Assembly: GCF_044324875.1 (NCBI RefSeq)
Contig: NZ_CP172185.1
Source of the DNA: Escherichia coli
GTDB lineage: Bacteria; Pseudomonadota; Gammaproteobacteria; Enterobacterales; Enterobacteriaceae
Reading direction: 5' to 3' (one strand)
Length of the DNA: 64,000 bases
Shown here: in pieces, positions 1 to 64,000 of the stretch
Layout of the letters: every line of letters begins with the position of its first letter
How positions within the stretch are numbered: position 1 is the stretch's first letter
Made by a program: the position numbers and the translations under genes
The notes under the pieces: generated by a model
What the model was told of the DNA's origin: nothing
Database searches by the model: none
What the model saw: the letters and a program-made list of their open reading frames with translations, nothing else

Positions 1-113
1 TATTGTTGGGTACCCGCGTAGCCAGTAATTTTTCCCCAGCCTGCGGTAATAAACAGAATCGGCATTAAAATGCGCGCTACCAGTACACCAACATCTTCTA
101 ATTTTTTCATCAT
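1..113 (-). CDS. yqjF: DoxX-family inner membrane protein, N-terminal part only (gene runs off the window start)
   Basis: Reverse-strand ATG at 111-113 opens a frame reading MMKKLEDVGVLVARILMPILFITAGWGK; hydrophobic DoxX-like N-terminus; sits next to yqjK as in E. coli. Confidence 0.6.
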   Translation of the reverse strand, partial: MMKKLEDVGVLVARILMPILFITAGWGKITGYAGTQQ

Positions 114-296
114 ACTCTCCACTGCGCCACTCAGGCTGCTGATTGTTTTTTTGTGCAAGGGCGCGGTATTAGCGTCGTTGCTGTCGATGGAGAGAATCAT
201 AAACGTGGTGAATGATGATTGTTAGCAAGGAAAACTGTCAAAAATCTTCAAAAAATTTGAGGGATAAGGCCGGAATGGCTCCGGCCAGAGAGGTTA

Positions 297-596
297 TTAA
301 CCGCGAAGCTGTTGCTGCTTGAGGGTCGTTTTAACCAGACGCCAGGCGCTCCATATGCCAAAACCGCGTCTGGCCCAGCGGACCAGCATATTGGGATGGC
401 GAATCGTCCAGATCGCCATCACGCTACTGCCAACCAGCGCCCAGGAGCGCAGACTTAGCAGCATATTCCAGCGACGATCGTAAGCGCCTGTTGCCTCCAG
501 CCATTCACGACGACTGGCAGAAAGAGCCAGCCGTTGTTGCTGGATCTGGCTAAGCAGTTGCGCCTTACGTCGTTCACGTTCGACTTTACTGCTCAC
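297..596 (-). CDS. yqjK: Small inner-membrane protein YqjK (99 aa)
   Basis: Track ORF 297..698(-); conserved product begins at GTG 594-596 (VSSKVERERRKAQLL...), overlapping yqjE stop by 11 nt. Confidence 0.7.
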   Translation of the reverse strand: MSSKVERERRKAQLLSQIQQQRLALSASRREWLEATGAYDRRWNMLLSLRSWALVGSSVMAIWTIRHPNMLVRWARRGFGIWSAWRLVKTTLKQQQLRG

Positions 597-990
597 GGGA
601 CTCCTCCTCGAGCAGCTGCCGATCGTTTGCCAGCTCATGGCGTGTATGGCGCAGCAAGGTGGATTTACGCGATTTACGTAACGTCCAGATACCGCCAATC
701 AGTGCCAGTAGCAGCAACACCACGGTGGTGGCAATCATCGCATTCAGGCGATATTGCGGATCAACCGCCCAAATAATCAGCACCATCAGGCTCATAAGAC
801 CAAATGCAGCGAAAAGCATCGTCAGGCCCAGCATCAGTAAAAGTTGAAAGAGATTCGCTTTTTCCTCTTCCAGCTCCACCACCGCCAGCCGCAGACGTGT
901 TTCCACCATTTCAACCATGATGGAAACAATTCGCTGCCCGATGCCCAGAACGCTTTTACCGGGCCCTTGCGCGTGATGAGTGTCCGCCAT
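586..990 (-). CDS. yqjE: Inner membrane protein YqjE (134 aa)
   Basis: Track ORF 586..1059(-); start taken at internal ATG 988-990 (MADTHHAQGPGKSVLGIGQRIV...); two hydrophobic helices. Confidence 0.8.
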   Translation of the reverse strand: MADTHHAQGPGKSVLGIGQRIVSIMVEMVETRLRLAVVELEEEKANLFQLLLMLGLTMLFAAFGLMSLMVLIIWAVDPQYRLNAMIATTVVLLLLALIGGIWTLRKSRKSTLLRHTRHELANDRQLLEEESREQ

Positions 991-992
991 AA

Positions 993-1298
993 TTAACGAC
1001 GCGACAGCAGAACGCCGAGCACTACACCGATTGCAGCGCCAATGCCCACGCCAGTCCACGGATTTTCACGCACATACTCATCGGCACGCGCCGCCGCGAC
1101 ACGGGTTTGTTTGGCGATGGCATCACCGGTTTCACCCAGGCGATAACGGCTCTGTTTCAGTGCCTGCTCCGCTTTGCTACGAATCTTACTCAACTCTTCT
1201 TTCGACTTCTCGCCAGATGAGCTAAGCACTTCTTCCAGCGTATCGGAAAGGGATTTCAACTCAGCACGCAGATGTTCCGTAGTGTGTTCTTTCGACAT
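993..1298 (-). CDS. yqjD: Ribosome-associated membrane protein YqjD (ElaB/YgaM family)
   Basis: Track ORF; 101 aa MSKEHTTEHLRAELKSL... with C-terminal TM anchor. Confidence 0.85.
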   Translation of the reverse strand: MSKEHTTEHLRAELKSLSDTLEEVLSSSGEKSKEELSKIRSKAEQALKQSRYRLGETGDAIAKQTRVAAARADEYVRENPWTGVGIGAAIGVVLGVLLSRR

Positions 1299-1335
1299 AG
1301 TTTTCTCCAGGTGAGTAAGTAGTGACTATTGTGAG

Positions 1336-1704
1336 TTAGTAGTCGCGCGCTTCCAGCTTTTTCAGCTCTTCCTGCGCTTCTGCCAGTTTCCGTTCGCGTT
1401 TGGCAATCTTATCGGCATCGCCTTTTTGCTTCGCCTCGGCTAAATCTTGCTGGCGTTCCGCCACCTCATCTTTCTGCTTTGCGATTTTCTTCTGATGATC
1501 GGCACGCAGCTGGCTATCTGAACAGTTGGCCCGGACTTCACTCAGGGCTTTATTCAGACCGTCAATACGATTCTGGTTTTGGTGTTTTTCGGCATAGCTG
1601 ATCTCCTTAAGGATATTTTGCTCCTTTTCCTGACACAGGGTAGTGGCATAACTACCGGCACTAAGAGCAAAAAGAGAAACAGCTAAAGCGATGCGGTATT
1701 TCAT
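1336..1704 (-). CDS. yqjC: Periplasmic protein YqjC (DUF1090), signal peptide
   Basis: Track ORF 1336..1719; start chosen at ATG 1702-1704 (MKYRIALAVSLFALSAGSYA...) giving 122 aa. Confidence 0.8.
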   Translation of the reverse strand: MKYRIALAVSLFALSAGSYATTLCQEKEQNILKEISYAEKHQNQNRIDGLNKALSEVRANCSDSQLRADHQKKIAKQKDEVAERQQDLAEAKQKGDADKIAKRERKLAEAQEELKKLEARDY

Positions 1705-1850
1705 TCTTGAACCTTCCATTGTGATTCGGACCTATTACAAAGGAACGATTGTCCAGACAACGAAGCGGTAGTGTTAACCACCGCCTCATTAATCATAGAC
1801 AGTTACGGTGAAATCACCAAAGTCAGTGATATGTTTCGGATAACAGGAAG

Positions 1851-2234
1851 TTATCCGAAGCGATGAGAGTTATCCCGCAACCGGGTCAGCCACTGCATAG
1901 CCTGACTATTATTGTCCTGCTGTGCAATGATGTAGCCATGGGGCAATGTTCTGTCGAGGACCGCTTTTGCGGCGGCACTCTGGTCGCTGGAATCAAAGGT
2001 AATTAACAGAGTGTCATTTTTGGGGGTGATACTTTTGAAAGGAATGCCGTGAGCGTCAAGGTGATGCCAGATTGAAAAACCGTCTGGCATCGTTGTCCCT
2101 TGATGAACGGCACGAATCGCCAGCGTAGACTCTTGCTGGCGAACCGCGGACCAGGCCAGCAACAGTGTGCCGACCAGAAGTAAAACAGCGCCGGACCAGG
2201 CTAGCTGGCGAAGCGACATGCGAGGTATTTGCAT
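1851..2234 (-). CDS. mzrA: Modulator of EnvZ/OmpR, MzrA
   Basis: Track ORF 127 aa [31 protein letters not shown]...; directly downstream of yqjA. Confidence 0.8.
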
Positions 2235-2237
2235 CCC

Positions 2238-2900
2238 TTACCCCCGATTTCCATATTTCTTTTTCCATAACACGACCAGAGAACCTGCCAGGCCAAACAC
2301 CAGCAGCACCACCGGGAGCAGCATCAGGCATGACATCAGCTGGTCCTCGTACTTTAAAAATACCGGCGTTTTGCCGAGCATGTAACCCAGAGTTGTCAGG
2401 ATCAATACCCACAGCAGACCGCTCATCCAGTTGAAGAACTGAAAGCGCGCGTTATTCAGCCCTGATAATCCGGCAATCGTCGGCAGCAGTGTTCTGACAA
2501 ATGCAATAAAGCGACCAATTAACAGCGCCGATAAACCGTGTTTATGAAAAAGATGGTGTGCGCGTTGATGATAATGCGCGGGTAAATGAGATAGCCAGTT
2601 TTGTACTGTGCGGGTATTGCCCAGCCATCGCCCCTGAATATAGCTGACCCAGCAACCGAGGCTGGCGGCAACGGTCAGCAGCAGAATCGTTTGCGGATAG
2701 CCCATCGCGCCTTTCGCAATCAATACGCCGACCAACACCAGTAAACTGTCGCCCGGTAAAAAGGCCGCCGGAAGCAAGCCGTTTTCAAGGAACAAAATTA
2801 CAAACAAGACAAAATACAACATGCCAATCATCGACGGATTGGCCAGGGTTTCAAAATCCTGCGCCCACAGGGCTTGCAGCAATTGGGTCAAAAGTTCCAT
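2238..2900 (-). CDS. yqjA: DedA-family inner membrane protein YqjA
   Basis: Track ORF 220 aa [33 protein letters not shown]...; multi-TM DedA signature. Confidence 0.9.
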
Positions 2901-3199
2901 TCATTATTCCTGGTGAATCGGTTAACGCCACGCTGGTTTTAAAAGATGCACTACCGCAATGTTATTGCTGTTTTGGTATGTTTTGCGGGTTTGATACATC
3001 AACACAGCCTGAACTATTCCCTGTTAAATCGTGAGATAAGAAAGCATTCAAAAGCATAAATTCAAATTGAATCTAATTGTAACAAAGGTCAACGTTGTTC
3101 GTTATCAAAATTACATGTCCGTAGAGTCTGATTTTGCTGATTGCAGGGGAGGGTGGCGAGAGGATTTACACAGGCTGACACTTTATACTTTTCGCTTAC

Positions 3200-3231
3200 C
3201 GACGAAGCAAACAGGCGCATTGCAGCGCCTG
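3200..3231 (-). terminator. Intrinsic terminator downstream of exuR
   Basis: Hairpin CAGGCGC-ATTGCA-GCGCCTG at 3213-3231, followed on the minus strand by a U-rich run. Confidence 0.5.
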
Positions 3232-3244
3232 TCGGATGGAAATT

Positions 3245-4021
3245 TCATTTGCTGCCGCTGGTGGCCGTATCGAGATGCACTACCGGGTTTTCTGCGAACA
3301 GATAGCGGTCGGCATTGAACTCGAAATCGTCGCTGGTTTCGTTAAATAACATGATTTTGGTGTTTTCCAGATGCTGCCACATTGCCAGCTTAGCAGCATG
3401 AGGATCTTTGCGAATTAACGCCTTGAGGATCTGATCGTGGTCATCGCACCAGTTATCGACAGTACGGGCATCAATGTGTTCGTGTAGTTTTTTCCAGTAC
3501 GGGTTATGGCTACGTTGGGTCCACATTTTTTCCACGATAGCCGCCAGGGCGGAGTTCTGCGTCGCCAGAGCTACCTGAATGTGGAACTGCAAATCCCACT
3601 CGGAATCACGGAAGCATTGTTCGCCGCGCGCCTGCTCCTGGATGGCCATCAATTTCATGATGTCCTGTTTCGTTACCTGAGTTGCCGCGAACTCGGCAAT
3701 ATTACTTTCGATGAGCTGGCGAGCCTGGAGCAACTCAAACGGACCGTAATTGGCGAATTCCATATTATTGTCCGCCGCCTGCTGATGACGCGGCTGGTTG
3801 GAAACCACGTGAATACCTGAACCTTTACGCACCTCCACATAGCCTTCAACTTCCAGCATGATGATGGCTTCACGAACCACGGTGCGGCTGACGTTTTTTT
3901 CATCGGCAATAAAGCGCTCAGCAGGCAGTTTATCACCCACCAGATAGACGCCCTGTTCGATGCGCTCTTTCAGATCAGCGGCAAGTTGTTGATACAAACG
4001 GCGTGGTTCAGTGATTTCCAT
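3245..4021 (-). CDS. exuR: GntR-family repressor of hexuronate utilisation, ExuR
   Basis: Track ORF 3245..4036; start taken at ATG 4019-4021 ([24 protein letters not shown]...), 258 aa. Confidence 0.85.
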
Positions 4022-4092
4022 ATGCGCTCCAGGCATGATACGGCAGACTATATTTGTTATACCACTTTTGCGAGTTTAGCTCTACTCACAGT

Positions 4093-4120
4093 GATGAAAA
4101 AGCCGCCTGAGAAGGCGGCT
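4093..4120 (-). terminator. Intrinsic terminator downstream of exuT
   Basis: Hairpin AGCCGCC-TGAGAA-GGCGGCT at 4101-4120 followed on minus strand by UUUUUCAUC. Confidence 0.6.
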
Positions 4121-4150
4121 TTGAAGGGAAACTAAAACTTACACGAAGCC

Positions 4151-5449
4151 TTAATGTTGCGGTGCAGGATCGTTATGTGTTTCCTGCGCCACCTCAATCG
4201 CCGGTTTGTTCTGCAACACGGTCCAGATAACCAGTGCACCTAACAGGTCGAACACTGCCAGAACTGCGAACAGCGGGCTGAAGCCGATGGTGTCAGCCAG
4301 TGCACCGACAACCAGCGCAAACAGCGTACTTGCCAGCCATGCGGACATCCCGGTTAAACCGTTTGCCGTTGCCACTTCGTTACGACCAAACACGTCAGAA
4401 GAGAGCGTAATCAGCGCGCCAGACAGTGCCTGGTGAGCAAAACCACCGATACACAGCAGCATAATCGCGACATACGGGTTGGTGAACAGACCGATCATAC
4501 CCGGGCCAATCATCAGCACAGCACCCAGCGTTACGACCATCTTACGGGAAACGATCAGGTTCACACCAAACCAACGCTGGAACAGCGGCGGCAGGTAACC
4601 ACCGAGGATACAACCGAGGTCAGCAAACAGCATCGGCATCCAGGCAAACATCGCGATCTCTTTCAGGTTAAAGCCGTAAACTTTAAACATGAACAGCGGG
4701 ATCCACGCGTTAAAAGTACCCCATGCCGGTTCTGCCAGGAAGCGCGGCAGCGCGATACCCCAGAACTGACGGTTACGCAGGATCTGACCAACGGACATTT
4801 TCTTCGCTGTGTCAACCTGGTGCTGGGCTTCCTGACCATTAATAATGTAGTCGCGTTCTTCATCGGTCAGATGCTTCTGGTCGCGCGGATGTTTATAGAA
4901 AATCAGCCATGCCATCGCCCAGATAAAGCTCAATGCACCGGAGATGATAAATGCCATCTGCCAGCTGTGCATTACGATTGCCCATACCACCAGCGGCGGT
5001 GCAATCATCGCACCAATCGAAGAACCTACGTTAAAGTAACCTACCGCGATGGAACGCTCTTTCGCCGGGAACCATTCGGAGCTGGCTTTCAGACCCGCCG
5101 GGATCATCGCTGCTTCCGCGGCACCGACCGCACCACGAGCAACAGCCAGGCCGCCCCAGCTACCTGCCAGCGCGGTTGCACCACAGAATACGGCCCACAG
5201 TACAGCAAACATTGCGTAACCGATTTTCGTACCCAGCACATCCAGTACATAACCTGCTACCGGTTGCATGACCGTATAAGCAGCAGAATAGGCTGCGATG
5301 ATATAGGAATACTGTTGGGTGGAGATGTTTAACTCTTCCATCAGAGTTGGCGCAGCTGCCGCCACAGTGTTACGCGTCAGGTAACCAAGCACGGTGCCGA
5401 GCGTCACCAGTGCGATCATATACCAACGTAACCCTTTAATTTTACGCAT
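4151..5449 (-). CDS. exuT: Hexuronate (galacturonate/glucuronate) MFS transporter ExuT
   Basis: Track ORF 4151..5569; start taken at ATG 5447-5449 (MRKIKGLRWYMIALVTLG...) preceded by SD GAGG; 432 aa, 12-TM MFS. Confidence 0.85.
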   Translation of the reverse strand: MRKIKGLRWYMIALVTLGTVLGYLTRNTVAAAAPTLMEELNISTQQYSYIIAAYSAAYTVMQPVAGYVLDVLGTKIGYAMFAVLWAVFCGATALAGSWGGLAVARGAVGAAEAAMIPAGLKASSEWFPAKERSIAVGYFNVGSSIGAMIAPPLVVWAIVMHSWQMAFIISGALSFIWAMAWLIFYKHPRDQKHLTDEERDYIINGQEAQHQVDTAKKMSVGQILRNRQFWGIALPRFLAEPAWGTFNAWIPLFMFKVYGFNLKEIAMFAWMPMLFADLGCILGGYLPPLFQRWFGVNLIVSRKMVVTLGAVLMIGPGMIGLFTNPYVAIMLLCIGGFAHQALSGALITLSSDVFGRNEVATANGLTGMSAWLASTLFALVVGALADTIGFSPLFAVLAVFDLLGALVIWTVLQNKPAIEVAQETHNDPAPQH

Positions 5450-7344
<1,895 letters not shown>

Positions 7345-7358
7345 GGTCTGGGGTTGAT

Positions 7359-8846
7359 ATGCAATACATCAAGATCCATGCGCTGGATAACGTCGCGGTC
7401 GCTTTAGCAGATTTGGCGGAAGGCACAGAAGTCAGTGTCGATAACCAGACTGTTACGCTGCGCCAGGATGTTGCTCGTGGACATAAATTTGCGTTAACGG
7501 ATATCGCAAAAGGGGCCAACGTCATCAAATATGGCCTGCCGATTGGTTATGCATTGGCGGATATTGCGGCGGGGGAACACGTTCACGCCCACAATACGCG
7601 CACGAATCTGAGCGATCTGGATCAGTATCGCTATCAACCTGATTTTCAGGATCTGCCTGCGCAAGCGGCAGATCGTGAAGTGCAGATCTATCGTCGCGCT
7701 AACGGCGATGTCGGGGTGCGTAATGAGCTGTGGATCCTGCCAACCGTGGGCTGTGTCAACGGCATCGCGCGGCAGATCCAGAACCGTTTCCTGAAAGAGA
7801 CCAACAACGCCGAAGGTACTGACGGCGTGTTCCTCTTCAGCCACACCTACGGCTGCTCGCAGCTGGGCGACGATCACATCAATACCCGCACCATGCTGCA
7901 AAATATGGTGCGCCACCCGAACGCGGGCGCAGTGCTGGTGATTGGCCTGGGTTGTGAAAACAACCAGGTTGCCGCATTCCGTGAAACGCTGGGCGATATC
8001 GATCCTGAACGCGTTCATTTCATGATCTGCCAACAGCAGGATGATGAGATCGAAGCCGGGATCGAGCATTTGCATCAGCTGTATAGCGTGATGCGCAACG
8101 ATAAACGCGAACCGGGCAAACTCAGCGAACTGAAGTTTGGTCTGGAGTGCGGTGGTTCTGACGGTCTTTCTGGTATTACTGCTAACCCGATGCTGGGGCG
8201 TTTCTCTGACTACGTGATTGCTAACGGTGGTACTACCGTACTGACCGAAGTGCCGGAGATGTTTGGCGCAGAGCAGTTGCTGATGGACCATTGCCGCGAC
8301 GAAGCAACGTTTGAAAAACTGGTCACCATGGTCAACGACTTCAAACAGTACTTTATTGCCCATGACCAGCCGATCTACGAAAACCCATCACCGGGGAACA
8401 AAGCGGGCGGTATCACCACGCTGGAAGACAAATCACTTGGCTGTACCCAGAAAGCGGGTTCCAGTGTCGTGGTTGACGTGCTGCGTTACGGCGAGCGTCT
8501 GAAAACGCCGGGGCTGAACTTGTTAAGTGCGCCGGGTAACGATGCCGTAGCGACCAGCGCCCTGGCGGGGGCGGGCTGCCATATGGTGCTGTTCAGTACT
8601 GGTCGTGGCACGCCGTATGGTGGATTTGTGCCGACGGTGAAAATCGCCACCAACAGTGAACTGGCGGCGAAGAAAAAACACTGGATCGACTTTGACGCGG
8701 GTCAGCTGATCCACGGTAAAGCGATGCCGCAGTTGCTGGAAGAATTTATCGACACCATCGTTGAGTTTGCCAATGGTAAACAAACCTGCAACGAGCGTAA
8801 CGACTTCCGCGAACTGGCGATCTTCAAAAGCGGCGTAACGCTATAA
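7359..8846 (+). CDS. uxaA: Altronate dehydratase UxaA
   Basis: Track ORF 495 aa MQYIKIHALDNVAVALADLAEGTEV...; 14 bp after uxaC. Confidence 0.9.
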   Translation: MQYIKIHALDNVAVALADLAEGTEVSVDNQTVTLRQDVARGHKFALTDIAKGANVIKYGLPIGYALADIAAGEHVHAHNTRTNLSDLDQYRYQPDFQDLPAQAADREVQIYRRANGDVGVRNELWILPTVGCVNGIARQIQNRFLKETNNAEGTDGVFLFSHTYGCSQLGDDHINTRTMLQNMVRHPNAGAVLVIGLGCENNQVAAFRETLGDIDPERVHFMICQQQDDEIEAGIEHLHQLYSVMRNDKREPGKLSELKFGLECGGSDGLSGITANPMLGRFSDYVIANGGTTVLTEVPEMFGAEQLLMDHCRDEATFEKLVTMVNDFKQYFIAHDQPIYENPSPGNKAGGITTLEDKSLGCTQKAGSSVVVDVLRYGERLKTPGLNLLSAPGNDAVATSALAGAGCHMVLFSTGRGTPYGGFVPTVKIATNSELAAKKKHWIDFDAGQLIHGKAMPQLLEEFIDTIVEFANGKQTCNERNDFRELAIFKSGVTL

Positions 8847-8867
8847 AGTCGAAATGAGTTGTTAATA

Positions 8868-8908
8868 AAAAACGGCGTTTCATAATGTGAAGCGCCGTTT
8901 GCTTTTCC
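8868..8908 (+). terminator. Intrinsic terminator after uxaA
   Basis: Stem AAACGGCG/CGCCGTTT at 8870-8900 followed by GCTTTTCC. Confidence 0.5.
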
Positions 8909-8928
8909 ATACCTGCTAAGGATTTATC

Positions 8929-9480
8929 ATGACCGCGTATTGGCTGGCCCAGGGCGTGGGTGTCATCGCCTTTCTGATTGGTATCACAACATTTTTCAAT
9001 CGTGACGAACGTCGCTTCAAAAAGCAGCTTTCGGTCTATAGCGCCGTTATTGGCGTACATTTTTTTCTTCTGGGCACCTATCCCGCCGGTGCCAGTGCCA
9101 TCCTTAATGCCATTCGTACATTGATTACCTTACGCACGCGCAGCTTATGGGTAATGGCGATTTTTATTGTGCTGACTGGCGGAATTGGCCTCGCGAAGTT
9201 CCATCATCCTGTCGAACTATTGCCGGTTATCGGCACGATTGTCAGTACCTGGGCGCTATTCCGCTGTAAAGGGCTGACCATGCGCTGCGTAATGTGGTTT
9301 TCAACGTGTTGCTGGGTGATTCACAACTTCTGGGCGGGGTCGATAGGCGGCACGATGATTGAGGGGAGTTTTCTGCTCATGAATGGCCTGAATATCATTC
9401 GTTTCTGGCGGATGCAGAAAAGGGGAATTGATCCGTTTAAAGTAGAGAAAACCCCTTCCGCCGTAGACGAAAGGGGTTAA
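8929..9480 (+). CDS. ygjV: Inner membrane protein YgjV
   Basis: Track ORF 183 aa MTAYWLAQGVGVIAFLIGITTFFNRDERRF...; multi-TM. Confidence 0.85.
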   Translation: MTAYWLAQGVGVIAFLIGITTFFNRDERRFKKQLSVYSAVIGVHFFLLGTYPAGASAILNAIRTLITLRTRSLWVMAIFIVLTGGIGLAKFHHPVELLPVIGTIVSTWALFRCKGLTMRCVMWFSTCCWVIHNFWAGSIGGTMIEGSFLLMNGLNIIRFWRMQKRGIDPFKVEKTPSAVDERG

Positions 9481-9484
9481 ACAA

Positions 9485-10729
9485 TTAATTACGCAGGGCG
9501 CTATTTGCCAGACGATCGTCTTCTGCCTGGCAAGCTGCCGCAGTGAATAGCACGTCAGTTGAAGAGTTCAGCGCGGTTTCGCAAGAGTCCTGCAATACGC
9601 CGATGATAAAGCCGACGGCAACCACCTGCATGGCGATATCGTTCGAAATACCGAACATATTACAGGCCAGTGGGATCAGCAGCAAAGACCCCCCCGCCAC
9701 GCCGGATGCGCCACAGGCACACAGAGAAGCCACTACGCTCAACAGCAGCGCTGTGGGCAGATCGACCGGAATACCCAGCGTATTAACCGCAGCCAGCGTC
9801 AACACGGTAATGGTGATTGCTGCGCCCGCCATATTGATGGTGGCTCCCAGCGGAATAGAAACGGAATAGGTATCGCGATCCAGATTCAGCTTTTCACACA
9901 GCGCCATATTCACCGGAATGTTCGCTGCAGAGCTGCGGGTGAAGAAGGCATACACACCGCTTTCACGCAGGCACAGCAGCACCAGCGGGAACGGGTTACG
10001 ACGAATTTTCCACCACACCAGCAATGGGTTAACCACCAGCGCCACCAGTAACATACAGCCAACCAGCACGACCAGCAGTTGCGCGTAGCCCCACAGTGTG
10101 GAGAAACCGGTGGTTGCCAGGGTAGAAGAAACCAGACCAAAAATACCGATCGGTGCGAAGCGAATGACCAGTTTCACCATAAAGGTGACGGCATTCGACA
10201 TATCGTTGACCAGGTTTTTGGTGGTCTCGTTACCGTGACGCAGTGCGAAACCGAGGCCAATTGCCCACACCAGAATCCCGATGTAGTTACCTTTCAGCAG
10301 CGCGTCGATGGGGTTGGAAACCATGCTCATTACCAGCCCGCGCATCACTTCGACAATGCCTGACGGCGGCGAAATATCACCCGCGCTACTGGACAAGTGC
10401 AGGGTAGAAGGGAAGGCAAAGCTGAAGACTACTGCGGCCAGAGCAGCAGAGAAGGTGCCCAGTAGATAGAGGAACAAAATAGGACGGATATTGGTTTTCT
10501 GCCCGTGCTGGTGGTTAGCAATAGACGCCATTACCAGCATCAACACCAGGATGGGGGCAACGGCTTTCAGTGCGCCGACGAACAAAGTACCTAACAGACC
10601 AACAGCTTCCGCCGCGGGTTTTGAGATCCATGCCAGAAGAATCCCCAGAACAAGGCCGACCAGGATTTGTTTTACCAGGCTGCCATGAGCCAGACGCCGG
10701 AATAGCCCCGGTGAACGTTGCGTAGTCAT
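9485..10729 (-). CDS. sstT: Na+-coupled serine/threonine transporter SstT
   Basis: Track ORF 414 aa [34 protein letters not shown]...; DAACS family. Confidence 0.9.
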
Positions 10730-10973
10730 TTTTCGATCCTTTCATTGTGTTGTCGCACATCCCTGGTGCGTTCTGTCGACGCATCTTTCAGGATGTAACA
10801 AAGTGTTTGCAAGGTCGAGTATAAGGAAAGTTACAGCTTCGGGAAGCGAAAAATGCTGGATTTTAAAGAGAGGTCATATTTTGCAACTTAATGGTTACAT
10901 TTATTTGACATAAAAATAAAGCCAACGTGCGGCTTCCAGACTGATGACAACGTCAAAAAAGTACTCGGTCAGT

Positions 10974-10999
10974 CCCCTCTCCCCGGAAGGGAGAGGGAG
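10974..10999. other. Stable GC hairpin ~50 nt downstream of alx stop (possible terminator or RNA end-protecting element)
   Basis: CCTCTCCCC-GGAA-GGGAGAGG perfect 8-9 bp stem with GGAA loop. Confidence 0.4.
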
Positions 11000-11050
11000 A
11001 AAACGGTGCTCATGTTGATGACAGGGTACACGGCTTAGGCAGATTAAAAA

Positions 11051-12016
11051 TCATCCAACCCGCTGCTTATCATGCCGATAATTCACCCAGGCGTTGATAA
11101 TAAACGTCATCACCAGAATGCCAAACACCACGCCCAGCGAGACGGCGATTGGAATATGGTAGAAGTCGACAATCAGCATCTTGATACCGATAAACACCAG
11201 AATCACCGCCAGGCCATATTTGAGCATCGAGAAACGTTCTGCTACGCCCGCCAGCAGGAAATACATCGCACGCAGGCCGAGGATCGCAAACAGGTTTGAG
11301 GTCAGCACAATAAACGGATCGGTGGTCACGGCGAAGATAGCCGGAATGCTATCCACGGCGAAAATCACGTCGCTCAATTCCACCAGAATCAGCACCAGCA
11401 TCAGCGGCGTGGCATACAGCAAGCCATTCTTACGCACAAAGAAATGCTCGTTGTCGATGGTGTCGGTCATGCGCAAATGACCGCGCAGCCAGCGCACCAG
11501 CGGCTTGTCGCCAATGCCTGATTCATCTTCATGGGCCAGCGCCATCTTCACGCCGGTAAACAGCAGGAAGGCACCGAAGATATACAGGATCCAGTCGAAC
11601 TGCGAAATCAGCCAACTGCCAGTGAAGATCATGATGGTACGCAGAACAATCGCCCCGAGTACGCCATACACCAGCACGCGCCGTTGTAACGCCGCCGGAA
11701 CAGAGAAATAGCTGAACAACATCAGCCAGACAAAGACGTTATCGACCGCCAGCGATTTCTCAATCAGATAACCTGTGAGAAAGGCCAGTGCCTGTGGATC
11801 GGCAACGGCGCGACCTTCGGTTTGCACCAGATACCACCAGAAAGCGGCGTTAAACAGTAACGACAGCGTCACCCAGACCAGCGACCAGGCCGCAGCCTGT
11901 TTCATGGTCATGGCATGTGCCCCACGACGCCCCTGCAACAACAGGTCGATAGCCAGCATAATGGCGACAACAACAGCGAATCCGCCCCATAGCAACGGCG
12001 TGCCGACAGTATTCAT
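11051..12016 (-). CDS. alx: TerC-family membrane protein Alx
   Basis: Track ORF 321 aa [32 protein letters not shown]... Confidence 0.9.
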
Positions 12017-12240
12017 AGAAGTTCCTTACACATAAAAAAACGGCCAACGTCGGAAGACGTCAGCCGCTGCTTTTTATGCATAGACCTCGCCTTCCGGCAA
12101 GGTCTCACTTACAACAAAAAAGGAATACGTCTGCGTATTCCTTTCGGGTTGCCCGGTGACCGGATGTGGTTTTGCACACATCGTAATGACGATCGACCGG
12201 CAATGAAGTTACTCCCCTTTGCAGGTAACAAAGTATGACA
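12017..12240 (-). promoter_or_regulatory. alx leader: yybP-ykoY-type (Mn2+/alkaline-pH responsive) riboswitch with two terminator-like hairpins
   Basis: Minus-strand RNA contains AAAGGGGAGUAAC (12211-12223), hairpin GGAAUACGCAGACGUAUUCC + U6 (12121-12142), and hairpin ACGUCUUCCGACGU + GGCCGUUUUUUUAUG immediately before the alx AUG (12034-12061). Confidence 0.7.
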
Positions 12241-12298
12241 GACCATTCAGTCAGTCAATGGTCTGTTACATACCTTTTACATTGTTTTACTTTGGCAA

Positions 12299-37305: not shown

Positions 37306-39147
37306 TTAATCGTCCAGGAAGCTACGCAGTACTTCAGAACGGCTCGGGTGACGCAGTTTGCGCAGCGCCTTCGCTTCGATCTGACGGATACGTTCGCGGG
37401 TAACGTCGAACTGTTTACCCACTTCTTCCAGCGTGTGGTCGGTGTTCATATCGATACCGAAGCGCATACGCAGAACTTTCGCTTCACGCGCGGTCAGGCC
37501 AGCCAGCACGTCGTGCGTTGCCGCACGCAGGCTTTCGGTGGTCGCAGAATCCAGCGGCAGCTCGAGGGTGGTATCCTCGATGAAATCCCCCAGATGCGAA
37601 TCTTCATCATCACCGATCGGCGTTTCCATGGAGATTGGCTCTTTGGCGATCTTCAGCACTTTGCGGATCTTATCTTCCGGCATAAGCATACGTTCAGCCA
37701 GTTCTTCCGGCGTCGGCTCGCGGCCCATCTCTTGCAGCATCTGGCGAGAAATACGGTTGAGTTTGTTGATAGTCTCAATCATATGCACCGGAATACGGAT
37801 GGTGCGCGCCTGATCCGCGATAGAACGGGTGATCGCCTGACGGATCCACCAGGTTGCGTAGGTGGAGAACTTGTAACCACGGCGGTATTCGAATTTATCA
37901 ACCGCTTTCATCAGGCCGATGTTACCTTCCTGAATCAGGTCAAGGAACTGCAAGCCACGGTTGGTGTATTTCTTGGCGATAGAAATAACCAGACGTAAGT
38001 TTGCTTCAACCATCTCTTTCTTCGCACGGCGGGCTTTCGCTTCACCGATGGACATACGACGGTTGATATCTTTAACCTGCTCGATGGTCAGGCCGGTTTC
38101 TTCTTCAATCTGCTGCAGTTTCTGCAGGGCGCGATGCACTTCTTCAGAGACATCGTGCAGTTTTTCCGACCACGGCTTGTTCATTGCAATTGCCGCGTTG
38201 AACCAGGTATCGCTGGTTTCGTTGCCGGTAAACAGGGTAATGAAGTTTTTCTTCGGCATTTTGCACTGCTCAACGCAGAGCTTCATGATCAGACGTTCTT
38301 GCGTACGAACGCGGTCCATCATGACGCGCATGCTGTTGACCAGGTAGTCAAACTGCTTCGGCACCAGGCGGAACTGTTTGAATACTTCAGACAGTTTCAG
38401 GATCTCTTCCTGAGCGGCAGCGTGACTGCGACCTTTCGCTTTGATGGTGTCACGCGTTACAACGTACTGAGCGCGCAGTTCCGCAAATTTTTCGCGAGCC
38501 AGTTCCGGGTCGATGCTGTTGTCATCATCGGCGCTGTCGTCATCGCCATCTTCTTCGTCTTCATCTTCGTCATCGTCCAGATCTTCCTGGGAAAGCTCAG
38601 AACCGACGTGAGTGGCGGTAGGTGCCAGATCTTCTTCTGCGTTCGGGTCAACAAAGCCGGTGATCAGATCGGACAGACGCGCTTCTTCTGCTTCAACACG
38701 ATCGTACTGTTCCAGCAGATAGGTGATCGCTTCCGGATATTCAGCAACGGAGCATTGAACCTGGTTGATCCCGTCTTCAATACGCTTAGCGATGTCAATT
38801 TCGCCTTCGCGGGTCAACAGTTCAACGGTGCCCATTTCACGCATGTACATGCGTACCGGGTCAGTCGTGCGCCCGATTTCAGATTCCACGCTGGAAAGCA
38901 CCTGCGCGGCGGCTTCGGCAGCATCTTCGTCCGCGGTGTTTTCAGCCAGCATCAGATCATCGGCATCCGGTGCTTCTTCCATCACCTGAATGCCCATGTC
39001 GTTGATCATTTGGATGATGTCTTCGATCTGATCTGAATCGACGATATCTTCCGGCAGATGGTCATTGACCTCGGCATAGGTCAGATAGCCTTGCTCCTTA
39101 CCACGGGTGACAAGAAGTTTCAGCTGTGACTGCGGGTTTTGCTCCAT
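37306..39147 (-). CDS. rpoD: RNA polymerase sigma-70 factor RpoD
   Basis: Track ORF 613 aa [36 protein letters not shown]...; acidic region and conserved regions 2-4. Confidence 0.95.
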
Positions 39148-39341
39148 AAGACGGTATCCACACTTATTTCATGAGGTTGGTGTTGGGCGATTGACCCGAT
39201 GTCCTTCAGCCGTTAACGCTGAAATCCAACGGTTGTTTACCGCCAACGATAATTACGAGGGCGTACTTATATATTTGCCGCTGCCTCTCAGTGCGGCTGT
39301 CGGGGGCTTCCCGATCGCTCTTCGGCACTTAAGCCGTTAAA

Positions 39342-41087
39342 TCACTTTTTCGCCAGCTCCTGGTTTAATGTCCAGAGCTCCAGGCGTTCTTCGTTGCTTA
39401 AACCATGCGTGCGCTCACGAGCGATTAACTCTTCCTGGCGCAGTTCAAGCAGCGAATCAAACATATGGTTGAGTGAGTCGGTGAAGGTTTGCTCAGCAAT
39501 ATTCTTATCTGCTATATCGTCCCACATCGACAGTTTTTCAAGGGTGGCAGCATTATTTGTACCACGATAGTGCTCTAAAAGTTGCCCGGTGGTCAGACCT
39601 GGCTGAGAGAGACAAGTGTTGACCAGTTCTCTGAATAAGCCAAGTCCAGGGAGCTTATTTTCATCCAGATTCTCAAGCGGCGGGACCAACGTCGCTAATT
39701 CTGGATTTTGCACCAGCAACCCTATAAGTATACGCATGGTCGTGCGTTTTAGCTGCGGAACAGGGCGAGAAACGCCGCTCTCTGCCGCTTTTGGCATTAA
39801 TCGTTCAAGCTGGCTGTCATCAAGTATGCCTAATTTGTTGCCTAATTCCTGACGAAGATATATTCGCAGCGTTTCGCCCGGCACTTGCGATATCAATGGC
39901 AGTGCCAGCGTACTCAAACGTGCGCGCCCGTCAGGGGTACTCAGATCAACTTGCGGTATCAGACTGTTAAACAGAAATGCGGAGAGTGGCATCGCCTGCT
40001 CCATCCGCGCTTCAAACGCTTCTTTACCTTCTTTTCGTACCAGCGTGTCAGGGTCTTCGCCATCCGGCAAAAACATAAAGCGTAGCTGACGACCGTCTGT
40101 CATGTAAGGCAGCGCCGTTTCCAGCGCTCGCCAGGCGGCATCGCGGCCTGCACGGTCGCCGTCATAACAGCAAATGACATTGTTGGTCGCGCGGAACAAC
40201 AGTTGTATGTGATCGGCGGTGGTTGACGTACCTAACGACGCAACGGCGTAATTAATGCCGTATTGCGCCAGCGCCACCACGTCCATATAGCCTTCGACCA
40301 CAAGCAGACGATTGGGTTCAGCGTTATCCTGCTGCGCTTCATAAAGACCGTAAAGCTGGCGGCCTTTATGGAAAATGTCCGTTTCCGGCGAGTTCAGGTA
40401 TTTGGGGGTATCGTTGCCCAGCACACGCCCGCCAAAACCAATCACCCGACCGCGTTTATCGCGAATGGGGAACATCACCCGCTCGCGGAAACGATCGTAA
40501 CTGCGTCCCTGATCGTTAGTGACCAACATCCCCGCATCAATCAATGACTGGCGATTTTCTGGATTGCCGCCAAACCGCTTCAGGACGTTGTCCCAGCCAG
40601 GGGGGGCAAAACCAATCGCAAAGCGGGCGATAACCTCGTGGCTTAATCCGCGTTTTTCCAGATACTGGCGCGCAGACGTGGCAACAGGTTGCTGTAAAGA
40701 TTGTTGGTAAAACGTATTCAGACCGTCCATCAACTGATAAAGCGTTTGTCGTTGATGGCGCTCGATCTGGCTGGGGCCGCTACCTGCTTCAAATGGCACT
40801 TCAAGATTGTGCATTGCTGCCAGCTCTTCGACCGTTTCGACGAACTCAAGCTTGTCGTAGTTCATCAGGAAGTCGATCGCGTTGCCGTGCGCGCCACATC
40901 CAAAGCAGTGGTAAAACTGTTTCTCACCGTTAACGGTGAATGACGGGGTTTTCTCGTTGTGGAATGGACAACACGCGTGGAAATTCTTGCCCTGCTTTTT
41001 CAGCTTCACACGGGCATCGATCAGATCGACGATGTCAGTGCGTGCCAGCAGATCATTAATGAATACGCGTGGGATTCGTCCAGCCAT
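39342..41087 (-). CDS. dnaG: DNA primase DnaG
   Basis: Track ORF 581 aa MAGRIPRVFINDLLARTDIVDLIDARVKLKKQGKNFHACCPFHNEKTPSF...; zinc-ribbon CCPFH. Confidence 0.95.
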   Translation of the reverse strand: MAGRIPRVFINDLLARTDIVDLIDARVKLKKQGKNFHACCPFHNEKTPSFTVNGEKQFYHCFGCGAHGNAIDFLMNYDKLEFVETVEELAAMHNLEVPFEAGSGPSQIERHQRQTLYQLMDGLNTFYQQSLQQPVATSARQYLEKRGLSHEVIARFAIGFAPPGWDNVLKRFGGNPENRQSLIDAGMLVTNDQGRSYDRFRERVMFPIRDKRGRVIGFGGRVLGNDTPKYLNSPETDIFHKGRQLYGLYEAQQDNAEPNRLLVVEGYMDVVALAQYGINYAVASLGTSTTADHIQLLFRATNNVICCYDGDRAGRDAAWRALETALPYMTDGRQLRFMFLPDGEDPDTLVRKEGKEAFEARMEQAMPLSAFLFNSLIPQVDLSTPDGRARLSTLALPLISQVPGETLRIYLRQELGNKLGILDDSQLERLMPKAAESGVSRPVPQLKRTTMRILIGLLVQNPELATLVPPLENLDENKLPGLGLFRELVNTCLSQPGLTTGQLLEHYRGTNNAATLEKLSMWDDIADKNIAEQTFTDSLNHMFDSLLELRQEELIARERTHGLSNEERLELWTLNQELAKK

Positions 41088-41107
41088 AGGCCCCGATTTT
41101 TAGCAAT

Positions 41108-41150
41108 TCATAAACGAAAATAAGCCGCGCATTCCTTTCGGAAGCACGGC
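41108..41150 (-). terminator. Intrinsic terminator between rpsU and dnaG (internal attenuator of the rpsU-dnaG-rpoD operon)
   Basis: Minus-strand RNA GCCGUGCUUCC-GAAA-GGAAUGCGCGGC followed by UUAUUUUCGUUU. Confidence 0.6.
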
Positions 41151-41197
41151 CTTACAACTACAACTCGGTCTGATCGGAGAGCAACGCTCTCGGGGAA

Positions 41198-41452
<255 letters not shown>

Positions 41453-41650
41453 TCAACGCCAGCTTATTTCAAAATGGTGCGGAATTTTACTGCAATTGCT
41501 GCTGCTTTGTAAAGCACCGCGGCCTTTTTTGAAAGGGACTTTTATAAGGGTGAGGAGTATACACGAGGCTTTCTCCAGGGGCGAACAAAGTTTTACATCA
41601 ACCCGCATTGGTCCTACACTGCGCGGTAATAAAGCGAGGTAAAACAAGTC

Positions 41651-42664
41651 ATGCGTGTACTGGGTATTGAAACTTCCTGCGATGAAACCGGCATCGCCAT
41701 TTACGACGATGAAAAAGGTTTGTTAGCCAACCAATTGTATAGTCAGGTGAAATTGCACGCTGACTACGGCGGCGTCGTGCCTGAACTGGCCTCCCGCGAT
41801 CACGTGCGTAAAACCGTACCGTTGATCCAGGCGGCGCTAAAGGAGTCTGGTTTAACGGCAAAAGACATTGATGCTGTGGCCTATACCGCAGGCCCTGGAT
41901 TAGTCGGCGCGCTGCTGGTTGGCGCGACCGTGGGGCGTTCTCTGGCGTTTGCCTGGGACGTTCCGGCGATCCCGGTACACCATATGGAAGGGCATCTGTT
42001 AGCGCCGATGCTGGAAGATAACCCACCGGAATTTCCGTTTGTGGCGCTACTGGTTTCCGGCGGTCATACGCAGTTAATCAGCGTCACTGGCATTGGTCAG
42101 TATGAGCTGCTCGGCGAGTCTATTGATGATGCCGCCGGGGAAGCGTTTGACAAAACCGCGAAGCTGCTGGGGCTGGATTATCCTGGCGGGCCATTACTGT
42201 CGAAAATGGCGGCTCAGGGTACTGCCGGGCGCTTTGTCTTCCCGCGCCCGATGACCGACCGTCCGGGGCTGGATTTCAGCTTTTCTGGTCTGAAAACCTT
42301 CGCGGCAAATACCATTCGTGATAACGGCACCGACGACCAGACGCGTGCTGATATCGCCCGCGCCTTTGAAGATGCGGTGGTCGATACGTTGATGATTAAG
42401 TGTAAGCGAGCGCTGGATCAGACGGGCTTTAAGCGACTGGTAATGGCAGGTGGCGTGAGTGCTAACCGCACGTTACGGGCGAAGCTGGCTGAAATGATGA
42501 AAAAACGCCGTGGCGAAGTGTTCTACGCGCGTCCGGAATTTTGTACTGATAACGGCGCGATGATCGCCTATGCCGGAATGGTGCGGTTTAAAGCAGGCGC
42601 GACGGCGGATCTTGGCGTTAGCGTGCGTCCGCGCTGGCCGCTGGCAGAGTTACCGGCCGCGTAA
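41651..42664 (+). CDS. tsaD: tRNA N6-adenosine threonylcarbamoyltransferase TsaD (Kae1/YgjD)
   Basis: Track ORF 337 aa [33 protein letters not shown]... Confidence 0.9.
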
Positions 42665-42706
42665 AACTCTTAGGTGCCGGAGAGTCACTTCCGGCACCGT
42701 CCTCAC

Positions 42707-44170
42707 TTAAAGCAACACCACGGGCATCCACAGTAAGCCGGTAATCACCAGCAACACGAGGAATATCAGCCCAAAAATTGCCCCCAGTCGCCAGTAATCC
42801 ACCGTTGGCAGATAACCACTACCGTAGTAAATCGGACTGGGTCCGGTGGCGTATGGCGTAAGAATGCTCCCCAGACCAATTGCCGCGCCAACCATCAGGC
42901 AGAACACCGGCAGCGGGATTTCCGGCATCGCCAGCGCGGCGGCAATCATCATCGGCGCGAGAGCGGAGGTATACGCCGTGGCGCTGGCAAAGAAGTAGCG
43001 CAGCAGATAAAAGACCACAATCAACGCCACCATCACCATCGTCGGCGAATAACCGCTTAAGCTGCCTGCTAACAGTTTGCCAAACCAGCTAATAAAACCG
43101 GTGTTGTTGAGTCCGGTAGCGAGGGTGATAAGCGAGGCCAGCCAGAAGAAAACGTTCCACGCGGCTTTATTACTGACAATGTCGTCCCAACTGATAATGC
43201 GCAGAAGCAGCATCAGCGCCACCACGCTGTAACCGACCATCGCGGCATCGATATAATCACCGCCGAAAATCCACAGCACCAGCGCGCCTACCATCAGCCC
43301 CAGCATCCGTTTTTCACGCGAACAGAGCGGGCCCATTGCCTGCAGTTCCGTCTCTGCCCAGCGCGGCACTTGATCACCAGACTTCAGTACCGGCGGGTAC
43401 AGCACGTAAGCCAGCCAGGGAACCAGCAGAACCAGTAAAATGCTGAGCGGCAACATCCCGAGGAACCAGTCGCCCCAGCTCAGCGTGGCGTGAGATGCGC
43501 TTTTCATCAGGCCAATTAACAGCAAGTTAGGTGCCATCGCCGTCAGGAAAATGGCGCTGGTCACGCAGTCGGCAACAATCCCCATCCACATGATGTACGA
43601 GCCAATGCTGCGCGAACTGCTGTCGTTTGGTTGTGATTGATAGAGCGGTGGCAGGTTACGGATGATGGGATAGATAATCCCCGCACCACGCGCCGAGTTG
43701 GACGGTGTTACAGGCGCAAGTATCAGCTCGGAGAACATCACTGCATAGCCGAGAAACAGCGTACGATGCCCCATCTTTTTCACCAGAATCAGCGCGATGC
43801 GACGTCCAAGCCCGGTTTTTTCATAGCCCGTACCAAACATAAAGGCGGCGAAAATCAGCCAGATAACCGAATTAGAAAAACCAGAAACCGCCCAGGAGAG
43901 GGATTTGGCGGTGAACTTAAAACCTGGCTGGGCAAGCTGCTCCGGGCTAAACAGTAGCCACGGCGAGAGAATGGCGATAATGGAGATACCCACCATCGCC
44001 ACCACGGCACCCGGCACGGGTTCGAGGATCAGTCCAACGATCACGCCAGTAAAAACGGCAAAGTAGAGCCAGGTATGACTCTCCAGCCCTGCGGGAAGCG
44101 GAAGTAGAGCAATAATGGCGATGACCGCCAGCGGCGCAAGGTATCGCCACCATTCAGTGGAAGGTTTCAT
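42707..44170 (-). CDS. ttdT: Tartrate/succinate antiporter TtdT (DASS family)
   Basis: Track ORF 487 aa MKPSTEWWRYLAPLAVIAIIALLPLPAGLESHTW... Confidence 0.85.
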   Translation of the reverse strand: MKPSTEWWRYLAPLAVIAIIALLPLPAGLESHTWLYFAVFTGVIVGLILEPVPGAVVAMVGISIIAILSPWLLFSPEQLAQPGFKFTAKSLSWAVSGFSNSVIWLIFAAFMFGTGYEKTGLGRRIALILVKKMGHRTLFLGYAVMFSELILAPVTPSNSARGAGIIYPIIRNLPPLYQSQPNDSSSRSIGSYIMWMGIVADCVTSAIFLTAMAPNLLLIGLMKSASHATLSWGDWFLGMLPLSILLVLLVPWLAYVLYPPVLKSGDQVPRWAETELQAMGPLCSREKRMLGLMVGALVLWIFGGDYIDAAMVGYSVVALMLLLRIISWDDIVSNKAAWNVFFWLASLITLATGLNNTGFISWFGKLLAGSLSGYSPTMVMVALIVVFYLLRYFFASATAYTSALAPMMIAAALAMPEIPLPVFCLMVGAAIGLGSILTPYATGPSPIYYGSGYLPTVDYWRLGAIFGLIFLVLLVITGLLWMPVVLL

Positions 44171-44218
44171 CGTGTTATGCCTGCGAAAAAGGAGAGGGGG
44201 CGAGCCTCTCCATGAAGG

Positions 44219-44824
44219 TTATTTGATGTAGTGGACGTGCTCGCAGATCTCTTCCACGATGGGCTCGCGGCGTTCGGCGAACAGCTTTCTGTTTTCGGCT
44301 ATCAGGTTGTTGCCGTGGGTATCAATAGAGACAATCAGCGGGCCGAACTCTTTGACCCGGCAGACCCACAGCGACTCCGGCATCCCGAGCTCTGTCCAGT
44401 GCACTTCTTCAATCTCTTCCACCTGGGTTGCCGCCAGCACCGCGCAGCCAGCCGGGAAAATCACATGTAGCGCCTTGAATTTCTGGCAGCCTTCTTCGGT
44501 CAGCGGCCCCATTCCGCCTTTGCCGACCACCAGTTTCACGCCGGTCTGCTCGATAAATTCACGTTCAAAACTTTCCATACGCATACTGGTTGTCGGGCCG
44601 ACGGATACCATCTCCCATTTGTCGCCGTTTTTGCGCACGATGGGGCCAGCGTGGAAAATCGCTTTGCCGTTGAGATCGTAAGGGATCGGACGTTTGAGTT
44701 CGATCAAGCGACGGTGACAAACGTCACGGCAGGTCACCAGCGTACCGGTCAGGTAGATCACATCGCCGACGCGAATATCTTGCAGATCTTCAGCTTTGAT
44801 CGGGGTTGTCAGGATCTTTTTCAT
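44219..44824 (-). CDS. ttdB: L(+)-tartrate dehydratase beta subunit TtdB
   Basis: Track ORF 201 aa [34 protein letters not shown]...; overlaps ttdA stop by 4 nt. Confidence 0.9.
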
Positions 44825-45732
44825 AACGCGCTCCGGGTGTGAGACAGATTTTCAAAGGTGAGATCGGCATGAACCAGCAGCGTGCCGCGACGATGCGCCC
44901 AGCAGCCTGTAGAAACAGCAACGCCGATGGTTGACGGATGGCGGGCGGCAGATTCGATATGTACGCCCATCACTGAACTGTTGCCAGTCAGCCCTTGTGG
45001 ACCAATCCCCAGACGGTTGAGTCCTTCTTCCAGGCGTAGCTCCAGCTCTGCCGCTTTCGGATTGGGGTGGCGGCTGCCAATTGGGCGCAAAATGGCTTTA
45101 CGTGAGAGCACAGCGGCGGTTTCCACCGAGGTGGCGATGCCCACGCCTACCAGTACCGGTGGACAGGCGTTTACGGCGAGGGTGGAGATATTTTCGAAGA
45201 CGAATTTCACTACGCCTTCGTAGCCTTCCGACGGCATTAACACTTTCGAACGACCAGGTAGTGTGCAGCCGCCGCCTGCCATGTAAACTTCGATTTCCGC
45301 ATCGTCACCGTCGGGGATGATATCCCAAGTGACCCACGGTACGCCGCTGCCGGTATTTTTGCCGGTATTTACTTCGTCAAAAATTTCCACCGCGTTGTGG
45401 CGCAGTGGCGCTTTGACGGTTGCCTCTTCCACGGCTTGCTTAAGAATGCTTTGCAGCTCGCCAAGCAGTGGGAAGCGGGAACCGACTTTAACGAAGAACA
45501 TAATCTCCCCGGTGTCCTGACAGGCAGGACGATTCAGGTCAATCGCTTTTTGCATGTTGTCGAACATCGTATGGTAGATAATTTTCCCCATCGACGACGT
45601 TTCGGCATTCTTTAGCTGTTTTAGTTTATCCACCACGTCATCAGGCATTCGGGTAGAAATCATGGCGGTAAAGTTAGCGACAATCTCTGTCAACTTATTC
45701 ACTGCCTGTTGCTTATTACTTTCGCTCATCAT
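44821..45732 (-). CDS. ttdA: L(+)-tartrate dehydratase alpha subunit TtdA (Fe-S hydro-lyase)
   Basis: Track ORF 303 aa [32 protein letters not shown]... Confidence 0.9.
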
Positions 45733-45938
45733 GGCAACTCCAGTTTCTGTATTTGTCTGGAAAAATTAACCGTCACAAACTACCACTAAAAATGTGGTTT
45801 TATATTTTTTGCCACCGTGAATATGTAATTAACAGTTCGTGAATCAACGCGAAAATAAGAATGAATATTGCGCCAGAGCAGGGAATGGCAATGTTTTGCG
45901 AAATACACTGCGCTTATCACAACTGCGGATAATTAACG

Positions 45939-46871
45939 ATGCTGAATAGCTGGCCTTTAGCCAAAGACTTGCAGGTACTGGTAGAAATCGTCCACAGCGG
46001 GAGTTTTAGTGCTGCAGCGGCGACGCTTGGGCAAACGCCTGCATTTGTCACCAAGCGGATCCAAATCCTTGAAAATACGCTGGCAACAACGCTGCTGAAC
46101 CGCTCCGCCCGCGGCGTGGCGCTGACTGAAAGTGGCCAACGTTGTTACGAGCATGCGCTGGAAATCCTCACCCAATATCAGCGACTGGTCGATGACGTCA
46201 CGCAAATCAAAACGCGCCCGGAGGGGATGATTCGTATTGGCTGTAGTTTTGGTTTTGGGCGCAGCCATATTGCGCCAGCTATTACCGAACTGATGCGCAA
46301 TTATCCTGAGTTACAGGTGCATTTTGAATTGTTCGATCGGCAAATTGATTTAGTGCAGGATAATATTGATCTGGATATTCGGATTAATGACGAAATTCCT
46401 GATTATTATATTGCGCATCTTTTGACAAAAAATAAACGAATATTATGTGCAGCACCTGAGTATCTGCAAAAATATCCGCAGCCACAATCCTTGCAGGAAT
46501 TAAGTCGTCATGACTGTCTGGTGACCAAAGAGCGCGATATGACCCACGGAATATGGGAGTTGGGGAACGGTCAGGAGAAAAAATCGGTGAAGGTAAGCGG
46601 GCACCTTTCCTCCAATAGCGGTGAGATTGTGCTGCAATGGGCGCTGGAAGGAAAAGGAATTATGCTGCGTTCTGAGTGGGATGTTTTACCGTTTCTGGAG
46701 AGTGGCAAACTGGTGCGAGTATTGCCGGAGTATGCACAAAGCGCCAATATCTGGGCTGTTTACCGGGAGCCGCTCTATCGCAGCATGAAATTACGTGTCT
46801 GCGTGGAATTTCTGGCGGCATGGTGCCAGCAACGGCTGGGCAAGCCCGACGAAGGCTATCAGGTTATGTAG
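45939..46871 (+). CDS. ttdR: LysR-family activator of the ttd operon, TtdR
   Basis: Track ORF 310 aa [42 protein letters not shown]...; divergent from ttdA. Confidence 0.85.
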
Positions 46872-46883
46872 ACTCGCGAAAAA

Positions 46884-47501
46884 TCACTCAGGATCCTTTT
46901 CGCGCTTTCTTTTGAATTTCGTCCAGATTTTTGTCTCTTGACGACGCCACAGACGCTGGATGTTGTCATGATGACGCAGCAGGATCAGGCATGAGAGCAT
47001 CGAAACCGGGAAGGTGAATTGTGGCTTAAACCACCAGACGTAAAATGGAGCAATCAGTGCGCTGACAATCGCTCCCAGCGACGAGTATCCGCTCAATAGC
47101 ACGGTCAGTAACCAGGTTCCCGCCATTACTCCGGTGAGATCCCAGCCAATTGGTGCGATGGCACCAAAAGCGGTAGCAACGCCTTTTCCTCCTTTAAAAC
47201 CGAAGAAAACGGGCCAGATGTGTCCAAGACAGGCGGCGATGGCAATTAAGCCTAGCCAGAAGGGGCTGACACCTAATTCATACGCGCCCCAGACAGGCAA
47301 CATTCCTTTCAGAACGTCGAAAATCAGTACTGCTACGGCTGCTCCCTTGCCACCGATACGTAACACATTGGTTGCGCCTGGATTGCCGGAGCCGCTGGTT
47401 CGCGGATCGGGCAGCCCACACAAGCGGCAAACCAGAATGGCACTGGAAATGGAGCCGCAGAGGTACGCGATGAGGATCATTCCAGGCGCGATTGCACTCA
47501 T
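46884..47501 (-). CDS. plsY: Glycerol-3-phosphate acyltransferase PlsY
   Basis: Track ORF 205 aa [45 protein letters not shown]... Confidence 0.9.
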
Positions 47502-47605
47502 AAGCTGTTCCGTTTTGAAAATTCGTGTTCAACGATGAATCTGTGGATAATACGCACATTTCGCCGGAAGTGGTATCCGGTTAGCCAAAAAGCAGGCAGG
47601 ACGTG

Positions 47606-47974
47606 ATGGATATTGTATTTATAGAGCAACTTTCGGTAATCACCACTATTGGTGTTTACGACTGGGAACAGACCATTGAACAGAAGTTAGTGTTCGATAT
47701 CGAAATGGCGTGGGATAACCGTAAAGCGGCGAAAAGTGATGATGTGGCGGATTGCCTCAGTTACGCTGACATTGCAGAAACGGTAGTCAGCCACGTCGAG
47801 GGGGCGCGTTTTGCGCTGGTGGAACGTGTGGCGGAAGAGGTGGCGGAGCTGCTGTTAGCACGCTTCAACTCGCCGTGGGTGCGTATCAAACTCAGCAAGC
47901 CAGGCGCAGTGGCGCGGGCGGCGAATGTTGGCGTCATCATTGAGCGTGGCAATAATCTGAAAGAAAATAATTAA
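47606..47974 (+). CDS. folB: Dihydroneopterin aldolase FolB
   Basis: Track ORF 47603..47974 (MMDIVF...); start taken at second ATG, 122 aa. Confidence 0.85.
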   Translation: MDIVFIEQLSVITTIGVYDWEQTIEQKLVFDIEMAWDNRKAAKSDDVADCLSYADIAETVVSHVEGARFALVERVAEEVAELLLARFNSPWVRIKLSKPGAVARAANVGVIIERGNNLKENN

Positions 47975-48064
47975 TTTTACAGCTGTTAAACCAAACGGTT
48001 ATAACCTGGTCATACAGCAGTAGTTCGGACAAGCGTTACATTTTTATAATTTAGGGGTTTATTG

Positions 48065-48886
48065 ATGAGCGATATGCACTCGCTGCTGATAGCGGCAATA
48101 TTGGGTGTGGTCGAAGGATTGACAGAATTTCTGCCGGTATCCAGCACGGGCCATATGATTATTGTCGGTCACTTGTTGGGATTTGAGGGCGACACGGCGA
48201 AAACCTTTGAAGTGGTGATCCAGTTAGGATCAATTCTGGCGGTAGTAGTGATGTTCTGGCGGCGTCTGTTTGGCCTGATTGGCATCCACTTTGGCCGCCC
48301 GTTGCAGCACGAAGGAGAAAGCAAAGGCCGTTTAACGCTGATCCACATTTTGCTGGGGATGATTCCGGCGGTGGTACTGGGGCTGTTGTTCCACGACACG
48401 ATTAAGTCGTTGTTTAATCCAATAAATGTGATGTATGCGCTGGTCGTTGGCGGTCTGTTGCTGATTGCCGCTGAATGCCTGAAACCAAAAGAACCGCGTG
48501 CGCCGGGTCTCGATGATATGACCTATCGTCAGGCGTTTATGATTGGCTGCTTCCAGTGTCTGGCGCTGTGGCCGGGTTTCTCTCGCTCCGGGGCGACCAT
48601 TTCAGGTGGGATGCTGATGGGGGTGAGCCGTTACGCTGCTTCCGAGTTTTCGTTCCTGCTGGCGGTGCCGATGATGATGGGCGCAACGGCGCTCGATCTC
48701 TACAAAAGCTGGGGCTTCCTGACAACCGGCGATATCCCGATGTTTGCCGTTGGGTTTATCACCGCTTTTGTGGTGGCGCTGATAGCGATTAAAACCTTCC
48801 TGCAATTGATTAAGCGCATTTCGTTTATACCGTTCGCCATTTATCGCTTTATTGTGGCGGCTGCGGTGTATGTCGTGTTCTTTTGA
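48065..48886 (+). CDS. uppP: Undecaprenyl-diphosphate phosphatase UppP (BacA)
   Basis: Track ORF 48062..48886 starts at TTG; conserved start ATG 48065 ([30 protein letters not shown]...), 273 aa. Confidence 0.9.
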
Positions 48887-48929
48887 GGTAAAGAACAGTG
48901 TCGGATGCGTGGAATTGTCAACGATTGCG

Positions 48930-49058
48930 TAGGCCGGATAAGGCGTTCACGCCGCATCCGGCAATCAACGCCTGATGCGACGCTCGCGCGTCTTATCAGG
49001 CCTACAACTGTCGTTGACATGTAGCCGGATAAGGCGTTTACGCCGCATCCGGCAAAAT
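48930..49058. repeat. BIME: three REP palindromes in alternating orientation between uppP and cca
   Basis: GTAGGCCGGATAAGGCGTTCACGCCGCATCCGGCAATC / GCCTGATGCGACGCTCGCGCGTCTTATCAGGCCTAC / GTAGCCGGATAAGGCGTTTACGCCGCATCCGGCAAAAT. Confidence 0.8.
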
Positions 49059-49067
49059 ATCCAACAC

Positions 49068-50306
49068 TCACTCAGGTTTTGGGCAACGCTGTTCCTTCCA
49101 GCTGGCTACCGCCGCAATCCGCCGTCGGGTCAGCTCCTCGCGAATCTCCACACCTTTAAATCCCGCTTCAACGACGGCTTTTGTCGGCACTGACTGTGCC
49201 ACTTCCCAGGCTTCGCGCAACCAGCGGCCTTGCGGGTAGTCCGCTGATTCAAAACCGGTTCTGCCGCGCACATCAGCCTCACTGGTCAGCGCCAGTTGCT
49301 CGACACGCTGCGGTTTACGCCAGGCGTCAATGGAATCAAACAATTTGACGATGGTTTTTGGGTTCAGCATTGGGAAGGTGTGGATGAGATCGTGAAACTC
49401 AGCCACCAGTCTGGCTAAATCGCGAATTTCATTTGGCACGCGCAGACGCTGACAGAGTTGTTCCACTAACTTAACACCCGCCGGGCCATGACCATGATGA
49501 CGCGGCCAAAGTTCTGGTGGCGTCAGTCCTTTACCGAGATCGTGGCATAACGTCGCAAAACGGACATCGACCTGCGGACTTAGCATCGCCGCCATGGAGA
49601 GCGTCATTAAGGTATGAATACCGGTGTCGATTTCCGGATGCCACCTGGCAGGGGCCGGAACGCCAAACAGGGCGTCAATTTCCGGGAATAAAACGCGCAG
49701 TGCGCCGCAATCGCGCAGTACCTGGAAGAACACCTGGGGATTGCGGGTAGTGAGGGCGCTTTCCGTCTCTTTCCACACCCGTTCAGGCGTCAGGTGTTCC
49801 AGTTCACCCGCGTGGGTCATCTCGCGCATCAGCGCCAGAGTTTCATCGGCAATACGAAAACCGAGGTGGGCATAACGCGCAGCAAAACGCGCCACGCGCA
49901 GTACGCGTAACGGATCTTCGCCAAAAGCGGGGGATACATGGCGCAACAGACGATTTTGCAGATCGCCCAGACCGTTGTACGGGTCGATAATCTCGCCGTT
50001 ATCGTCCTGGGCCAGCGCATTAATGGTCAGATCACGACGCTGAAGATCATCTTCCAGCGTGACATCCGGTGCGGCATAGCAGGTAAAACCGGTGTAACCG
50101 GAACCGGATTTCCGTTCGGTACGTGCCAGCGCATACTCTTCATGCGTTTGCGGATGCAGAAAAACAGGAAAATCGCGGCCTACCTGCTGGTAGCCCGCGT
50201 CGAGCATCTCCTGTGGCGTACTGCCGACCACCACCCAATCTCTGTCTTTGACCGGTAGCCCTAACAATGCATCCCGAACAGCACCACCGACCAGATAAAT
50301 CTTCAC
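49068..50306 (-). CDS. cca: tRNA CCA-adding nucleotidyltransferase / phosphohydrolase Cca
   Basis: Track ORF 412 aa [34 protein letters not shown]... Confidence 0.9.
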
Positions 50307-50369
50307 GCCATCATCCCTTCGTCAAATACACAATTCCTAATAATAAGACAGTGCAACGAAGAAGGCGAT

Positions 50370-50990
50370 TTAGTTCATCCAGCGATCTTTGCGTTTGCGG
50401 CTTGGGATCAGGTGCGGCAGTACCAGACCGAGCAGCAAGCCAAGCCCCAGCACGCCACCGCCATACATAAACCATTGCATGATGATGGTGCGCTGTTTGT
50501 CATCCAGCTGTACGCTGGCGGCATCGACCTTTTTCTGTGCGACAATCAGCTCGTTTTTCAGTTTCTGATTTTCTTCTTTTAACCCGTTGATCACGCTGTC
50601 GCTCTGCGCCACTTTTTGCTGCATTTCTGCGGTGCGCTGATTCCAGGTGTTATCGATATTGGTGAGTTTATCGGTCAGGGTTTTGACCTGATTTTCCAGA
50701 TCTGGCACACGGGAGCGCAGGCTTGGCTCTGTGCTAAGTTGTTTCAACGGGATCCAGGCGGTACGGCCAGAGCTGTCTTTCACCTGGGCATAATTGGTGT
50801 TGGCGTCAGTTTGTAATAAGGTCACTTCCTCGCCGGCGTTAACCGTGCCCACGAGGCGATAATGGTCTCCCGGACCGCTACGGACCCAGGTATTCAGTTC
50901 GTCGGAAACATAGCGCGTTTCTTCAGCGTGTGAGACGGCAGTGGCGCTAAGTGCGAGTAAAGTTAATCCGATCAGGCGTAATTTTGGCAT
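50370..50990 (-). CDS. ygiM: SH3-domain signal-anchored protein YgiM
   Basis: Track ORF 206 aa MPKLRLIGLTLLALSATAVSHAEETRYVSDELNTW...; coiled-coil and C-terminal TM. Confidence 0.85.
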   Translation of the reverse strand: MPKLRLIGLTLLALSATAVSHAEETRYVSDELNTWVRSGPGDHYRLVGTVNAGEEVTLLQTDANTNYAQVKDSSGRTAWIPLKQLSTEPSLRSRVPDLENQVKTLTDKLTNIDNTWNQRTAEMQQKVAQSDSVINGLKEENQKLKNELIVAQKKVDAASVQLDDKQRTIIMQWFMYGGGVLGLGLLLGLVLPHLIPSRKRKDRWMN

Positions 50991-51231
50991 CAGGCTGTCG
51001 TTATTGTCATGGAAAGTGGAACGATAGTAGTGGCATCAGTGTCGCTACGCAAAGCATTCGACATCAATCGGAATCCTCTGTGTCAGGTCTTGCCACTGCT
51101 TCAAACTTTTACGCCCGTCAAATTGCCCGTTGCATGGCAATTTGGCGCAAAATACTATCTACTGACAAAAAAGATCGCATTAAGTTCGCCGTTCATCGTC
51201 ACTTATGTGACATAACCGATAAGTAAAGGCC

Positions 51232-52533
51232 ATGGCTCAGGAAATCGAATTAAAGTTTATTGTTAATCACAGTGCCGTTGAGGCGTTGCGTGACCATCTC
51301 AATACGCTGGGCGGCGAGCACCATGACCCCGTGCAGTTGTTGAATATTTACTACGAAACGCCGGATAACTGGCTGCGTGGGCACGACATGGGCTTGCGTA
51401 TTCGTGGCGAAAACGGTCGCTATGAGATGACCATGAAAGTTGCAGGAAGAGTGACAGGCGGCTTACACCAGCGCCCGGAATATAACGTGGCGTTGAGCGA
51501 ACCGACGCTCGACCTGGCGCAGTTACCGACGGAAGTCTGGCCGAACGGCGAATTGCCTGCCGATCTCGCTTCCCGCGTACAACCGCTGTTCAGCACCGAT
51601 TTTTATCGCGAAAAGTGGCTGGTAGAGGTTGATGGTAGCCAAATTGAAATCGCCCTCGACCAGGGGGAAGTGAAAGCAGGTGAATTTGCTGAACCTATCT
51701 GCGAGCTGGAACTGGAACTGCTTAGCGGCGACACGCGCGCGGTGCTGAAACTGGCGAACCAACTGGTATCGCAAACCGGATTACGCCAGGGCAGCCTGAG
51801 CAAAGCGGCGCGTGGCTATCATCTGGCGCAGGGCAATCCGGCGCGTGAAATCAAACCGACCACCATTTTGCATGTTGCGGCAAAAGCCGATGTGGAACAG
51901 GGGCTGGAAGCGGCGTTCGAGCTGGCGTTAGCGCAATGGCAGTATCATGAAGAACTGTGGGTACGCGGCAACGATGCGGCGAAAGAACAGGTGCTGGCAG
52001 CCATTAGCCTGGTCCGTCATACGCTGATGCTGTTCGGTGGTATTGTGCCGCGTAAAGCGAGCACTCACTTACGTGATTTGCTGACCCAATGCGAAGCGAC
52101 CATTGCTTCTGCGGTTTCTGCCGTGACGGCGGTCTACTCTACCGAAACGGCAATGGCGAAGCTGGCGTTGACCGAATGGTTGGTAAGCAAAGCATGGCAG
52201 CCATTTTTAGATGCCAAAGCGCAGGGCAAAATCAGCGATTCCTTCAAACGCTTTGCCGATATCCATCTTTCCCGCCATGCCGCGGAACTGAAAAGCGTTT
52301 TCTGCCAGCCGTTAGGCGATCGCTACCATGACCAGTTGCCACGCCTGACGCGTGATATTGATTCGATATTGTTGCTGGCGGGTTACTACGATCCTGTCGT
52401 GGCGCAAGCCTGGCTGGAGAACTGGCAGGGGCTGCGTCACGCTATTACGACTGGGCAACGCATTGAAATTGAACATTTCCGTAATGAGGCAAACAATCAG
52501 GAACCGTTCTGGTTGCACAGCGGAAAACGTTAA
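51232..52533 (+). CDS. ygiF: Inorganic triphosphatase YgiF (CYTH + CHAD domains)
   Basis: Track ORF 433 aa [34 protein letters not shown]... Confidence 0.85.
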
Positions 52534-52555
52534 TCAGGCAAGGATAAAATCGCTT

Positions 52556-55396
52556 ATGAAGCCGCTCTCTTCACCGTTACAGCAGTACTGGCAGACCGTT
52601 GTTGAGCGGCTGCCAGAGCCTTTAGCCGAGGAATCACTTAGCGCACAGGCGAAGTCAGTACTTACTTTCAGTGATTTTGTGCAGGACAGCGTGATTGCGC
52701 ATCCAGAGTGGCTGACGGAACTGGAAAGCCAACCGCCGCAGGCCGACGAATGGCAGCATTACTCTGCATGGTGGCAGGAGGCGCTCAGTAATGTGAGTGA
52801 CGAAGCCGGGTTAATGCGCGAGCTGCGGCTATTCCGGCGGCGCATTATGGTGCGCATCGCCTGGGCGCAAACGCTGGCATTGGTTACTGAAGAGAGCATT
52901 TTGCAGCAGCTCAGCCATCTGGCGGAGACGCTGATTGTTGCGGCGCGTGACTGGCTGTATGACGCCTGCTGCCGCGAATGGGGAACGCCGTGCAATGCGC
53001 AGGGCGAAGCGCAACCGCTGCTGATTTTAGGCATGGGTAAGCTGGGCGGAGGGGAACTGAATTTCTCCTCAGATATCGATCTGATTTTTGCCTGGCCGGA
53101 ACATGGTTGTACGCAGGGTGGACGCCGGGAACTGGATAACGCCCAGTTTTTTACCCGCATGGGGCAGCGGCTGATTAAAGTGCTGGATCAACCAACGCAG
53201 GATGGCTTCGTCTATCGCGTGGATATGCGACTGCGTCCGTTTGGCGAAAGTGGCCCGCTGGTGCTGAGCTTTGCGGCACTGGAAGATTATTACCAGGAGC
53301 AGGGGCGCGACTGGGAGCGTTACGCGATGGTCAAGGCGCGGATTATGGGCGATAGCGAAGGCGTCTATGCTAACGAGTTGCGTGCGATGCTGCGCCCGTT
53401 TGTTTTCCGTCGTTACATCGATTTCAGCGTGATTCAGTCGCTGCGCAACATGAAAGGGATGATTGCCCGTGAAGTGCGTCGGCGCGGTTTGACCGACAAT
53501 ATCAAACTTGGCGCGGGTGGCATTCGTGAAATTGAATTTATTGTCCAGGTATTCCAGCTCATTCGCGGCGGGCGCGAACCATCGCTGCAATCGCGCTCTT
53601 TACTGCCAACGCTCAGCGCCATTGCCGCGCTGCATCTGCTTTCTGAAAACGATGCTGAACAATTGCGAGTGGCGTATCTGTTCCTGCGGCGTCTGGAAAA
53701 CCTGCTGCAAAGTATTAACGACGAACAAACCCAGACGCTTCCTTCTGATGAGCTTAACTGTGCGCGGTTGGCGTGGGCGATGGACTTTGCTGACTGGCAG
53801 CAACTGACTGGGGCGCTGACCGGACATATGACCAATGTGCGCCGGGTGTTTAATGAATTGATTGGCGACGACGAAAGTGAAACTCAGGAAGAGTCGCTGT
53901 CGGAACAGTGGCGTGAGCTGTGGCAGGACGCGTTGCAGGAAGATGACACTACACCAGTGCTGGCGCATCTTAGCGAGGACGATCGCAAACAGGTGCTGAC
54001 GCTGATTGCCGATTTTCGCAAAGAGCTGGATAAGCGTACCATCGGGCCGCGCGGGCGTCAGGTGCTCGACCATCTGATGCCGCATCTGCTAAGTGATGTC
54101 TGTGCGCGTGAAGACGCTGCTGTCACGCTGTCGCGCATTACCGCCTTGCTGGTGGGGATTGTTACTCGCACCACTTATCTTGAGCTGCTTAGTGAATTCC
54201 CTGCGGCGCTTAAACATTTGATTTCTCTGTGTGCTGCATCGCCGATGATTGCCAGCCAGCTAGCGCGTTATCCATTATTGCTGGACGAACTGCTCGATCC
54301 AAATACCCTTTACCAACCAACGGCGACGGATGCCTACCGTGATGAACTGCGCCAGTATTTGCTGCGTGTGCCGGAAGATGACGAAGAACAACAGCTTGAG
54401 GCGCTGCGTCAGTTCAAACAGGCGCAACTGTTACGTATTGCGGCAGCGGATATCGCCGGTACGCTACCGGTAATGAAAGTGAGCGATCACTTAACCTGGC
54501 TGGCGGAGGCTATGATAGATGCCGTCGTTCAGCAGGCGTGGGTTCAAATGGTTGTCCGCTACGGTAAGCCAAATCACCTGAACGAACGCGAAGGGCGTGG
54601 TTTTGCGGTGGTCGGCTACGGCAAGCTGGGCGGCTGGGAGTTAGGCTACAGTTCCGATCTTGACCTGATCTTCCTCCATGATTGCCCAATGGATGCGATG
54701 ACTGACGGCGAGCGGGAAATCGACGGGCGACAGTTTTATCTGCGTCTGGCGCAACGCATTATGCATCTGTTCAGTACGCGAACCTCTTCCGGCATTTTGT
54801 ATGAAGTGGATGCTAGACTGCGTCCGTCCGGGGCGGCGGGAATGCTGGTTACCTCCGCAGAAGCGTTTGCCGATTATCAGAAAAACGAGGCCTGGACGTG
54901 GGAACATCAGGCGCTGGTGCGTGCGCGTGTAGTGTACGGCGATCCGCAGCTCACCGCGCACTTTGACGCAGTACGCCGGGAGATTATGACGCTGCCGCGC
55001 GAAGGCAAAACCCTGCAAACAGAAGTGCGGGAAATGCGCGAGAAAATGCGTGCCCATCTCGGCAATAAACATCGCGATCGCTTTGATATCAAAGCCGATG
55101 AAGGCGGAATTACCGATATCGAATTTATTACTCAATATCTGGTGTTGCGCTACGCTCATGAAAAACCGAAGTTAACGCGCTGGTCAGACAACGTGCGCAT
55201 TCTGGAACTACTGGCGCAAAACGACATTATGGAAGAGCAGGAAGCGATGGCGCTGACCCGTGCTTACACGACGCTGCGCGATGAACTTCATCATCTGGCA
55301 TTACAGGAATTGCCGGGCCATGTGTCGGAGGATTGCTTCACCGCAGAGCGTGAACTGGTGCGGGCAAGCTGGCAGAAGTGGCTGGTGGAAGAATGA
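52556..55396 (+). CDS. glnE: Glutamine synthetase adenylyltransferase / adenylyl-removing enzyme GlnE
   Basis: Track ORF 52352..55396; start at ATG 52556 ([26 protein letters not shown]...), 946 aa, 22 nt after ygiF stop. Confidence 0.9.
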
Positions 55397-55443
55397 AGTA
55401 TGGTATTATCGCGCGCAAATTTTGAATCTCTCAGGAGACAGGA

Positions 55444-56877
55444 ATGAAAGTAACGCTGCCAGAGTTTGAACGTGCAGGAGTGATGGTGGTTGGTGATGTG
55501 ATGCTGGATCGTTACTGGTACGGCCCCACCAGTCGTATCTCGCCGGAAGCGCCGGTGCCCGTGGTTAAAGTGAATACCATCGAAGAACGTCCGGGCGGCG
55601 CGGCTAACGTGGCGATGAATATCGCTTCTCTCGGTGCTAATGCACGCCTGGTCGGGTTGACGGGCATTGACGATGCAGCGCGCGCGCTGAGTAAATCTCT
55701 GGCCGACGTCAACGTCAAATGCGACTTCGTTTCTGTACCGACGCATCCGACCATCACCAAATTACGGGTACTTTCCCGCAACCAACAGCTGATCCGTCTG
55801 GATTTTGAAGAAGGTTTCGAAGGGGTTGATCCGCAGCCGCTGCACGAGCGGATTAATCAGGCGCTGAGTTCGATTGGCGCGCTGGTGCTCTCTGACTACG
55901 CGAAAGGTGCGCTGGCAAGCGTGCAGCAGATGATCCAACTGGCGCGTAAAGCGGGCGTTCCGGTGCTGATTGATCCAAAAGGCACCGATTTTGAGCGCTA
56001 CCGCGGCGCTACGCTGTTAACGCCGAATCTCTCGGAATTTGAAGCTGTTGTCGGTAAATGTAAGACCGAAGAAGAGATTGTTGAACGCGGCATGAAACTG
56101 ATTGCCGATTACGAACTCTCGGCTCTGTTAGTGACCCGTTCCGAACAGGGTATGTCGCTGCTGCAACCGGGCAAAACGCCGCTGCATATGCCAACTCAGG
56201 CGCAGGAAGTGTATGACGTTACCGGTGCGGGCGACACGGTGATTGGTGTCCTGGCGGCAACGCTGGCGGCGGGTAATTCGCTGGAAGAAGCCTGCTTCTT
56301 TGCTAATGCGGCGGCAGGCGTAGTGGTCGGCAAACTGGGGACATCCACGGTTTCGCCGATCGAGCTGGAAAACGCAGTACGTGGACGTGCAGATACCGGC
56401 TTTGGTGTGATGACCGAAGAGGAACTGAAGCTTGCTGTGGCGGCGGCGCGTAAACGCGGCGAAAAGGTGGTAATGACCAATGGCGTCTTTGACATCCTGC
56501 ACGCCGGGCACGTCTCTTATCTGGCAAATGCCCGTAAACTGGGTGACCGTTTGATTGTCGCCGTCAACAGCGATGCTTCCACCAAACGGCTGAAAGGGGA
56601 TTCCCGCCCCGTTAACCCTCTCGAGCAGCGTATGATTGTGCTGGGTGCACTGGAAGCGGTCGACTGGGTGGTGTCGTTTGAAGAAGACACGCCGCAGCGC
56701 CTGATCGCCGGGATCTTGCCAGACCTGCTGGTGAAAGGCGGCGACTATAAACCAGAAGAGATTGCCGGGAGTAAAGAAGTCTGGGCCAACGGTGGCGAAG
56801 TGTTGGTGCTCAACTTTGAAGACGGTTGCTCGACGACCAACATCATCAAGAAGATCCAACAGGATAAAAAAGGCTAA
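55444..56877 (+). CDS. hldE: Bifunctional D-glycero-beta-D-manno-heptose-7-phosphate kinase / heptose-1-phosphate adenylyltransferase HldE
   Basis: Track ORF 477 aa [37 protein letters not shown]... Confidence 0.9.
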
Positions 56878-56956
56878 CCGGAAAGCGGTTCACAGATCTC
56901 GCTTCGAACCTGGCAGGCCTATTGACGCTGTTTTTTTTCAACCTAAAGTAAAGGAA

Positions 56957-57100
56957 CAAGGGTGAGGGAGGATTTCTCCCCCCTCTGATTGGCTGTTAAT
57001 AAGCTGCGAAACTTACGAGTAACAACACAATCAGTATGATGACCAGCTTCATCATAACCCTTTCCTTATACAAGGCCCCTTCTTCGGGAGGGGCTTTCCC
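56957..57100 (+). ncRNA. sibE: Sib-family antisense sRNA (antitoxin), hldE-proximal copy; ends approximate
   Basis: Promoter TTGACG(56922)-N16-TAAAGT(56944); terminator GCCCCUUC-UUCG-GGAGGGGC + UUU at ~57076-57100; fully overlaps the opposite-strand ibs ORF; symbol assigned by position, from memory. Confidence 0.55.
56996..57055 (-). CDS. ibsE: Ibs-family 19-aa hydrophobic type I toxin peptide (MMKLVIILIVLLLVSFAAY)
   Basis: Reverse-strand ATGATGAAGCTGGTCATCATACTGATTGTGTTGTTACTCGTAAGTTTCGCAGCTTATTAA; too short for the ORF track; which ibs paralog is a positional guess. Confidence 0.65.
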   Translation of the reverse strand: MMKLVIILIVLLLVSFAAY

Positions 57101-57332
57101 GTTTCAGCCCCTTGCTGACTCCCCGATTGTTGATGAGCGCCAGACCCCGCGCAATGCTTTCCCTGATGCAGTTTTGCCTTCCCCGAGCCGTCACGCAAAA
57201 TGCTGCAACAGCCTGATCATTTGCACCTTTTAGCGGAACGCAGATATAAAAAATCCCCGGCTTTTTGGGCCAGGGATGTGGGATAGAGAAACCTTCTTGA
57301 CGCTGATTTTTTTTCAACCTAAAGTAAAGGAA

Positions 57333-57478
57333 CAAGGGTAAGGGAGGATTTCTCCCCCCTCTGAATTGGTTGTTAATAAGCCTGGAAACTTACTAGTAAC
57401 AACACAATCAGTATGATGACGAGCTTCATCATAACCCTTTCCTTCTATAAGGCCCCTTCTTCGGGAGGGGCTTTCCCG
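57333..57478 (+). ncRNA. sibD: Sib-family antisense sRNA (antitoxin), yqiK-proximal copy; ends approximate
   Basis: Promoter TTGACG(57297)-N17-TAAAGT(57320); same UUCG-loop terminator at ~57452-57478; symbol assigned by position, from memory. Confidence 0.55.
57373..57432 (-). CDS. ibsD: Ibs-family 19-aa hydrophobic type I toxin peptide (MMKLVIILIVLLLVSFQAY)
   Basis: Reverse-strand ATGATGAAGCTCGTCATCATACTGATTGTGTTGTTACTAGTAAGTTTCCAGGCTTATTAA; differs from copy 1 at residue 17 (A vs Q) and by synonymous changes. Confidence 0.65.
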   Translation of the reverse strand: MMKLVIILIVLLLVSFQAY

Positions 57479-57671
57479 TTTCAGCCCCCTGCTGACTCCC
57501 CGATTGTTGATGAGCGCCAGACCCCGCGCAACGCTTTCCCAGAGGCAGTTTTCCCTTCCCCGAGCGGTCACGCAAAATGCTGCAACAGCCTGATCATTTG
57601 CACCTTTTAGCGGAACGCAGATATAAAAAATCCCCGGCTTTTTGGGCCAGGGATTATTCATAGAAGAGGGT

Positions 57672-59333
57672 TTACTCTGTTTTTTCTTCGACGGGAGTTG
57701 TTGAGGTTAAGGGTGAAGTCAATGCCGCCAGCGAGCCGCCAGAAACACCGATTTCATTGAGCAAGGAGTCAATCAGTGGTGCCTGTGTGCGGTAAGAAAG
57801 GGCGGCAGACAATGCCTGTTCTGCCAGGTTTCCGCCACTAACGCTGCCTGATGCCGCATTCCCCGCAGCGCCACCTCGGTTTAATCCATCGACCTGAATA
57901 ATCTTGATGCCGTCAATGGACTTCATCGGCTCAACGGATTTCTCTATTACCGCAGGTAATGATTGTAATAGCGCCAGTTTGAATTTAAGGCTGGTTTGCT
58001 CGTCAGAAAGTACGTTGATAGCGTCGTTCAGCGCACGTTGCGCTTCTGCTTCCGCCAGACCCTTTTTACGCGTAGCTTCGGCTAACTCAACGATTGCCGC
58101 CGCCTGCATCTCTGCGGCTTCTTTTTCAGCTTTCGCCCGGACGGTCAGTTCGACTGCTTTGGTTTCCGCGTCCTGCGCGGCAGCGATTAGGGCAACTTGT
58201 TTAGCACGATCGGCTTCTGCGGTCTGGCGAGTGGTTTCAACGTTTTGCTGGGCGCTTACCGCTTCTGCAAGTGCAAGGTTGGCACGCGCTTCCGCTTGTG
58301 ACTGCTGTTCCGATTTGGCGGCAATAGCGATCGATTTCGTCTGGTTGGCGATTTCGGTGACCTGCTGCTGTTCGATCTCTTTAATGCGAACTTCACGTTC
58401 AGCTTCAACTTTTCTGGAACGGACGGCCTGTTCGCGGTCGATTTCCGTTTCCTGAATCTGTCGTTCAGCCAGAATTCGCGTCTGCTCTGCTTCCCGACGA
58501 CGCTCGGCCTCAAAAGCCGCAATTTTCGCATTCTGCTCAGCGGTACGGGTTTTAACCTGCTGCTCCTGCTCAAGCGTCATAAACGCTTCTTGTTGTTCAA
58601 TCTCCAGCTTGCGCGAAAGCGCATCACGGTTTTTCTCACGCACCGCAACTTCTACATCCTGTTCAACTTCGTTACGTTCGCGACGACGGCGCTCCGTCTC
58701 CTGCGTCAGCTTGGTTAAACCTTCGGCGTCAAAGGCGTTGTTAGGATTGAAATGTTCTTTCGACGTCTGGTTAAAGTTGGTAAGTGAAACGCTTTCCAGT
58801 TCCAGGCCGTTTTTCGACAGATCTTCAGCTACGGTATTTTGTACTCCCTGCACGAAGTTCTCGCGGGTATCCTGTAACTCATGCATGGTCATTTGTGCAG
58901 CTGTTGCACGGAGGGCATCGACAAATTTATCTTCAACCAACATACGTAAGTCTTCAGGCGACAGGGTGCGTTGTCCCAGCGTCTGGGCGGCGGTGGCAAT
59001 CCCTTCAACTGAAGGTTTTACCCGCACAAAGAAAGCGACCACGACATCGACGCGCATACGATCTTTCGTAATCAGGCTATCAATGGTTGAGCGGCTGACT
59101 TCCAGCTTCAGGGTATTCATATTGATGGGGATTATTTCATGAAAGATCGGCATCACGATTGCGCCACCGCTCATTACCACTTTTTGCCCACCTAAACCAG
59201 TACGAACAAAAGCTTGCTCTGCCGAAGCGCGACGATAGAGCCTGGCGAAAATAATTCCAATAATAAACAGAATGCATACGGCAATAATTGCGGTAAACAT
59301 CCAGGAGGGCACAGAATTAACAATATCATCCAT
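57672..59333 (-). CDS. yqiK: Flotillin-like SPFH/band-7 inner membrane protein YqiK with long Ala/Glu-rich coiled coil
   Basis: Track ORF 553 aa MDDIVNSVPSWMFTAIIAVCILFIIGIIFARLYRRASAEQAFVRTGLGGQKVVMSGG... Confidence 0.85.
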   Translation of the reverse strand: MDDIVNSVPSWMFTAIIAVCILFIIGIIFARLYRRASAEQAFVRTGLGGQKVVMSGGAIVMPIFHEIIPINMNTLKLEVSRSTIDSLITKDRMRVDVVVAFFVRVKPSVEGIATAAQTLGQRTLSPEDLRMLVEDKFVDALRATAAQMTMHELQDTRENFVQGVQNTVAEDLSKNGLELESVSLTNFNQTSKEHFNPNNAFDAEGLTKLTQETERRRRERNEVEQDVEVAVREKNRDALSRKLEIEQQEAFMTLEQEQQVKTRTAEQNAKIAAFEAERRREAEQTRILAERQIQETEIDREQAVRSRKVEAEREVRIKEIEQQQVTEIANQTKSIAIAAKSEQQSQAEARANLALAEAVSAQQNVETTRQTAEADRAKQVALIAAAQDAETKAVELTVRAKAEKEAAEMQAAAIVELAEATRKKGLAEAEAQRALNDAINVLSDEQTSLKFKLALLQSLPAVIEKSVEPMKSIDGIKIIQVDGLNRGGAAGNAASGSVSGGNLAEQALSAALSYRTQAPLIDSLLNEIGVSGGSLAALTSPLTSTTPVEEKTE

Positions 59334-59359
59334 TATTAAATTTCCTTTTGATTAATAAA

Positions 59360-59989
59360 TTACAATATTTGGGGCCAGGGATTGTTATCCGCCAAATATC
59401 GCGTTGCAGAAAGTCGGCAAATAATTAACACTTTGTCTCCTTTAGTGAAAATTTTTCCTTCTTCAGGCTCCAGTAGTAAATAATGTATTTGGCCAAATTG
59501 ATCGGTGAGTTTTCCTTCGCAGGGATTACCTGAAGTCGCTTGATGTCCGGTAATTAACGCCATGCTACCAATATATTCTTCTTCTGTAATAGCTGAACTA
59601 TGGTCGCGTGGAATCCAGGGCGCAACTATTTTACCGGTATAATGCACCGCAATAATCGTAAACAGTAAACTGACAGGAACCACGAACAGGTTCGAGAGTG
59701 GTGATTGCCAGACCATGATGCAGGTATGCTGCAACAGGATGCCAATAAGACCAAAAAAACCAGCCAGTAAGCAGAGAACGACGAGAGCTGGCAATCTTCC
59801 GATATTGAGATAATGAAGTGCCTGGCTAATATGACCTGTGGTTATGGAATCATAATGGTCAAGATGTGCATCAAGAGCACCGGAGAGCATATGACCGCAG
59901 ATAAGCGCAAAAATTTCTAAAAGGCCGATCAACAGTACAAAGGAAATAGCGAAAAGATAAGGGGTGTTATAGTCGGCGAATAAAATCAT
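59360..59989 (-). CDS. yqiJ: NfeD-like inner membrane protein YqiJ (partner of YqiK)
   Basis: Track ORF 209 aa [35 protein letters not shown]... Confidence 0.85.
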
Positions 59990-60257
59990 ATGTCACTCCA
60001 ATGTCCATTTAGTGACGCAATATTTACTTTAGGATAGTTTCCTTGCTTACATTTATCTTTGTTAATAATAACACATGTTAGAGAAGTTCTGGAAGAGAAA
60101 GTCTTTTAATATGGTTTTTTATTTTTCACTAAAAAGTGTGATCGGGGACAATATATTTACGCACGTTATGTTTAAAGGCACTACACTGATTGGGGAATAC
60201 TGAAATCAGAAAAAGCATATGGCCTTAAAAGGTATGCGATAACCGGAGGATGTGCTT

Positions 60258-60458
60258 ATGGATCATAGTCTTAATTCTTTAAATAATTTCGATTTCCTGG
60301 CGCGTAGTTTTGCCAGAATGCACGCAGAAGGTCGCCCGGTCGATATTCTGGCCGTTACTGGTAACATGGATGAAGAACATAGAACCTGGTTTTGCGCACG
60401 TTATGCCTGGTATTGCCAACAGATGATGCAAACCAGAGAACTTGAATTAGAACACTGA
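60258..60458 (+). CDS. glgS: GlgS (surface-composition / glycogen-associated small protein)
   Basis: Track ORF 60252..60458 begins at GTG; conserved start ATG 60258 ([29 protein letters not shown]...) with SD GGAGGA; 66 aa. Confidence 0.85.
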
Positions 60459-60464
60459 TATTAC

Positions 60465-60490
60465 GGGCCGTCTGGCCCGTTTTTGTGTTG
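60465..60490 (+). terminator. Intrinsic terminator after glgS (sits between convergent glgS and ubiK stops)
   Basis: GGGCC-GTCT-GGCCC followed by GTTTTTGTGTT. Confidence 0.65.
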
Positions 60491-60492
60491 CT

Positions 60493-60792
60493 TTATTCTG
60501 CTTTATCAATAGGCGGGATAGCCGGAGGAGATTGAAGATCTGCTACCGAATTATTGCGCGCTTCCAGTTCACTGATGCGCTGCTCCAGTAATGCCAGTTT
60601 CTCACGAGTCCGTAACAGGACTTGCGTCTGTACGTCGAATTCTTCGCGGCTCACCAGATCGAGACGCGTCAGCTGCGCTTGTAGGGTTTGGCGGATTTTT
60701 TTCTCCACATCTTCCCCGAACTCCCTGATTCCTTTAGGCATTGATTCGTGAACCTGGCGAGCGATTTGCTCAATTTTTTTCGGGTCAATCAT
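60493..60792 (-). CDS. ubiK: Ubiquinone biosynthesis accessory factor UbiK (YqiC), coiled-coil
   Basis: Track ORF 60493..60852; start taken at ATG 60790-60792 ([29 protein letters not shown]...). Confidence 0.8.
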
Positions 60793-60904
60793 TGTAGTTT
60801 CCCTGTACTGATAGGTGTTGAATGCCATTGTAGTGCGATAAGGGTAAGTCATAAACCAGAATTATGTGAAGCTATGCGTTGCTGCCGCTAATCATTAGCG
60901 TTAT

Positions 60905-61165
60905 AGTGAACCCGCTTATTCTCAGGGCGGGGCGAAATTCCCCACCGGCGGTAAATCAACTCAGTTGAAAGCCCGCGAGCGCTTTGGGTGCGAACTCAAA
61001 GGACAGCAGATCCGGTGTAATTCCGGGGCCGACGGTTAGAGTCCGGATGGGAGAGAGTAACGATTCTGTCGGGCATGGACCCGCTCACGTTATTTTGGCT
61101 ATATGCCGCCACTCCTAAGACTGCCCTGATTCTGGTAACCATAATTTTAGTGAGGTTTTTTTACC
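60905..61165 (+). promoter_or_regulatory. FMN riboswitch (RFN element) leader of ribB
   Basis: Conserved RFN segments AGGGCGGGGCGAAATTCCCCACCGGCGGTAAA ... AGCCCGCGAGCGC ... GGACAGCAGATCCGGTGTAATTCCGGGGCCGACGGTTAGAGTCCGGATGGGAGAGAG upstream of ribB ATG. Confidence 0.8.
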
Positions 61166-61819
61166 ATGAATCAGACGCTACTTTCCTCTTTTGGTACGCC
61201 TTTCGAACGTGTTGAAAATGCACTGGCTGCGCTGCGTGAAGGACGCGGTGTAATGGTGCTTGATGATGAAGACCGTGAAAACGAAGGCGATATGATCTTC
61301 CCGGCAGAAACCATGACCGTTGAGCAGATGGCGCTGACCATTCGCCACGGTAGCGGTATTGTTTGCCTGTGCATTACTGAAGATCGCCGTAAACAACTCG
61401 ATCTGCCAATGATGGTAGAAAATAACACCAGCGCCTATGGCACCGGTTTTACCGTGACCATTGAAGCGGCTGAAGGTGTGACTACCGGTGTTTCTGCCGC
61501 TGACCGTATTACGACCGTTCGCGCAGCGATTGCCGATGGCGCAAAACCTTCTGATCTGAATCGCCCGGGCCACGTTTTCCCACTTCGCGCGCAGGCAGGT
61601 GGAGTACTGACGCGTGGCGGTCATACTGAAGCAACTATTGATCTAATGACGCTGGCAGGCTTTAAACCGGCTGGTGTGCTGTGTGAGCTGACTAATGACG
61701 ATGGCACGATGGCGCGTGCACCAGAGTGCATTGAGTTTGCCAATAAACACAATATGGCGCTCGTGACTATTGAAGATCTGGTGGCATACCGTCAGGCACA
61801 TGAGCGTAAAGCCAGCTGA
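61166..61819 (+). CDS. ribB: 3,4-dihydroxy-2-butanone-4-phosphate synthase RibB
   Basis: Track ORF 217 aa [42 protein letters not shown]... Confidence 0.9.
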
Positions 61820-61851
61820 AAACCGCTGCTTAATTTACTGCCTTAATCAAG

Positions 61852-61886
61852 AAACCGAAGTTGTAGCAGGCTTCGGTTTTTATTTT
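61852..61886 (+). terminator. Intrinsic terminator after ribB
   Basis: AACCGAAG-TTGTAGCAGG-CTTCGGTT followed by TTTTATTTTT. Confidence 0.65.
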
Positions 61887-62080
61887 TCCCTGCTATGCAA
61901 GATGTTAATTCCGCTTCTCTTTCTATGAGAAAATTTCATTAATATCAGGCATTCTTTTTCATTATGATCAAAATCATATAATTGTTCCGTTATTATGCGA
62001 CCATATGAATATATCCGAAAAAGGATATGTGAAATTTATGCGCTAAATGTTTAGTATTGTTAAATATTAAGGGTAAAAGG

Positions 62081-62251
62081 ATGTTTATCGCCTGGTACTG
62101 GATTGTATTGATTGCTCTGGTTGTGGTGGGTTATTTCCTGCATTTAAAACGTTATTGTCGGGCGTTTCGCCAGGATAGAGACGCACTGCTTGAAGCGCGG
62201 AACAAATACTTAAACAGTACGAGAGAAGAGACAGCCGAAAAGGTAGAATAA
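62081..62251 (+). CDS. Candidate small single-TM membrane protein (56 aa)
   Basis: Track ORF 62057..62251 begins at TTG; ATG at 62081 gives MFIAWYWIVLIALVVVGYFLHLKRYCRAFRQDRDALLEARNKYLNSTREETAEKVE; AT-rich upstream region; own hairpin terminator 62269-62310. Confidence 0.4.
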   Translation: MFIAWYWIVLIALVVVGYFLHLKRYCRAFRQDRDALLEARNKYLNSTREETAEKVE

Positions 62252-62308
62252 GACTTTAGTGAAGCTGACAGAAGTTGTCCATGCGCTGGACAACTTCTGA
62301 TGTTGCTT

Positions 62309-63082
62309 TTAACCAATTCCCGCCGTTTGTAGCAGCACTAAACTGAATCCCATCACTGACATTCCACATAGTACGCCATAGCTGGGGTTATTATTAGGGT
62401 CAATCTCTTTGGCGAGCGGCATTAATTCATCAACCGAGAGCGCCACCATAATTCCTGCAACCGCCGCCATGATTGCCGCCATGACCACCGGGGAAATCAT
62501 GCTACCGAGGATTAACCACGCCAGCACACCACCAAGAATTTCTGCCAGTCCAGAAATCCCCGCCCACAGAATCGCGGTACGTTTCGATCCTGTTGCAGCG
62601 TAAACCGGCCCTGCAACGGCCAGACCTTCAGGAATATTGTGCAACGCTACGGCCAGGGCGATACCAAATCCCAGCTCCAGGTTGCTGCTCGCCGTGACAA
62701 AGGTGGCAATCCCTTCCGGGAAGTTATGCAGACTGATACCGAGAGTGAGCAGAATGGCTGTGCGCTTGATCGATTTTGGCAACGGCTGCACCGATTTTTG
62801 CATTAAATCCTGCGGATGCGCATGTGGCAACATGCGGTCCAGGCCAAAATAGCCAAGCAGACCGAAGATAAACATTCCATAACCCAACACAGGCGACATT
62901 CCTTCAGCTGCTAGTGCGGCAGGAAGCATTTCCATTAATGAGATGAGCAACATGATCCCCGCCGCAAATCCTAGCGAAAACGCCAGTAAGCGGTTCGAGG
63001 GTTTTTGCCCGAGAACGCCGAGAAACGCGCCAATAAACGTGGCTGCCCCCGCCAGTATGGTCAGAATGAGAGGTACTGACAT
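62309..63082 (-). CDS. zupT: Zinc transporter ZupT (ZIP family)
   Basis: Track ORF 62309..63124; start at ATG 63080-63082 ([29 protein letters not shown]...), 257 aa. Confidence 0.85.
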
Positions 63083-63224
63083 CGACAACTCCTTATAAAT
63101 CTTCACCTTCAGGCAGATCGTCAAAATAACTGATGATCATCATCATTGTTATCCGGGTTCTTACTCCGCCGAACAAGCGTATTGTGAGGATATCAAAATG
63201 ACACCTTTAGTTAAGGATATCATC

Positions 63225-64000
63225 ATGTCTTCAACACGTATGCCAGCATTGTTTTTAGGTCACGGTAGTCCGATGAACGTGCTGGAAGATAATTTGTATA
63301 CCCGCAGCTGGCAGAAGTTGGGGATGACATTGCCACGCCCGCAAGCGATTGTGGTGGTTTCGGCTCACTGGTTTACCCGTGGAACAGGAGTGACCGCGAT
63401 GGAGACGCCGCCCACGATTCATGACTTTGGTGGCTTCCCGCAGGCGCTGTACGACACGCATTATCCTGCTCCGGGTTCGCCTGCGCTGGCACAGCATCTG
63501 GTTGAGCTGTTAGCGCCGGTCCCGGTGACGCTGGATAAAGAAGCCTGGGGCTTTGACCACGGCTCGTGGGGCGTGCTGATTAAGATGTATCCTGACGCCG
63601 ATATCCCGATGGTGCAGTTGAGTATCGACAGTAGCAAACCTGCTGCCTGGCATTTCGAAATGGGGCGCAAACTGGCAGCGCTGCGAGATGAAGGAATAAT
63701 GTTGGTCGCCAGCGGTAACGTGGTGCATAACCTGCGCACAGTGAAGTGGCACGGTGATAGTTCACCGTATCCGTGGGCGACGTCGTTTAATGAGTATGTG
63801 AAAGCGAATCTGACGTGGCAAGGGCCGGTAGAGCAGCATCCTCTGGTGAATTATCTCGACCATGAAGGTGGCGCGTTATCGAACCCAACGCCAGAGCACT
63901 ATCTGCCGTTGTTGTATGTCTTAGGTGCGTGGGATGGGCAGGAGCCAATTACCATTCCGGTCGATGGTATAGAAATGGGCAGTTTAAGTATGTTGTCGGT
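63225..64000 (+). CDS. ygiD: 4,5-DOPA dioxygenase extradiol-like protein YgiD, N-terminal ~258 codons (runs off window end)
   Basis: ATG 63225 with SD AAGGAT; translation MSSTRMPALFLGHGSPMNVLEDNLYTRSWQKLG... open to the window end; not in track because incomplete. Confidence 0.8.
   Translation, partial: MSSTRMPALFLGHGSPMNVLEDNLYTRSWQKLGMTLPRPQAIVVVSAHWFTRGTGVTAMETPPTIHDFGGFPQALYDTHYPAPGSPALAQHLVELLAPVPVTLDKEAWGFDHGSWGVLIKMYPDADIPMVQLSIDSSKPAAWHFEMGRKLAALRDEGIMLVASGNVVHNLRTVKWHGDSSPYPWATSFNEYVKANLTWQGPVEQHPLVNYLDHEGGALSNPTPEHYLPLLYVLGAWDGQEPITIPVDGIEMGSLSMLS

Follow-up and report, generated by a model that had tools for sequence, protein, structure and literature searches.

A perfect hairpin between alx and sstT of Escherichia coli as the probable deletion scar of a BoxC repeat pair

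Introduction

What is the perfect, GC-rich hairpin that lies between the genes alx and sstT in the chromosome of an Escherichia coli strain, and does it serve either of its neighbors? A first-pass annotation of this DNA had described a GC hairpin after alx and had suggested that it may be an RNA 3'-end stabiliser or a protein-binding element rather than a terminator. Here, we address the question in a window of 64,000 nucleotides (RefSeq assembly GCF_044324875.1, contig NZ_CP172185.1), a term by which we mean the whole stretch of DNA that was analysed, with positions counted from its first letter. In our reading, to which we would give a probability of roughly 0.8, the hairpin is the deletion scar of a palindromic pair of BoxC units (PIT elements, catalogued as TM_ECO 12 and 13), carried passively and without a selected function. 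The papers on PIT elements are reportedly Hoyne et al. 2000 and Hoyne & Maher 2002.

It should be noted from the start that, going by the tables and the figure legend of PMC4666352 that deal with this locus, the BoxC / PIT / TM_ECO family, both of its units between alx and sstT and the collapse of the pair to a stem-loop are already published. What is added here is minor, namely two independent collapse junctions, of which the one in the window is the rare one, and the frequencies of four allele classes in a much larger set of genomes.

Results

The spacer is bounded by the coding sequence of alx upstream (open reading frame at 11051-12016, minus strand) and that of sstT downstream (open reading frame at 9485-10729, minus strand). 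Positions 10975-10997 within it hold a perfect 9-bp inverted repeat with arms CCCTCTCCC (10975-10983) and GGGAGAGGG (10989-10997), in which 7 of the 9 pairs are G-C and the plus-strand loop is the pentanucleotide CGGAA (10984-10988). The hairpin reported after alx is, in other words, real and was correctly placed, although its arms had been given as CCTCTCCCC and GGGAGAGG around a GGAA loop, a register that is one base off and makes the arms unequal. The distances, put at about 50 nt past the alx stop and about 240 nt before the sstT start, were right as well, the exact values being 53 nt from the alx stop and 245 nt from the end of the hairpin to the sstT start. Read on the minus strand, that is, in the sense of alx, the element consists of the C-block CCCTCTCCC (10997-10989), the loop UUCCG (10988-10984) and the G-block GGGAGAGGG (10983-10975). 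As RNA, this strand folds into a stem of 10 pairs, nine of them Watson-Crick and one U-G, with the loop UCC and a free energy of -20.5 kcal/mol (z-score of -2.5 relative to dinucleotide shuffles).

Perfect hairpins of at least 9 bp are frequent in the 64-kb window, with 16 loci as compared to approximately 2 expected by chance. When the BoxC pattern of C-block, loop and G-block is used instead, 10975-10997 is the sole match in the window, and the pattern is found in 0 of 100 shuffles; the hairpin exceeds chance expectation. No Rfam family was matched at the hairpin, either with the region scanned at E up to 10 or with the whole window scanned at gathering scores.

A full-text literature search with the two G-blocks led to PMC4666352 and PMC5100583. 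According to Holder et al. 2015 (NAR, PMC4666352), the motif is BoxC, first described at envM (Bergler et al. 1992), found anew by Hoyne and Maher under the name of PIT elements, and called TM_ECO in their own paper. An intact unit has the form CCCTCNCCC-loop-GGGNGAGGG-N3-GGGNGAGGG, and the founding BoxC upstream of fabI/envM, which is TM_ECO no. 9 in Table 1 of PMC4666352, has the matching sequence pattern. In K-12 MG1655, the alx-sstT spacer is 398 bp long versus 321 bp in the window, and in the alignment the 77 nt by which K-12 is longer fill out two BoxC units in inverted orientation. The first of these, unit 12, reads CCCTCTCCC-TTCCA-GGGAGAGGG-TCG-GGGTGAGGG, while unit 13 is the reverse complement of CCCTCGCCCC-GTTT-GGGGAGAGGG-TTA-GGGTGAGGGG, and the pair folds as a 105-nt super-hairpin of -62.6 kcal/mol (z-score of -6.4). 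The hairpin in the window aligns to K-12 positions 3239599-3239698, which is where TM_ECO 12 and 13 are found: Table 1 of PMC4666352 places unit 12 at 3239599-3239634 and unit 13 at 3239698-3239662, with sequences identical to those of the K-12 pair, and Table S2 of the same paper names alx and sstT as the flanking genes. Under another name, the same K-12 sequences are nos. 34 and 35 among the G-quadruplex candidates of Kaplan et al. 2016, both between alx and sstT, where they belong to the HPG1/HPG2 motifs that switch between G-quadruplex, hairpin and duplex (PMC5100583). The K-12 element is a dispersed repeat, found 17 times in the median E. coli genome, and its pattern occurs in many copies in other bacteria; the published spread is 3,610 copies in 262 proteobacterial genomes, with none in Salmonella. 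This membership in a dispersed, intergenic repeat family had been missed by the first-pass annotation.

How much of the repeat is left? Of the BoxC / PIT / TM_ECO pattern CCCTCNCCC N3-6 GGGNGAGGG N3 GGGNGAGGG, the hairpin contains the first half, i.e. the C-block (CCCTCTCCC), a short loop within the 3-6-nt range and the complementary G-block (GGGAGAGGG), at the very position of TM_ECO 12/13. Unlike an intact unit, it has neither the second loop nor the third block GGGNGAGGG, and no match to the full pattern, with second 3-nt loop and third block included, exists in the window. In particular, the third block GGGTGAGGG is gone from the hairpin, and the only GGGTGAGGG in the window, at 56960, is unrelated. 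With the third block lost, the remnant can form neither of the structures proposed for intact units, an intrastrand triplex and a G-quadruplex. Namely, where a G-quadruplex takes four runs of at least three Gs, the G-rich strand here has only the two in GGGG-AGA-GGGG, and, in contrast to the HPG1/HPG2 motifs of K-12, the hairpin state alone remains.

Relative to pair-bearing strains, the window allele is the pair minus 77 nt, plus one substitution. It retains the C-block and the TTCC loop of unit 12 together with the outer flank of unit 13, and is thus a truncated chimera of the two units. The deletion junction lies in an 11-nt stretch, CGGGGAGAGGG (10975-10985, minus strand), which is imperfectly common to the G-blocks of unit 12 (CAGGGAGAGGG) and unit 13 (CGGGGCGAGGG), and next to it lies the outer flank of the former unit 13, G-GACTGACC (10966-10974, minus strand), which is conserved beside unit 13 in pair-bearing strains. 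On the basis of the alignment to K-12, TUM9757 and other strains, and of Table 1 of PMC4666352, we annotate 10975-10997 (unstranded) as a 23-nt hairpin standing alone, which is what is left of the collapsed BoxC / PIT / TM_ECO 12+13 pair.

A second collapsed allele, the common, B2-type one, has another junction. Here, exactly 76 nt were lost between two perfect 9-nt copies of CCCTCTCCC in direct orientation, and the loop that stayed is the AAAA of unit 13, on an imperfect stem of -19 kcal/mol. This allele is carried, among others, by UPEC 26-1, 2016C-3878, ATCC 11775 and NU14 (this junction was compared up to a conserved anchor, with a 1-nt indel further downstream). The loop varies by allele, being TTCC, AAAA, AAAC or AAAT, and TUM9757 has the full pair, with an AAAA loop, on window-like flanks. 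What the two collapsed alleles have kept of the pair is complementary. Neither can have given rise to the other, and both go back to the pair, each by one deletion.

In order to place these alleles in the species, we took a census of 5,426 complete E. coli genomes, the counts of which are approximate and come from BLAST summary counts. The full BoxC pair is found in about 2,560-2,600 genomes, a TRIP1d-type spacer of 615 bp in place of the BoxC part and the terminator-like site discussed below in about 1,660, the 76-nt collapse with its imperfect hairpin in about 1,158, and the perfect hairpin of the window type in just three (GF43, N3 and VCSW7). Given three exact copies in 5,426 genomes at a polymorphic locus, the window-type hairpin is very rare, and its position is a hot spot of repeat turnover. 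As for the 615-bp spacer, roughly 285 nt at its core are a repeat that recurs about three times per genome and corresponds to the published TRIP1d site, which lies 96 bp downstream of alx and 255 bp upstream of sstT (PMC10888264). TRIP1d is like the hairpin in being an alternative occupant of the alx-sstT spacer, but it is an unrelated and longer repeat, which displaces the BoxC part and the terminator-like site altogether. In E. coli 2017.18.02CC, the 615-bp spacer (801-1415 of the retrieved locus) corresponds to window 10915-11050. In this class of about 1,660 genomes, even the last alx codons are replaced.

Turning to transcription, the hairpin has the GC-rich stem-loop of an intrinsic terminator and lacks the U-rich tract 0-2 nt after the stem. 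The nearest T6 run on the minus strand is at 10960-10955, 14 nt beyond the stem, and the plus strand goes on with AGAAAACGG, which bears out the remark that an adjacent U-tract is absent. A consensus terminator scan skipped the hairpin and called only a weaker site at 10936-10918. This predicted terminator-like site, GAAGCCGCACGTTGGCTTT followed by ATTTTTATG (10936-10909, minus strand), begins 39 nt beyond the hairpin, has a weak stem (-7.5 kcal/mol) and is conserved in the pair and hairpin alleles. In the K-12 Term-seq data of Adams et al. 2021, no 3' end was found from the alx stop to just before sstT (3239546-3239922), be it near the element or at the predicted terminator, and the locus has no listed Rho termination region; as a negative result this is weak, since K-12 has the pair allele and little alx is expressed in that study's conditions. 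Close to the locus, 3' ends are found solely at 3238482, in the alx leader, and at 3239923, 21 nt before sstT. The K-12 sstT transcription start has been mapped at -83 (Mendoza-Vargas et al. 2009, supplement), which is approximately window 10812. The hairpin lies about 165 nt upstream of this start and, consequently, outside the corresponding sstT 5' untranslated region. What is more, PIT elements have neither promoter nor terminator activity according to Hoyne & Maher 2002, as that work is cited in PMC4666352, and the earlier BoxC/PIT studies found no link to gene class or distance and no function (PMC4666352). In this sense, the earlier judgement that the hairpin is not a classic intrinsic terminator was sound, both as regards the missing U-tract and as regards the reported inactivity of the parent elements.

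Discussion

Taken together with the published description of the family, these comparisons suggest the following course of events. The ancestral alx-sstT spacer contained two inverted BoxC units, foldable into a super-hairpin of about 105 nt. In the lineage of the window, the 77 nt between short, imperfect direct repeats inside both units are missing, and the remainder, in which the C-block and loop from unit 12 now abut the outer edge of unit 13, makes up the perfect 9-bp stem-loop. The loss presumably came about through replication slippage or through processing across the folded palindrome, and the remnant has most likely been a passive passenger of the 3' untranslated region of alx, with the weak terminator-like hairpin downstream of it. 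While the deletion itself can be read directly from the aligned sequences, its mechanism is what we infer from them. Holder et al. described such losses as a 'palindrome effect', in which part of both units disappears and a stable stem-loop is left, and suggested replication slippage or the processing of stalled forks as the cause (PMC4666352). In the legend of Supplementary Figure S6C of that paper, TM_ECO 12/13 are named as an example and, as far as this legend goes, the hairpin studied here is a product of the published effect at 12/13. In our opinion, the hairpin is thus most likely a scar without a role of its own in the sequence downstream of alx. That said, there are two points against this explanation. 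The window allele needs one base change beyond the 77-nt deletion, which makes the exact route tentative, and the two independent collapses, through different junctions, each kept a stem of about -19 to -20.5 kcal/mol at 53 nt from the alx stop, which may point to more than a pure scar.

The latter point leads directly to the possibility of a function. Namely, retention of the stem in both collapses could reflect selection for a hairpin and not the geometry of the deletions alone, and the hairpin might then be kept either as a barrier to 3' exonucleases or as an insulator between alx, which is induced at alkaline pH, and the sstT promoter; we consider such retention by selection quite improbable. 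A closely related account, and the main rival to a scar, in which the element is an RNA 3'-end stabiliser whose stem-loop blocks 3'-to-5' exonucleases as REP sequences do, and thereby sets the 3' end and the half-life of the alx mRNA, strikes us as unlikely. The idea is plausible because of the likeness to the REP/BIME stabilisers of mRNA 3' ends, which are also intergenic, GC-rich stem-loops of a dispersed repeat family located in 3' untranslated regions. It draws further on the stability of the sense-strand stem-loop (-20 kcal/mol), on its location between the alx stop and the weak terminator-like site and on the stable stem shared by both collapsed alleles. In contrast to REP/BIME, however, the hairpin is unrelated in sequence to the REP consensus, and BoxC is not known to stabilise transcripts. 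Against the stabiliser stand, moreover, the four allele classes at the locus with only three of 5,426 genomes having the exact hairpin, the approximately 1,660 genomes without any BoxC-derived sequence here, the lack of a mapped 3' end in this stretch of the K-12 spacer, where K-12 represents the pair allele, and the failure of earlier BoxC/PIT studies to find a function. The suggestion of a stabiliser or a protein-binding element thus turns out to be unsupported: the element is not conserved across strains and no K-12 3' end maps near it, which is the very outcome that its author had named as speaking against it. Membership in the REP family was also considered as such, and was rejected on reading the hairpin sequence.

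Could the hairpin instead act as a non-canonical terminator or as a pause site of RNA polymerase, insulating the sstT promoter from alx read-through? The GC-rich stem and the T6 run 14 nt downstream would fit, and Kaplan et al. 2016 raised, as a speculation, a terminator role for some of their G-quadruplex motifs, namely those between genes that share an operon (PMC5100583), but with two G-runs only there is no G-quadruplex in the window allele, and the U-tract 0-2 nt from the stem is missing, which is why the consensus scan passes over it. As PIT elements showed no terminator activity, and K-12, in its pair allele, has neither a recorded Term-seq 3' end nor a Rho termination region at the locus, we regard this account as very unlikely. 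One may also turn the polarity around and take the short hairpin to be ancestral, with the BoxC pairs arising by insertion or expansion. The strains ATCC 11775 and NU14, which we take to belong to phylogroup B2, carry a single hairpin, and this phylogroup is commonly regarded as an early branch of E. coli. However, the single-hairpin alleles keep complementary parts of the pair, with the loop of unit 12 in one and that of unit 13 in the other, so that no path leads from one to the other; two full consensus units would have to come from a single insertion step; TUM9757 has the pair allele on window-like flanks; and TM_ECO is reported to be absent from Salmonella, so that the C- and G-blocks are themselves repeat-derived. 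The reverse polarity is, for these reasons, highly improbable. Least credible of all, and to our mind extremely improbable, is a protein-binding hairpin, be it a CsrA-type site with GGA in the loop or a DNA-binding site. The plus-strand loop is indeed CGGAA, but this strand is antisense to both alx and sstT, and the loop on the transcribed strand, UUCCG, contains no GGA. The loop sequence, furthermore, differs among alleles, and about 165 nt separate the hairpin from the mapped sstT start downstream of it. As a candidate in its own right, the CsrA-type site was rejected by strand, its GGA loop being antisense only.

If, as we believe, the hairpin is a deletion scar, the annotation it calls for is that of a BoxC/TM_ECO remnant and not that of a candidate regulatory RNA element. 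More generally, the locus exhibits the decay of palindromic repeat pairs in several states, in that the full pair, two hairpins that collapsed independently and a replacement by TRIP1d all occur in the 5,426 genomes, and this pattern of four alleles supports the published tie of these motifs to local genome instability. The natural allele series between alx and sstT is, in addition, usable for asking whether such scars affect neighboring transcripts. Were the hairpin retained by selection after all, BoxC pairs would be a source of new RNA-stabilising elements.

Additional observations

Several features outside the scope of the question deserve a brief mention. The alx leader contains an 11-bp perfect stem, AAAGGAATACG/CGTATTCCTTT, with a T-run behind it (12119-12144, minus strand). 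The Term-seq 3' end recorded in K-12 at 3238482 (-98 of alx) falls on this hairpin, presumably the attenuator of the leader. In the literature, the leader as a whole (12017-12298, minus strand) is described as a pH-responsive element of the yybP-ykoY type; none of the Rfam families, not even RF00080, was matched there at the gathering score or at E up to 10, also when the leader was scanned alone. The 3' end at K-12 3239923 (approximately window 10750, minus strand) is a strong one, seen by Term-seq in two LB growth phases and located inside the sstT 5' untranslated region, downstream of the -83 start, and could reflect attenuation or processing. The gene sstT is a known target of GcvB. Elsewhere in the window, Rfam matches at gathering score are found at 56922-57070, 57297-57447, 60914-61062, 48932-49002 and 36524-36596, and comprise two SIB RNAs, an FMN riboswitch, the REP-derived naRNA4 and one tRNA.

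Among the matches listed for the TM_ECO pattern in other bacteria, more than 100 copies come from Archangium sp. MAG JAEUJS01, where those listed nearly always read CCCTCTCCCTCGGGGAGAGGG-N3-4-GGGTGAGGG and are followed by a semi-conserved AGCRCATCCTC, whereas in Contendobacter MAG JARSSO01 the pattern occurs, again among the matches listed, as inverted pairs. Back in the window, the 16 loci with perfect hairpins of at least 9 bp include a REP-like one at 16821-16841, GCCGGATGC-GTC-GCATCCGGC, which is unrelated to the hairpin between alx and sstT. Finally, a pyrimidine-rich hairpin at 24528-24557 (plus strand) contains CCCTCTCCC without being a BoxC unit; it has a 10-bp stem with arms TTTTCCCTCT and AGAGGGAAAA and a 10-nt loop, is followed by a T6 run about 15 nt later, and may be a terminator.

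Follow-up and report, generated by a model that had tools for sequence, protein, structure and literature searches.

The 5' leader of alx lies at 12223-12017 on the minus strand of the window (the whole stretch of Escherichia coli DNA that was analysed, 64,000 nucleotides from contig NZ_CP172185.1 of assembly GCF_044324875.1), and this leader, the PRE/SraF element, is almost certainly a yybP-ykoY Mn2+ riboswitch of the three-way-junction kind, without a P2 helix, that is joined to an expression platform with two states. The analysis itself yielded the sequence elements, the folds and the covariation seen in P1.2, P3, P4, the C/D helix and hairpin D, while the responsiveness to Mn2+ and pH and the termination efficiencies are taken from the literature. 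The alx leader, its ligand, its two conformers and both of its terminators are already known and have been published in detail.

The leader is located between ygjR and alx on the E. coli chromosome, a layout shared with K-12, and of 5426 complete E. coli genomes, 5419 matched the 371 bases around it with 95-100% identity. Across 12011-12295 the window differed from K-12 MG1655 by four single bases (12282, 12251, 12174 and 12169) and no indels. Two of the differences (12174 and 12169) were in the terminal loop of P3.2 and the other two precede the transcript start. All four spare the functional elements, and L1, L3, P4 with terminator B, P5, P6 with terminator D and the ribosome-binding site are identical to those of the K-12 leader. 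The K-12 element, named the pH-responsive element (PRE) and also SraF, is the subject of Nechooshtan 2009/2014, Dambach 2015, Stephen & Mishanina 2022, Sharma & Mishanina 2023-24 and Stephen 2025. Given the lack of indels relative to K-12, the published numbering could be transferred directly, nucleotide n of the papers being window coordinate 12224 - n. With this conversion A11, C36, A37, C58, C73/A74, A132, C135 and A137 all fell on the right base, and the termination sites at 110 and 190 nt (PMC12153347, PMC9472077, PMC3874183) mapped to the ends of the U tracts.

A putative alx promoter, with a -35 element TTGACT (12258-12253) and a -10 element TACTTT (12235-12230) separated by a 17-nt spacer, was read from the sequence, although a strict promoter consensus scan of the minus strand did not call it. 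An earlier note on this DNA had taken 12017-12240 as the leader; the leader is indeed there, and the range also takes in 17 nt of promoter, the RNA beginning at 12223. The Alx protein matched the Pfam TerC family (PF03741, E = 1.3e-53). No riboswitch or sRNA feature was annotated at the leader in the MG1655 record or in PGAP-annotated records. The features are collected in the table below.

Table. Features of the alx leader and flanking elements in window coordinates, with the basis for each.
Feature	Position	Strand	Description and basis
alx promoter (inferred)	12230..12258	-	Read from sequence; position suits +1 at 12223
Transcript +1 (published numbering)	12223	-	Numbering fit to PMC12153347, PMC9472077, PMC3874183
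Mn2+ aptamer, three-way-junction yybP-ykoY variant	12097..12222	-	Sequence, covariation; three-way junction per PMC12153347
P1.1	12222-12219 / 12100-12097	-	GCAA / UUGC; sequence
L1 5' strand	12218-12210	-	(AAA)GGGGAGUA; matches mntP L1
P1.2	12209-12206 / 12110-12107	-	ACUU / AAGU; covaries across at least 120 loci
Junction	12205-12201	-	CAUUG, 5 unpaired nt between P1.2 and P3.1; MFE fold
P3 (P3.1 + P3.2)	12153..12200	-	7-nt L3 bulge UCAUUAC at 12189-12183; MFE fold
P4 helix	12111..12152	-	Whole P4 -19.4 kcal/mol
Terminator B	12145-12118, U6 12121-12116	-	Upper 12 bp of P4 plus U6; scan and fold
L1 3' strand	12106-12101	-	GAGACC; matches mntP L1
P5 / hairpin C	12082..12105	-	-18.1 kcal/mol; AGACCUUGCC pairs with GGCGAGGUCU; see PMC12153347
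Alternative C/D helix	12051..12096	-	12096-12083 with 12065-12051; model of PMC3874183, PMC12153347
P6 / hairpin D = terminator D	12034..12068	-	13-bp stem 12068-12039, U7 12040-12034
Ribosome-binding region	12018..12027	-	Shine-Dalgarno AAGGA 12027-12023; model of PMC12153347
alx CDS	11051..12016	-	321 aa, TerC-family Mn2+ exporter; AUG 12016-12014

The assignment of the leader to the yybP-ykoY type, proposed in the earlier note, held up: both L1 strands, P1.1 and P1.2, P3 with a 7-nt L3 and P4 are present, the helices covary and a TerC gene follows on the 3' side. The conserved segment AAAGGGGAGUA that the note had singled out upstream of alx was found on the minus strand at 12220-12210. The L1 5' strand, conserved in the family as GGGGAGUAG, reads AAAGGGGAGUAAC at 12220-12208, with UUGGGGAGUAGC as the RF00080 consensus and the same core in mntP, and the GAGACC of the L1 3' strand is bracketed by P1.1 and P1.2, the corresponding mntP sequence being GGCGAGACC. 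In the minimum free energy (MFE) fold the L3 bulge is one-sided, with nothing opposite it between P3.1 and P3.2, and has the same 7-nt length as the family consensus ACAUACU. P4 (12152-12111) stands immediately before the 3' strand of P1.2, and alx itself encodes a TerC-family protein, one of the metal exporter types (TerC, MntP and P-type ATPase) that mark the family downstream.

A P2 hairpin, and with it a four-way junction, was absent, only 5 nt separating P1.2 from P3.1, which leaves no room for P2 and makes the alx aptamer a three-way junction. The P2 helix was not treated as obligatory for the family since PMC12153347 counts alx among its three-way-junction members, describing it as a yybP-ykoY riboswitch that lacks P2, has the L3 consensus UCAUUAC and carries an intrinsic termination site in P4. 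The same paper assigns A37 as the metal-site adenosine in L3, reports Mn-dependent probing changes for the alx RNA and cites PDB 6CC1 as the crystal structure of the L. lactis aptamer carrying the alx L3.

A scan of species-representative genomes with the pattern AGGGGAGTA-N14-28-TCATTAC-N55-85-GAGACC returned at least 120 loci. Across these the first gap, between L1 and L3, was 17-27 nt, mostly 18-23 and in nearly all loci no more than 17-23, and this narrow distribution, rather than a spread over the allowed range, indicates that the loci are homologues and not chance matches. Compensatory versions of P1.2, read from the fixed motifs without an alignment, were ACUU/AAGU, GCUC/GAGC, CUCC/GGAG, ACUC/GAGU, CCCG/CGGG and UCCC/GGGA.

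An Rfam covariance-model scan, which had been named as the check on this assignment, gave no match to RF00080 (Rfam 15) at the gathering threshold over the whole window, none at E <= 1 on 6 kb and none at E <= 10 on 371 nt. Weak matches to other families (STnc370, STnc240 and others, E 0.3-10) were rejected as generic shapes consisting of a hairpin and a U tract. It could be supposed from RF00080 being unmatched at every threshold tried, and from the missing P2 helix, that the leader is not a yybP-ykoY element at all and shares the GGGGAGUA motif by chance, but this is scarcely credible. In control scans the E. coli mntP aptamer scored 41.6 bits, below the RF00080 gathering threshold of 45, and all 17 of the same-subclass leaders taken from other genera were missed, the sole match among them being sub-threshold at 18.4 bits (E = 0.55). 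The printed RF00080 consensus models P2, P3 and P4 and ends before the L1 3' strand. The negative scan thus stems from a limitation of the model and does not refute the assignment, the scan being without power for this leader. A chance resemblance is also at odds with three motifs held at fixed spacing in at least 120 loci, with the covariation of P1.2 and P3, with the TerC gene downstream and with the PDB 6CC1 aptamer, which according to its citation in PMC12153347 carries the alx L3. A negative Rfam scan is thus no ground for dismissing yybP-ykoY candidates of the alx type, and genome annotation based on RF00080 may leave such Mn riboswitches unmarked.

The leader as a whole folded at -96.3 kcal/mol compared to -58.7 +/- 4.2 for shuffled sequences (z -8.97), its single hairpins reaching z of about -5 to -7 each, and the MFE fold was the published inactive fold with the pairing between the ribosome-binding site and L1 (RBS:L1) included. 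A scan of the minus strand for the terminator pattern yielded exactly two sites, where 0.5 +/- 0.8 were expected from shuffles. Site B consisted of a 12-bp stem with four GC pairs and the tail UUGUUGUAAG and site D of a 13-bp stem with seven GC pairs and the tail UUUUUAUGUG, and both have the form of an intrinsic terminator, a stem-loop containing G+C followed directly by a U tract. Hairpin B folded at -13.9 kcal/mol (z -7.35 against shuffles) and hairpin D at -20.4 kcal/mol (z -5.59 against shuffles). The last stem pairs of hairpin D run into its U7 tract, and with a lower extension pairing an A tract with the U tract the hairpin spans 12081-12028 at -28.4 kcal/mol. In E. coli the U6 run of site B forms the 3' side of the lower, A:U-rich portion of P4, where two C-U mismatches weaken the pairing.

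These two hairpins had been recognised in the earlier note, where their joint presence was called unusual, which is a fair remark on a feature that the literature had already described. The first, GGAAUACGCAGACGUAUUCC at 12141-12122 with U6 at 12121-12116, can be read directly as given. The parts of the second (ACGUCUUCCGACGU at 12060-12047 and GGCCGUUUUUUU at 12045-12034) are likewise in place and the hairpin exists, but its stem is longer than was noted, with 13 bp, and the GGCC that had been put after it falls inside that stem (AGCGGCUGACGUC / GACGUUGGCCGUU, 12068-12039). The AUG directly after U7 (12033-12031) was mistaken for the start of alx, which is at 12016-12014 and is preceded by the Shine-Dalgarno sequence AAGGA at 12027-12023. 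The AUG that follows U7 opens a short frame (MCKELL*) overlapping the alx AUG, but the idea of a genuine upstream open reading frame was rejected for want of conservation: Klebsiella and Raoultella have AUG-UAA, and in Citrobacter the frame is that of alx. Predicted pairing in the extended stem of hairpin D accounts for this AUG.

Hairpins B and D have been characterised as intrinsic terminators in vitro (PMC9472077). Briefly, release at site B (~108 nt) was ~46% at pH 7.2 and ~43% at pH 8.5, release at site D (~190 nt) was ~13% and ~10%, respectively, the terminated products persisted in a chase and NusA enhanced site B. The P4 termination site is placed at 110 nt and the P6 terminator at 190 nt in PMC12153347, where sequencing depth falls after both positions, and in PMC3874183 the two are labelled as the rho-independent terminators TB and TD and the C/D stem is described.

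An alignment of the window with 73 Enterobacterales leaders (74 in total, MAFFT) was used to count base pairs and compensatory changes for the E. coli structures. P3.1 was paired in 97.6% of cells with compensatory changes at 5 of 10 pairs, and P3.2 in 91% with such changes at 6 of 6 pairs. For P4 the figure was 76%, a value that reflects the difficulty of MAFFT with length variation, and 13 of 16 pairs had compensatory changes. P1.1 (GCAA/UUGC) and P1.2 were invariant within the Enterobacterales leaders. Hairpin C was 94% paired and essentially invariant, with no compensatory change, while hairpin D was 87% paired with compensatory changes at 7 of 13 pairs. The RBS:L1 pairing was weakly supported, with 49-85% of cells paired, no compensatory change and one-sided changes only.

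Hairpin C captures the 3' strands of L1 and P1.1 in the MFE fold, in which AAG (12027-12025) and ACUUC (12022-12018) of the ribosome-binding region pair with the L1/P1.2 nucleotides 12215-12206. Formation of the alternative C/D helix destroys both P5 and terminator D. This helix was paired in 95.8% of the aligned cells as against 40-54% when the partner was slid, and compensatory change occurred at four pairs in 35 cells, giving the versions CGGAAG/CUUCCG, CAGAAG/CUUCUG, CGAAUG/CAUUCG and CGAAAG/CUUUCG. The C/D nucleotides are loops in the inactive fold and their covariation is therefore direct evidence for a second conformer and for hairpin D as a regulated terminator. In vitro probing has shown both conformers to be sampled with and without Mn (PMC12153347), so that the switch is a shift in population and not an all-or-none event.

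The two terminators differed in their distribution. Hairpin D with its U-rich tract was kept in 71 of the 74 Enterobacterales leaders, being absent only in three Edwardsiella, and the alignment placed a U-rich tract after hairpin D in Citrobacter, Kluyvera, Erwinia and Lonsdalea. For terminator B, the combination of a stable upper P4 hairpin with a run of five or more U's was limited, within the 74, to the E. coli sequences and a single Citrobacter. A second Citrobacter leader (L122), too short for the alignment, also has the terminator B form, and weaker versions were seen in Pseudenterobacter, one metagenome-assembled genome (MAG) and Enterobacter/Lelliottia. Elsewhere the P4 helix is retained and its 3' strand is UUUGUUG, UUUAUAG or an unrelated sequence. 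Terminator B does not extend beyond Escherichia and a handful of near relatives, and any role it has is lineage-specific or incidental.

The replacement of the P4 U run in most genera while the helix is kept is what would be expected if both hairpins were only the structural helices P4 and P6, their U runs being the 3' strands of A:U-rich lower stems with no meaningful termination in cells. The pairing of GAAAGG with CCUUUU in P4 and of AUGCAUAAAAAGC with GUUUUUUUAUGUGU below hairpin D fits this as well. Such an explanation is nevertheless unlikely in view of the chase-stable release at both sites in vitro, the loss of sequencing depth after 110 and 190 nt, the U tract maintained after nearly every Enterobacterales hairpin D and the effect of deleting the PRE, which raises transcription as judged from the output of a transcriptional reporter (PMC10197570). 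On the reading that both are terminators, D belongs to the conserved switch and B was added late and locally, a distinction that could guide which terminator to choose for mutation. That choice bears on dissecting transcriptional from translational control.

Control of alx by Mn2+ and alkaline pH through access to the start region, as the earlier note had put it, is published (PMC12153347, PMC9472077, PMC10197570, PMC3874183). Alkaline pH raised a translational reporter 68-fold and a transcriptional one 5-fold, and Mn raised them 21-fold (500 uM MnCl2) and 2.7-fold, respectively; cytoplasmic Mn2+ was also found to rise at alkaline pH (PMC10197570).

Together, the folds, the covariation and these published responses strongly favour the following course of events. 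Without Mn2+, at neutral pH, the 3' strands of L1 and P1.1 would be captured in hairpin C (P5), hairpin D (P6) with its U7 tract would end a fraction of the transcripts near nt 190, and the freed L1 5' strand would pair with the Shine-Dalgarno region so that read-through mRNA is poorly translated. With Mn2+, the cytoplasmic level of which increases at alkaline pH, L1 would dock on L3 and the aptamer would hold P1.1, blocking hairpin C. The 3' half and loop of hairpin C would then find their partners in the loop and 5' half of hairpin D, and the resulting C/D helix would remove terminator D and leave the ribosome-binding site free. Terminator B is transcribed before the L1 3' strand and hence before the aptamer is complete, and it therefore cannot be controlled by the ligand. 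Its position, an efficiency that hardly differs between the two pH values (PMC9472077) and its narrow distribution point to a constant stop, and B would act as a constitutive partial terminator upstream of the decision that caps alx output.

The original PRE model dispensed with the metal, and in its strict form the RNA would sense pH alone, alkaline conditions lengthening RNA polymerase pauses and thereby favouring the active fold while Mn2+ binding has no role. Mutations that shift the first pause site do change expression 2-6-fold (PMC3874183), but alkaline pH did not prolong pause dwell times (PMC9472077), the pH response reportedly has Mn binding as a prerequisite (PMC12153347) and the leader holds a complete and covarying Mn-aptamer core, which together make a purely pH-sensing RNA very unlikely. 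It is still less probable that the leader is a stand-alone small RNA, SraF, which ends at terminator D or B and acts in trans, its proximity to alx being incidental. An sRNA screen cited in PMC9472077 did detect SraF directly upstream of alx, and terminators B and D would release RNAs of defined length, about 110 and 190 nt; both points would suit this idea. The RNA is continuous with the alx mRNA, though, and controls alx translation in cis (PMC10197570, PMC3874183), the element accompanies Alx homologues across phyla and no target in trans is reported in the alx-leader papers PMC12153347, PMC9472077, PMC10197570 and PMC3874183. The metal-responsive leader acting in cis on alx remains the preferred reading.

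Riboswitches like that of alx have been described as exclusive to Enterobacteriales (PMC12153347). Outside Enterobacterales the P2-less UCAUUAC aptamer was found in Aeromonas, at 11 or more loci that also have hairpin C, a hairpin D terminator and the complementary loops CGAGAG/CUCUCG, and further in Xanthomonas, Stenotrophomonas, Thermomonas and Luteimonas, in MAGs of Betaproteobacteria, in Paenibacillus and in several Actinobacteria. Alx homologues of 37-99% identity were encoded downstream in most related loci among the matches listed, and in most of the non-Enterobacterales loci listed the identity was 37-60%. Defined by the absence of P2, an L3 of UCAUUAC and an Alx-like TerC gene downstream, the alx type, as judged by sequence comparison, probably forms a cross-phylum subclass (Enterobacterales, Aeromonas, Xanthomonadales, Betaproteobacteria, Paenibacillus and Actinobacteria) that is missed by Rfam, in which hairpin D and the C/D antiterminator would be ancestral to Enterobacterales and Aeromonas and terminator B recent in the Escherichia lineage. 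If so, alx-type riboswitches go unannotated since the Rfam model systematically misses the subclass. In Rummeliibacillus, UCAUUAC was combined with a P2 hairpin.

Besides the K-12 alx leader itself, a close known system is the E. coli mntP leader, a canonical four-way-junction yybP-ykoY riboswitch, for which PMC12153347 cites an apo crystal structure (PDB 4Y1M). Its L1 strands, GGGGAGUA and GAGACC, are identical to those of alx and its elements come in the same order, with P1.2 flanking L1 (GCC/GGC in mntP, ACUU/AAGU in alx), a P3 with a 7-nt bulge and P4 directly before the L1 3' strand, and both leaders are translational ON switches for a Mn exporter. The mntP leader has a P2 (AUUUCC...GGAAAU), an L3 of ACAUACU and no terminators, whereas alx lacks P2, has UCAUUAC as its L3 and carries two intrinsic terminators, and mntP, unlike alx, is not pH-responsive (PMC12153347, PMC10197570). 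Xanthomonas has both types, a four-way-junction aptamer with ACAUACU that has been crystallised (10.1101/553354) and the P2-less form with UCAUUAC, which mirrors the pair mntP and alx in E. coli.

The transcriptional yybP-ykoY riboswitches of Firmicutes, represented here by two Paenibacillus loci (L063 and L064) and in the literature by those of L. lactis and B. subtilis, sequester GAGACC and the 3' strand of P1.1 in a hairpin of the same form as in alx (GAGACCUUUGCC...GGCAAAGGUCUC in Paenibacillus; GAGACCUUGCC GGAA GGCGAGGUCU in P5 of alx). In Paenibacillus this capturing hairpin is the terminator itself and is followed directly by UUUUCUUUU, while the alx counterpart is without a U tract, and it is hairpin D, a separate structure further downstream, that bears both the terminator and the link to the ribosome-binding site.

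The two terminators in the alx leader were compared across Enterobacterales from an alignment of the window and 73 other leaders (columns 101-158 versus 239-290). Terminator D, formed by hairpin D (P6) and its U7 tract, was retained in 71 of the 74 leaders and was missing from Edwardsiella, whereas the U run that makes a terminator of P4 was confined, within these 74, to E. coli and a single Citrobacter. Weaker forms of this run occurred in a few close relatives, and a second Citrobacter, which was too short for the alignment, also carried it.

The AUG immediately 3' of U7 lies in the lower extension of the hairpin D stem (AUGCAUAAAAAGC / GUUUUUUUAUGUGU) and starts a six-codon ORF, MCKELL*, whose UGA overlaps the alx AUG (AUGA). 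This ORF was not conserved, reading AUG-UAA in Klebsiella and Raoultella and running in frame with alx in Citrobacter.

Upstream of the alx transcript is a perfect 10-bp inverted repeat (ACAGACCATT / AATGGTCTGT) that lies 33 nt past the ygjR stop codon, holds the alx -35 hexamer TTGACT in its loop and, folded as RNA, reached -13.1 kcal/mol (z -4.8). The repeat could be the terminator hairpin of ygjR, or else a site where a protein binds over the alx promoter. A promoter-like TTTACA-18-TATAGT, a consensus match only (10 of 12 positions), is directed into the ygjR 3' end on the antisense strand. In other parts of the window, the matches at the Rfam gathering level were two SIB RNAs, an FMN riboswitch, naRNA4 and a tRNA.

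Positions of features in the window
Feature	Position	Strand
MCKELL* ORF	12013-12033	minus
10-bp inverted repeat	12238-12266	minus
alx -35 hexamer	12258-12253	minus
Promoter-like site	12276-12305	+
Rfam match	36524-36596	-
Rfam match	48932-49002	+
Rfam match	56922-57070	+
Rfam match	57297-57447	+
Rfam match	60914-61062	+

The alx leader, scanned within 11950-12320, had no match to the Rfam 15 model RF00080 ('Manganese'), which also missed the alx-type leaders at all 17 loci scanned and scored the E. coli mntP aptamer (5462-5558 of the mntP locus stretch) at 41.6 bits, below the gathering score of 45. The RF00080 consensus ends short of the L1 3' strand. No riboswitch feature was present at the alx leader in the matched E. 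coli records or the K-12 record.

Among the matches listed from the pattern scan of species-representative genomes (L003-L122), P2-less aptamers with a UCAUUAC L3 were located well beyond Enterobacterales, in Aeromonas (L007, L012), Xanthomonadales (Xanthomonas L020, L040), Betaproteobacteria, Firmicutes (Paenibacillus L063, L064) and Actinobacteria (Rathayibacter L006, Mycolicibacterium L110), most with an Alx/TerC homologue 3' of them. The Aeromonas loci retained hairpins C and D, the latter as a terminator, together with complementary loops. In both L063 and L064 the terminator is the GAGACC-capturing hairpin itself, followed by UUUUCUUUU. These two Paenibacillus massiliensis copies lie on the same contig (NZ_KB898196.1) with about 5.5 kb between them. 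Alx-like riboswitches have been stated to be exclusive to Enterobacterales (PMC12153347); the occurrence of the P2-less UCAUUAC aptamer at these loci runs counter to that statement.

Follow-up and report, generated by a model that had tools for sequence, protein, structure and literature searches.

REPs and BIMEs have been catalogued in Escherichia coli for decades. A single REP is an imperfect palindrome of 30-40 nt that carries a conserved GTAG at the 5' foot of its stem and a mismatch inside the stem (Ton-Hoang et al.). In BIME-2 elements y and z2 REPs are combined in inverse orientation around a short linker, their flanking linkers are variable in length and sequence, and their copy number differs between strains (Ton-Hoang et al.). 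REP325, located between yjdM and yjdN, is such a BIME-2 array; it comprises six units, and one of them, in which a Z2 hairpin comes after a Y hairpin, corresponds to the naRNA4 model (Qian et al.). BIME-1 elements (RIP) belong to the same REP superfamily and consist of y and z1 REPs with a long IHF-binding L linker. The REPINs of Pseudomonas are REP doublets that form hairpins. Here, we analyze a cluster of three REPs found between uppP and cca of E. coli. It is an ordinary representative of an element type already described, and the preliminary description of this locus was right save for one detail of its bracketing. We consider it highly probable that the 181-bp gap harbours a BIME-2-type cluster of 1.5 units, with putative roles in 3'-end protection, gyrase action and translation.

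Within the window, i.e. the whole analyzed stretch of 64,000 nucleotides, positions 48700-49300 are 100% identical to E. coli strain 042. According to the open reading frames and the RefSeq annotation of 042, where uppP is named bacA, both genes converge on the gap as had been proposed. In MG1655 this gap corresponds to coordinates 3203130-3203309, and the distance between the cca stop codon and the stem of REP3 is the same there. The positions of the particular features are collected in Table 1.

Table 1. Features of the uppP-cca gap, its flanking genes and further REP sites in the window
Feature	Position	Strand	Basis or remark
uppP (bacA), undecaprenyl-diphosphate phosphatase	48065..48886, stop ends 48886	+	ORF and RefSeq annotation of the identical 042 stretch
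Half-REP remnant TGTCGGATGCG, left arm of an older REP ("REP0")	48899..48909	+	Complementary to CGCATCCGGCA of REP1 and REP3
Inverted repeat, left arm TGTCAACGA	48916..48924	.	9/9 complementary to right arm
REP1, y type, GTAGGCCGGATAAGGCGTTCACGCCGCATCCGGCAA	48929..48964	+	5' GTAG; aligns to Y hairpin of Rfam RF02564
Head-to-head linker TCAAC, REP1-REP2	48965..48969	.	Sequence
REP2, z2 type, inverted, GCCTGATGCGACGCTCGCGCGTCTTATCAGGCCTAC	48970..49005	-	Ends CTAC on + strand; aligns to Z2 hairpin of RF02564
Tail-to-tail linker AACTGTCGTTGACAT, 15 nt, REP2-REP3	49006..49020	.	Contains right arm of the inverted repeat (49011-49019)
Inverted repeat, right arm TCGTTGACA	49011-49019	.	Inside the 15-nt REP2-REP3 linker
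REP3, y type, GTAGCCGGATAAGGCGTTTACGCCGCATCCGGCAA	49021..49055	+	Direct repeat of REP1
Spacer, 14 nt, cca stop codon to first REP3 stem base (49053)	49054..49067	-	Counted on sequence
cca, tRNA nucleotidyltransferase	49068..50306, stop codon 49068-49070	-	ORF and RefSeq annotation
REP, y type	15873-15902		REP pattern search
Short perfect palindrome from REP head arm	16821-16841		REP-like
fadH	16857-18875	-	
Degenerate z2-like REP	19006-19036		REP-like
y-variant REP	20972-21001		REP pattern search
ygjK	21014-23365	-	
Three degenerate REP units	34705-34793		REP-like

All three units of the cluster show the typical signs of REPs, namely GTAG (CTAC when inverted) and an interior stem mismatch of the AA/GC type. 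REP1 and REP3 are direct repeats with 31 of 32 positions identical (97%), REP3 having lost one G directly after GTAG, and REP2 is inverted in relation to both. The consensus of REP1 and REP3 matches five times in the 64-kb window and that of REP2 once, compared with no match in 100 shuffles each. Together with these direct and inverted repeat relations this supports the earlier statement that three REPs in alternating orientation occupy the interval. For each REP a hairpin of about -21 kcal/mol is predicted irrespective of the strand, and folding of the two strands of the 150-nt cluster gives -79.9 and -79.7 kcal/mol (z-scores -8.3 and -6.9). The tail-to-tail linker carries a small palindrome of its own (TGTC...GACA). 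Members of this REP family are highly repeated: a 601-nt query over the locus yielded at least 40 matching pieces in 4353 records, with a median of at least 39 places per genome. In AR_0015, Nissle and W224N the place of the half-REP remnant is occupied by a complete or nearly complete REP0 palindrome.

Besides this cluster the window contains seven further REP sites, which lie in gaps between genes. The five that had been listed before are all REPs or REP-like sequences (Table 1). The other two were not in that list; they are a y-like REP at 35531-35560 in the divergent nfeF-nfeR gap and a REP at 37270-37302 in the convergent rpoD-mug gap (genes named after the 042 annotation). Also unlisted was the half-REP remnant upstream of REP1.

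The window and strain 042 are not identical throughout, as a segment of about 1.9 kb is additionally present between fadH and ygjK, where 042 has a gap of 170 bp. That this extra segment is flanked by REPs agrees with our search, which located one at each of its ends, the degenerate z2-like REP and the y-variant REP of Table 1. Its open reading frame of 513 amino acids (19180-20721, minus strand) gave no Pfam match. At least 80% of window positions 16700-21100 was found in 252 of 5426 genomes, with a best identity of 99.3%. In the closest genome (NZ_OZ547136.1) a transposase of the IS1397 family is annotated inside the fadH-ygjK region. IS1397 is an insertion sequence that targets REPs and BIMEs, and the presence of such a transposase would fit with REP sites serving as insertion points.

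The assignment of the cluster among the known elements follows from its REP types and their arrangement. The Rfam model naRNA4 (RF02564) matches positions 48932-49002 of the plus strand over all 77 model positions with 83.1 bits (gathering score 59.5). In this alignment the REP1-REP2 pair is covered end to end, with near identity between REP1 and the first hairpin and between REP2 and the second one. The gap thus contains a y and a z2 REP in inverse orientation that match naRNA4 and the REP types and orientation by which BIME-2 is defined, and the whole cluster is therefore composed of y, inverted z2 and y, i.e. 1.5 BIME-2 units. The preliminary reading as a BIME is borne out by the same alignment, by the alternation of the units and by the short head-to-head linker. 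Among the linkers observed the head-to-head type is short (5-7 nt) and the tail-to-tail type is locus-specific. Variable tandem copies, as expected for BIME-2, are present in the form of alleles with one, three or four REPs at this locus. Judged by its REP types and their orientation, the cluster is of BIME-2 type, be it in the strict sense or as an atypical BIME. A BIME-1 element does not apply to the gap of the window, in which there is no L-like sequence and no z1 REP.

In the uppP-cca cluster y and z2 REPs alternate and are joined head to head by a short linker as in REP325, and the intergenic position at gene ends is shared too; both hairpins are nearly identical in sequence and the copy number is strain-variable as well. 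Unlike the six units of REP325 there are only 1.5 units here, the head-to-head linker is 6 nt shorter in the Rfam alignment and the tail-to-tail linker is unique to the locus. BIME-1 is approached by an alternative allele of the gap (Nissle, AR_0015), which aligns with a REP plus an L-type linker (TGCAATATAyTGAATTT), in contrast with the allele of the window that has neither L linker nor z1 REP. Like in REPINs, two inverted REPs can make one long hairpin, which in the case of REP1-REP2 is lengthened by a flanking stem of 9-10 bp. Unlike in REPINs, the flanks are unique to the uppP-cca locus and there is no evidence of doublet and flanks as a copied unit.

Since the Rfam match lies above the gathering score, the cluster might also encode a nucleoid-associated RNA of the naRNA4 kind that bridges DNA cruciforms together with HU. 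An RNA composed of one Y and one Z2 hairpin, and even its complement, was found to condense DNA with HU, and about 80% of REPs are transcribed (Qian et al.). The naRNA4 model represents exactly one BIME-2 unit, however, so that any y-z2 pair will match it, and the match shows membership in the REP family (a y-z2 unit) and not function. Moreover, a consensus scan of positions 48600-49400 detected no sigma-70-like promoter site in or beside the gap, the head-to-head linker deviates from that of REP325 as mentioned above, and the element is missing at this place in half of the E. coli genomes. With these points in mind we regard a gene for such an RNA as quite improbable and retain the assignment as a BIME-2-type cluster.

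The Rfam search also detected other RNA features in the window. Two tandem SIB RNA genes are located at 56922-57070 and 57297-57447 on the plus strand (RF00113, 145 and 142 bits); SIB RNAs are the antitoxin RNAs of the Ibs/Sib type I toxin-antitoxin pairs. An FMN riboswitch is found at 60914-61062 on the plus strand (RF00050, 120.9 bits) and a tRNA gene at 36524-36596 on the minus strand (RF00005, 73 bits), which is tRNA-Ile in the 042 annotation. A weak RNAI-like match at 4094-4197 on the minus strand (29.5 bits versus a gathering score of 47, E = 0.18) probably arose by chance.

The detail that has to be corrected concerns the short inverted repeat that was thought to bracket the cluster. 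The repeat itself is real, its two arms being complementary at 9 of 9 positions, but it encloses REP1 and REP2 only and not the entire cluster because its right arm sits in the REP2-REP3 linker. A match of this length between the 42-nt left flank and the 15-nt linker appeared in 19 of 20000 shuffles, which makes chance unlikely. With its arms the pair of REP1 and REP2 is predicted to fold into one long hairpin of -58.9 kcal/mol, compared with about -42 kcal/mol for two separate hairpins. Such features, together with the action of TnpA(REP) on pairs of a REP and an inverted REP in vitro (Ton-Hoang et al.), would be consistent with REP1-REP2 and its 9-nt ends forming a REPIN- or MITE-like mobile unit that was transposed into the gap as one piece.

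Yet the distribution of the junctions between flanks and REPs argues against this idea, as the whole unit including its ends does not occur at several loci. A 49-mer over the right arm is single-copy in the 2700 genomes that possess it (median 1; a maximum of two in a few of them), and a 35-mer over the left arm is single-copy per genome in 141 genomes. The pattern of arm plus REP tail was also searched in one genome per species for 100,044 species, a scan that met no E. coli locus and thus says nothing about E. coli itself; all its matches but one, a contig of 261 bp, fell on the uppP-cca locus of Escherichia sp. E1V33 and E. whittamii. In O157:H7, E1V33 and E. whittamii an A-to-C exchange changes the left arm to TGTCCACGA, and the resulting mismatch is uncompensated because the right arm is unchanged in all three. 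In alleles of the W224N, UTI89 and LF82 type (355 genomes) the left arm is replaced by REP sequence. Furthermore, a direct-repeat target duplication was not seen. Thus, the mobile unit is largely refuted already and we attach only a very small probability to it. The comparison of alleles at the locus revealed no sign of selected pairing in the 9-nt repeat. As far as the sequences can tell, the evidence speaks against this repeat as the end of a mobile element or as a helix under selection; it is locus-specific and extends a possible foldback of REP1 on REP2 without an evident selected function.

The 261-bp contig mentioned above (NZ_BPQJ01000238.1) derives from an assembly of Methylobacterium frigidaeris and carries REP3-REP2-REP1 together with a BIME-1-type L linker and a z1-like REP. 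Most likely it represents contamination with E. coli DNA or a chimeric short-read assembly.

As to the origin of the 9-nt repeat, template switching was considered, but the bases beside the 9-mer mismatch a contiguous copy and this origin stays speculation. There is a second, outer inverted repeat formed by GTGTCGGAT (48898-48906) and ATCCAACAC (49059-49067) that is complementary at 8 of 9 positions, has all three REPs between its arms and is paired when the complete gap is folded to minimum energy. Since MG1655 and O157 have another sequence at its right-hand side, it is probably without meaning. From the same complementarity one could imagine an insertion of the entire cluster into the loop of REP0, the older element. 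This scenario was set aside as unsupported, given the different right-hand sequence of MG1655 and O157 and the fact that W224N possesses a REP0 right arm of its own on the left side.

A census of the gap in 5426 complete E. coli genomes reveals at least five allelic states. The y-z2-y allele accounts for about 50%: the REP2-REP3 junction is present in 2700 genomes, among them 042, MG1655 and O157:H7, with gaps of 180-181 bp. Within these 2700 genomes 355 keep a nearly complete REP0 upstream of the cluster and so exhibit a four-REP allele in a gap of 187 bp. A single y REP in a gap of 89 bp is found in HMDUC-17, NCTC86 and several ETEC strains. Its share of about 140 genomes (approx. 2-3%) was obtained by subtraction of those with the REP2-REP3 junction (2700) from those found with the 601-nt query (2841), and a similar value results from 1 of 40 rows of a spread listing. 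The direct query for this form gave 855 genomes, which is an upper bound only as pieces from three-REP genomes were joined by BLAST. Recombination between REP1 and REP3, which are direct repeats, is a possible explanation of the single-y form. In 1293 genomes (24%), including AR_0015 and Nissle 1917, the gap of 80 bp contains REP0 and a unique sequence that aligns to the L-type linker of BIME-1. Finally, 1260 genomes (23%), e.g., LP5-1, E24377A and O104:H4, possess a gap of 162 bp with an unrelated GC-rich repeat that occurs at a median of five places per genome. This repeat may resemble boxC. The directly counted classes add up to 5394 of the 5426 genomes.

The three-REP allele is also present in E. 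whittamii and Escherichia sp. E1V33 and must therefore be old or have been exchanged between species. Variation of linkers and copy number of BIMEs between strains has been published before (Ton-Hoang et al.). The comparison of REP copy number across strains suggested for this site thus resulted in one, three or four REPs or in other repeats, and the view of the gap as a hotspot of recombination or insertion is supported by the number of its states. In W224N, SCU-485 and APEC17 the stem of REP3 shows a paired change from GGCG/CGCC to GACG/CGTC that keeps the hairpin and lets the inner stem of this y REP resemble z2. Either selection for a paired stem or a conversion from some other REP could be behind this change.

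The location of REPs directly after two convergent genes leads to the ends of the transcripts. The palindromes could themselves terminate the uppP and cca transcripts in both directions as an intrinsic (Rho-independent) terminator, as GC-rich hairpins follow directly on both strands after both genes, but this is scarcely credible: inspection of the sequence found no T run after any REP on either strand, a scan of 48600-49400 detected neither an intrinsic-terminator-like site nor a GC-rich hairpin followed by a U tract on either strand, a Rho-dependent termination region of the bacA strand was mapped beyond the gap in MG1655, and bicyclomycin-induced read-through in vivo has already been seen on one strand.

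The reading favoured here is a BIME-2-type cluster that would act on transcripts terminated elsewhere. The Rho termination region of MG1655 is located at 3202814 on the minus strand, antisense to cca (score 5.5, p = 1.9e-7; Adams et al. 2021, supplementary file 2). Transcription on the bacA strand would reach this point 315 nt after leaving the gap, and this fits with read-through of the cluster and subsequent termination by Rho. The supplements of Adams et al. list no RNA 3' end at MG1655 coordinates 3203000-3203499, a range that includes the gap. Rho-terminated mRNAs of E. coli were shown to end, once trimmed by exonucleases, directly behind stable stem-loops, REPs among them, and such stem-loops protect the 3' ends of these mRNAs (Dar and Sorek). 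Additionally, gyrase cleavage is over-represented in BIME-2 elements, mainly at y REPs (Topo-seq paper, Sutormin et al.). According to a paper citing Liang et al. 2015, REPs less than 16 nt away from a stop codon were reported to stall terminating ribosomes and to lower translation.

By analogy, both convergent transcripts, from uppP and from cca, would run into the REP cluster and would be terminated by Rho further downstream within the antisense of the opposite gene. The 3'-to-5' exonucleases would then trim them back to the REP hairpins, which would define and stabilise the 3' ends of both mRNAs. At the level of DNA the y REPs are candidate gyrase sites in a place where positive supercoils accumulate by convergent transcription, and gyrase action at the y REPs of such a convergent gap appears plausible. 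REP3 may damp the synthesis of Cca because its distance of 14 nt from the cca stop codon falls within the reported limit of less than 16 nt. The role in transcript-end formation is likely, gyrase action and damping of Cca may be added to it, and all of them are carried over from REPs in general. As the cluster exists in only about half of the genomes, none of the proposed roles can be essential to uppP or cca.

The proximity of a REP to a stop codon depends on the allele. A REP hairpin is located within 15 nt of the stop codon of cca (14 nt) in the allele of A, D and E type and of uppP (12 nt) in that of Nissle type, and in the B1 type this applies to neither gene. One could speculate that the gap represents a lineage-specific switch point where three unrelated repeat families, namely the BIME-2 cluster, a truncated BIME-1 and the GC-rich boxC-like repeat, shift which of the two genes has a stop-proximal REP hairpin. 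At present we consider such a switch improbable. If the rule of stop-codon proximity applies to this gap, the alleles would differ in the post-transcriptional level of Cca or UppP that they set.

The negative outcome of this analysis is useful in that the cluster needs no new explanation. A match to naRNA4 of Rfam at this place should not be taken as a gene call, nor is the short inverted repeat the end of a transposon. The census provides a small and clean example of how one intergenic gap contains different repeat families across a species, and its alleles could be used as natural variants to test how REPs affect the expression of neighbouring genes.

Follow-up and report, generated by a model that had tools for sequence, protein, structure and literature searches.

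A tandem pair of predicted Ibs/Sib type I toxin-antitoxin modules between hldE and yqiK of Escherichia coli, differing at the TRD1 discriminator

Two head-to-tail units, each of about 376 bp, fill the 794-bp gap between hldE and yqiK in the window, that is, the whole stretch of 64,000 nucleotides of E. coli DNA analysed here. By analogy with the K-12 paralogs, they are very probably two functional, independently regulated Ibs/Sib type I toxin-antitoxin modules at a conserved site (probability about 0.93). Descriptions and annotations already exist for the Ibs/Sib family, the hldE-yqiK locus, and both peptides. What is added here is a correction at the allele level and the mapping of the difference at toxin residue 17 onto the discriminator of TRD1, a recognition domain of the antitoxin RNA. 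The sequence anatomy, the family membership, the conservation of the ORFs and of the RNA structure, and the allele identities and frequencies were read directly from the sequences.

The tandem repeat between hldE and yqiK

The features of the locus are as follows.

55444-56877, plus strand: hldE, flanking gene
56922-57296: repeat unit 1, hldE-proximal, in the slot of K-12 ibsE/sibE (direct repeat families D1-D3, unit alignment)
56922-56949, plus strand: Sib-1 sigma-70 promoter, TTGACG-N16-TAAAGT (promoter scan)
56956-57100, plus strand: predicted Sib-1 antitoxin RNA, about 142-145 nt (Rfam RF00113, fold, +1A placed by alignment)
56996-57055, minus strand: ibs-1 toxin ORF, MMKLVIILIVLLLVSFAAY and stop codon (WP_001387081.1, identical to K-12 IbsD)
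57126-57154, minus strand: predicted ibs-1 promoter, -35 TTGCGC (57154-57149), 17-nt spacer, -10 AACAAT (57131-57126)
57253-57277, minus strand: intrinsic terminator hairpin and U-run between the two ibs genes (terminator scan, fold)
57297-57671: repeat unit 2, yqiK-proximal, in the slot of K-12 ibsD/sibD (repeat families, unit alignment)
57297-57325, plus strand: Sib-2 promoter, TTGACG-N17-TAAAGT (promoter scan)
57332-57477, plus strand: predicted Sib-2 antitoxin RNA (Rfam RF00113, fold, +1A placed by alignment)
57373-57432, minus strand: ibs-2 toxin ORF, MMKLVIILIVLLLVSFQAY and stop codon (WP_071528379.1, A17Q allele of IbsD)
57503-57531, minus strand: predicted ibs-2 promoter, -10 AACAAT and -35 TTGCGC (by homology with unit 1)
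57629-57655, minus strand: yqiK intrinsic terminator, within repeat unit 2 (terminator scan, fold z-score -3.65)
57671-57687: partial third copy of the unit start (14/17 nt), in register (family D3, spacing 375 and 374)
57672-59333, minus strand: yqiK, flanking gene

A repeat search found two direct-repeat blocks, one of 290 nt with 95% identity and one of 58 nt with 98% identity, at start-to-start distances of 376-377 bp. Within each unit, high identity extends over about 356-358 nt (56922-57277 and 57297-57654), and a divergent linker of about 19 nt comes after it. An earlier note on this DNA had described a unit of about 360 bp with a period of 377 bp, flanked by hldE and yqiK, and was accurate on both points. 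A 17-nt motif, TTGACGCTG-T8, is found three times in register, at 56922, at 57297, and in a weaker form at 57671. The third occurrence is the partial copy that overlaps the yqiK stop codon, and it marks the boundary of the tandem duplication. The terminator lying between the two ibs genes is the yqiK terminator copied along with the unit. In each unit, only the part that begins at the Sib -35 hexamer and ends about 20 nt beyond the Sib terminator is homologous to the sibA, sibB, and sibC units, and the other 180 bp or so are specific to the D/E pair.

Did the pair arise by a recent duplication of one unit? This was rejected. Over the full length, the two units are only 92.3% identical with gaps (29 differences), each unit is nearer to alleles of other genomes than to its partner, and the tandem pair is already present in E. 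albertii.

Antitoxin RNAs and toxin reading frames

The promoter scan found two TTGACG-N16/17-TAAAGT sites, against 0.8 +/- 0.9 expected from shuffled sequences. The 16-nt spacer of the Sib-1 promoter comes from a T8 run, where its closest relatives have T9 and a 17-nt spacer; this shortening might alter the Sib-1 levels. The Sib-2 promoter is identical to that of K-12 sibD over 36 nt from the -35 hexamer, and the minimal promoter of K-12 sibD is sufficient for transcription (PMC12956327). By alignment to this 35-bp minimal promoter, following the reasoning on transcription start sites in PMC12956327, the +1A of Sib-1 was placed at 56956. The +1A of sibD permits NAD capping, which is enhanced by ppGpp and DksA (PMC12956327). 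Terminator hairpins with a UUCG loop and 11-bp stems lie at 57072-57097 (Sib-1) and 57449-57474 (Sib-2), about 117-142 nt 3' of the presumed +1A, with the predicted RNA end just beyond. They were not called by a simple terminator scan because their U-tract is interrupted (UUUCCCGUUU). The fold z-scores of the whole RNAs are -4.95 for Sib-1 and -4.67 for Sib-2 relative to shuffled sequence.

The Rfam covariance model SIB_RNA (RF00113) matches the plus strand of both units over its full length (1-147). It gives 145.3 bits for Sib-1 and 142.5 bits for Sib-2, the gathering score being 56, and only 35-38 bits on the minus strand. The match is offset from the real Sib transcript, since the model spans the -35 hexamer to J1/7 (56922-57070 in Sib-1) and thus includes the promoter and stops before the terminator. 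A permissive Rfam scan of 56850-57720 gave, beyond SIB_RNA, only far sub-threshold matches such as Arrc14 (28 bits versus 99) and GadY (19 versus 45); these, together with mir-7 and NsiR1, were treated as chance. The predicted Sib-1 RNA contains the ibs-1 ORF and its ribosome-binding site (57056-57070), and Sib-2 has the same layout. The plus-strand promoters, the UUCG-loop terminators, the assignment to the Sib family, for which the earlier note had proposed a covariance-model search, and the antisense coverage of the full toxin ORF were all borne out.

On the minus strand, the two 19-residue peptides translate exactly as had been claimed, and RefSeq names both of them 'type I toxin-antitoxin system Ibs family toxin'. 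Both fit the Ibs form MMxxVIILxxLLxxSFxxY, a hydrophobic peptide of 18-19 residues. The identity to K-12 IbsD is 19/19 for the ibs-1 peptide and 18/19 for the ibs-2 peptide. The chromosome of E. coli PK8275, a strain from chicken in Pakistan, matches a region of 851 bp with 100% identity and carries the annotated ORFs between hldE and yqiK. The peptides were extended to 25 residues by the in-frame sequence upstream and scanned against the NCBIfam HMMs, with no usable match. The lone match, RC1041_fam, is irrelevant and sub-threshold (12 bits versus a cut-off of 90), so that this set of models contains none for Ibs.

The ibs promoters are weak matches to the consensus and were not detected by the consensus promoter scan; I infer their positions from other evidence. 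The predicted ibs-1 start lies at about 57117-57119, some 18 nt beyond the Sib 3' end. This placement fits the ibsD mRNA, which is about 163 nt long and has a 5' overhang of 18 nt beyond Sib (PMC2943612). In addition, the predicted -10 of ibs-1 is aligned with the TACGAT -10 of the K-12 ibsC unit.

Are the toxin frame and the antitoxin structure conserved in relatives? I scanned one genome per species with the signature ATGATGA-N7-CATCATRACCCTT, a pattern spanning the ribosome-binding site and the ATGATG start as well as the P6 hairpin. This signature scan found 72 units in 68 loci, in Escherichia, Citrobacter, Salmonella, Kluyvera, Pseudocitrobacter, Phytobacter, Hafnia, Chimaeribacter, Enterobacter, and Raoultella. 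An ORF of 18-19 codons with the same end point is present in 68 of the 72 units, with about 60 distinct peptides; the IbsB-type units differ by an in-frame codon deletion. Thus, the peptide frame, whose loss in relatives had been named beforehand as a refutation of the toxin assignment, is kept across about ten enterobacterial genera. In codons 8-19, which lie outside the search pattern, the entropy at codon positions 1, 2, and 3 is 0.56, 0.24, and 0.97, respectively, which is a coding signature. The most variable codons are 4 and 17. On the Sib strand, RNAalifold revealed compensatory changes both in the terminator stem and in the P2 hairpin, where AU is replaced by GC in 23 sequences and GC by CG in 6. 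P6 is invariant in the alignment because the search pattern fixes it.

One or both units might be decaying relics, that is, repeat sequence in which no toxin or antitoxin works. In the other 4 of the 72 units of other genomes, the stop codon or the frame is lost, about one third of E. coli genomes have a single unit at this locus, and SibA/ibsA is reported to be dispensable. However, both units of the window have kept the promoter, the +1A, every Sib helix, and the terminator on one strand, and on the other the complete ORF with its ribosome-binding site and its start and stop codons. Moreover, other E. coli lineages encode exactly these two peptides. Decay is therefore a very improbable explanation.

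Another thought is that the main product of the locus is something else, such as the protein of a 65-codon plus-strand ORF that starts from the AUGAUGA of P6 (57036-57233 and 57413-57610). This ORF is intact in 19 sampled D/E-type units, including those of E. albertii and a cryptic Escherichia clade. Nevertheless, its frame is broken in the two units of K-12 and also in one E. albertii unit and one unit of Escherichia sp. E1V33, and its variable sites are distributed 9/9/14 over the codon positions with neither a coding signature nor a third-position bias. It lacks a ribosome-binding site, its start codon is sequestered within the P6 stem, its expression would need read-through of the Sib terminator, and the homology with the sibA, sibB, and sibC units stops about 20 nt past that terminator. 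As a gene, the 65-codon ORF was rejected, and a main product of this kind is scarcely credible. The repeat also has minus-strand ORFs of 89 and 115 codons, which contain the same indels.

Recognition regions of the two units

For the pair read as two Ibs/Sib modules, the transcription, toxicity, repression, TRD function, and RNase III cleavage described here are taken from the literature on the K-12 paralogs. In each unit, a weak minus-strand promoter would give an ibs mRNA of about 160 nt, which would be translated into a 19-residue hydrophobic membrane peptide arresting growth if made. A stronger, constitutive sigma-70 promoter on the plus strand would give a structured Sib RNA of about 143 nt, whose sequence is complementary to the ibs ORF over its full length and to the ribosome-binding site. 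The first contact of the Sib RNA with its own ibs mRNA would be made by two exposed regions: TRD1, which is the P5 loop and lies over codons 12-19 or so, and TRD2, which is the single-stranded J1/7 and lies over the ribosome-binding site. Pairing would then spread, translation would be blocked, and the duplex would be cut by RNase III.

In K-12, each Sib is expressed constitutively as an antisense RNA of about 140 nt that spans the ibs ORF from end to end together with the ribosome-binding site, and the Ibs proteins, hydrophobic and 18-19 residues long, are toxic when overproduced, with membrane damage or ATP depletion (summarised in PMC2943612). The recognition domains of SibC are TRD1 at +46..+68 (P5 loop) and TRD2 at +99..+115 (single-stranded J1/7) (PMC2943612). 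Repression is specific to the cognate pair, with the exception of ibsA, and one TRD alone can suffice for it (Han et al., PMC2943612). The Sib-ibs duplexes are apparently processed by RNase III (PMC4147584). As for the toxin, Salmonella IbsA is reported to inhibit the Fo sector of ATP synthase (preprint, bioRxiv 10.1101/2025.05.26.656083).

The corresponding regions of the window are as follows.

57002-57024, plus strand: Sib-1 TRD1 (SibC +46..+68), identical to K-12 SibD (alignment, PMC2943612)
57005-57007, plus strand: Sib-1 discriminator triplet UGC, antisense of codon 17 GCA
57055-57071, plus strand: Sib-1 TRD2-equivalent, single-stranded J1/7 over the ibs ribosome-binding site, K-12 SibE type CCUUAUACAAGG
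57379-57401, plus strand: Sib-2 TRD1, differing at 4/23 nt from Sib-1 and SibD (alignment)
57382-57384, plus strand: Sib-2 discriminator triplet CUG, antisense of codon 17 CAG

The earlier note had seen a nonsynonymous change at toxin residue 17 and a few promoter-proximal substitutions between the copies. The residue-17 change stands but understates the difference, as the two ORFs differ at five bases. The differences at codon 4 (CTG in ibs-1, CTC in ibs-2) and codon 13 (CTC, CTA) are synonymous, and all three bases of codon 17 are changed, from GCA (Ala) in ibs-1 to CAG (Gln) in ibs-2. The promoter-proximal clustering does not hold for the transcripts, since the 10 positions at which Sib-1 and Sib-2 differ are dispersed along the RNA. 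Six of the 10 fall in TRD1 (four) and TRD2 (two), which together make up 40 of the 145 nt (hypergeometric P = 0.027).

The triplet G49CU51 of SibC is the antisense of ibsC codon 17 (AGC, Ser), and the UGC of SibD is the antisense of GCA (Ala). Swapping G49CU51 for UGC, or changing TRD2, retargets SibC to ibsD (Han et al. 2010, PMC2943612). The residue-17 change is thus a three-base replacement of the experimentally defined TRD1 discriminator. Since it falls on the very triplet swapped by Han et al. 2010, the codon-17 change probably sets the specificity of RNA pairing. With the units differing mainly in TRD1 and TRD2, including this discriminator, each Sib RNA would be expected to silence mainly its own toxin.

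Are the two units really independent? Conversely, Sib-1 and Sib-2 might each repress both ibs mRNAs, so that the pair would be one redundant module with a double dose of antitoxin. Both units are IbsD-like, with peptides that differ at one residue and Sib RNAs that differ at 10 of about 145 nt. TRD2 differs at only 2 positions, with a 23-nt identical stretch (+90..+112) just upstream, and either TRD alone can suffice for repression (Han et al., PMC2943612). Some cross-repression through TRD2 is thus possible. However, 4 of the 23 nt of TRD1 are different, all three bases of the discriminator among them, and SibC and SibD, which have the same number and kind of TRD1 differences (the triplet and one more base), discriminate in vivo and in vitro. 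The K-12 SibD and SibE also share the identical stretch before TRD2, and yet Sib RNAs repress their cognate ibs mRNAs only, ibsA excepted (PMC2943612). Furthermore, the TRD1 triplet differs between the partners in 9/9 two-unit E. coli genomes examined (the window included), as well as in E. albertii and Escherichia sp. E1V33. As the TRD1 divergence of Sib-1 and Sib-2 equals that of the discriminating SibC and SibD, I infer that the two modules of the window are largely independent, with little cross-repression between them; a single redundant module is unlikely.

Alleles, slots, and known systems

The locus was found in 5425 of 5426 complete E. coli genomes. A single unit is present in 9 of 29 evenly spaced full-length E. 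coli matches. An 88-nt core with Gln17 occurs at 99% identity or more in 229/5426 genomes, the hldE-proximal arrangement of the window in 139/5426, and its whole two-unit haplotype in 123/5426 (about 2-3% of complete E. coli). The window haplotype is therefore an uncommon, minority allele pair. The contents of the slots were compared in a non-random sample of 16 loci (the window and 15 other genomes), with the following patterns.

Pro17 (IbsE type) and Ala17 (IbsD type): the commonest pattern
Ala17 and Gln17: the window and two other genomes
Gln17 and His17: one genome
Single unit: Ala17, Pro17, Gln17, or Ala17-Thr18

In this sample, four TRD2 variants are combined in several ways with the residue-17 classes. 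By codon 17 and the TRD1 triplet, there are at least five specificity classes in E. coli, namely Pro, Ala, Gln, His, and Ala-Thr18. The Gln17 class is also found in cryptic Escherichia clades and E. whittamii and is thus old. Outside E. coli, just one hldE-adjacent unit is present in Citrobacter, Kluyvera, Phytobacter, and Salmonella arizonae. E. albertii has a tandem pair with a spacing of 376 bp, consisting of a Pro17 unit and a unit identical in IbsD, and Escherichia sp. E1V33 has one with the same spacing, carrying Gln17 and His17.

A K-12-like record has ibsE (MMKLVIILVVLLLLSFPTY) on the side of hldE, and the gene on the side of yqiK encodes IbsD (MMKLVIILIVLLLVSFAAY, WP_001387081.1). In the window, the IbsD-identical peptide occupies the hldE-proximal slot and the A17Q variant the yqiK-proximal slot. 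No IbsE-type unit was found in the window, neither as the IbsE peptide (..VVLLLLSFPTY) nor as an IbsE-type TRD1. The composition of the two units is as follows.

Unit 1: TRD1 identical to K-12 SibD; TRD2 of the K-12 SibE type (CCTTATACAAGG); promoter with a 16-nt spacer
Unit 2: TRD1 differing from SibD at 4/23 nt; TRD2 1 nt from SibD; promoter equal to K-12 sibD over 36 nt

Both units are mosaics, and the pair of this strain is best described, from its alleles, as an IbsD-type unit and a Gln17 unit rather than as D and E. The earlier note was right to recognise the described SibD/SibE-IbsD/IbsE locus at the hldE-yqiK site; its names for the paralogs did not stand, as the hldE-proximal peptide is IbsD and there is no IbsE. 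It had hedged that the names were given by position only, and this hedge was apt, positional naming being wrong here. The lesson for annotation is that paralog names are not transferable by position at hldE-yqiK, because alleles swap slots and the copy number varies.

It is tentatively proposed that hldE-yqiK is a cassette locus with one or two slots, among which the classes would move by gene conversion or unequal crossing-over, with selection keeping co-resident discriminators different; I hold this idea to be somewhat less probable than an even chance. If it is true, the hypervariable residue 17 of the toxin would be driven by RNA-RNA specificity, not by protein function, and the Gln17 unit of the window would be a sixth, so far uncharacterised specificity. 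The natural variation at hldE-yqiK could also be a ready panel for how cis-antisense RNAs separate paralogous targets.

The nearest known system is SibD/IbsD of E. coli K-12, reportedly described by Fozo et al. in 2008 and treated further by Han et al. in 2010. It lies at the same intergenic site, and the peptide and TRD1 of unit 1 are identical to those of IbsD/SibD. In contrast, unit 1 occupies the opposite slot, next to hldE, its TRD2 is of the SibE type, and its promoter is a variant. Unit 2 carries the sibD promoter (36 nt identical) and a TRD2 that is 1 nt off (CUAU versus CUGU), but its TRD1 differs at 4/23 nt, and it encodes Gln17 where IbsD has Ala17. With SibE/IbsE of K-12, unit 1 shares the chromosomal position, the TRD2 (CCUUAUACAAGG), and the downstream sequence, whereas its peptide differs from IbsE at 4/19 residues and its TRD1 reads AGCUGCG..ACGAG instead of the AGUCGGG..AACAG of SibE. 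SibA/IbsA of K-12 has Gln17 (CAG) and the start of TRD1, AGCCUGGAA, in common with unit 2. However, it lies at another locus, yegL-mdtA, and the rest of its TRD1 and its peptide are unlike those of unit 2; sibA also begins with +1G, where both units of the window have A at the aligned +1.

Among other families, Ldr/Rdl (the LDR repeats) and Zor/Orz are likewise tandem chromosomal type I systems with a small hydrophobic toxin and an sRNA antitoxin, duplicated within one intergenic region and recognised in a copy-specific manner (PMC2887945, PMC3919570). Their sequences are unrelated to Ibs/Sib, and their antitoxins overlap the 5' UTR or act in trans, whereas in the Ibs/Sib units the antitoxin covers the whole ORF.

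Boundary of the tandem duplication and minus-strand terminators

By repeat search and alignment, it was found that the yqiK stop codon is overlapped by a partial third copy of the unit start, TTTACTCTGTTTTTTCT, at 57671-57687. It matches the start of the units, TTGACGCTG-T8, at 14 of 17 nucleotides. The unit-start copies are exactly in register, with spacings of 375 and 374. Thus, the two units and the in-register partial third start form an r-S-r-S-r' layout, the footprint expected of a tandem duplication that arose between short homologies.

Terminator scan and folding assigned two intrinsic terminators to the minus strand, which carries the ibs toxin genes:

57253-57277, minus strand, second terminator copy, between ibs-1 (hldE-proximal unit 1) and ibs-2 (yqiK-proximal unit 2)
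57629-57655, minus strand, yqiK terminator

Since the yqiK terminator is part of the repeat unit, a second copy of it lies between the two ibs genes. Judging from its position, this copy would shield ibs-1 against minus-strand read-through from the upstream yqiK and ibs-2. The terminator scan also returned a minus-strand hairpin with a T-run (AACCGCTTTCCGGTT AGCCTTTTTT) at 56876-56890, opposite the end of hldE, whose plus-strand stop codon it overlaps. This hairpin could be a stop for ibs-1 read-through ahead of antisense transcription of hldE.

The Sib-1 promoter spacer

The promoter of Sib-1, the plus-strand antitoxin RNA of unit 1, has a spacer of 16 nucleotides, with a T8 run at 56931-56938. 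In strains '23a' and LSC52, its nearest relatives, the run is T9 and the Sib-1 spacer thus 17 nucleotides long. In a comparison of 3.85 kb, a single base separates the window from the chromosome of E. coli PK8275: G against T, at 57705 inside yqiK. The window thus comes from a very close relative of PK8275 or from a different assembly, and not from this very record. Either the homopolymer truly differs in length here, or the T8 run is an assembly error that PK8275 has as well. The shorter spacer could affect Sib-1 expression.

Other RNA features in the window

Elsewhere in the window, the following features were found:

48932-49002, plus strand, naRNA4, a nucleoid-associated ncRNA (REP-type element; Rfam, 83 bits; gathering score, 59.5)
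60914-61062, plus strand, FMN riboswitch aptamer (120.9 bits)
36521-36596, minus strand, a single tRNA-Met gene (CAT anticodon)

The gene downstream of the aptamer is presumably the E. coli gene ribB.

A 65-codon ORF and Ibs alleles in other genomes

Each unit has a plus-strand ORF of 65 codons, which starts at the AUGAUGA of the Sib hairpin P6 and runs on through the Sib terminator:

57036-57233, plus strand, 65-codon ORF of unit 1
57413-57610, plus strand, 65-codon ORF of unit 2

The ORF is unbroken in 19 sampled units of the sibD/sibE class; K-12 has it disrupted in both of its units, and E. albertii and Escherichia sp. E1V33 have it disrupted in one unit apiece. At codon positions 1, 2, and 3, there are 9, 9, and 14 variable sites, and thus no coding signature. 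I found more Ibs alleles at the hldE-yqiK site, namely MMKFVIILIVLLLVSFQAY and MMKFVIILIVLLLISFHAY as a tandem pair and MMKLVIILIVLLLVSFATY as a single unit; they come from E. coli 24A16CRGN010 (locus L080), loci L081 and L086, and Escherichia sp. E1V33 (locus L044). Among the genomes, the types of the Sib recognition domains TRD1 and TRD2 occur in several pairings.

Follow-up and report, generated by a model that had tools for sequence, protein, structure and literature searches.

The window (the whole 64,000-nucleotide stretch of Escherichia coli DNA analysed here) contains two convergent genes, glgS and ubiK (yqiC), whose stop codons face each other across a 34-bp gap (Table 1). This arrangement had been described by an earlier reading made from the letters alone (the sequence-only reading), and the coordinates and open reading frames agree with it. 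GlgS is identified by the NCBIfam equivalog model NF002793 (148 bits against a cut-off of 105), and the gene is so annotated in strain M7424, which is 100% identical to the window at this point. UbiK is identified by NCBIfam NF047835 (COG2960), with 150.7 bits against a cut-off of 100. The NF047835 match spans residues 1-89 of the window protein, the model itself having 91 positions; the part of UbiK that differs between E. coli haplotypes begins at residue 78, and only the last ~10 residues lie outside the match. When the window is searched by tblastn with K-12 YgiL, YqiG, YqiH and YqiI, no fimbrial gene is found between ubiK and glgS. Together, ribB and ubiK form a conserved pair with two fimbrial sites on its flanks, and it is these two sites that are compared below.

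An Rfam scan of positions 56000-64000 returns nothing in the gap; its only matches are the FMN riboswitch upstream of ribB and two SIB RNAs. The latter are two tandem copies of a SIB RNA/Ibs type I toxin-antitoxin (56922-57070 and 57297-57447) between yqiK and hldE. They resemble the sibD/sibE layout of K-12, with only 93% identity between the second copy and its K-12 counterpart.

The gap does contain a single hairpin. The sequence-only reading had drawn it as GGGCC-GTCT-GGCCC followed by a T-run, and it is present as the sole hairpin in the gap, but the real stem is slightly longer than drawn. At 60463-60480 it forms seven pairs, six of them G-C, closing a loop of four, and the downstream sequence is TTTTTGTGTT. 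On the + strand its folding energy is -18 kcal/mol (z = -4.4), none of 200 shuffled sequences folds as well, and a consensus scan marks it as resembling a terminator. The stem also forms on the - strand, at -17.3 kcal/mol, but there it is followed by UAAUAUC, without a U-tract. The combination that defines a Rho-independent terminator, a G+C-rich stem-loop with a U-tract, is found on the + strand and not on the - strand. Because the U-tract is present on the + strand only, the hairpin is predicted to be a canonical Rho-independent terminator for glgS and would be at best a weak one for ubiK. In 14 aligned junctions from Escherichia, Citrobacter, Salmonella, Raoultella and Klebsiella, CGGGCC-N4-GGCCCG is invariant and the loops vary.

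Table 1. Features of the glgS-ubiK-ribB region, in window coordinates
Feature	Position	Strand	Remarks
glgS	60258-60458	+	66 aa + stop; cell-surface composition regulator; from the ORF list
glgS-side diverged flank	60416-60489		glgS 3' end and terminator
glgS stop codon	60456-60458	+	TGA
Convergent intergenic gap	60459-60492		34 bp; empty site for the K-12 'Yqi-like' ygiL-yqiGHI operon
Putative intrinsic terminator of glgS	60463-60485	+	stem ACGGGCC/GGCCCGT, loop GTCT, then TTTTT
Haplotype-specific segment	60490-60561		72 bp; no K-12 match; blastn breakpoints
ubiK (yqiC)	60493-60792	-	99 aa + stop, from the MIDPKK start; C-terminal tail of apparently ancestral type; from the ORF list
ubiK stop codon	60493-60495	-	TTA on the + strand, TAA on the - strand
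ubiK-side diverged flank	60562-60664		ubiK nt ~130-232
FMN riboswitch	60914-61062	+	upstream of ribB; Rfam RF00050, 120.9 bits
ribB	61166-61819	+	TIGR00506, 288 bits; from the ORF list
Second empty site (ribB-yqiD gap)	61818-61962		145 bp; 5,487 bp with the Yqi/EA-I operon there in B2 ExPEC

The K-12 counterpart and the two alleles in E. coli

In the annotation of K-12 MG1655 (NC_000913.3) the gene order is ubiK (b3042)-ygiL-yqiG-yqiH-yqiI-glgS (b3049), and yqiG is a pseudogene, split by IS2I with insC5/insD5. The sequence-only reading had placed a fimbrial cluster carrying an IS2 here in K-12, and the annotation bears this out: glgS and ubiK are not directly adjacent in MG1655, the cluster intervening. 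The window has, as had been proposed, the empty-site configuration, for it aligns with MG1655 on both sides of the cluster and the cluster itself is missing. By blastn, window 59000-60489 is 97.8% identical to the glgS side and window 60562-62000 is 97.7% identical to the ubiK side, and the sequences on either side of the window junction are the orthologues of those that border the cluster in K-12.

The breakpoints between the two arrangements lie at 60489/60490 and at about 60561/60562, the latter within ubiK. Of the 34-bp junction, the part up to 60489 matches the glgS-side flank of the island; homology resumes only at 60562, inside the coding sequence. The intervening 72-bp segment comprises 2 bp of gap sequence before the ubiK stop, that stop codon and the final ~22-23 codons of the gene; its K-12 counterpart measures 6,637 bp, or 5,301 bp when IS2 and its 5-bp target duplication are subtracted.

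Beyond this locus, the window and MG1655 are collinear throughout, at 96-98% identity, and the only other large difference is ~1.9 kb of extra sequence between fadH and ygjK. Both features support the sequence-only reading in its view that the source is not K-12, and they identify it as E. coli. The fadH-ygjK extra (19035-20969), absent from MG1655, contains a 513-aa ORF (19180-20721, - strand) with three internal repeats, each of ~130 aa.

We surveyed 5,426 complete RefSeq E. coli genomes. An 801-bp probe across the empty junction is contiguous in 2,062 of them (38%), including O157:H7, O145:NM and ST131-type (JJ1887) strains, and in the remaining genomes it splits at window position 60489. 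The K-12-specific ubiK tail with the ubiK-ygiL spacer is found in 3,362 genomes (62%) and the yqiI end in 3,357. Since the two classes add up to 5,424, the ubiK-glgS site is essentially biallelic. Its designation as a strain-variable insertion point is therefore right as to variability, but 'insertion point' is a loose term for a K-12 state that looks like a recombinational replacement. The window-type 72-bp tail was also tried as a marker of the empty site and dropped; megablast finds it in 1,101 genomes, an undercount against the 2,062 empty-site genomes that arises because B2 tail variants differ at ~5 of 68 positions and lack a 28-bp exact word, and longer queries were used instead.

The same genomes bear on the provenance of the window. 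Over the 25 kb of window 36000-60999 the best match among the 5,426 complete genomes is only 98.9% identical, and the 2.9 kb of window 59790-62662 are 100% identical to strain M7424; either the source lineage is missing from the genome collection or it may be a mosaic over 36000-60999. In addition, a 386-bp piece of chromosome corresponding to window 59790-60175 (the 5' part of yqiJ and the region upstream) occurs in ~33 plasmid records. On the mcr-3.4 plasmid pSEV4_3 (locus L086, 4001-4386) this piece is bracketed by IS1A and IS5, and it looks like an IS-mediated capture ending at window position 60175.

Outgroups, mosaic flanks and the origin of the alleles

A search of a species-representative genome collection with the window UbiK gave 80 enterobacterial loci, in which we then looked by tblastn for the four fimbrial proteins of K-12 and for RibB, UbiK, GlgS and YqiJ. 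In every glgS-bearing locus of the 80, glgS converges on ubiK, and tblastn detects no fimbrial genes between the two in any of these glgS-bearing loci. Convergence of yqiC on glgS has also been described in S. Typhimurium (PMC3107778). The ubiK-glgS spacer measures 28 bp in E. albertii, 34 bp in Escherichia sp. (L003), 32-33 bp in eight Citrobacter loci and 31 bp in two Raoultella loci, and it is longer in Klebsiella spallanzanii (58 bp), Salmonella enterica subsp. arizonae (73 bp) and Klebsiella indica (94 bp). Since these outgroups converge on the same hairpin with no fimbrial genes between, the empty junction appears to be the ancestral enterobacterial layout and not a deletion.

The polarity of the UbiK C-terminus is the same. 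The two E. coli haplotypes encode unlike C-termini, which differ from residue 78 on. UbiK proteins of Citrobacter, Salmonella, Enterobacter and Kosakonia (98-101 aa) have tails of the form ...PAPAIPPVDPQE or close variants, and that of Escherichia sp. L003 (99 aa) has ...SPPAIPPVDKAE. These outgroup tails match the window form and not the K-12 form with its ...PETLPPTL sequence, and the K-12 tail appears to be the derived one. In Salmonella YqiC the predicted coiled coil covers residues 49-79 (PMC3107778). As the difference starts at residue 78, most of the variable tail lies past the coiled-coil helix; a functional effect of the tail difference would not be expected.

Divergence between the window and K-12 is mosaic, rising from ~0-1% to 17-20% within the ~75-100 bp that adjoin the indel. 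In ubiK, 1 of the first 130 nucleotides differs, nt 130-232 differ at 18 of 102 positions, and the rest of the gene, with about 50% differences, is unalignable. In glgS there are no differences over nt 1-152, and 17 of the last 86 aligned nucleotides on the glgS side, terminator included, differ. Counted in 100-bp bins, mismatches number 0-3 farther out and reach 13 (glgS side) and 17 in the indel-touching bins only. Within the diverged ubiK flank the window type differs from B2 strains at 3-5 of 102 positions and from Escherichia sp. L003 and E. albertii at 11 of 102, whereas the K-12 type differs from every Escherichia at 14-18 of 102. The window-type flank behaves, by these distances, like a vertically inherited allele. 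The GC content is 40.1% in the K-12 island, 47-50% in its K-12 flanks and 52% in the window.

On this evidence we hold it highly probable that the window carries the ancestral, unoccupied junction allele and that the K-12-type allele was overwritten by an imported Yqi-like operon, probably via recombination. A low-GC segment of ~5.3 kb encoding cryptic 'Yqi-like' chaperone-usher fimbriae would have overwritten the junction in ~62% of E. coli, K-12 included. Homologous recombination with a divergent donor, with one crossover near nt 155 of glgS and the other near nt 130 of ubiK, would have brought it into an ancestral E. coli, from which the allele would then have spread. In K-12-type strains the 3' end of glgS with its terminator would thus be foreign, and so would the 3' ~57% of ubiK, from nt ~130 through the stop codon, including the different tail. 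The diverged flanks, the 40% GC and the lack of flanking repeats argue for homologous import rather than site-specific insertion. Because no donor with the order ubiK-yqi-glgS occurs among the 80 enterobacterial loci retrieved, we infer the import from the divergence patterns; the Yqi homologues of other genera in this set all lie on the other side of ribB. Alternatively, the raised flank divergence could come from long-term suppression of recombination beside an old indel. As for the window lineage, its allele would fit two histories, one in which the island was never acquired and one in which recombination brought the empty allele back.

Ancestral emptiness with import into K-12-type strains has to be set against a secondary loss, in which the ancestor had ygiL-yqiGHI and the window lineage deleted the operon, leaving a 34-bp scar. 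Such a loss would fit the presence of the operon in 62% of complete genomes and would be cheap, as the operon is cryptic and IS-disrupted in K-12, and acquisition followed by loss has been invoked for chaperone-usher operons generally (Wurpel et al., PMC3559732). A simple deletion, however, cannot rebuild an outgroup-type UbiK tail, an outgroup-type glgS 3' end or the exact spacing of 28-34 bp that is found in E. albertii, Escherichia sp. and Citrobacter. Moreover, the window has no trace of the 17-20% diverged K-12-type flanks, and the two census classes (2,062 + 3,362 = 5,424) leave no class that combines K-12-type flanks with an empty site. We consider secondary loss improbable, and loss via recombination with an empty allele would still leave that allele ancestral.

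Even less probable is a reading of the gap or its hairpin as an attachment site at which an integrase or transposase inserted the fimbrial cluster site-specifically. The variability of the junction among strains, the low GC of the occupying DNA and the IS2 inside the K-12 cluster would agree with it, but that IS2 is internal to yqiG and not at the island boundary, and the breakpoints fall inside two coding sequences with graded, homologous-but-diverged sequence on each side, which is the signature of homologous replacement. The MG1655 annotation has no integrase or tRNA gene at the island, and of direct or inverted repeats bracketing it (locus L001, 4072-10708) none were found, the inverted repeats present belonging to IS2 only; the island ends thus have neither flanking direct repeats nor terminal inverted repeats. 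The class of site-specifically integrated genomic islands was rejected for the K-12 allele, which fails every defining feature tested (integrase/recombinase, tRNA/att, direct repeats). An assembly error or a collapsed repeat is scarcely credible as the cause of the missing operon: we found no point in its support, the identical junction recurs in 2,062 independently finished genomes, and the junction region matches M7424 exactly over 2.9 kb.

A second fimbrial site between ribB and yqiD

The gap between ribB and yqiD lies ~1.3 kb from the ubiK-glgS site, and the window is contiguous with K-12 there, so an operon is absent from this site as well. A distant-mode search with K-12 yqiH-yqiI returned 903 genomes whose best match is only 60-80% identical, with chaperone matches of 67-69% identity among the matches listed. 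In GN03590 (bloodstream) and N17 (CSF) the matched gene is part of a chaperone-usher operon of four genes that lies between yqiD and ribB, and ubiK-glgS is empty. By position and strain association this operon is the 'Yqi' or ExPEC adhesin I (EA/I) cluster, whose carriers include UTI89, 83972 and an APEC O2:K1 strain. Antao et al. (2009, PMC2771359) reported EA/I to be missing from K-12 and O157:H7, and 'Yqi' (B2) and 'Yqi-like' (A, B1, D, E) fimbriae have been described as closely related, clade-specific and mutually exclusive, with different positions (Wurpel et al. 2013, PMC3559732). At the amino-acid level, EA/I and K-12 Yqi-like proteins are 60% identical for the subunit (YgiL), 55% for the usher (YqiG), 49% for the chaperone (YqiH) and 38% for the adhesin (YqiI).

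A balanced 2,873-bp probe that spans the two sites is contiguous, with both of them empty, in 1,080 of the 5,426 genomes (19.9%), and the EA/I segment is present in 994. The census thus amounts to ~62% Yqi-like, ~18% EA/I and ~20% neither, and at most about ten genomes could hold both. The window belongs to the last of these groups, both of its sites being without a chaperone-usher operon of usher, chaperone, major subunit and adhesin.

Outside E. coli, Yqi-related operons occupy the ribB-side site in Citrobacter, Enterobacter, Pseudocitrobacter and K. spallanzanii, the usher of the last being 70% identical to the EA/I usher. In Escherichia sp. L003, C. werkmanii and C. amalonaticus this site is unoccupied. 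From this distribution the ribB-yqiD site looks like a hotspot across genera. The distance between yqiD and ribB is ~3.6 kb in Salmonella arizonae and some Citrobacter, with no Yqi homologue detected there. The yqiD-side flank of the EA/I site also appears to be unusually diverged, as at the ubiK-glgS site, since YqiD of EA/I-bearing B2 genomes has only 69% protein identity to the window YqiD (L084 7982-8152 against window 62081-62251) and the DNA of B2 EA/I genomes is 93% identical to the window from 61963 onward against 98% on the ribB side.

Taking the two sites together, we somewhat favor a more specific reading in which K-12 UbiK and GlgS are chimeric from an import whose donor was more than genus-level divergent, the window keeps the native tail, and ribB-ubiK is bracketed by two alternative sites in an either/or/neither relation (~62/18/20%).

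Relation to known Yqi-type loci

The window junction is the ordinary unoccupied form of a known strain-variable fimbrial locus, and variable carriage of Yqi and Yqi-like operons is already published. What the present comparison adds is the probable ancestry of the empty state, the true breakpoints, the apparently chimeric ubiK and glgS of K-12 and the either/or/neither relation with the EA/I site, all of them small increments on published knowledge. The main value is for annotation, which can assign the window to a non-K-12 E. coli with neither of the Yqi-type operons. The pair of sites is also a useful typing marker, EA/I being associated with ExPEC and Yqi-like with K-12-type strains. Finally, the C-terminus of K-12 UbiK is haplotype-specific and probably xenologous, which is relevant to C-terminal constructs and to allele comparisons.

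Compared with the K-12 ygiL-yqiGHI ('Yqi-like') locus, the window is collinear in yqiK-yqiJ-glgS and in ubiK-ribB-yqiD-zupT but lacks all four fimbrial genes and IS2I, and its UbiK has 99 aa where that of K-12 has 96, with unlike tails. The EA/I strains UTI89, 83972, GN03590 and N17 share with the window the empty ubiK-glgS junction and the type of UbiK tail; they differ in having a 5.5-kb four-gene operon between yqiD and ribB, where the window has 145 bp. The pairs of Salmonella, Citrobacter and E. albertii have gene order, orientation and the invariant CGGGCC-N4-GGCCCG hairpin in common with the window. A window-like UbiK tail, ...PAIPP(V/I)D..., is found in Salmonella and in most Citrobacter loci, and the E. 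albertii tail has the form ...TPPVDKSE and is 4 codons shorter. Where these outgroup pairs depart from the window, in loop sequence and in a spacer of 28-94 bp, the variation is that of ordinary orthologous divergence.

Follow-up and report, generated by a model that had tools for sequence, protein, structure and literature searches.

What lies upstream of ribB on this Escherichia coli chromosome, and by what mechanism could it control the gene? The region belongs to a window of 64,000 nucleotides, in which the 1.1 kb around the ribB element are 100% identical to several complete genomes. The original prediction placed upstream of ribB a leader of about 260 nt, at 60905-61165, that contains the segments of an RFN element and makes expression of the gene responsive to FMN. 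The mode of action of the switch was not stated.

The whole window was scanned against Rfam, and a single FMN riboswitch was found. The match to RF00050 at 60914..61062 (E 1.1e-27) has a score of 120.9 bits, almost double the gathering score of 66.2, so that the lack of a covariance-model hit, which was to refute the prediction, did not occur. The score above the gathering score is reached over the full model, as the match spans positions 1-138 of 138. Sixty-five of the 66 highly conserved consensus positions are retained, the sole departure being C for U at 60933 in the P2 loop, and the structure line of the aptamer has a single non-canonical pair. All six helices P1-P6 are present around the conserved junction nucleotides. 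The element is situated in the 5' leader of a riboflavin gene, 103 nt upstream of an ORF on the same strand that is identified as RibB by TIGR00506 (287.7 bits, cut-off 177.45), and the same arrangement was found in 27 other species. RefSeq annotates both an 'FMN riboswitch' and ribB at the coordinates of the Rfam match and the ORF. The identification of an FMN riboswitch upstream of ribB is thus borne out by the Rfam score, the protein family and the annotation.

The transcript most likely starts at 60914, not at 60905. With +1 at 60914, the residues C175, G176 and U181 of the published numbering fall on 61088, 61089 and 61094, and the proposed anti*-P1 pairing of 141-149 (AGAGUAACG) with 175-183 (CGUUAUUUU) is reproduced as well (PMC11571811). 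Positions 60905-60913 are then DNA upstream of the transcript, that is, the end of the TATAGT hexamer (60902-60907) and the discriminator. The exact +1 and the promoter hexamers are what we infer from the sequence; the -35-like hexamer TTGCTG is below the threshold of the consensus promoter scan. The leader 60914..61165 is 252 nt long, instead of about 260 nt, with the first 149 nt forming the aptamer and the last 103 nt the expression platform. Hence the interval proposed originally does precede the ribB start at 61166 and does contain the RFN element at full length, but its left border lies too far upstream, and the element covers only the aptamer part of it.

No base between +1 and the AUG distinguishes the leader from that of E. 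coli K-12 MG1655, where the element is also called SroG. The aptamer, anti-P1, anti*-P1, the sequestering stem and the pauses are the same, as are the immediate neighbours, with ubiK divergent and ribB downstream. The only difference in 326 aligned bases is upstream of +1, at 60911 (position -3), where the window has C and K-12 has T. Because of this identity, the experiments published for K-12 apply base for base. Binding of FMN to the K-12 sequence was demonstrated by RNase H probing of nascent transcripts (PMC11571811) and by photoaffinity labelling (PMC9204756), and FMN protects the probes directed at P1 and at the sequestering stem (PMC11571811). FMN is sensed only within a window of transcription that has the +247..+249 pause (61160-61162 here) as its border, and sensing is poor at EC-247 (PMC11571811). 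RNA polymerase occupancy shows that Rho attenuates ribB (score 3.1), an effect lost in the rho R66S mutant (PMC5499598). In a purified system, Rho terminates more on the ribB leader when ribocil-C is added (PMC10085680), and both ribB mRNA and riboflavin rise when 223 bp of the element are deleted (PMC9885008). As the K-12 sequence is identical, the leader in the window may be credited with the same FMN binding and pause sites, with repression of translation and with dependence on Rho, and the anticipated FMN response of ribB is supported by the switching and repression published for K-12 (PMC11571811; PMC5499598; PMC10085680).

Since it is annotated in RefSeq and the K-12 experiments were published on an identical leader, the element is already known. 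It is the specific E. coli ribB riboswitch, annotated and experimentally dissected before, and more than a mere member of the family. We have very little doubt that it is an OFF switch that acts by sequestration of the start site and Rho termination in the leader. Its parts are listed in the table.

Table. Features of the ribB locus and its FMN riboswitch (positions in the window; 28 leaders, the comparative set described in the text).
Feature	Position	Strand	Basis or remark
-35-like hexamer TTGCTG, putative ribB promoter	60879..60884	+	read from sequence; 17-bp spacer to TATAGT
-10 hexamer TATAGT, putative	60902..60907	+	6 nt upstream of the putative +1
+1 of the ribB leader, putative	60914	+	published numbering fits; first base of the Rfam match
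FMN aptamer (RFN element), helices P1-P6	60914..61062	+	RF00050; RefSeq; 65/66 conserved positions
P1, 5' strand UUAUUCUC	60916..60923	+	Rfam structure line; 93.7% paired in 28 leaders
anti-P1, 5' strand UCAGGGCGG, overlapping P1 and J1/2	60922..60930	+	RNAduplex
P1, 3' strand GAGAGUAA	61053..61060	+	Rfam structure line, pairs checked
anti*-P1, 5' strand AGAGUAACG	61054..61062	+	+141..+149; proposed in PMC11571811; present in the MFE structure
Linker hairpin CGGG-CAUGGA-CCCG	61070..61083	+	in the MFE structure
C-rich, G-poor stretch, candidate rut	61074..61133	+	+161..+220; composition only: 20 C vs 11 G
anti*-P1, 3' strand CGUUAUUUU	61088..61096	+	+175..+183; holds published pause sites C175 (61088) and U181 (61094); PMC11571811
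Conserved box ACUCCUAAGAC	61111..61121	+	near-invariant in 24 other Enterobacterales leaders
anti-P1, 3' strand CUGCCCUGA	61121..61129	+	61126-61129 also form the base of the sequestering stem
Sequestering stem, 5' strand CUGAUUCUGGUAA	61126..61138	+	hairpin -16.7 kcal/mol
Shine-Dalgarno box GUGAGG	61150..61155	+	GAGG core pairs weakly (G-U/A-U) with UUUU 61145-61148 in the predicted OFF hairpin
Sequestering stem, 3' strand UUACCAUGAAUCAG	61161..61174	+	covers the AUG (61166-61168) and ribB codons 2-3
ribB CDS, 3,4-dihydroxy-2-butanone-4-phosphate synthase, 217 aa	61166..61819	+	ORF; TIGR00506; RefSeq
Intrinsic terminator 3' of ribB	61850..61881	+	13-bp stem, then T-run

The platform contains mutually exclusive structures that are linked to P1, as seen both from shared bases and from folding of leader prefixes. 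The anti-P1 duplex (-18.6 kcal/mol by RNAduplex) shares positions 60922-23 with P1 and positions 61126-29 with the sequestering stem, and this double sharing is the logic of the switch. The sequestering stem has 13 base pairs, with the Shine-Dalgarno box in its weakly paired apical part. The published probe '218', which is protected by FMN (PMC11571811), falls on the 5' strand of this stem if its name is read as its start position (about +218..+227). When prefixes of increasing length are folded, the 150-nt RNA forms the aptamer with P1, those of 215 and 247 nt form anti-P1, and the 282-nt RNA has the sequestering hairpin. This order agrees with the published good sensing of FMN at the +175 pause and poor sensing at +247 (PMC11571811). 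Equilibrium folding of the full leader shows no switch: the local sequestering hairpin is present in every MFE structure, whether P1 is imposed or not. Therefore the switch depends on the co-transcriptional order of folding. The folding energy of the whole leader is no better than that of shuffled sequences (z -0.16).

The following scheme is by far the most probable. Transcription would start at about 60914, and the six-helix FMN aptamer would form from the first 149 nt. Binding of FMN while the polymerase is in the linker would lock P1 (60916-23 with 61053-60), making the 5' strand of the aptamer unavailable to 61121-61129. The 61126-61138 strand would then be free to pair with 61161-61174, so that the AUG and codons 2-3 of ribB are buried and the Shine-Dalgarno box is weakly paired. 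Burial of the start would block initiation of translation, and Rho would terminate transcription in the leader and early ribB, acting on the untranslated, C-rich RNA of the linker. In the absence of FMN, the 5' end of the aptamer would pair with 61121-61129 to form anti-P1, and the 3' strand of P1 with 61088-61096 to form anti*-P1; the start region would stay open, and ribB would be transcribed and translated.

The pairings were compared across species. Species-representative genomes were scanned with a pattern derived from the 3' part of the aptamer only, yielding 120 loci in many phyla. A monofunctional ribB gene lies 100-225 nt downstream in 27 of them (24 from Enterobacterales, one from Vibrio and two from alphaproteobacteria). 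Together with the window, the full leaders were aligned as 28 rows anchored on the 5' motif of the aptamer; a fixed upstream cut of 117 nt had been dropped, as it cut into P1 in species with long inserts in P2/P3. In these 28 leaders, the OFF structure, that is, the aptamer helices and the sequestering stem, is 98.0% paired, versus 35-56% when the partners are slid, and five pairs are changed on both sides, a number reached by none of 500 shuffles. The aptamer helices are 94-100% paired, with compensatory changes in P5. The sequestering stem is 98.1% paired and shows two compensatory pairs and one change of A-U to G-U. A61129 is replaced by G in five leaders and still can pair both with U60922 in anti-P1 and with U61171 in the stem. 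Anti-P1 is paired to 98% and almost invariant, and thus covariation cannot support it. The anti*-P1 helix is 83% paired in the 28 leaders, has no covariation and breaks outside Enterobacteriaceae, and its duplexes in individual species, compared with shuffled linkers, have weak z-scores between -2.3 and +1.4.

The coding side of the sequestering stem is constrained as well. Among 94 invariant degenerate amino-acid columns of RibB from 23 species, codons 2 (AAT) and 3 (CAG) are the only two without synonymous changes, and the other Asn codons of these 23 genes are split between AAC and AAT. The ATG was placed in this comparison by the motif ATGAATCAG, which taken alone is circular; tblastn, which places the start independently, recovered ATGAATCAG in 26 of 27 loci. 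This constraint at the level of codons supports the predicted sequestering stem.

Within E. coli, the block consisting of the riboswitch and ribB is present in 5425 of 5426 complete genomes. The leader is at least 99% identical in 4958 genomes, versus 374 for the 1.1-kb block including the coding sequence; the ribB coding allele of the window differs from that of most E. coli genomes. One of the 5426 genomes is without the block, and a few carry it twice (5428 places in 5425 genomes), one place being on a plasmid.

The next question is how Rho enters this regulation. The stretch from the aptamer to the start codon lacks an intrinsic terminator, as in Rho attenuators of the ribB/mgtA type, and a candidate rut may be placed by its base composition at +161..+220 (C/G = 1.82). 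The published data place rut sites in the riboswitch sequence, with +184..+193 being exposed by FMN (PMC11571811). One possibility is that Rho acts only indirectly, terminating because translation is blocked, and no rut is directly exposed in the leader. Bastet et al. demonstrated this route for thiM, linking translational control and Rho (PMC5499598), and it would fit the observations that constraint in the platform is strongest at the start codon and that, instead of a sharply defined rut, there is only a 60-nt region with C>G. However, ribocil-C adds 7 percentage points to stand-by Rho termination in a purified system without ribosomes (PMC10085680), ribB is classed as an example of direct control (PMC5499598), and FMN increases the accessibility of +184..+193 (PMC11571811). 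As termination by Rho depends on the ligand even without ribosomes (PMC10085680), a direct component is argued for, and we consider the purely indirect route rather improbable.

Another candidate for interaction with Rho is the conserved box at 61111-61121. It sits in the stretch with C>G, and its flanks vary both in length and in content in the 24 other Enterobacterales leaders. The CUCCU of the box pairs in the MFE structure with GGGAG of the aptamer core (61049-61053), a part of the FMN pocket. As GGGAGA was fixed by the pattern used to collect the loci, covariation between GGGAG and CUCCU is not readable from these leaders. The cited literature on the ribB leader assigns no role to the box, and the linker structures were called unresolved and the role of the linker uncertain (PMC11571811). 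The box might be the actual Rho-loading site or, in the ligand-free state, a third anti-aptamer strand acting on the GGGAG core; this suggestion is tentative, and we would sooner expect it to fail than to hold. If true, either role would refine the model of ribB regulation and leave its kind unchanged. The comparative map of constrained linker bases could guide mutagenesis.

The name SroG is in use for the element (PMC9885008, PMC9204756), and premature termination would release an RNA of the size of the aptamer, which could act in trans as a small RNA in addition to the role in cis. However, the observed pattern of conservation is fully explained by the helices acting in cis, and no evidence for a target or a trans function of SroG was found in the searchable literature. 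A trans-acting role thus seems very unlikely.

The linker hairpin at 61070-61083 is a further covarying structure. Three of its four pairs change on both sides (CAGG/CCUG, CGAG/CUCG, UGAG/CUCA), and there are nine compensatory cells, compared to 3.3 +/- 1.5 in shuffles, none of 500 shuffles reaching this number. The U-run that follows it, at 61090-61096, has four U in E. coli and E. albertii and five to seven in most leaders of Citrobacter, Enterobacter, Serratia, Pantoea and Dickeya, which raises the question of stronger termination or pausing at this site in some relatives. Such a hairpin, followed after 6 nt by UUAUUUU, could be read as an intrinsic terminator of the Bacillus ribD type that needs no Rho. 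The published pauses at +175 and +181 are within the U-run (PMC11571811), and a background termination of 6-16% is observed without Rho (PMC10085680). However, the stem consists of just 4 bp (-5.5 kcal/mol) and is separated from a short and interrupted U-run, the hairpin competes neither with P1 nor with any antiterminator, and control at the level of mRNA is lost in the rho mutant (PMC5499598). The terminator scan found no terminator-like sites on the plus strand in 60914-61165, the only ones nearby being the site after ribB and one inside ubiK. With no terminator on this strand of the leader and only a 4-bp hairpin, a platform of the B. subtilis ribD type was rejected, and Rho-free termination at this hairpin is hardly credible.

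Finally, there is an ORF at 61075..61215 (46 codons, out of frame with ribB) whose translation might regulate the gene, but it has no upstream Shine-Dalgarno box, the loop of the covarying hairpin contains its ATG, which most other genera lack (GGGCACA, GGGCTTCG and others), and regulation by this non-conserved leader peptide was rejected as next to impossible.

The ribB element, an FMN-controlled OFF switch with start sequestration and Rho termination, can be compared with other systems. The leader of the B. subtilis ribD operon (ribDEAHT) belongs to the same RF00050 family and has the same ligand, the same OFF logic and the same role in control of riboflavin synthesis, but it uses a kinetically driven intrinsic terminator/antiterminator pair (PMC11571811), in contrast to the start sequestration and Rho of the present leader. 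Ligand-dependent Rho termination in a long leader is shared with the Mg2+ leader of mgtA from Salmonella and with thiM, thiC and lysC (PMC5499598, PMC10085680), although the aptamers and ligands of these differ from those of ribB. Direct exposure of rut is ascribed to ribB and mgtA, and the indirect route via translation to thiM (PMC5499598). The impX riboswitch of Fusobacterium nucleatum, whose crystal structures are cited in PMC11571811, has the same six-helix fold of the aptamer by family membership; it controls a transporter gene, whereas the ribB element controls a gene of synthesis.

Through this element, expression of ribB, the committed branch that provides riboflavin with its four-carbon unit, follows cellular FMN. 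The riboswitch has been validated as an antibacterial target (roseoflavin, ribocil) and serves as a model for riboswitches coupled to Rho. The accepted picture is unchanged by our analysis, whose value is in correct annotation. The feature table returned for the K-12 record NC_000913.3 (3182500-3186000) contains no riboswitch or sroG feature, and E. coli genomes annotated by PGAP do list the riboswitch; this is an inconsistency of annotation, not of biology.

The divergent gene ubiK (60493-60852, minus strand) is an ORF of 119 aa. RefSeq gives 99 aa with the start at 60792, which is 121 bp from the ribB +1, and the UbiK family profile covers only residues 21-109 of the longer ORF; therefore the 20 extra N-terminal codons are probably not translated. 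In K-12, the next gene after ubiK is the fimbrial gene ygiL. In the genomes identical to the window, ubiK is directly followed by glgS, yqiJ and yqiK (about 59990-60500 in the window), and hence this strain type lacks the fimbrial gene cluster of which ygiL is the first gene in K-12.

Several other RNAs were observed elsewhere in the window. Two tandem SIB RNAs match RF00113 at 56922-57070 and 57297-57447 on the plus strand (145.3 and 142.5 bits). From the K-12 map we take them to be sibD and sibE, antitoxin small RNAs of the ibs type I toxin genes. A match to naRNA4, a REP-derived nucleoid-associated RNA, is located at 48932-49002 on the plus strand (83.1 bits), and a tRNA gene at 36524-36596 on the minus strand (73.1 bits).

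What the first reader, a model, noticed from the sequence alone, without database searches (positions are those of the whole stretch)
62057..62310. Unannotated-looking small membrane ORF with its own terminator between ribB and zupT
An ATG at 62081 opens a 56-codon frame: one hydrophobic helix (FIAWYWIVLIALVVVGYFL) then a charged tail. It follows a ~190-bp AT-rich stretch and is closed by a hairpin (62269-62299) that also lies just past the convergent zupT stop. Small single-TM proteins are easily missed in annotation; I cannot assign a name with confidence.
Basis: seen in the sequence. Interest (0 to 1): 0.3.

Follow-up and report, generated by a model that had tools for sequence, protein, structure and literature searches.

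The report
Known small membrane protein gene yqiD
The small ORF between ribB and zupT is real and protein-coding, but it is the already named and experimentally validated E. coli gene yqiD, a 56-residue single-helix membrane protein whose function is still unknown.

Summary
An ATG at 62081 opens a 56-codon frame (62081-62251) with one hydrophobic helix and a charged tail. It follows a 191-bp AT-rich stretch (29% GC) and is followed by a 13-bp hairpin (62269-62299) just past the convergent zupT stop. The ORF is not unannotated. It is yqiD (b4756), named 'protein YqiD' in RefSeq and identical to UniProt YQID_ECOLI. My own checks agree. The frame is intact in 38 of 38 species-representative genomes from seven Enterobacteriaceae genus labels. 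pN/pS is 0.09 for codons 1-43, and 5425 of 5426 complete E. coli genomes carry the locus. The function is unknown. I infer an N-out/C-in inner-membrane protein whose conserved juxtamembrane helix (KRYCRAFRQDRDALLEAR) binds a partner. ZupT, always the convergent neighbour, is only a candidate. Three side observations are not in the papers I found: an ATGAT-N4-ATCAT palindrome conserved upstream of yqiD and again in the zupT-ygiD promoter region; two deeply divergent yqiD alleles in E. coli; and inconsistent naming of the second allele.

The parts
61850..61881 (+). ribB intrinsic terminator (13-pair stem followed by a T-run). It separates ribB from yqiD.
   Evidence: Terminator scan. Fold of -16 kcal/mol. 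There is a weak sub-threshold Rfam STnc240 hit at 61818-61888 (29.1 bits against a gathering score of 55).
61890..62080 (+). AT-rich yqiD promoter and leader region (28.8% GC). The part from 61963 to the ATG is conserved across Escherichia, Citrobacter and Salmonella.
   Evidence: composition; alignment A3. The leader has no significant RNA structure (z = -1.75). The transcription start was not mapped here.
61963..61978 (.). Perfect 16-bp palindrome TATGAT-CAAA-ATCATA (core ATGAT-N4-ATCAT). It is a candidate operator for an unidentified transcription factor and contains a GATC.
   Evidence: Its centre is 108-111 nt upstream of the ATG in the window and in all 26 Escherichia, Citrobacter, Salmonella and Intestinirhabdus species-representative loci, and at -68 in 'Enterobacter sp. 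kpr-6'. The exact pattern is expected 0.11 times in the window by chance and was found twice. That it binds a protein is inference.
61977..61982 (+). Candidate -10 hexamer TATAAT overlapping the right arm of the palindrome (inferred, not mapped).
   Evidence: Read directly from the sequence. It is only partly conserved in other genera. The consensus scan instead proposed TTAATA-18-TATGAT at 61939-61968.
62069..62073 (+). Shine-Dalgarno sequence AAGGG, 7 nt upstream of the start codon.
   Evidence: It is conserved as AAGGG or GGAGG-type sequences in all loci.
62081..62251 (+). yqiD coding sequence (56 codons plus stop): transmembrane helix at residues 2-20, conserved juxtamembrane helix at 21-43, variable tail at 44-56.
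   Evidence: RefSeq annotation at the same coordinates. Identical to YQID_ECOLI. Published detection. Conservation and selection. AlphaFold2 gives a single helix, residues 2-55.
62269..62299 (.). 13-bp GC-containing hairpin in the 57-nt gap between the yqiD and zupT stop codons. It is a probable bidirectional terminator.
   Evidence: It is kept by compensatory changes in Escherichia, Salmonella and many Citrobacter (-26 to -33 kcal/mol) but is weak or absent where the gap is 9-28 nt. The T-run meets the scan's criterion on the + strand only.
62309..63082 (-). zupT (ZIP-family metal transporter), the invariant convergent neighbour of yqiD.
   Evidence: It is adjacent in 38 of 38 loci, with a gap of -17 to +75 nt.
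63133..63146 (.). Second copy of the ATGAT-N4-ATCAT palindrome, in the zupT-ygiD divergent promoter region (centre 57 nt upstream of the zupT ATG).
   Evidence: It is conserved as GATGATCwTCATCATG in Escherichia, Citrobacter, Salmonella, 'Enterobacter sp. kpr-6' and some Kosakonia. Reg-Seq found no transcription-factor site in the zupT promoter.

Best explanation
Identity (shown): window 62081-62251 (+) is yqiD (b4756), a known and validated gene for a 56-residue small protein. It lies downstream of the ribB terminator, presumably with its own promoter in the AT-rich region (the transcription start was not mapped). It is closed by a hairpin shared with convergent zupT. Architecture (inferred from sequence and from the positive-inside rule, which is established knowledge): a single-pass inner-membrane protein. 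Essentially no N-terminus is exposed to the periplasm. A 19-residue transmembrane helix spans residues 2-20. A cytoplasmic, basic juxtamembrane helix (H21-K42) is the most strongly constrained part of the protein, and the C-terminal tail evolves quickly. Mechanism (inferred, not shown): like other bacterial small membrane proteins, YqiD most likely has no enzymatic activity. It probably binds a larger inner-membrane protein through its transmembrane helix and the conserved KRYCRAFRQDRDALLEAR helix, and changes that partner's activity or stability. By genomic linkage the leading candidate partner is the metal importer ZupT. I put about 0.95 on the identity and architecture, about 0.5 on 'modulator of a larger membrane protein', and about 0.15-0.2 on ZupT being that partner.
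For: Identity: the RefSeq CDS 'yqiD: protein YqiD' has the same start and stop. The sequence is identical to YQID_ECOLI. VanOrsdel et al. 2018 (PMC6001520) list this sequence between zupT and ribB. They detected it by immunoblot after chromosomal SPA-tagging and noted it was positive in a tetracycline ribosome-profiling screen. Coding: the frame is intact (56-74 codons) in 38 of 38 species-representative genomes. pN/pS is 0.09 for codons 1-43 and 0.07 for codons 22-43, against 0.58 for the tail. 5425 of 5426 complete E. coli genomes carry the locus. Architecture: hydropathy is 2.43 over 19 residues, with 5 K/R against 1 D/E just after the helix. AlphaFold2 gives one helix at residues 2-55, with pLDDT 84-88 in the transmembrane part. 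Separate transcription unit: a ribB terminator lies at 61850-61881, followed by a conserved leader. The yqiD upstream region was active in a published reporter-fusion test of cis variants. Link to ZupT: zupT is the convergent neighbour within -17 to +75 nt in all 38 loci, while the upstream neighbour varies between ribB, assT-dsbL-dsbI and fimbrial genes. The same palindrome is conserved upstream of yqiD and in the zupT-ygiD promoter region.
Against: No experiment on localisation, partners or phenotype was found in 20 papers containing 'YqiD'; most of them concern an unrelated Bacillus gene of the same name. The adjacency to zupT could simply be inherited synteny. The two genes are so close that rearrangements can only fall upstream of yqiD. 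ZIP transporters occur widely, while this family is restricted to a subset of Enterobacteriaceae. Reg-Seq classified the zupT promoter as constitutive with no transcription-factor site, which argues against co-regulation through the shared palindrome under standard conditions. His21 is not conserved in distant members and Cys26 is not universal, so a conserved metal-ligand role is unlikely. No Pfam or NCBIfam model reached its cut-off, and no solved structure is related.
Confidence: 0.9

Rival explanations
1. YqiD is a dedicated accessory or regulatory subunit of the ZupT metal importer. On this reading the two genes form a functional module controlled by one unidentified transcription factor that binds ATGAT-N4-ATCAT.
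For: yqiD and zupT are convergent neighbours in 38 of 38 loci, while the upstream neighbour changes. The palindrome is conserved at a fixed distance upstream of yqiD and also in the zupT-ygiD intergenic region. Those are the only two exact matches in 64 kb, where 0.11 are expected. From general knowledge, there is precedent for small membrane proteins that modulate metal transporters: MgtS with MgtA and PitA, MntS with MntP, and KdpF with KdpABC.
Against: Reg-Seq found only an RNAP site in the zupT promoter, and zupT is reported to be constitutive. The second palindrome could serve ygiD rather than zupT. The upstream palindrome is absent from Kosakonia and Phytobacter, although yqiD and zupT remain adjacent there. 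There are no interaction or phenotype data. Synteny alone is weak evidence for genes this tightly packed.
Confidence: 0.17
2. The main role of the locus is at the RNA level. Convergent transcription of yqiD into the 3' end of zupT, or the shared hairpin, tunes zupT expression, and the peptide is secondary.
For: The two stop codons are 57 nt apart and share one hairpin. In several genera the 3' ends of the genes abut or overlap: a 17-nt overlap in L052, and overlaps in L009 and L016.
Against: There is strong purifying selection on the amino-acid sequence, with pN/pS 0.07-0.09 while synonymous sites are near saturation. That cannot be explained by an RNA-only role. The protein is detected in cells. 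The hairpin is not universally conserved.
Confidence: 0.04
3. The ORF is a chance open frame in an AT-rich intergenic region and is not a gene.
For: It is short (56 codons). No Pfam or NCBIfam model reaches its cut-off. The mechanical ORF list shows many short frames nearby.
Against: It is annotated and experimentally detected. It is intact in 38 of 38 species-level loci across seven genus labels. pN/pS is 0.09. The Shine-Dalgarno sequence is conserved.
Confidence: 0.01
4. The protein starts at the upstream in-frame TTG (62057), giving a 64-residue product with a basic N-terminal extension (MLNIKGKR...). That would reverse the predicted topology.
For: The mechanical ORF runs from TTG 62057, and the finding's coordinates begin there.
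Against: RefSeq and the 2018 paper use the ATG. The AAGGG Shine-Dalgarno sequence lies inside the proposed extension, at the correct distance from the ATG. One-base indels between the TTG and the ATG in Salmonella and C. amalonaticus break that frame. All homologues begin MFIAW/MFISW.
Confidence: 0.02

Closest known systems
YqiD of E. coli K-12 (b4756; UniProt YQID_ECOLI; some sources label homologues 'DUF4051')
   Same: The 56-residue sequence is identical. The gene has the same position and orientation between ribB and zupT and the same start codon.
   Different: Nothing at the protein level. The window's DNA is 98.6% identical to K-12 over this interval and 99.8% identical to strain M7424.
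Small inner-membrane proteins that modulate transporters (MgtS, MntS, AcrZ, KdpF, SgrT) - functional analogy only, cited from general knowledge
   Same: It is under 60 residues, has a single hydrophobic helix, has its own small transcription unit, and is encoded next to a transporter gene.
   Different: There is no sequence similarity to any of them. No interaction, regulation or phenotype has been shown for YqiD. The neighbouring transporter, ZupT, is reported to be constitutive, whereas those examples are stress-induced.
FNR/CRP-type operators (FNR consensus TTGAT-N4-ATCAA) - applies to the upstream palindrome only
   Same: The geometry is the same: 5-bp inverted half-sites separated by 4 bp. 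The core TGAT-N4-ATCA matches, giving 8 of 10 consensus positions.
   Different: The outermost position is A/T rather than T/A on both arms. That difference is conserved at both sites and in all genera. From general knowledge, this position helps to distinguish FNR sites from CRP sites, so the binding factor may be neither.

Membership tests
YqiD (E. coli b4756) orthologue group | Sequence identity to the reference protein YQID_ECOLI | tested here: met
   The exact-sequence look-up returns 'Protein YqiD ... RepID=YQID_ECOLI'. The sequence is identical to the one printed in PMC6001520.
YqiD (E. coli b4756) orthologue group | Same genomic position and annotated CDS boundaries (between ribB and zupT, convergent with zupT) | tested here: met
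   The RefSeq CDS at L001 2762-2932 and L002 1762-1932 maps to window 62081-62251.
YqiD (E. coli b4756) orthologue group | The protein is actually synthesised | not testable with these tools
   Taken from the literature: SPA-tag immunoblot and a tetracycline ribosome-profiling signal. My indirect support is pN/pS of 0.09 and a conserved Shine-Dalgarno sequence.
Pfam DUF4051 (a name some sources give to homologues) | Match to the family HMM above its gathering score | tested here: not met
   The Pfam-A copy searched returned no DUF4051 hit. The best hits (DUF2621 at 19.8 bits against 27.7, and others) are all below their cut-offs. The label appears only in names given by sources. The model may be absent from this Pfam copy.
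Single-pass (bitopic) inner-membrane small proteins | One hydrophobic segment long enough to span the membrane | tested here: met
   Residues 2-20 have a mean Kyte-Doolittle value of 2.43. AlphaFold2 predicts a helix with pLDDT 84-88. Family members in the alignments begin with the same kind of hydrophobic segment.
Single-pass (bitopic) inner-membrane small proteins | Charge bias that fixes the topology (positive-inside rule) | tested here: met
   There are no charged residues before the helix, and 5 K/R against 1 D/E in the 13 residues after it. R24 and R30 are invariant or nearly invariant.
Single-pass (bitopic) inner-membrane small proteins | Experimental membrane localisation | not testable with these tools
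   No fractionation or topology data were found in the literature searched.
Transporter-modulating small proteins (MgtS/MntS/AcrZ type) | Physical interaction with, or functional effect on, a transporter | not testable with these tools
   Only genomic adjacency to zupT is available. I do not file YqiD as a member of this class.
Transporter-modulating small proteins (MgtS/MntS/AcrZ type) | Co-regulation with the transporter or its stress regulon | tested here: inconclusive
   A shared conserved palindrome lies at yqiD and in the zupT-ygiD region, but Reg-Seq reports no transcription-factor site in the zupT promoter.
Rho-independent (intrinsic) terminator | Stable GC-containing stem-loop followed immediately by a U-tract | tested here: inconclusive
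   The stem has 13 pairs (6 G-C) and -24.2 kcal/mol. On the + strand the tail ATGTTGCTTT passes the scan's criterion of 5 T in 8. On the - strand (for zupT) there is no T-run. The hairpin is missing in lineages with a short intergenic gap.

The most novel reading that the evidence does not exclude
YqiD, ZupT and perhaps YgiD form a previously unrecognised module. An unidentified transcription factor would bind the conserved ATGAT-N4-ATCAT palindromes on both sides of zupT. The small membrane protein YqiD would bind ZupT through its invariant juxtamembrane helix to tune metal import under a condition not covered by standard laboratory growth. The two deeply divergent yqiD tail alleles in E. coli would then reflect selection on that regulatory interface.
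Probability: 0.1. Interest if true: 0.55.

Novelty: already known. Interest (0 to 1): 0.1.

Why it matters
As a gene-finding result it adds nothing new. The gene was found, named and validated in 2018 and is annotated in RefSeq. It is useful mainly as a calibration point: the first-stage reader recognised a genuine small membrane protein gene from raw sequence alone. Two things remain of interest. YqiD still has no known function, even though it is present in essentially every E. coli genome and its juxtamembrane helix is under strong constraint. The side observations (shared palindrome, invariant pairing with zupT, two alleles) also give concrete, inexpensive experiments for assigning a function.

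Tried and rejected
- **Domain searches.** Pfam and NCBIfam gave only sub-threshold hits (DUF2621, DUF4381, DUF6526, NF038143), which I treat as noise from the transmembrane and coiled regions.
- **Solved structures.** The profile search found only weak matches to GapR/UPF0335 (E about 0.02), rejected as chance similarity between helices.
- **Rfam.** Only the FMN riboswitch upstream of ribB was found. The STnc240, mir-999 and RT-2 hits are far below their gathering scores.
- **Structured leader.** The yqiD leader has no significant fold (z = -1.75), so I dropped the riboregulator idea.
- **Metal-ligand idea.** I considered His21 and Cys26 (C-H-x4-C in Citrobacter and Salmonella) as metal ligands. 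His21 is replaced in distant members and Cys26 is not universal, so I downgraded it.
- **ZupT::YqiD fusion protein (P0137).** It turned out to be a local inversion or an assembly chimera on one 2-kb contig, because the ZupT C-terminus follows on the opposite strand. I rejected it as Rosetta-stone evidence.
- **Other chimeric or frameshifted hits.** P0117, P0118 and P0119 come from very short contigs and I treat them as assembly errors.
- **The 'ElaB and YqiD' mention in PMC5525287.** It sits in a discussion of tail-anchored proteins and appears to be a slip for another protein, probably YqjD, so it is not evidence about this gene.
- **Supplementary tables.** Those of the 2018 paper and of the NAD-RNA paper were not held, so I obtained no transcription start or expression class for yqiD.
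- **PhoP-box and ArcA-box readings.** I considered these for the conserved TGTTTA-N4-TGTTAA repeat in the leader. The repeat period is 10 bp rather than the canonical 11 bp, so I did not pursue them (read; the consensus sequences are from general knowledge).
- **AlphaFold complex with ZupT.** I did not attempt it, because the tool returns no interface metrics.

Full report
**1. The observation**

- An ATG at 62081 opens a 56-codon frame that ends at 62251.
- The product is MFIAWYWIVLIALVVVGYFLHLKRYCRAFRQDRDALLEARNKYLNSTREETAEKVE.
- Residues 2-20 form a 19-residue hydrophobic segment with a mean Kyte-Doolittle value of 2.43. The next 13 residues carry five K/R and one D/E.
- The 191 bp before the ATG are 28.8% GC, against 52.1% for the window.
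- An AAGGG Shine-Dalgarno sequence lies 7 nt upstream of the ATG.
- A 13-pair hairpin at 62269-62299 folds at -24.2 kcal/mol on the + strand (z = -4.56) and -26.6 kcal/mol on the - strand (z = -6.63). It sits in the 57-nt gap between the yqiD stop and the convergent zupT stop at 62309-62311.
- ribB has its own terminator at 61850-61881, so the small ORF is a separate unit.

**2. What it is**

The ORF is not unannotated.
- A megablast of 61820-62320 against 5,426 complete E. coli genomes matched 4,432 of them. The feature under the match is 'yqiD: protein YqiD'.
- In K-12 W3110 and in the nearest strain (M7424, 99.8% identical) the annotated CDS is 171 nt and maps to window 62081-62251.
- The protein sequence is identical to UniProt YQID_ECOLI.
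- VanOrsdel et al. 2018 (Proteomics 18:1700064, PMC6001520) list yqiD between zupT and ribB with this 56-residue sequence. It is one of 36 small proteins they detected by immunoblot after inserting an SPA tag at the 3' end of the chromosomal ORF.
- They also note that YqiD was an unidentified positive in an earlier tetracycline-inhibited ribosome-profiling screen.
- The locus number is b4756.

I ran the third, frame conservation, myself.

**3. Independent conservation test**

- Word-indexed and full-HMM protein searches found a very small family: 108 clusters at 90% identity, and 25 representatives at 50% identity among 1.84 billion proteins.
- A scan of one genome per species returned 38 loci. 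They carry the genus labels Escherichia, Citrobacter, Salmonella, Intestinirhabdus, Kosakonia, Phytobacter and one 'Enterobacter sp.'.
- In all 38 the frame is intact (56-74 codons) with an ATG or GTG start. zupT lies convergent, from 17 nt of overlap to 75 nt away.
- S. bongori also has the full 58-codon frame. Its deposited annotation is truncated to 37 residues.
- Nei-Gojobori estimates give dN/dS of about 0.03-0.17 for codons 1-43 in pairs where dS could be estimated. The exception is the nearly identical S. enterica/S. bongori pair, at 0.24. Synonymous sites are often saturated.
- Over 136 Citrobacter, Salmonella and Intestinirhabdus pairs, pN/pS is 0.09 for codons 1-43. It is 0.14 for the transmembrane part, 0.07 for residues 22-43 and 0.58 for the tail.
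- The invariant or nearly invariant positions cluster in W5 and in K/R23, R24, A28, R30, D/E32, R33 and A35.
- One-base indels just upstream of the ATG in Salmonella and C. amalonaticus rule out the TTG-62057 extension.

**4. Architecture and likely mode of action**

- AlphaFold2 with the family alignment gives a single continuous helix, residues 2-55. pLDDT is 84-88 in the membrane segment and 53-69 in the rest.
- With no charge before the helix and a dense basic cluster after it, the positive-inside rule predicts N-out/C-in topology.
- The juxtamembrane helix KRYCRAFRQDRDALLEAR would then lie at the cytoplasmic face. This is the most constrained part of the protein, which suggests a specific binding surface rather than a passive anchor.
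- No Pfam or NCBIfam model reaches its cut-off, and no solved structure is related.
- I found no published localisation, interaction or phenotype.
- By analogy with other bacterial small membrane proteins, my working mechanism is that YqiD binds and modulates a larger inner-membrane protein. This step is entirely inferred.

**5. The ZupT lead and its limits**

- yqiD always travels with zupT, while its upstream neighbour changes. The neighbour is ribB in E. coli K-12, C. freundii, Kosakonia and Phytobacter. It is assT-dsbL-dsbI in Salmonella, C. rodentium and C. amalonaticus. It is fimbrial genes in E. albertii and in some E. coli.
- A perfect palindrome, TATGAT-CAAA-ATCATA (61963-61978), is conserved with its centre 108-111 nt upstream of the ATG in every Escherichia, Citrobacter, Salmonella and Intestinirhabdus locus.
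- The only other exact ATGAT-N4-ATCAT in the 64-kb window, where 0.11 are expected by chance, is at 63133-63146 in the zupT-ygiD divergent promoter region. That site is also conserved across genera.
- The motif matches the FNR consensus at 8 of 10 positions, but it has a conserved A at the outermost position of each arm.
- Several points count against a functional link:
  - The genes are so tightly packed that rearrangements can only fall upstream of yqiD.
  - Reg-Seq classified the zupT promoter as (0,0), meaning an RNAP site only, and zupT is reported to be constitutive.
  - Kosakonia and Phytobacter lack the yqiD-side palindrome.
  - His21 and Cys26, which I considered as metal ligands, are not conserved in distant members.
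- I therefore give the ZupT-partner idea about 0.15-0.2.

**6. The hairpin**

It is maintained by compensatory substitutions in Escherichia, Salmonella and many Citrobacter. Examples are AAG/CTT to ATG/CAT, and GTCC/GGAC to GCC/GGC. Energies there are -26 to -33 kcal/mol. It is weak or absent in lineages where the two stop codons are 9-28 nt apart or the genes overlap. It is best read as a bidirectional terminator in the Escherichia, Salmonella and Citrobacter freundii-group lineages, not as a universal part of the system.

**7. Other published context**

- A 2025 preprint lists yqiD among four genes whose cis-regulatory variants had consistent effects across GWAS, promoter modelling and reporter fusions. 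This confirms that the upstream region is an active and naturally variable promoter.
- In enteroaggregative E. coli 042, a 'DUF4051 family' gene (orf3334) was one of three of the 23 genes tested by qRT-PCR that were more highly expressed in an aar mutant. E. coli has one such locus per genome, so this is probably yqiD. I did not verify the accession.

**8. Verdict**

- Novelty: already known.
- Interest is low for the finding as stated.
- The residual interest lies in the side observations: the palindrome pair, the invariant pairing with zupT, and the two E. coli alleles. The alleles are sharply bounded at about 62095-62330. 989 genomes carry the second allele, labelled only 'hypothetical protein'.

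Noticed in passing
window 61963-61978 and 63133-63146: The palindrome ATGAT-N4-ATCAT occurs exactly twice in 64 kb, where 0.11 are expected. One copy is upstream of yqiD and one is in the zupT-ygiD divergent promoter region. Both are conserved across genera. It resembles an FNR/CRP-type operator but has a conserved A at the outer position. No regulator is known, and Reg-Seq saw no transcription-factor site in the zupT promoter.
   Followed up: partly
window 62095-62330; L003 3119-3360: E. coli carries two deeply divergent yqiD alleles, about 66% identical at the protein level, with dS of about 1.5 over codons 1-43. 4,432 complete genomes have the K-12 type and 989 have the other. The divergence is sharply bounded by 100%-identical DNA on both sides, and zupT encodes the same protein accession in both backgrounds. 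This suggests an old recombinational replacement.
   Followed up: partly
L003 3119-3289 and hits H31-H33: RefSeq names the K-12-type allele 'yqiD: protein YqiD' but labels the divergent allele only 'hypothetical protein'. That is an annotation inconsistency affecting about 18% of complete E. coli genomes.
   Followed up: yes
L004, L008, L011, L012 (assT-dsbL-dsbI upstream); L003, L013 (fimbrial genes upstream, dsbI-dsbL beyond ygiD): The interval just upstream of the yqiD promoter is a rearrangement or insertion hotspot. The neighbour there is ribB, the arylsulfate sulfotransferase-DsbL-DsbI island, or a fimbrial operon, depending on lineage. yqiD-zupT-ygiD stays intact throughout.
   Followed up: partly
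L042, L046-L056, first ~30 nt upstream of zupT: Kosakonia, Phytobacter and 'Enterobacter sp. kpr-6' carry a Fur-box-like sequence (TTATGATAATCATTCTCATTAATG, 15 of 19 matches to the Fur consensus by eye) directly upstream of zupT. It is absent in E. coli, which suggests that metal regulation of zupT differs between lineages.
   Followed up: no
L018 1499-1876: A 125-residue ORF fuses the first 70 residues of ZupT to a YqiD-like C-terminus. The ZupT C-terminus follows on the opposite strand. This is therefore a local inversion between zupT and yqiD, or an assembly chimera, on a single 2-kb contig.
   Followed up: yes
L011 2938-3114 (Salmonella bongori N268-08): The deposited annotation truncates the yqiD homologue to 37 residues (A464_3222). 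The full 58-codon frame with a Shine-Dalgarno sequence is present.
   Followed up: yes
window 60914-61062 and 61818-61888: An FMN riboswitch lies upstream of ribB (Rfam RF00050, 120.9 bits). A weak sub-threshold match to the Salmonella sRNA family STnc240 (29.1 bits against a gathering score of 55) covers the ribB terminator.
   Followed up: no
window 62040-62062 (yqiD leader): There is a conserved direct repeat, TGTTTA-N4-TGTTAA, about 25-40 nt upstream of the ATG. It resembles PhoP or ArcA half-site repeats, but the period is 10 bp rather than 11 bp. Its significance is unknown.
   Followed up: no
literature: EAEC 042 orf3334 (CBG36162.1): A 'DUF4051 family' gene was one of three of the 23 genes tested by qRT-PCR that were more highly expressed in an aar (AraC negative regulator) mutant. 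It is probably yqiD, and this hints at H-NS-linked control of its AT-rich promoter. I did not verify the accession.
   Followed up: partly
P0117, P0118, P0119 (short ENA/Logan contigs): These are chimeric or frameshifted YqiD-like predictions, for example a UbiK N-terminus joined to a YqiD C-terminus on a 739-bp contig. They are most likely assembly artefacts in metagenome-derived protein sets.
   Followed up: partly
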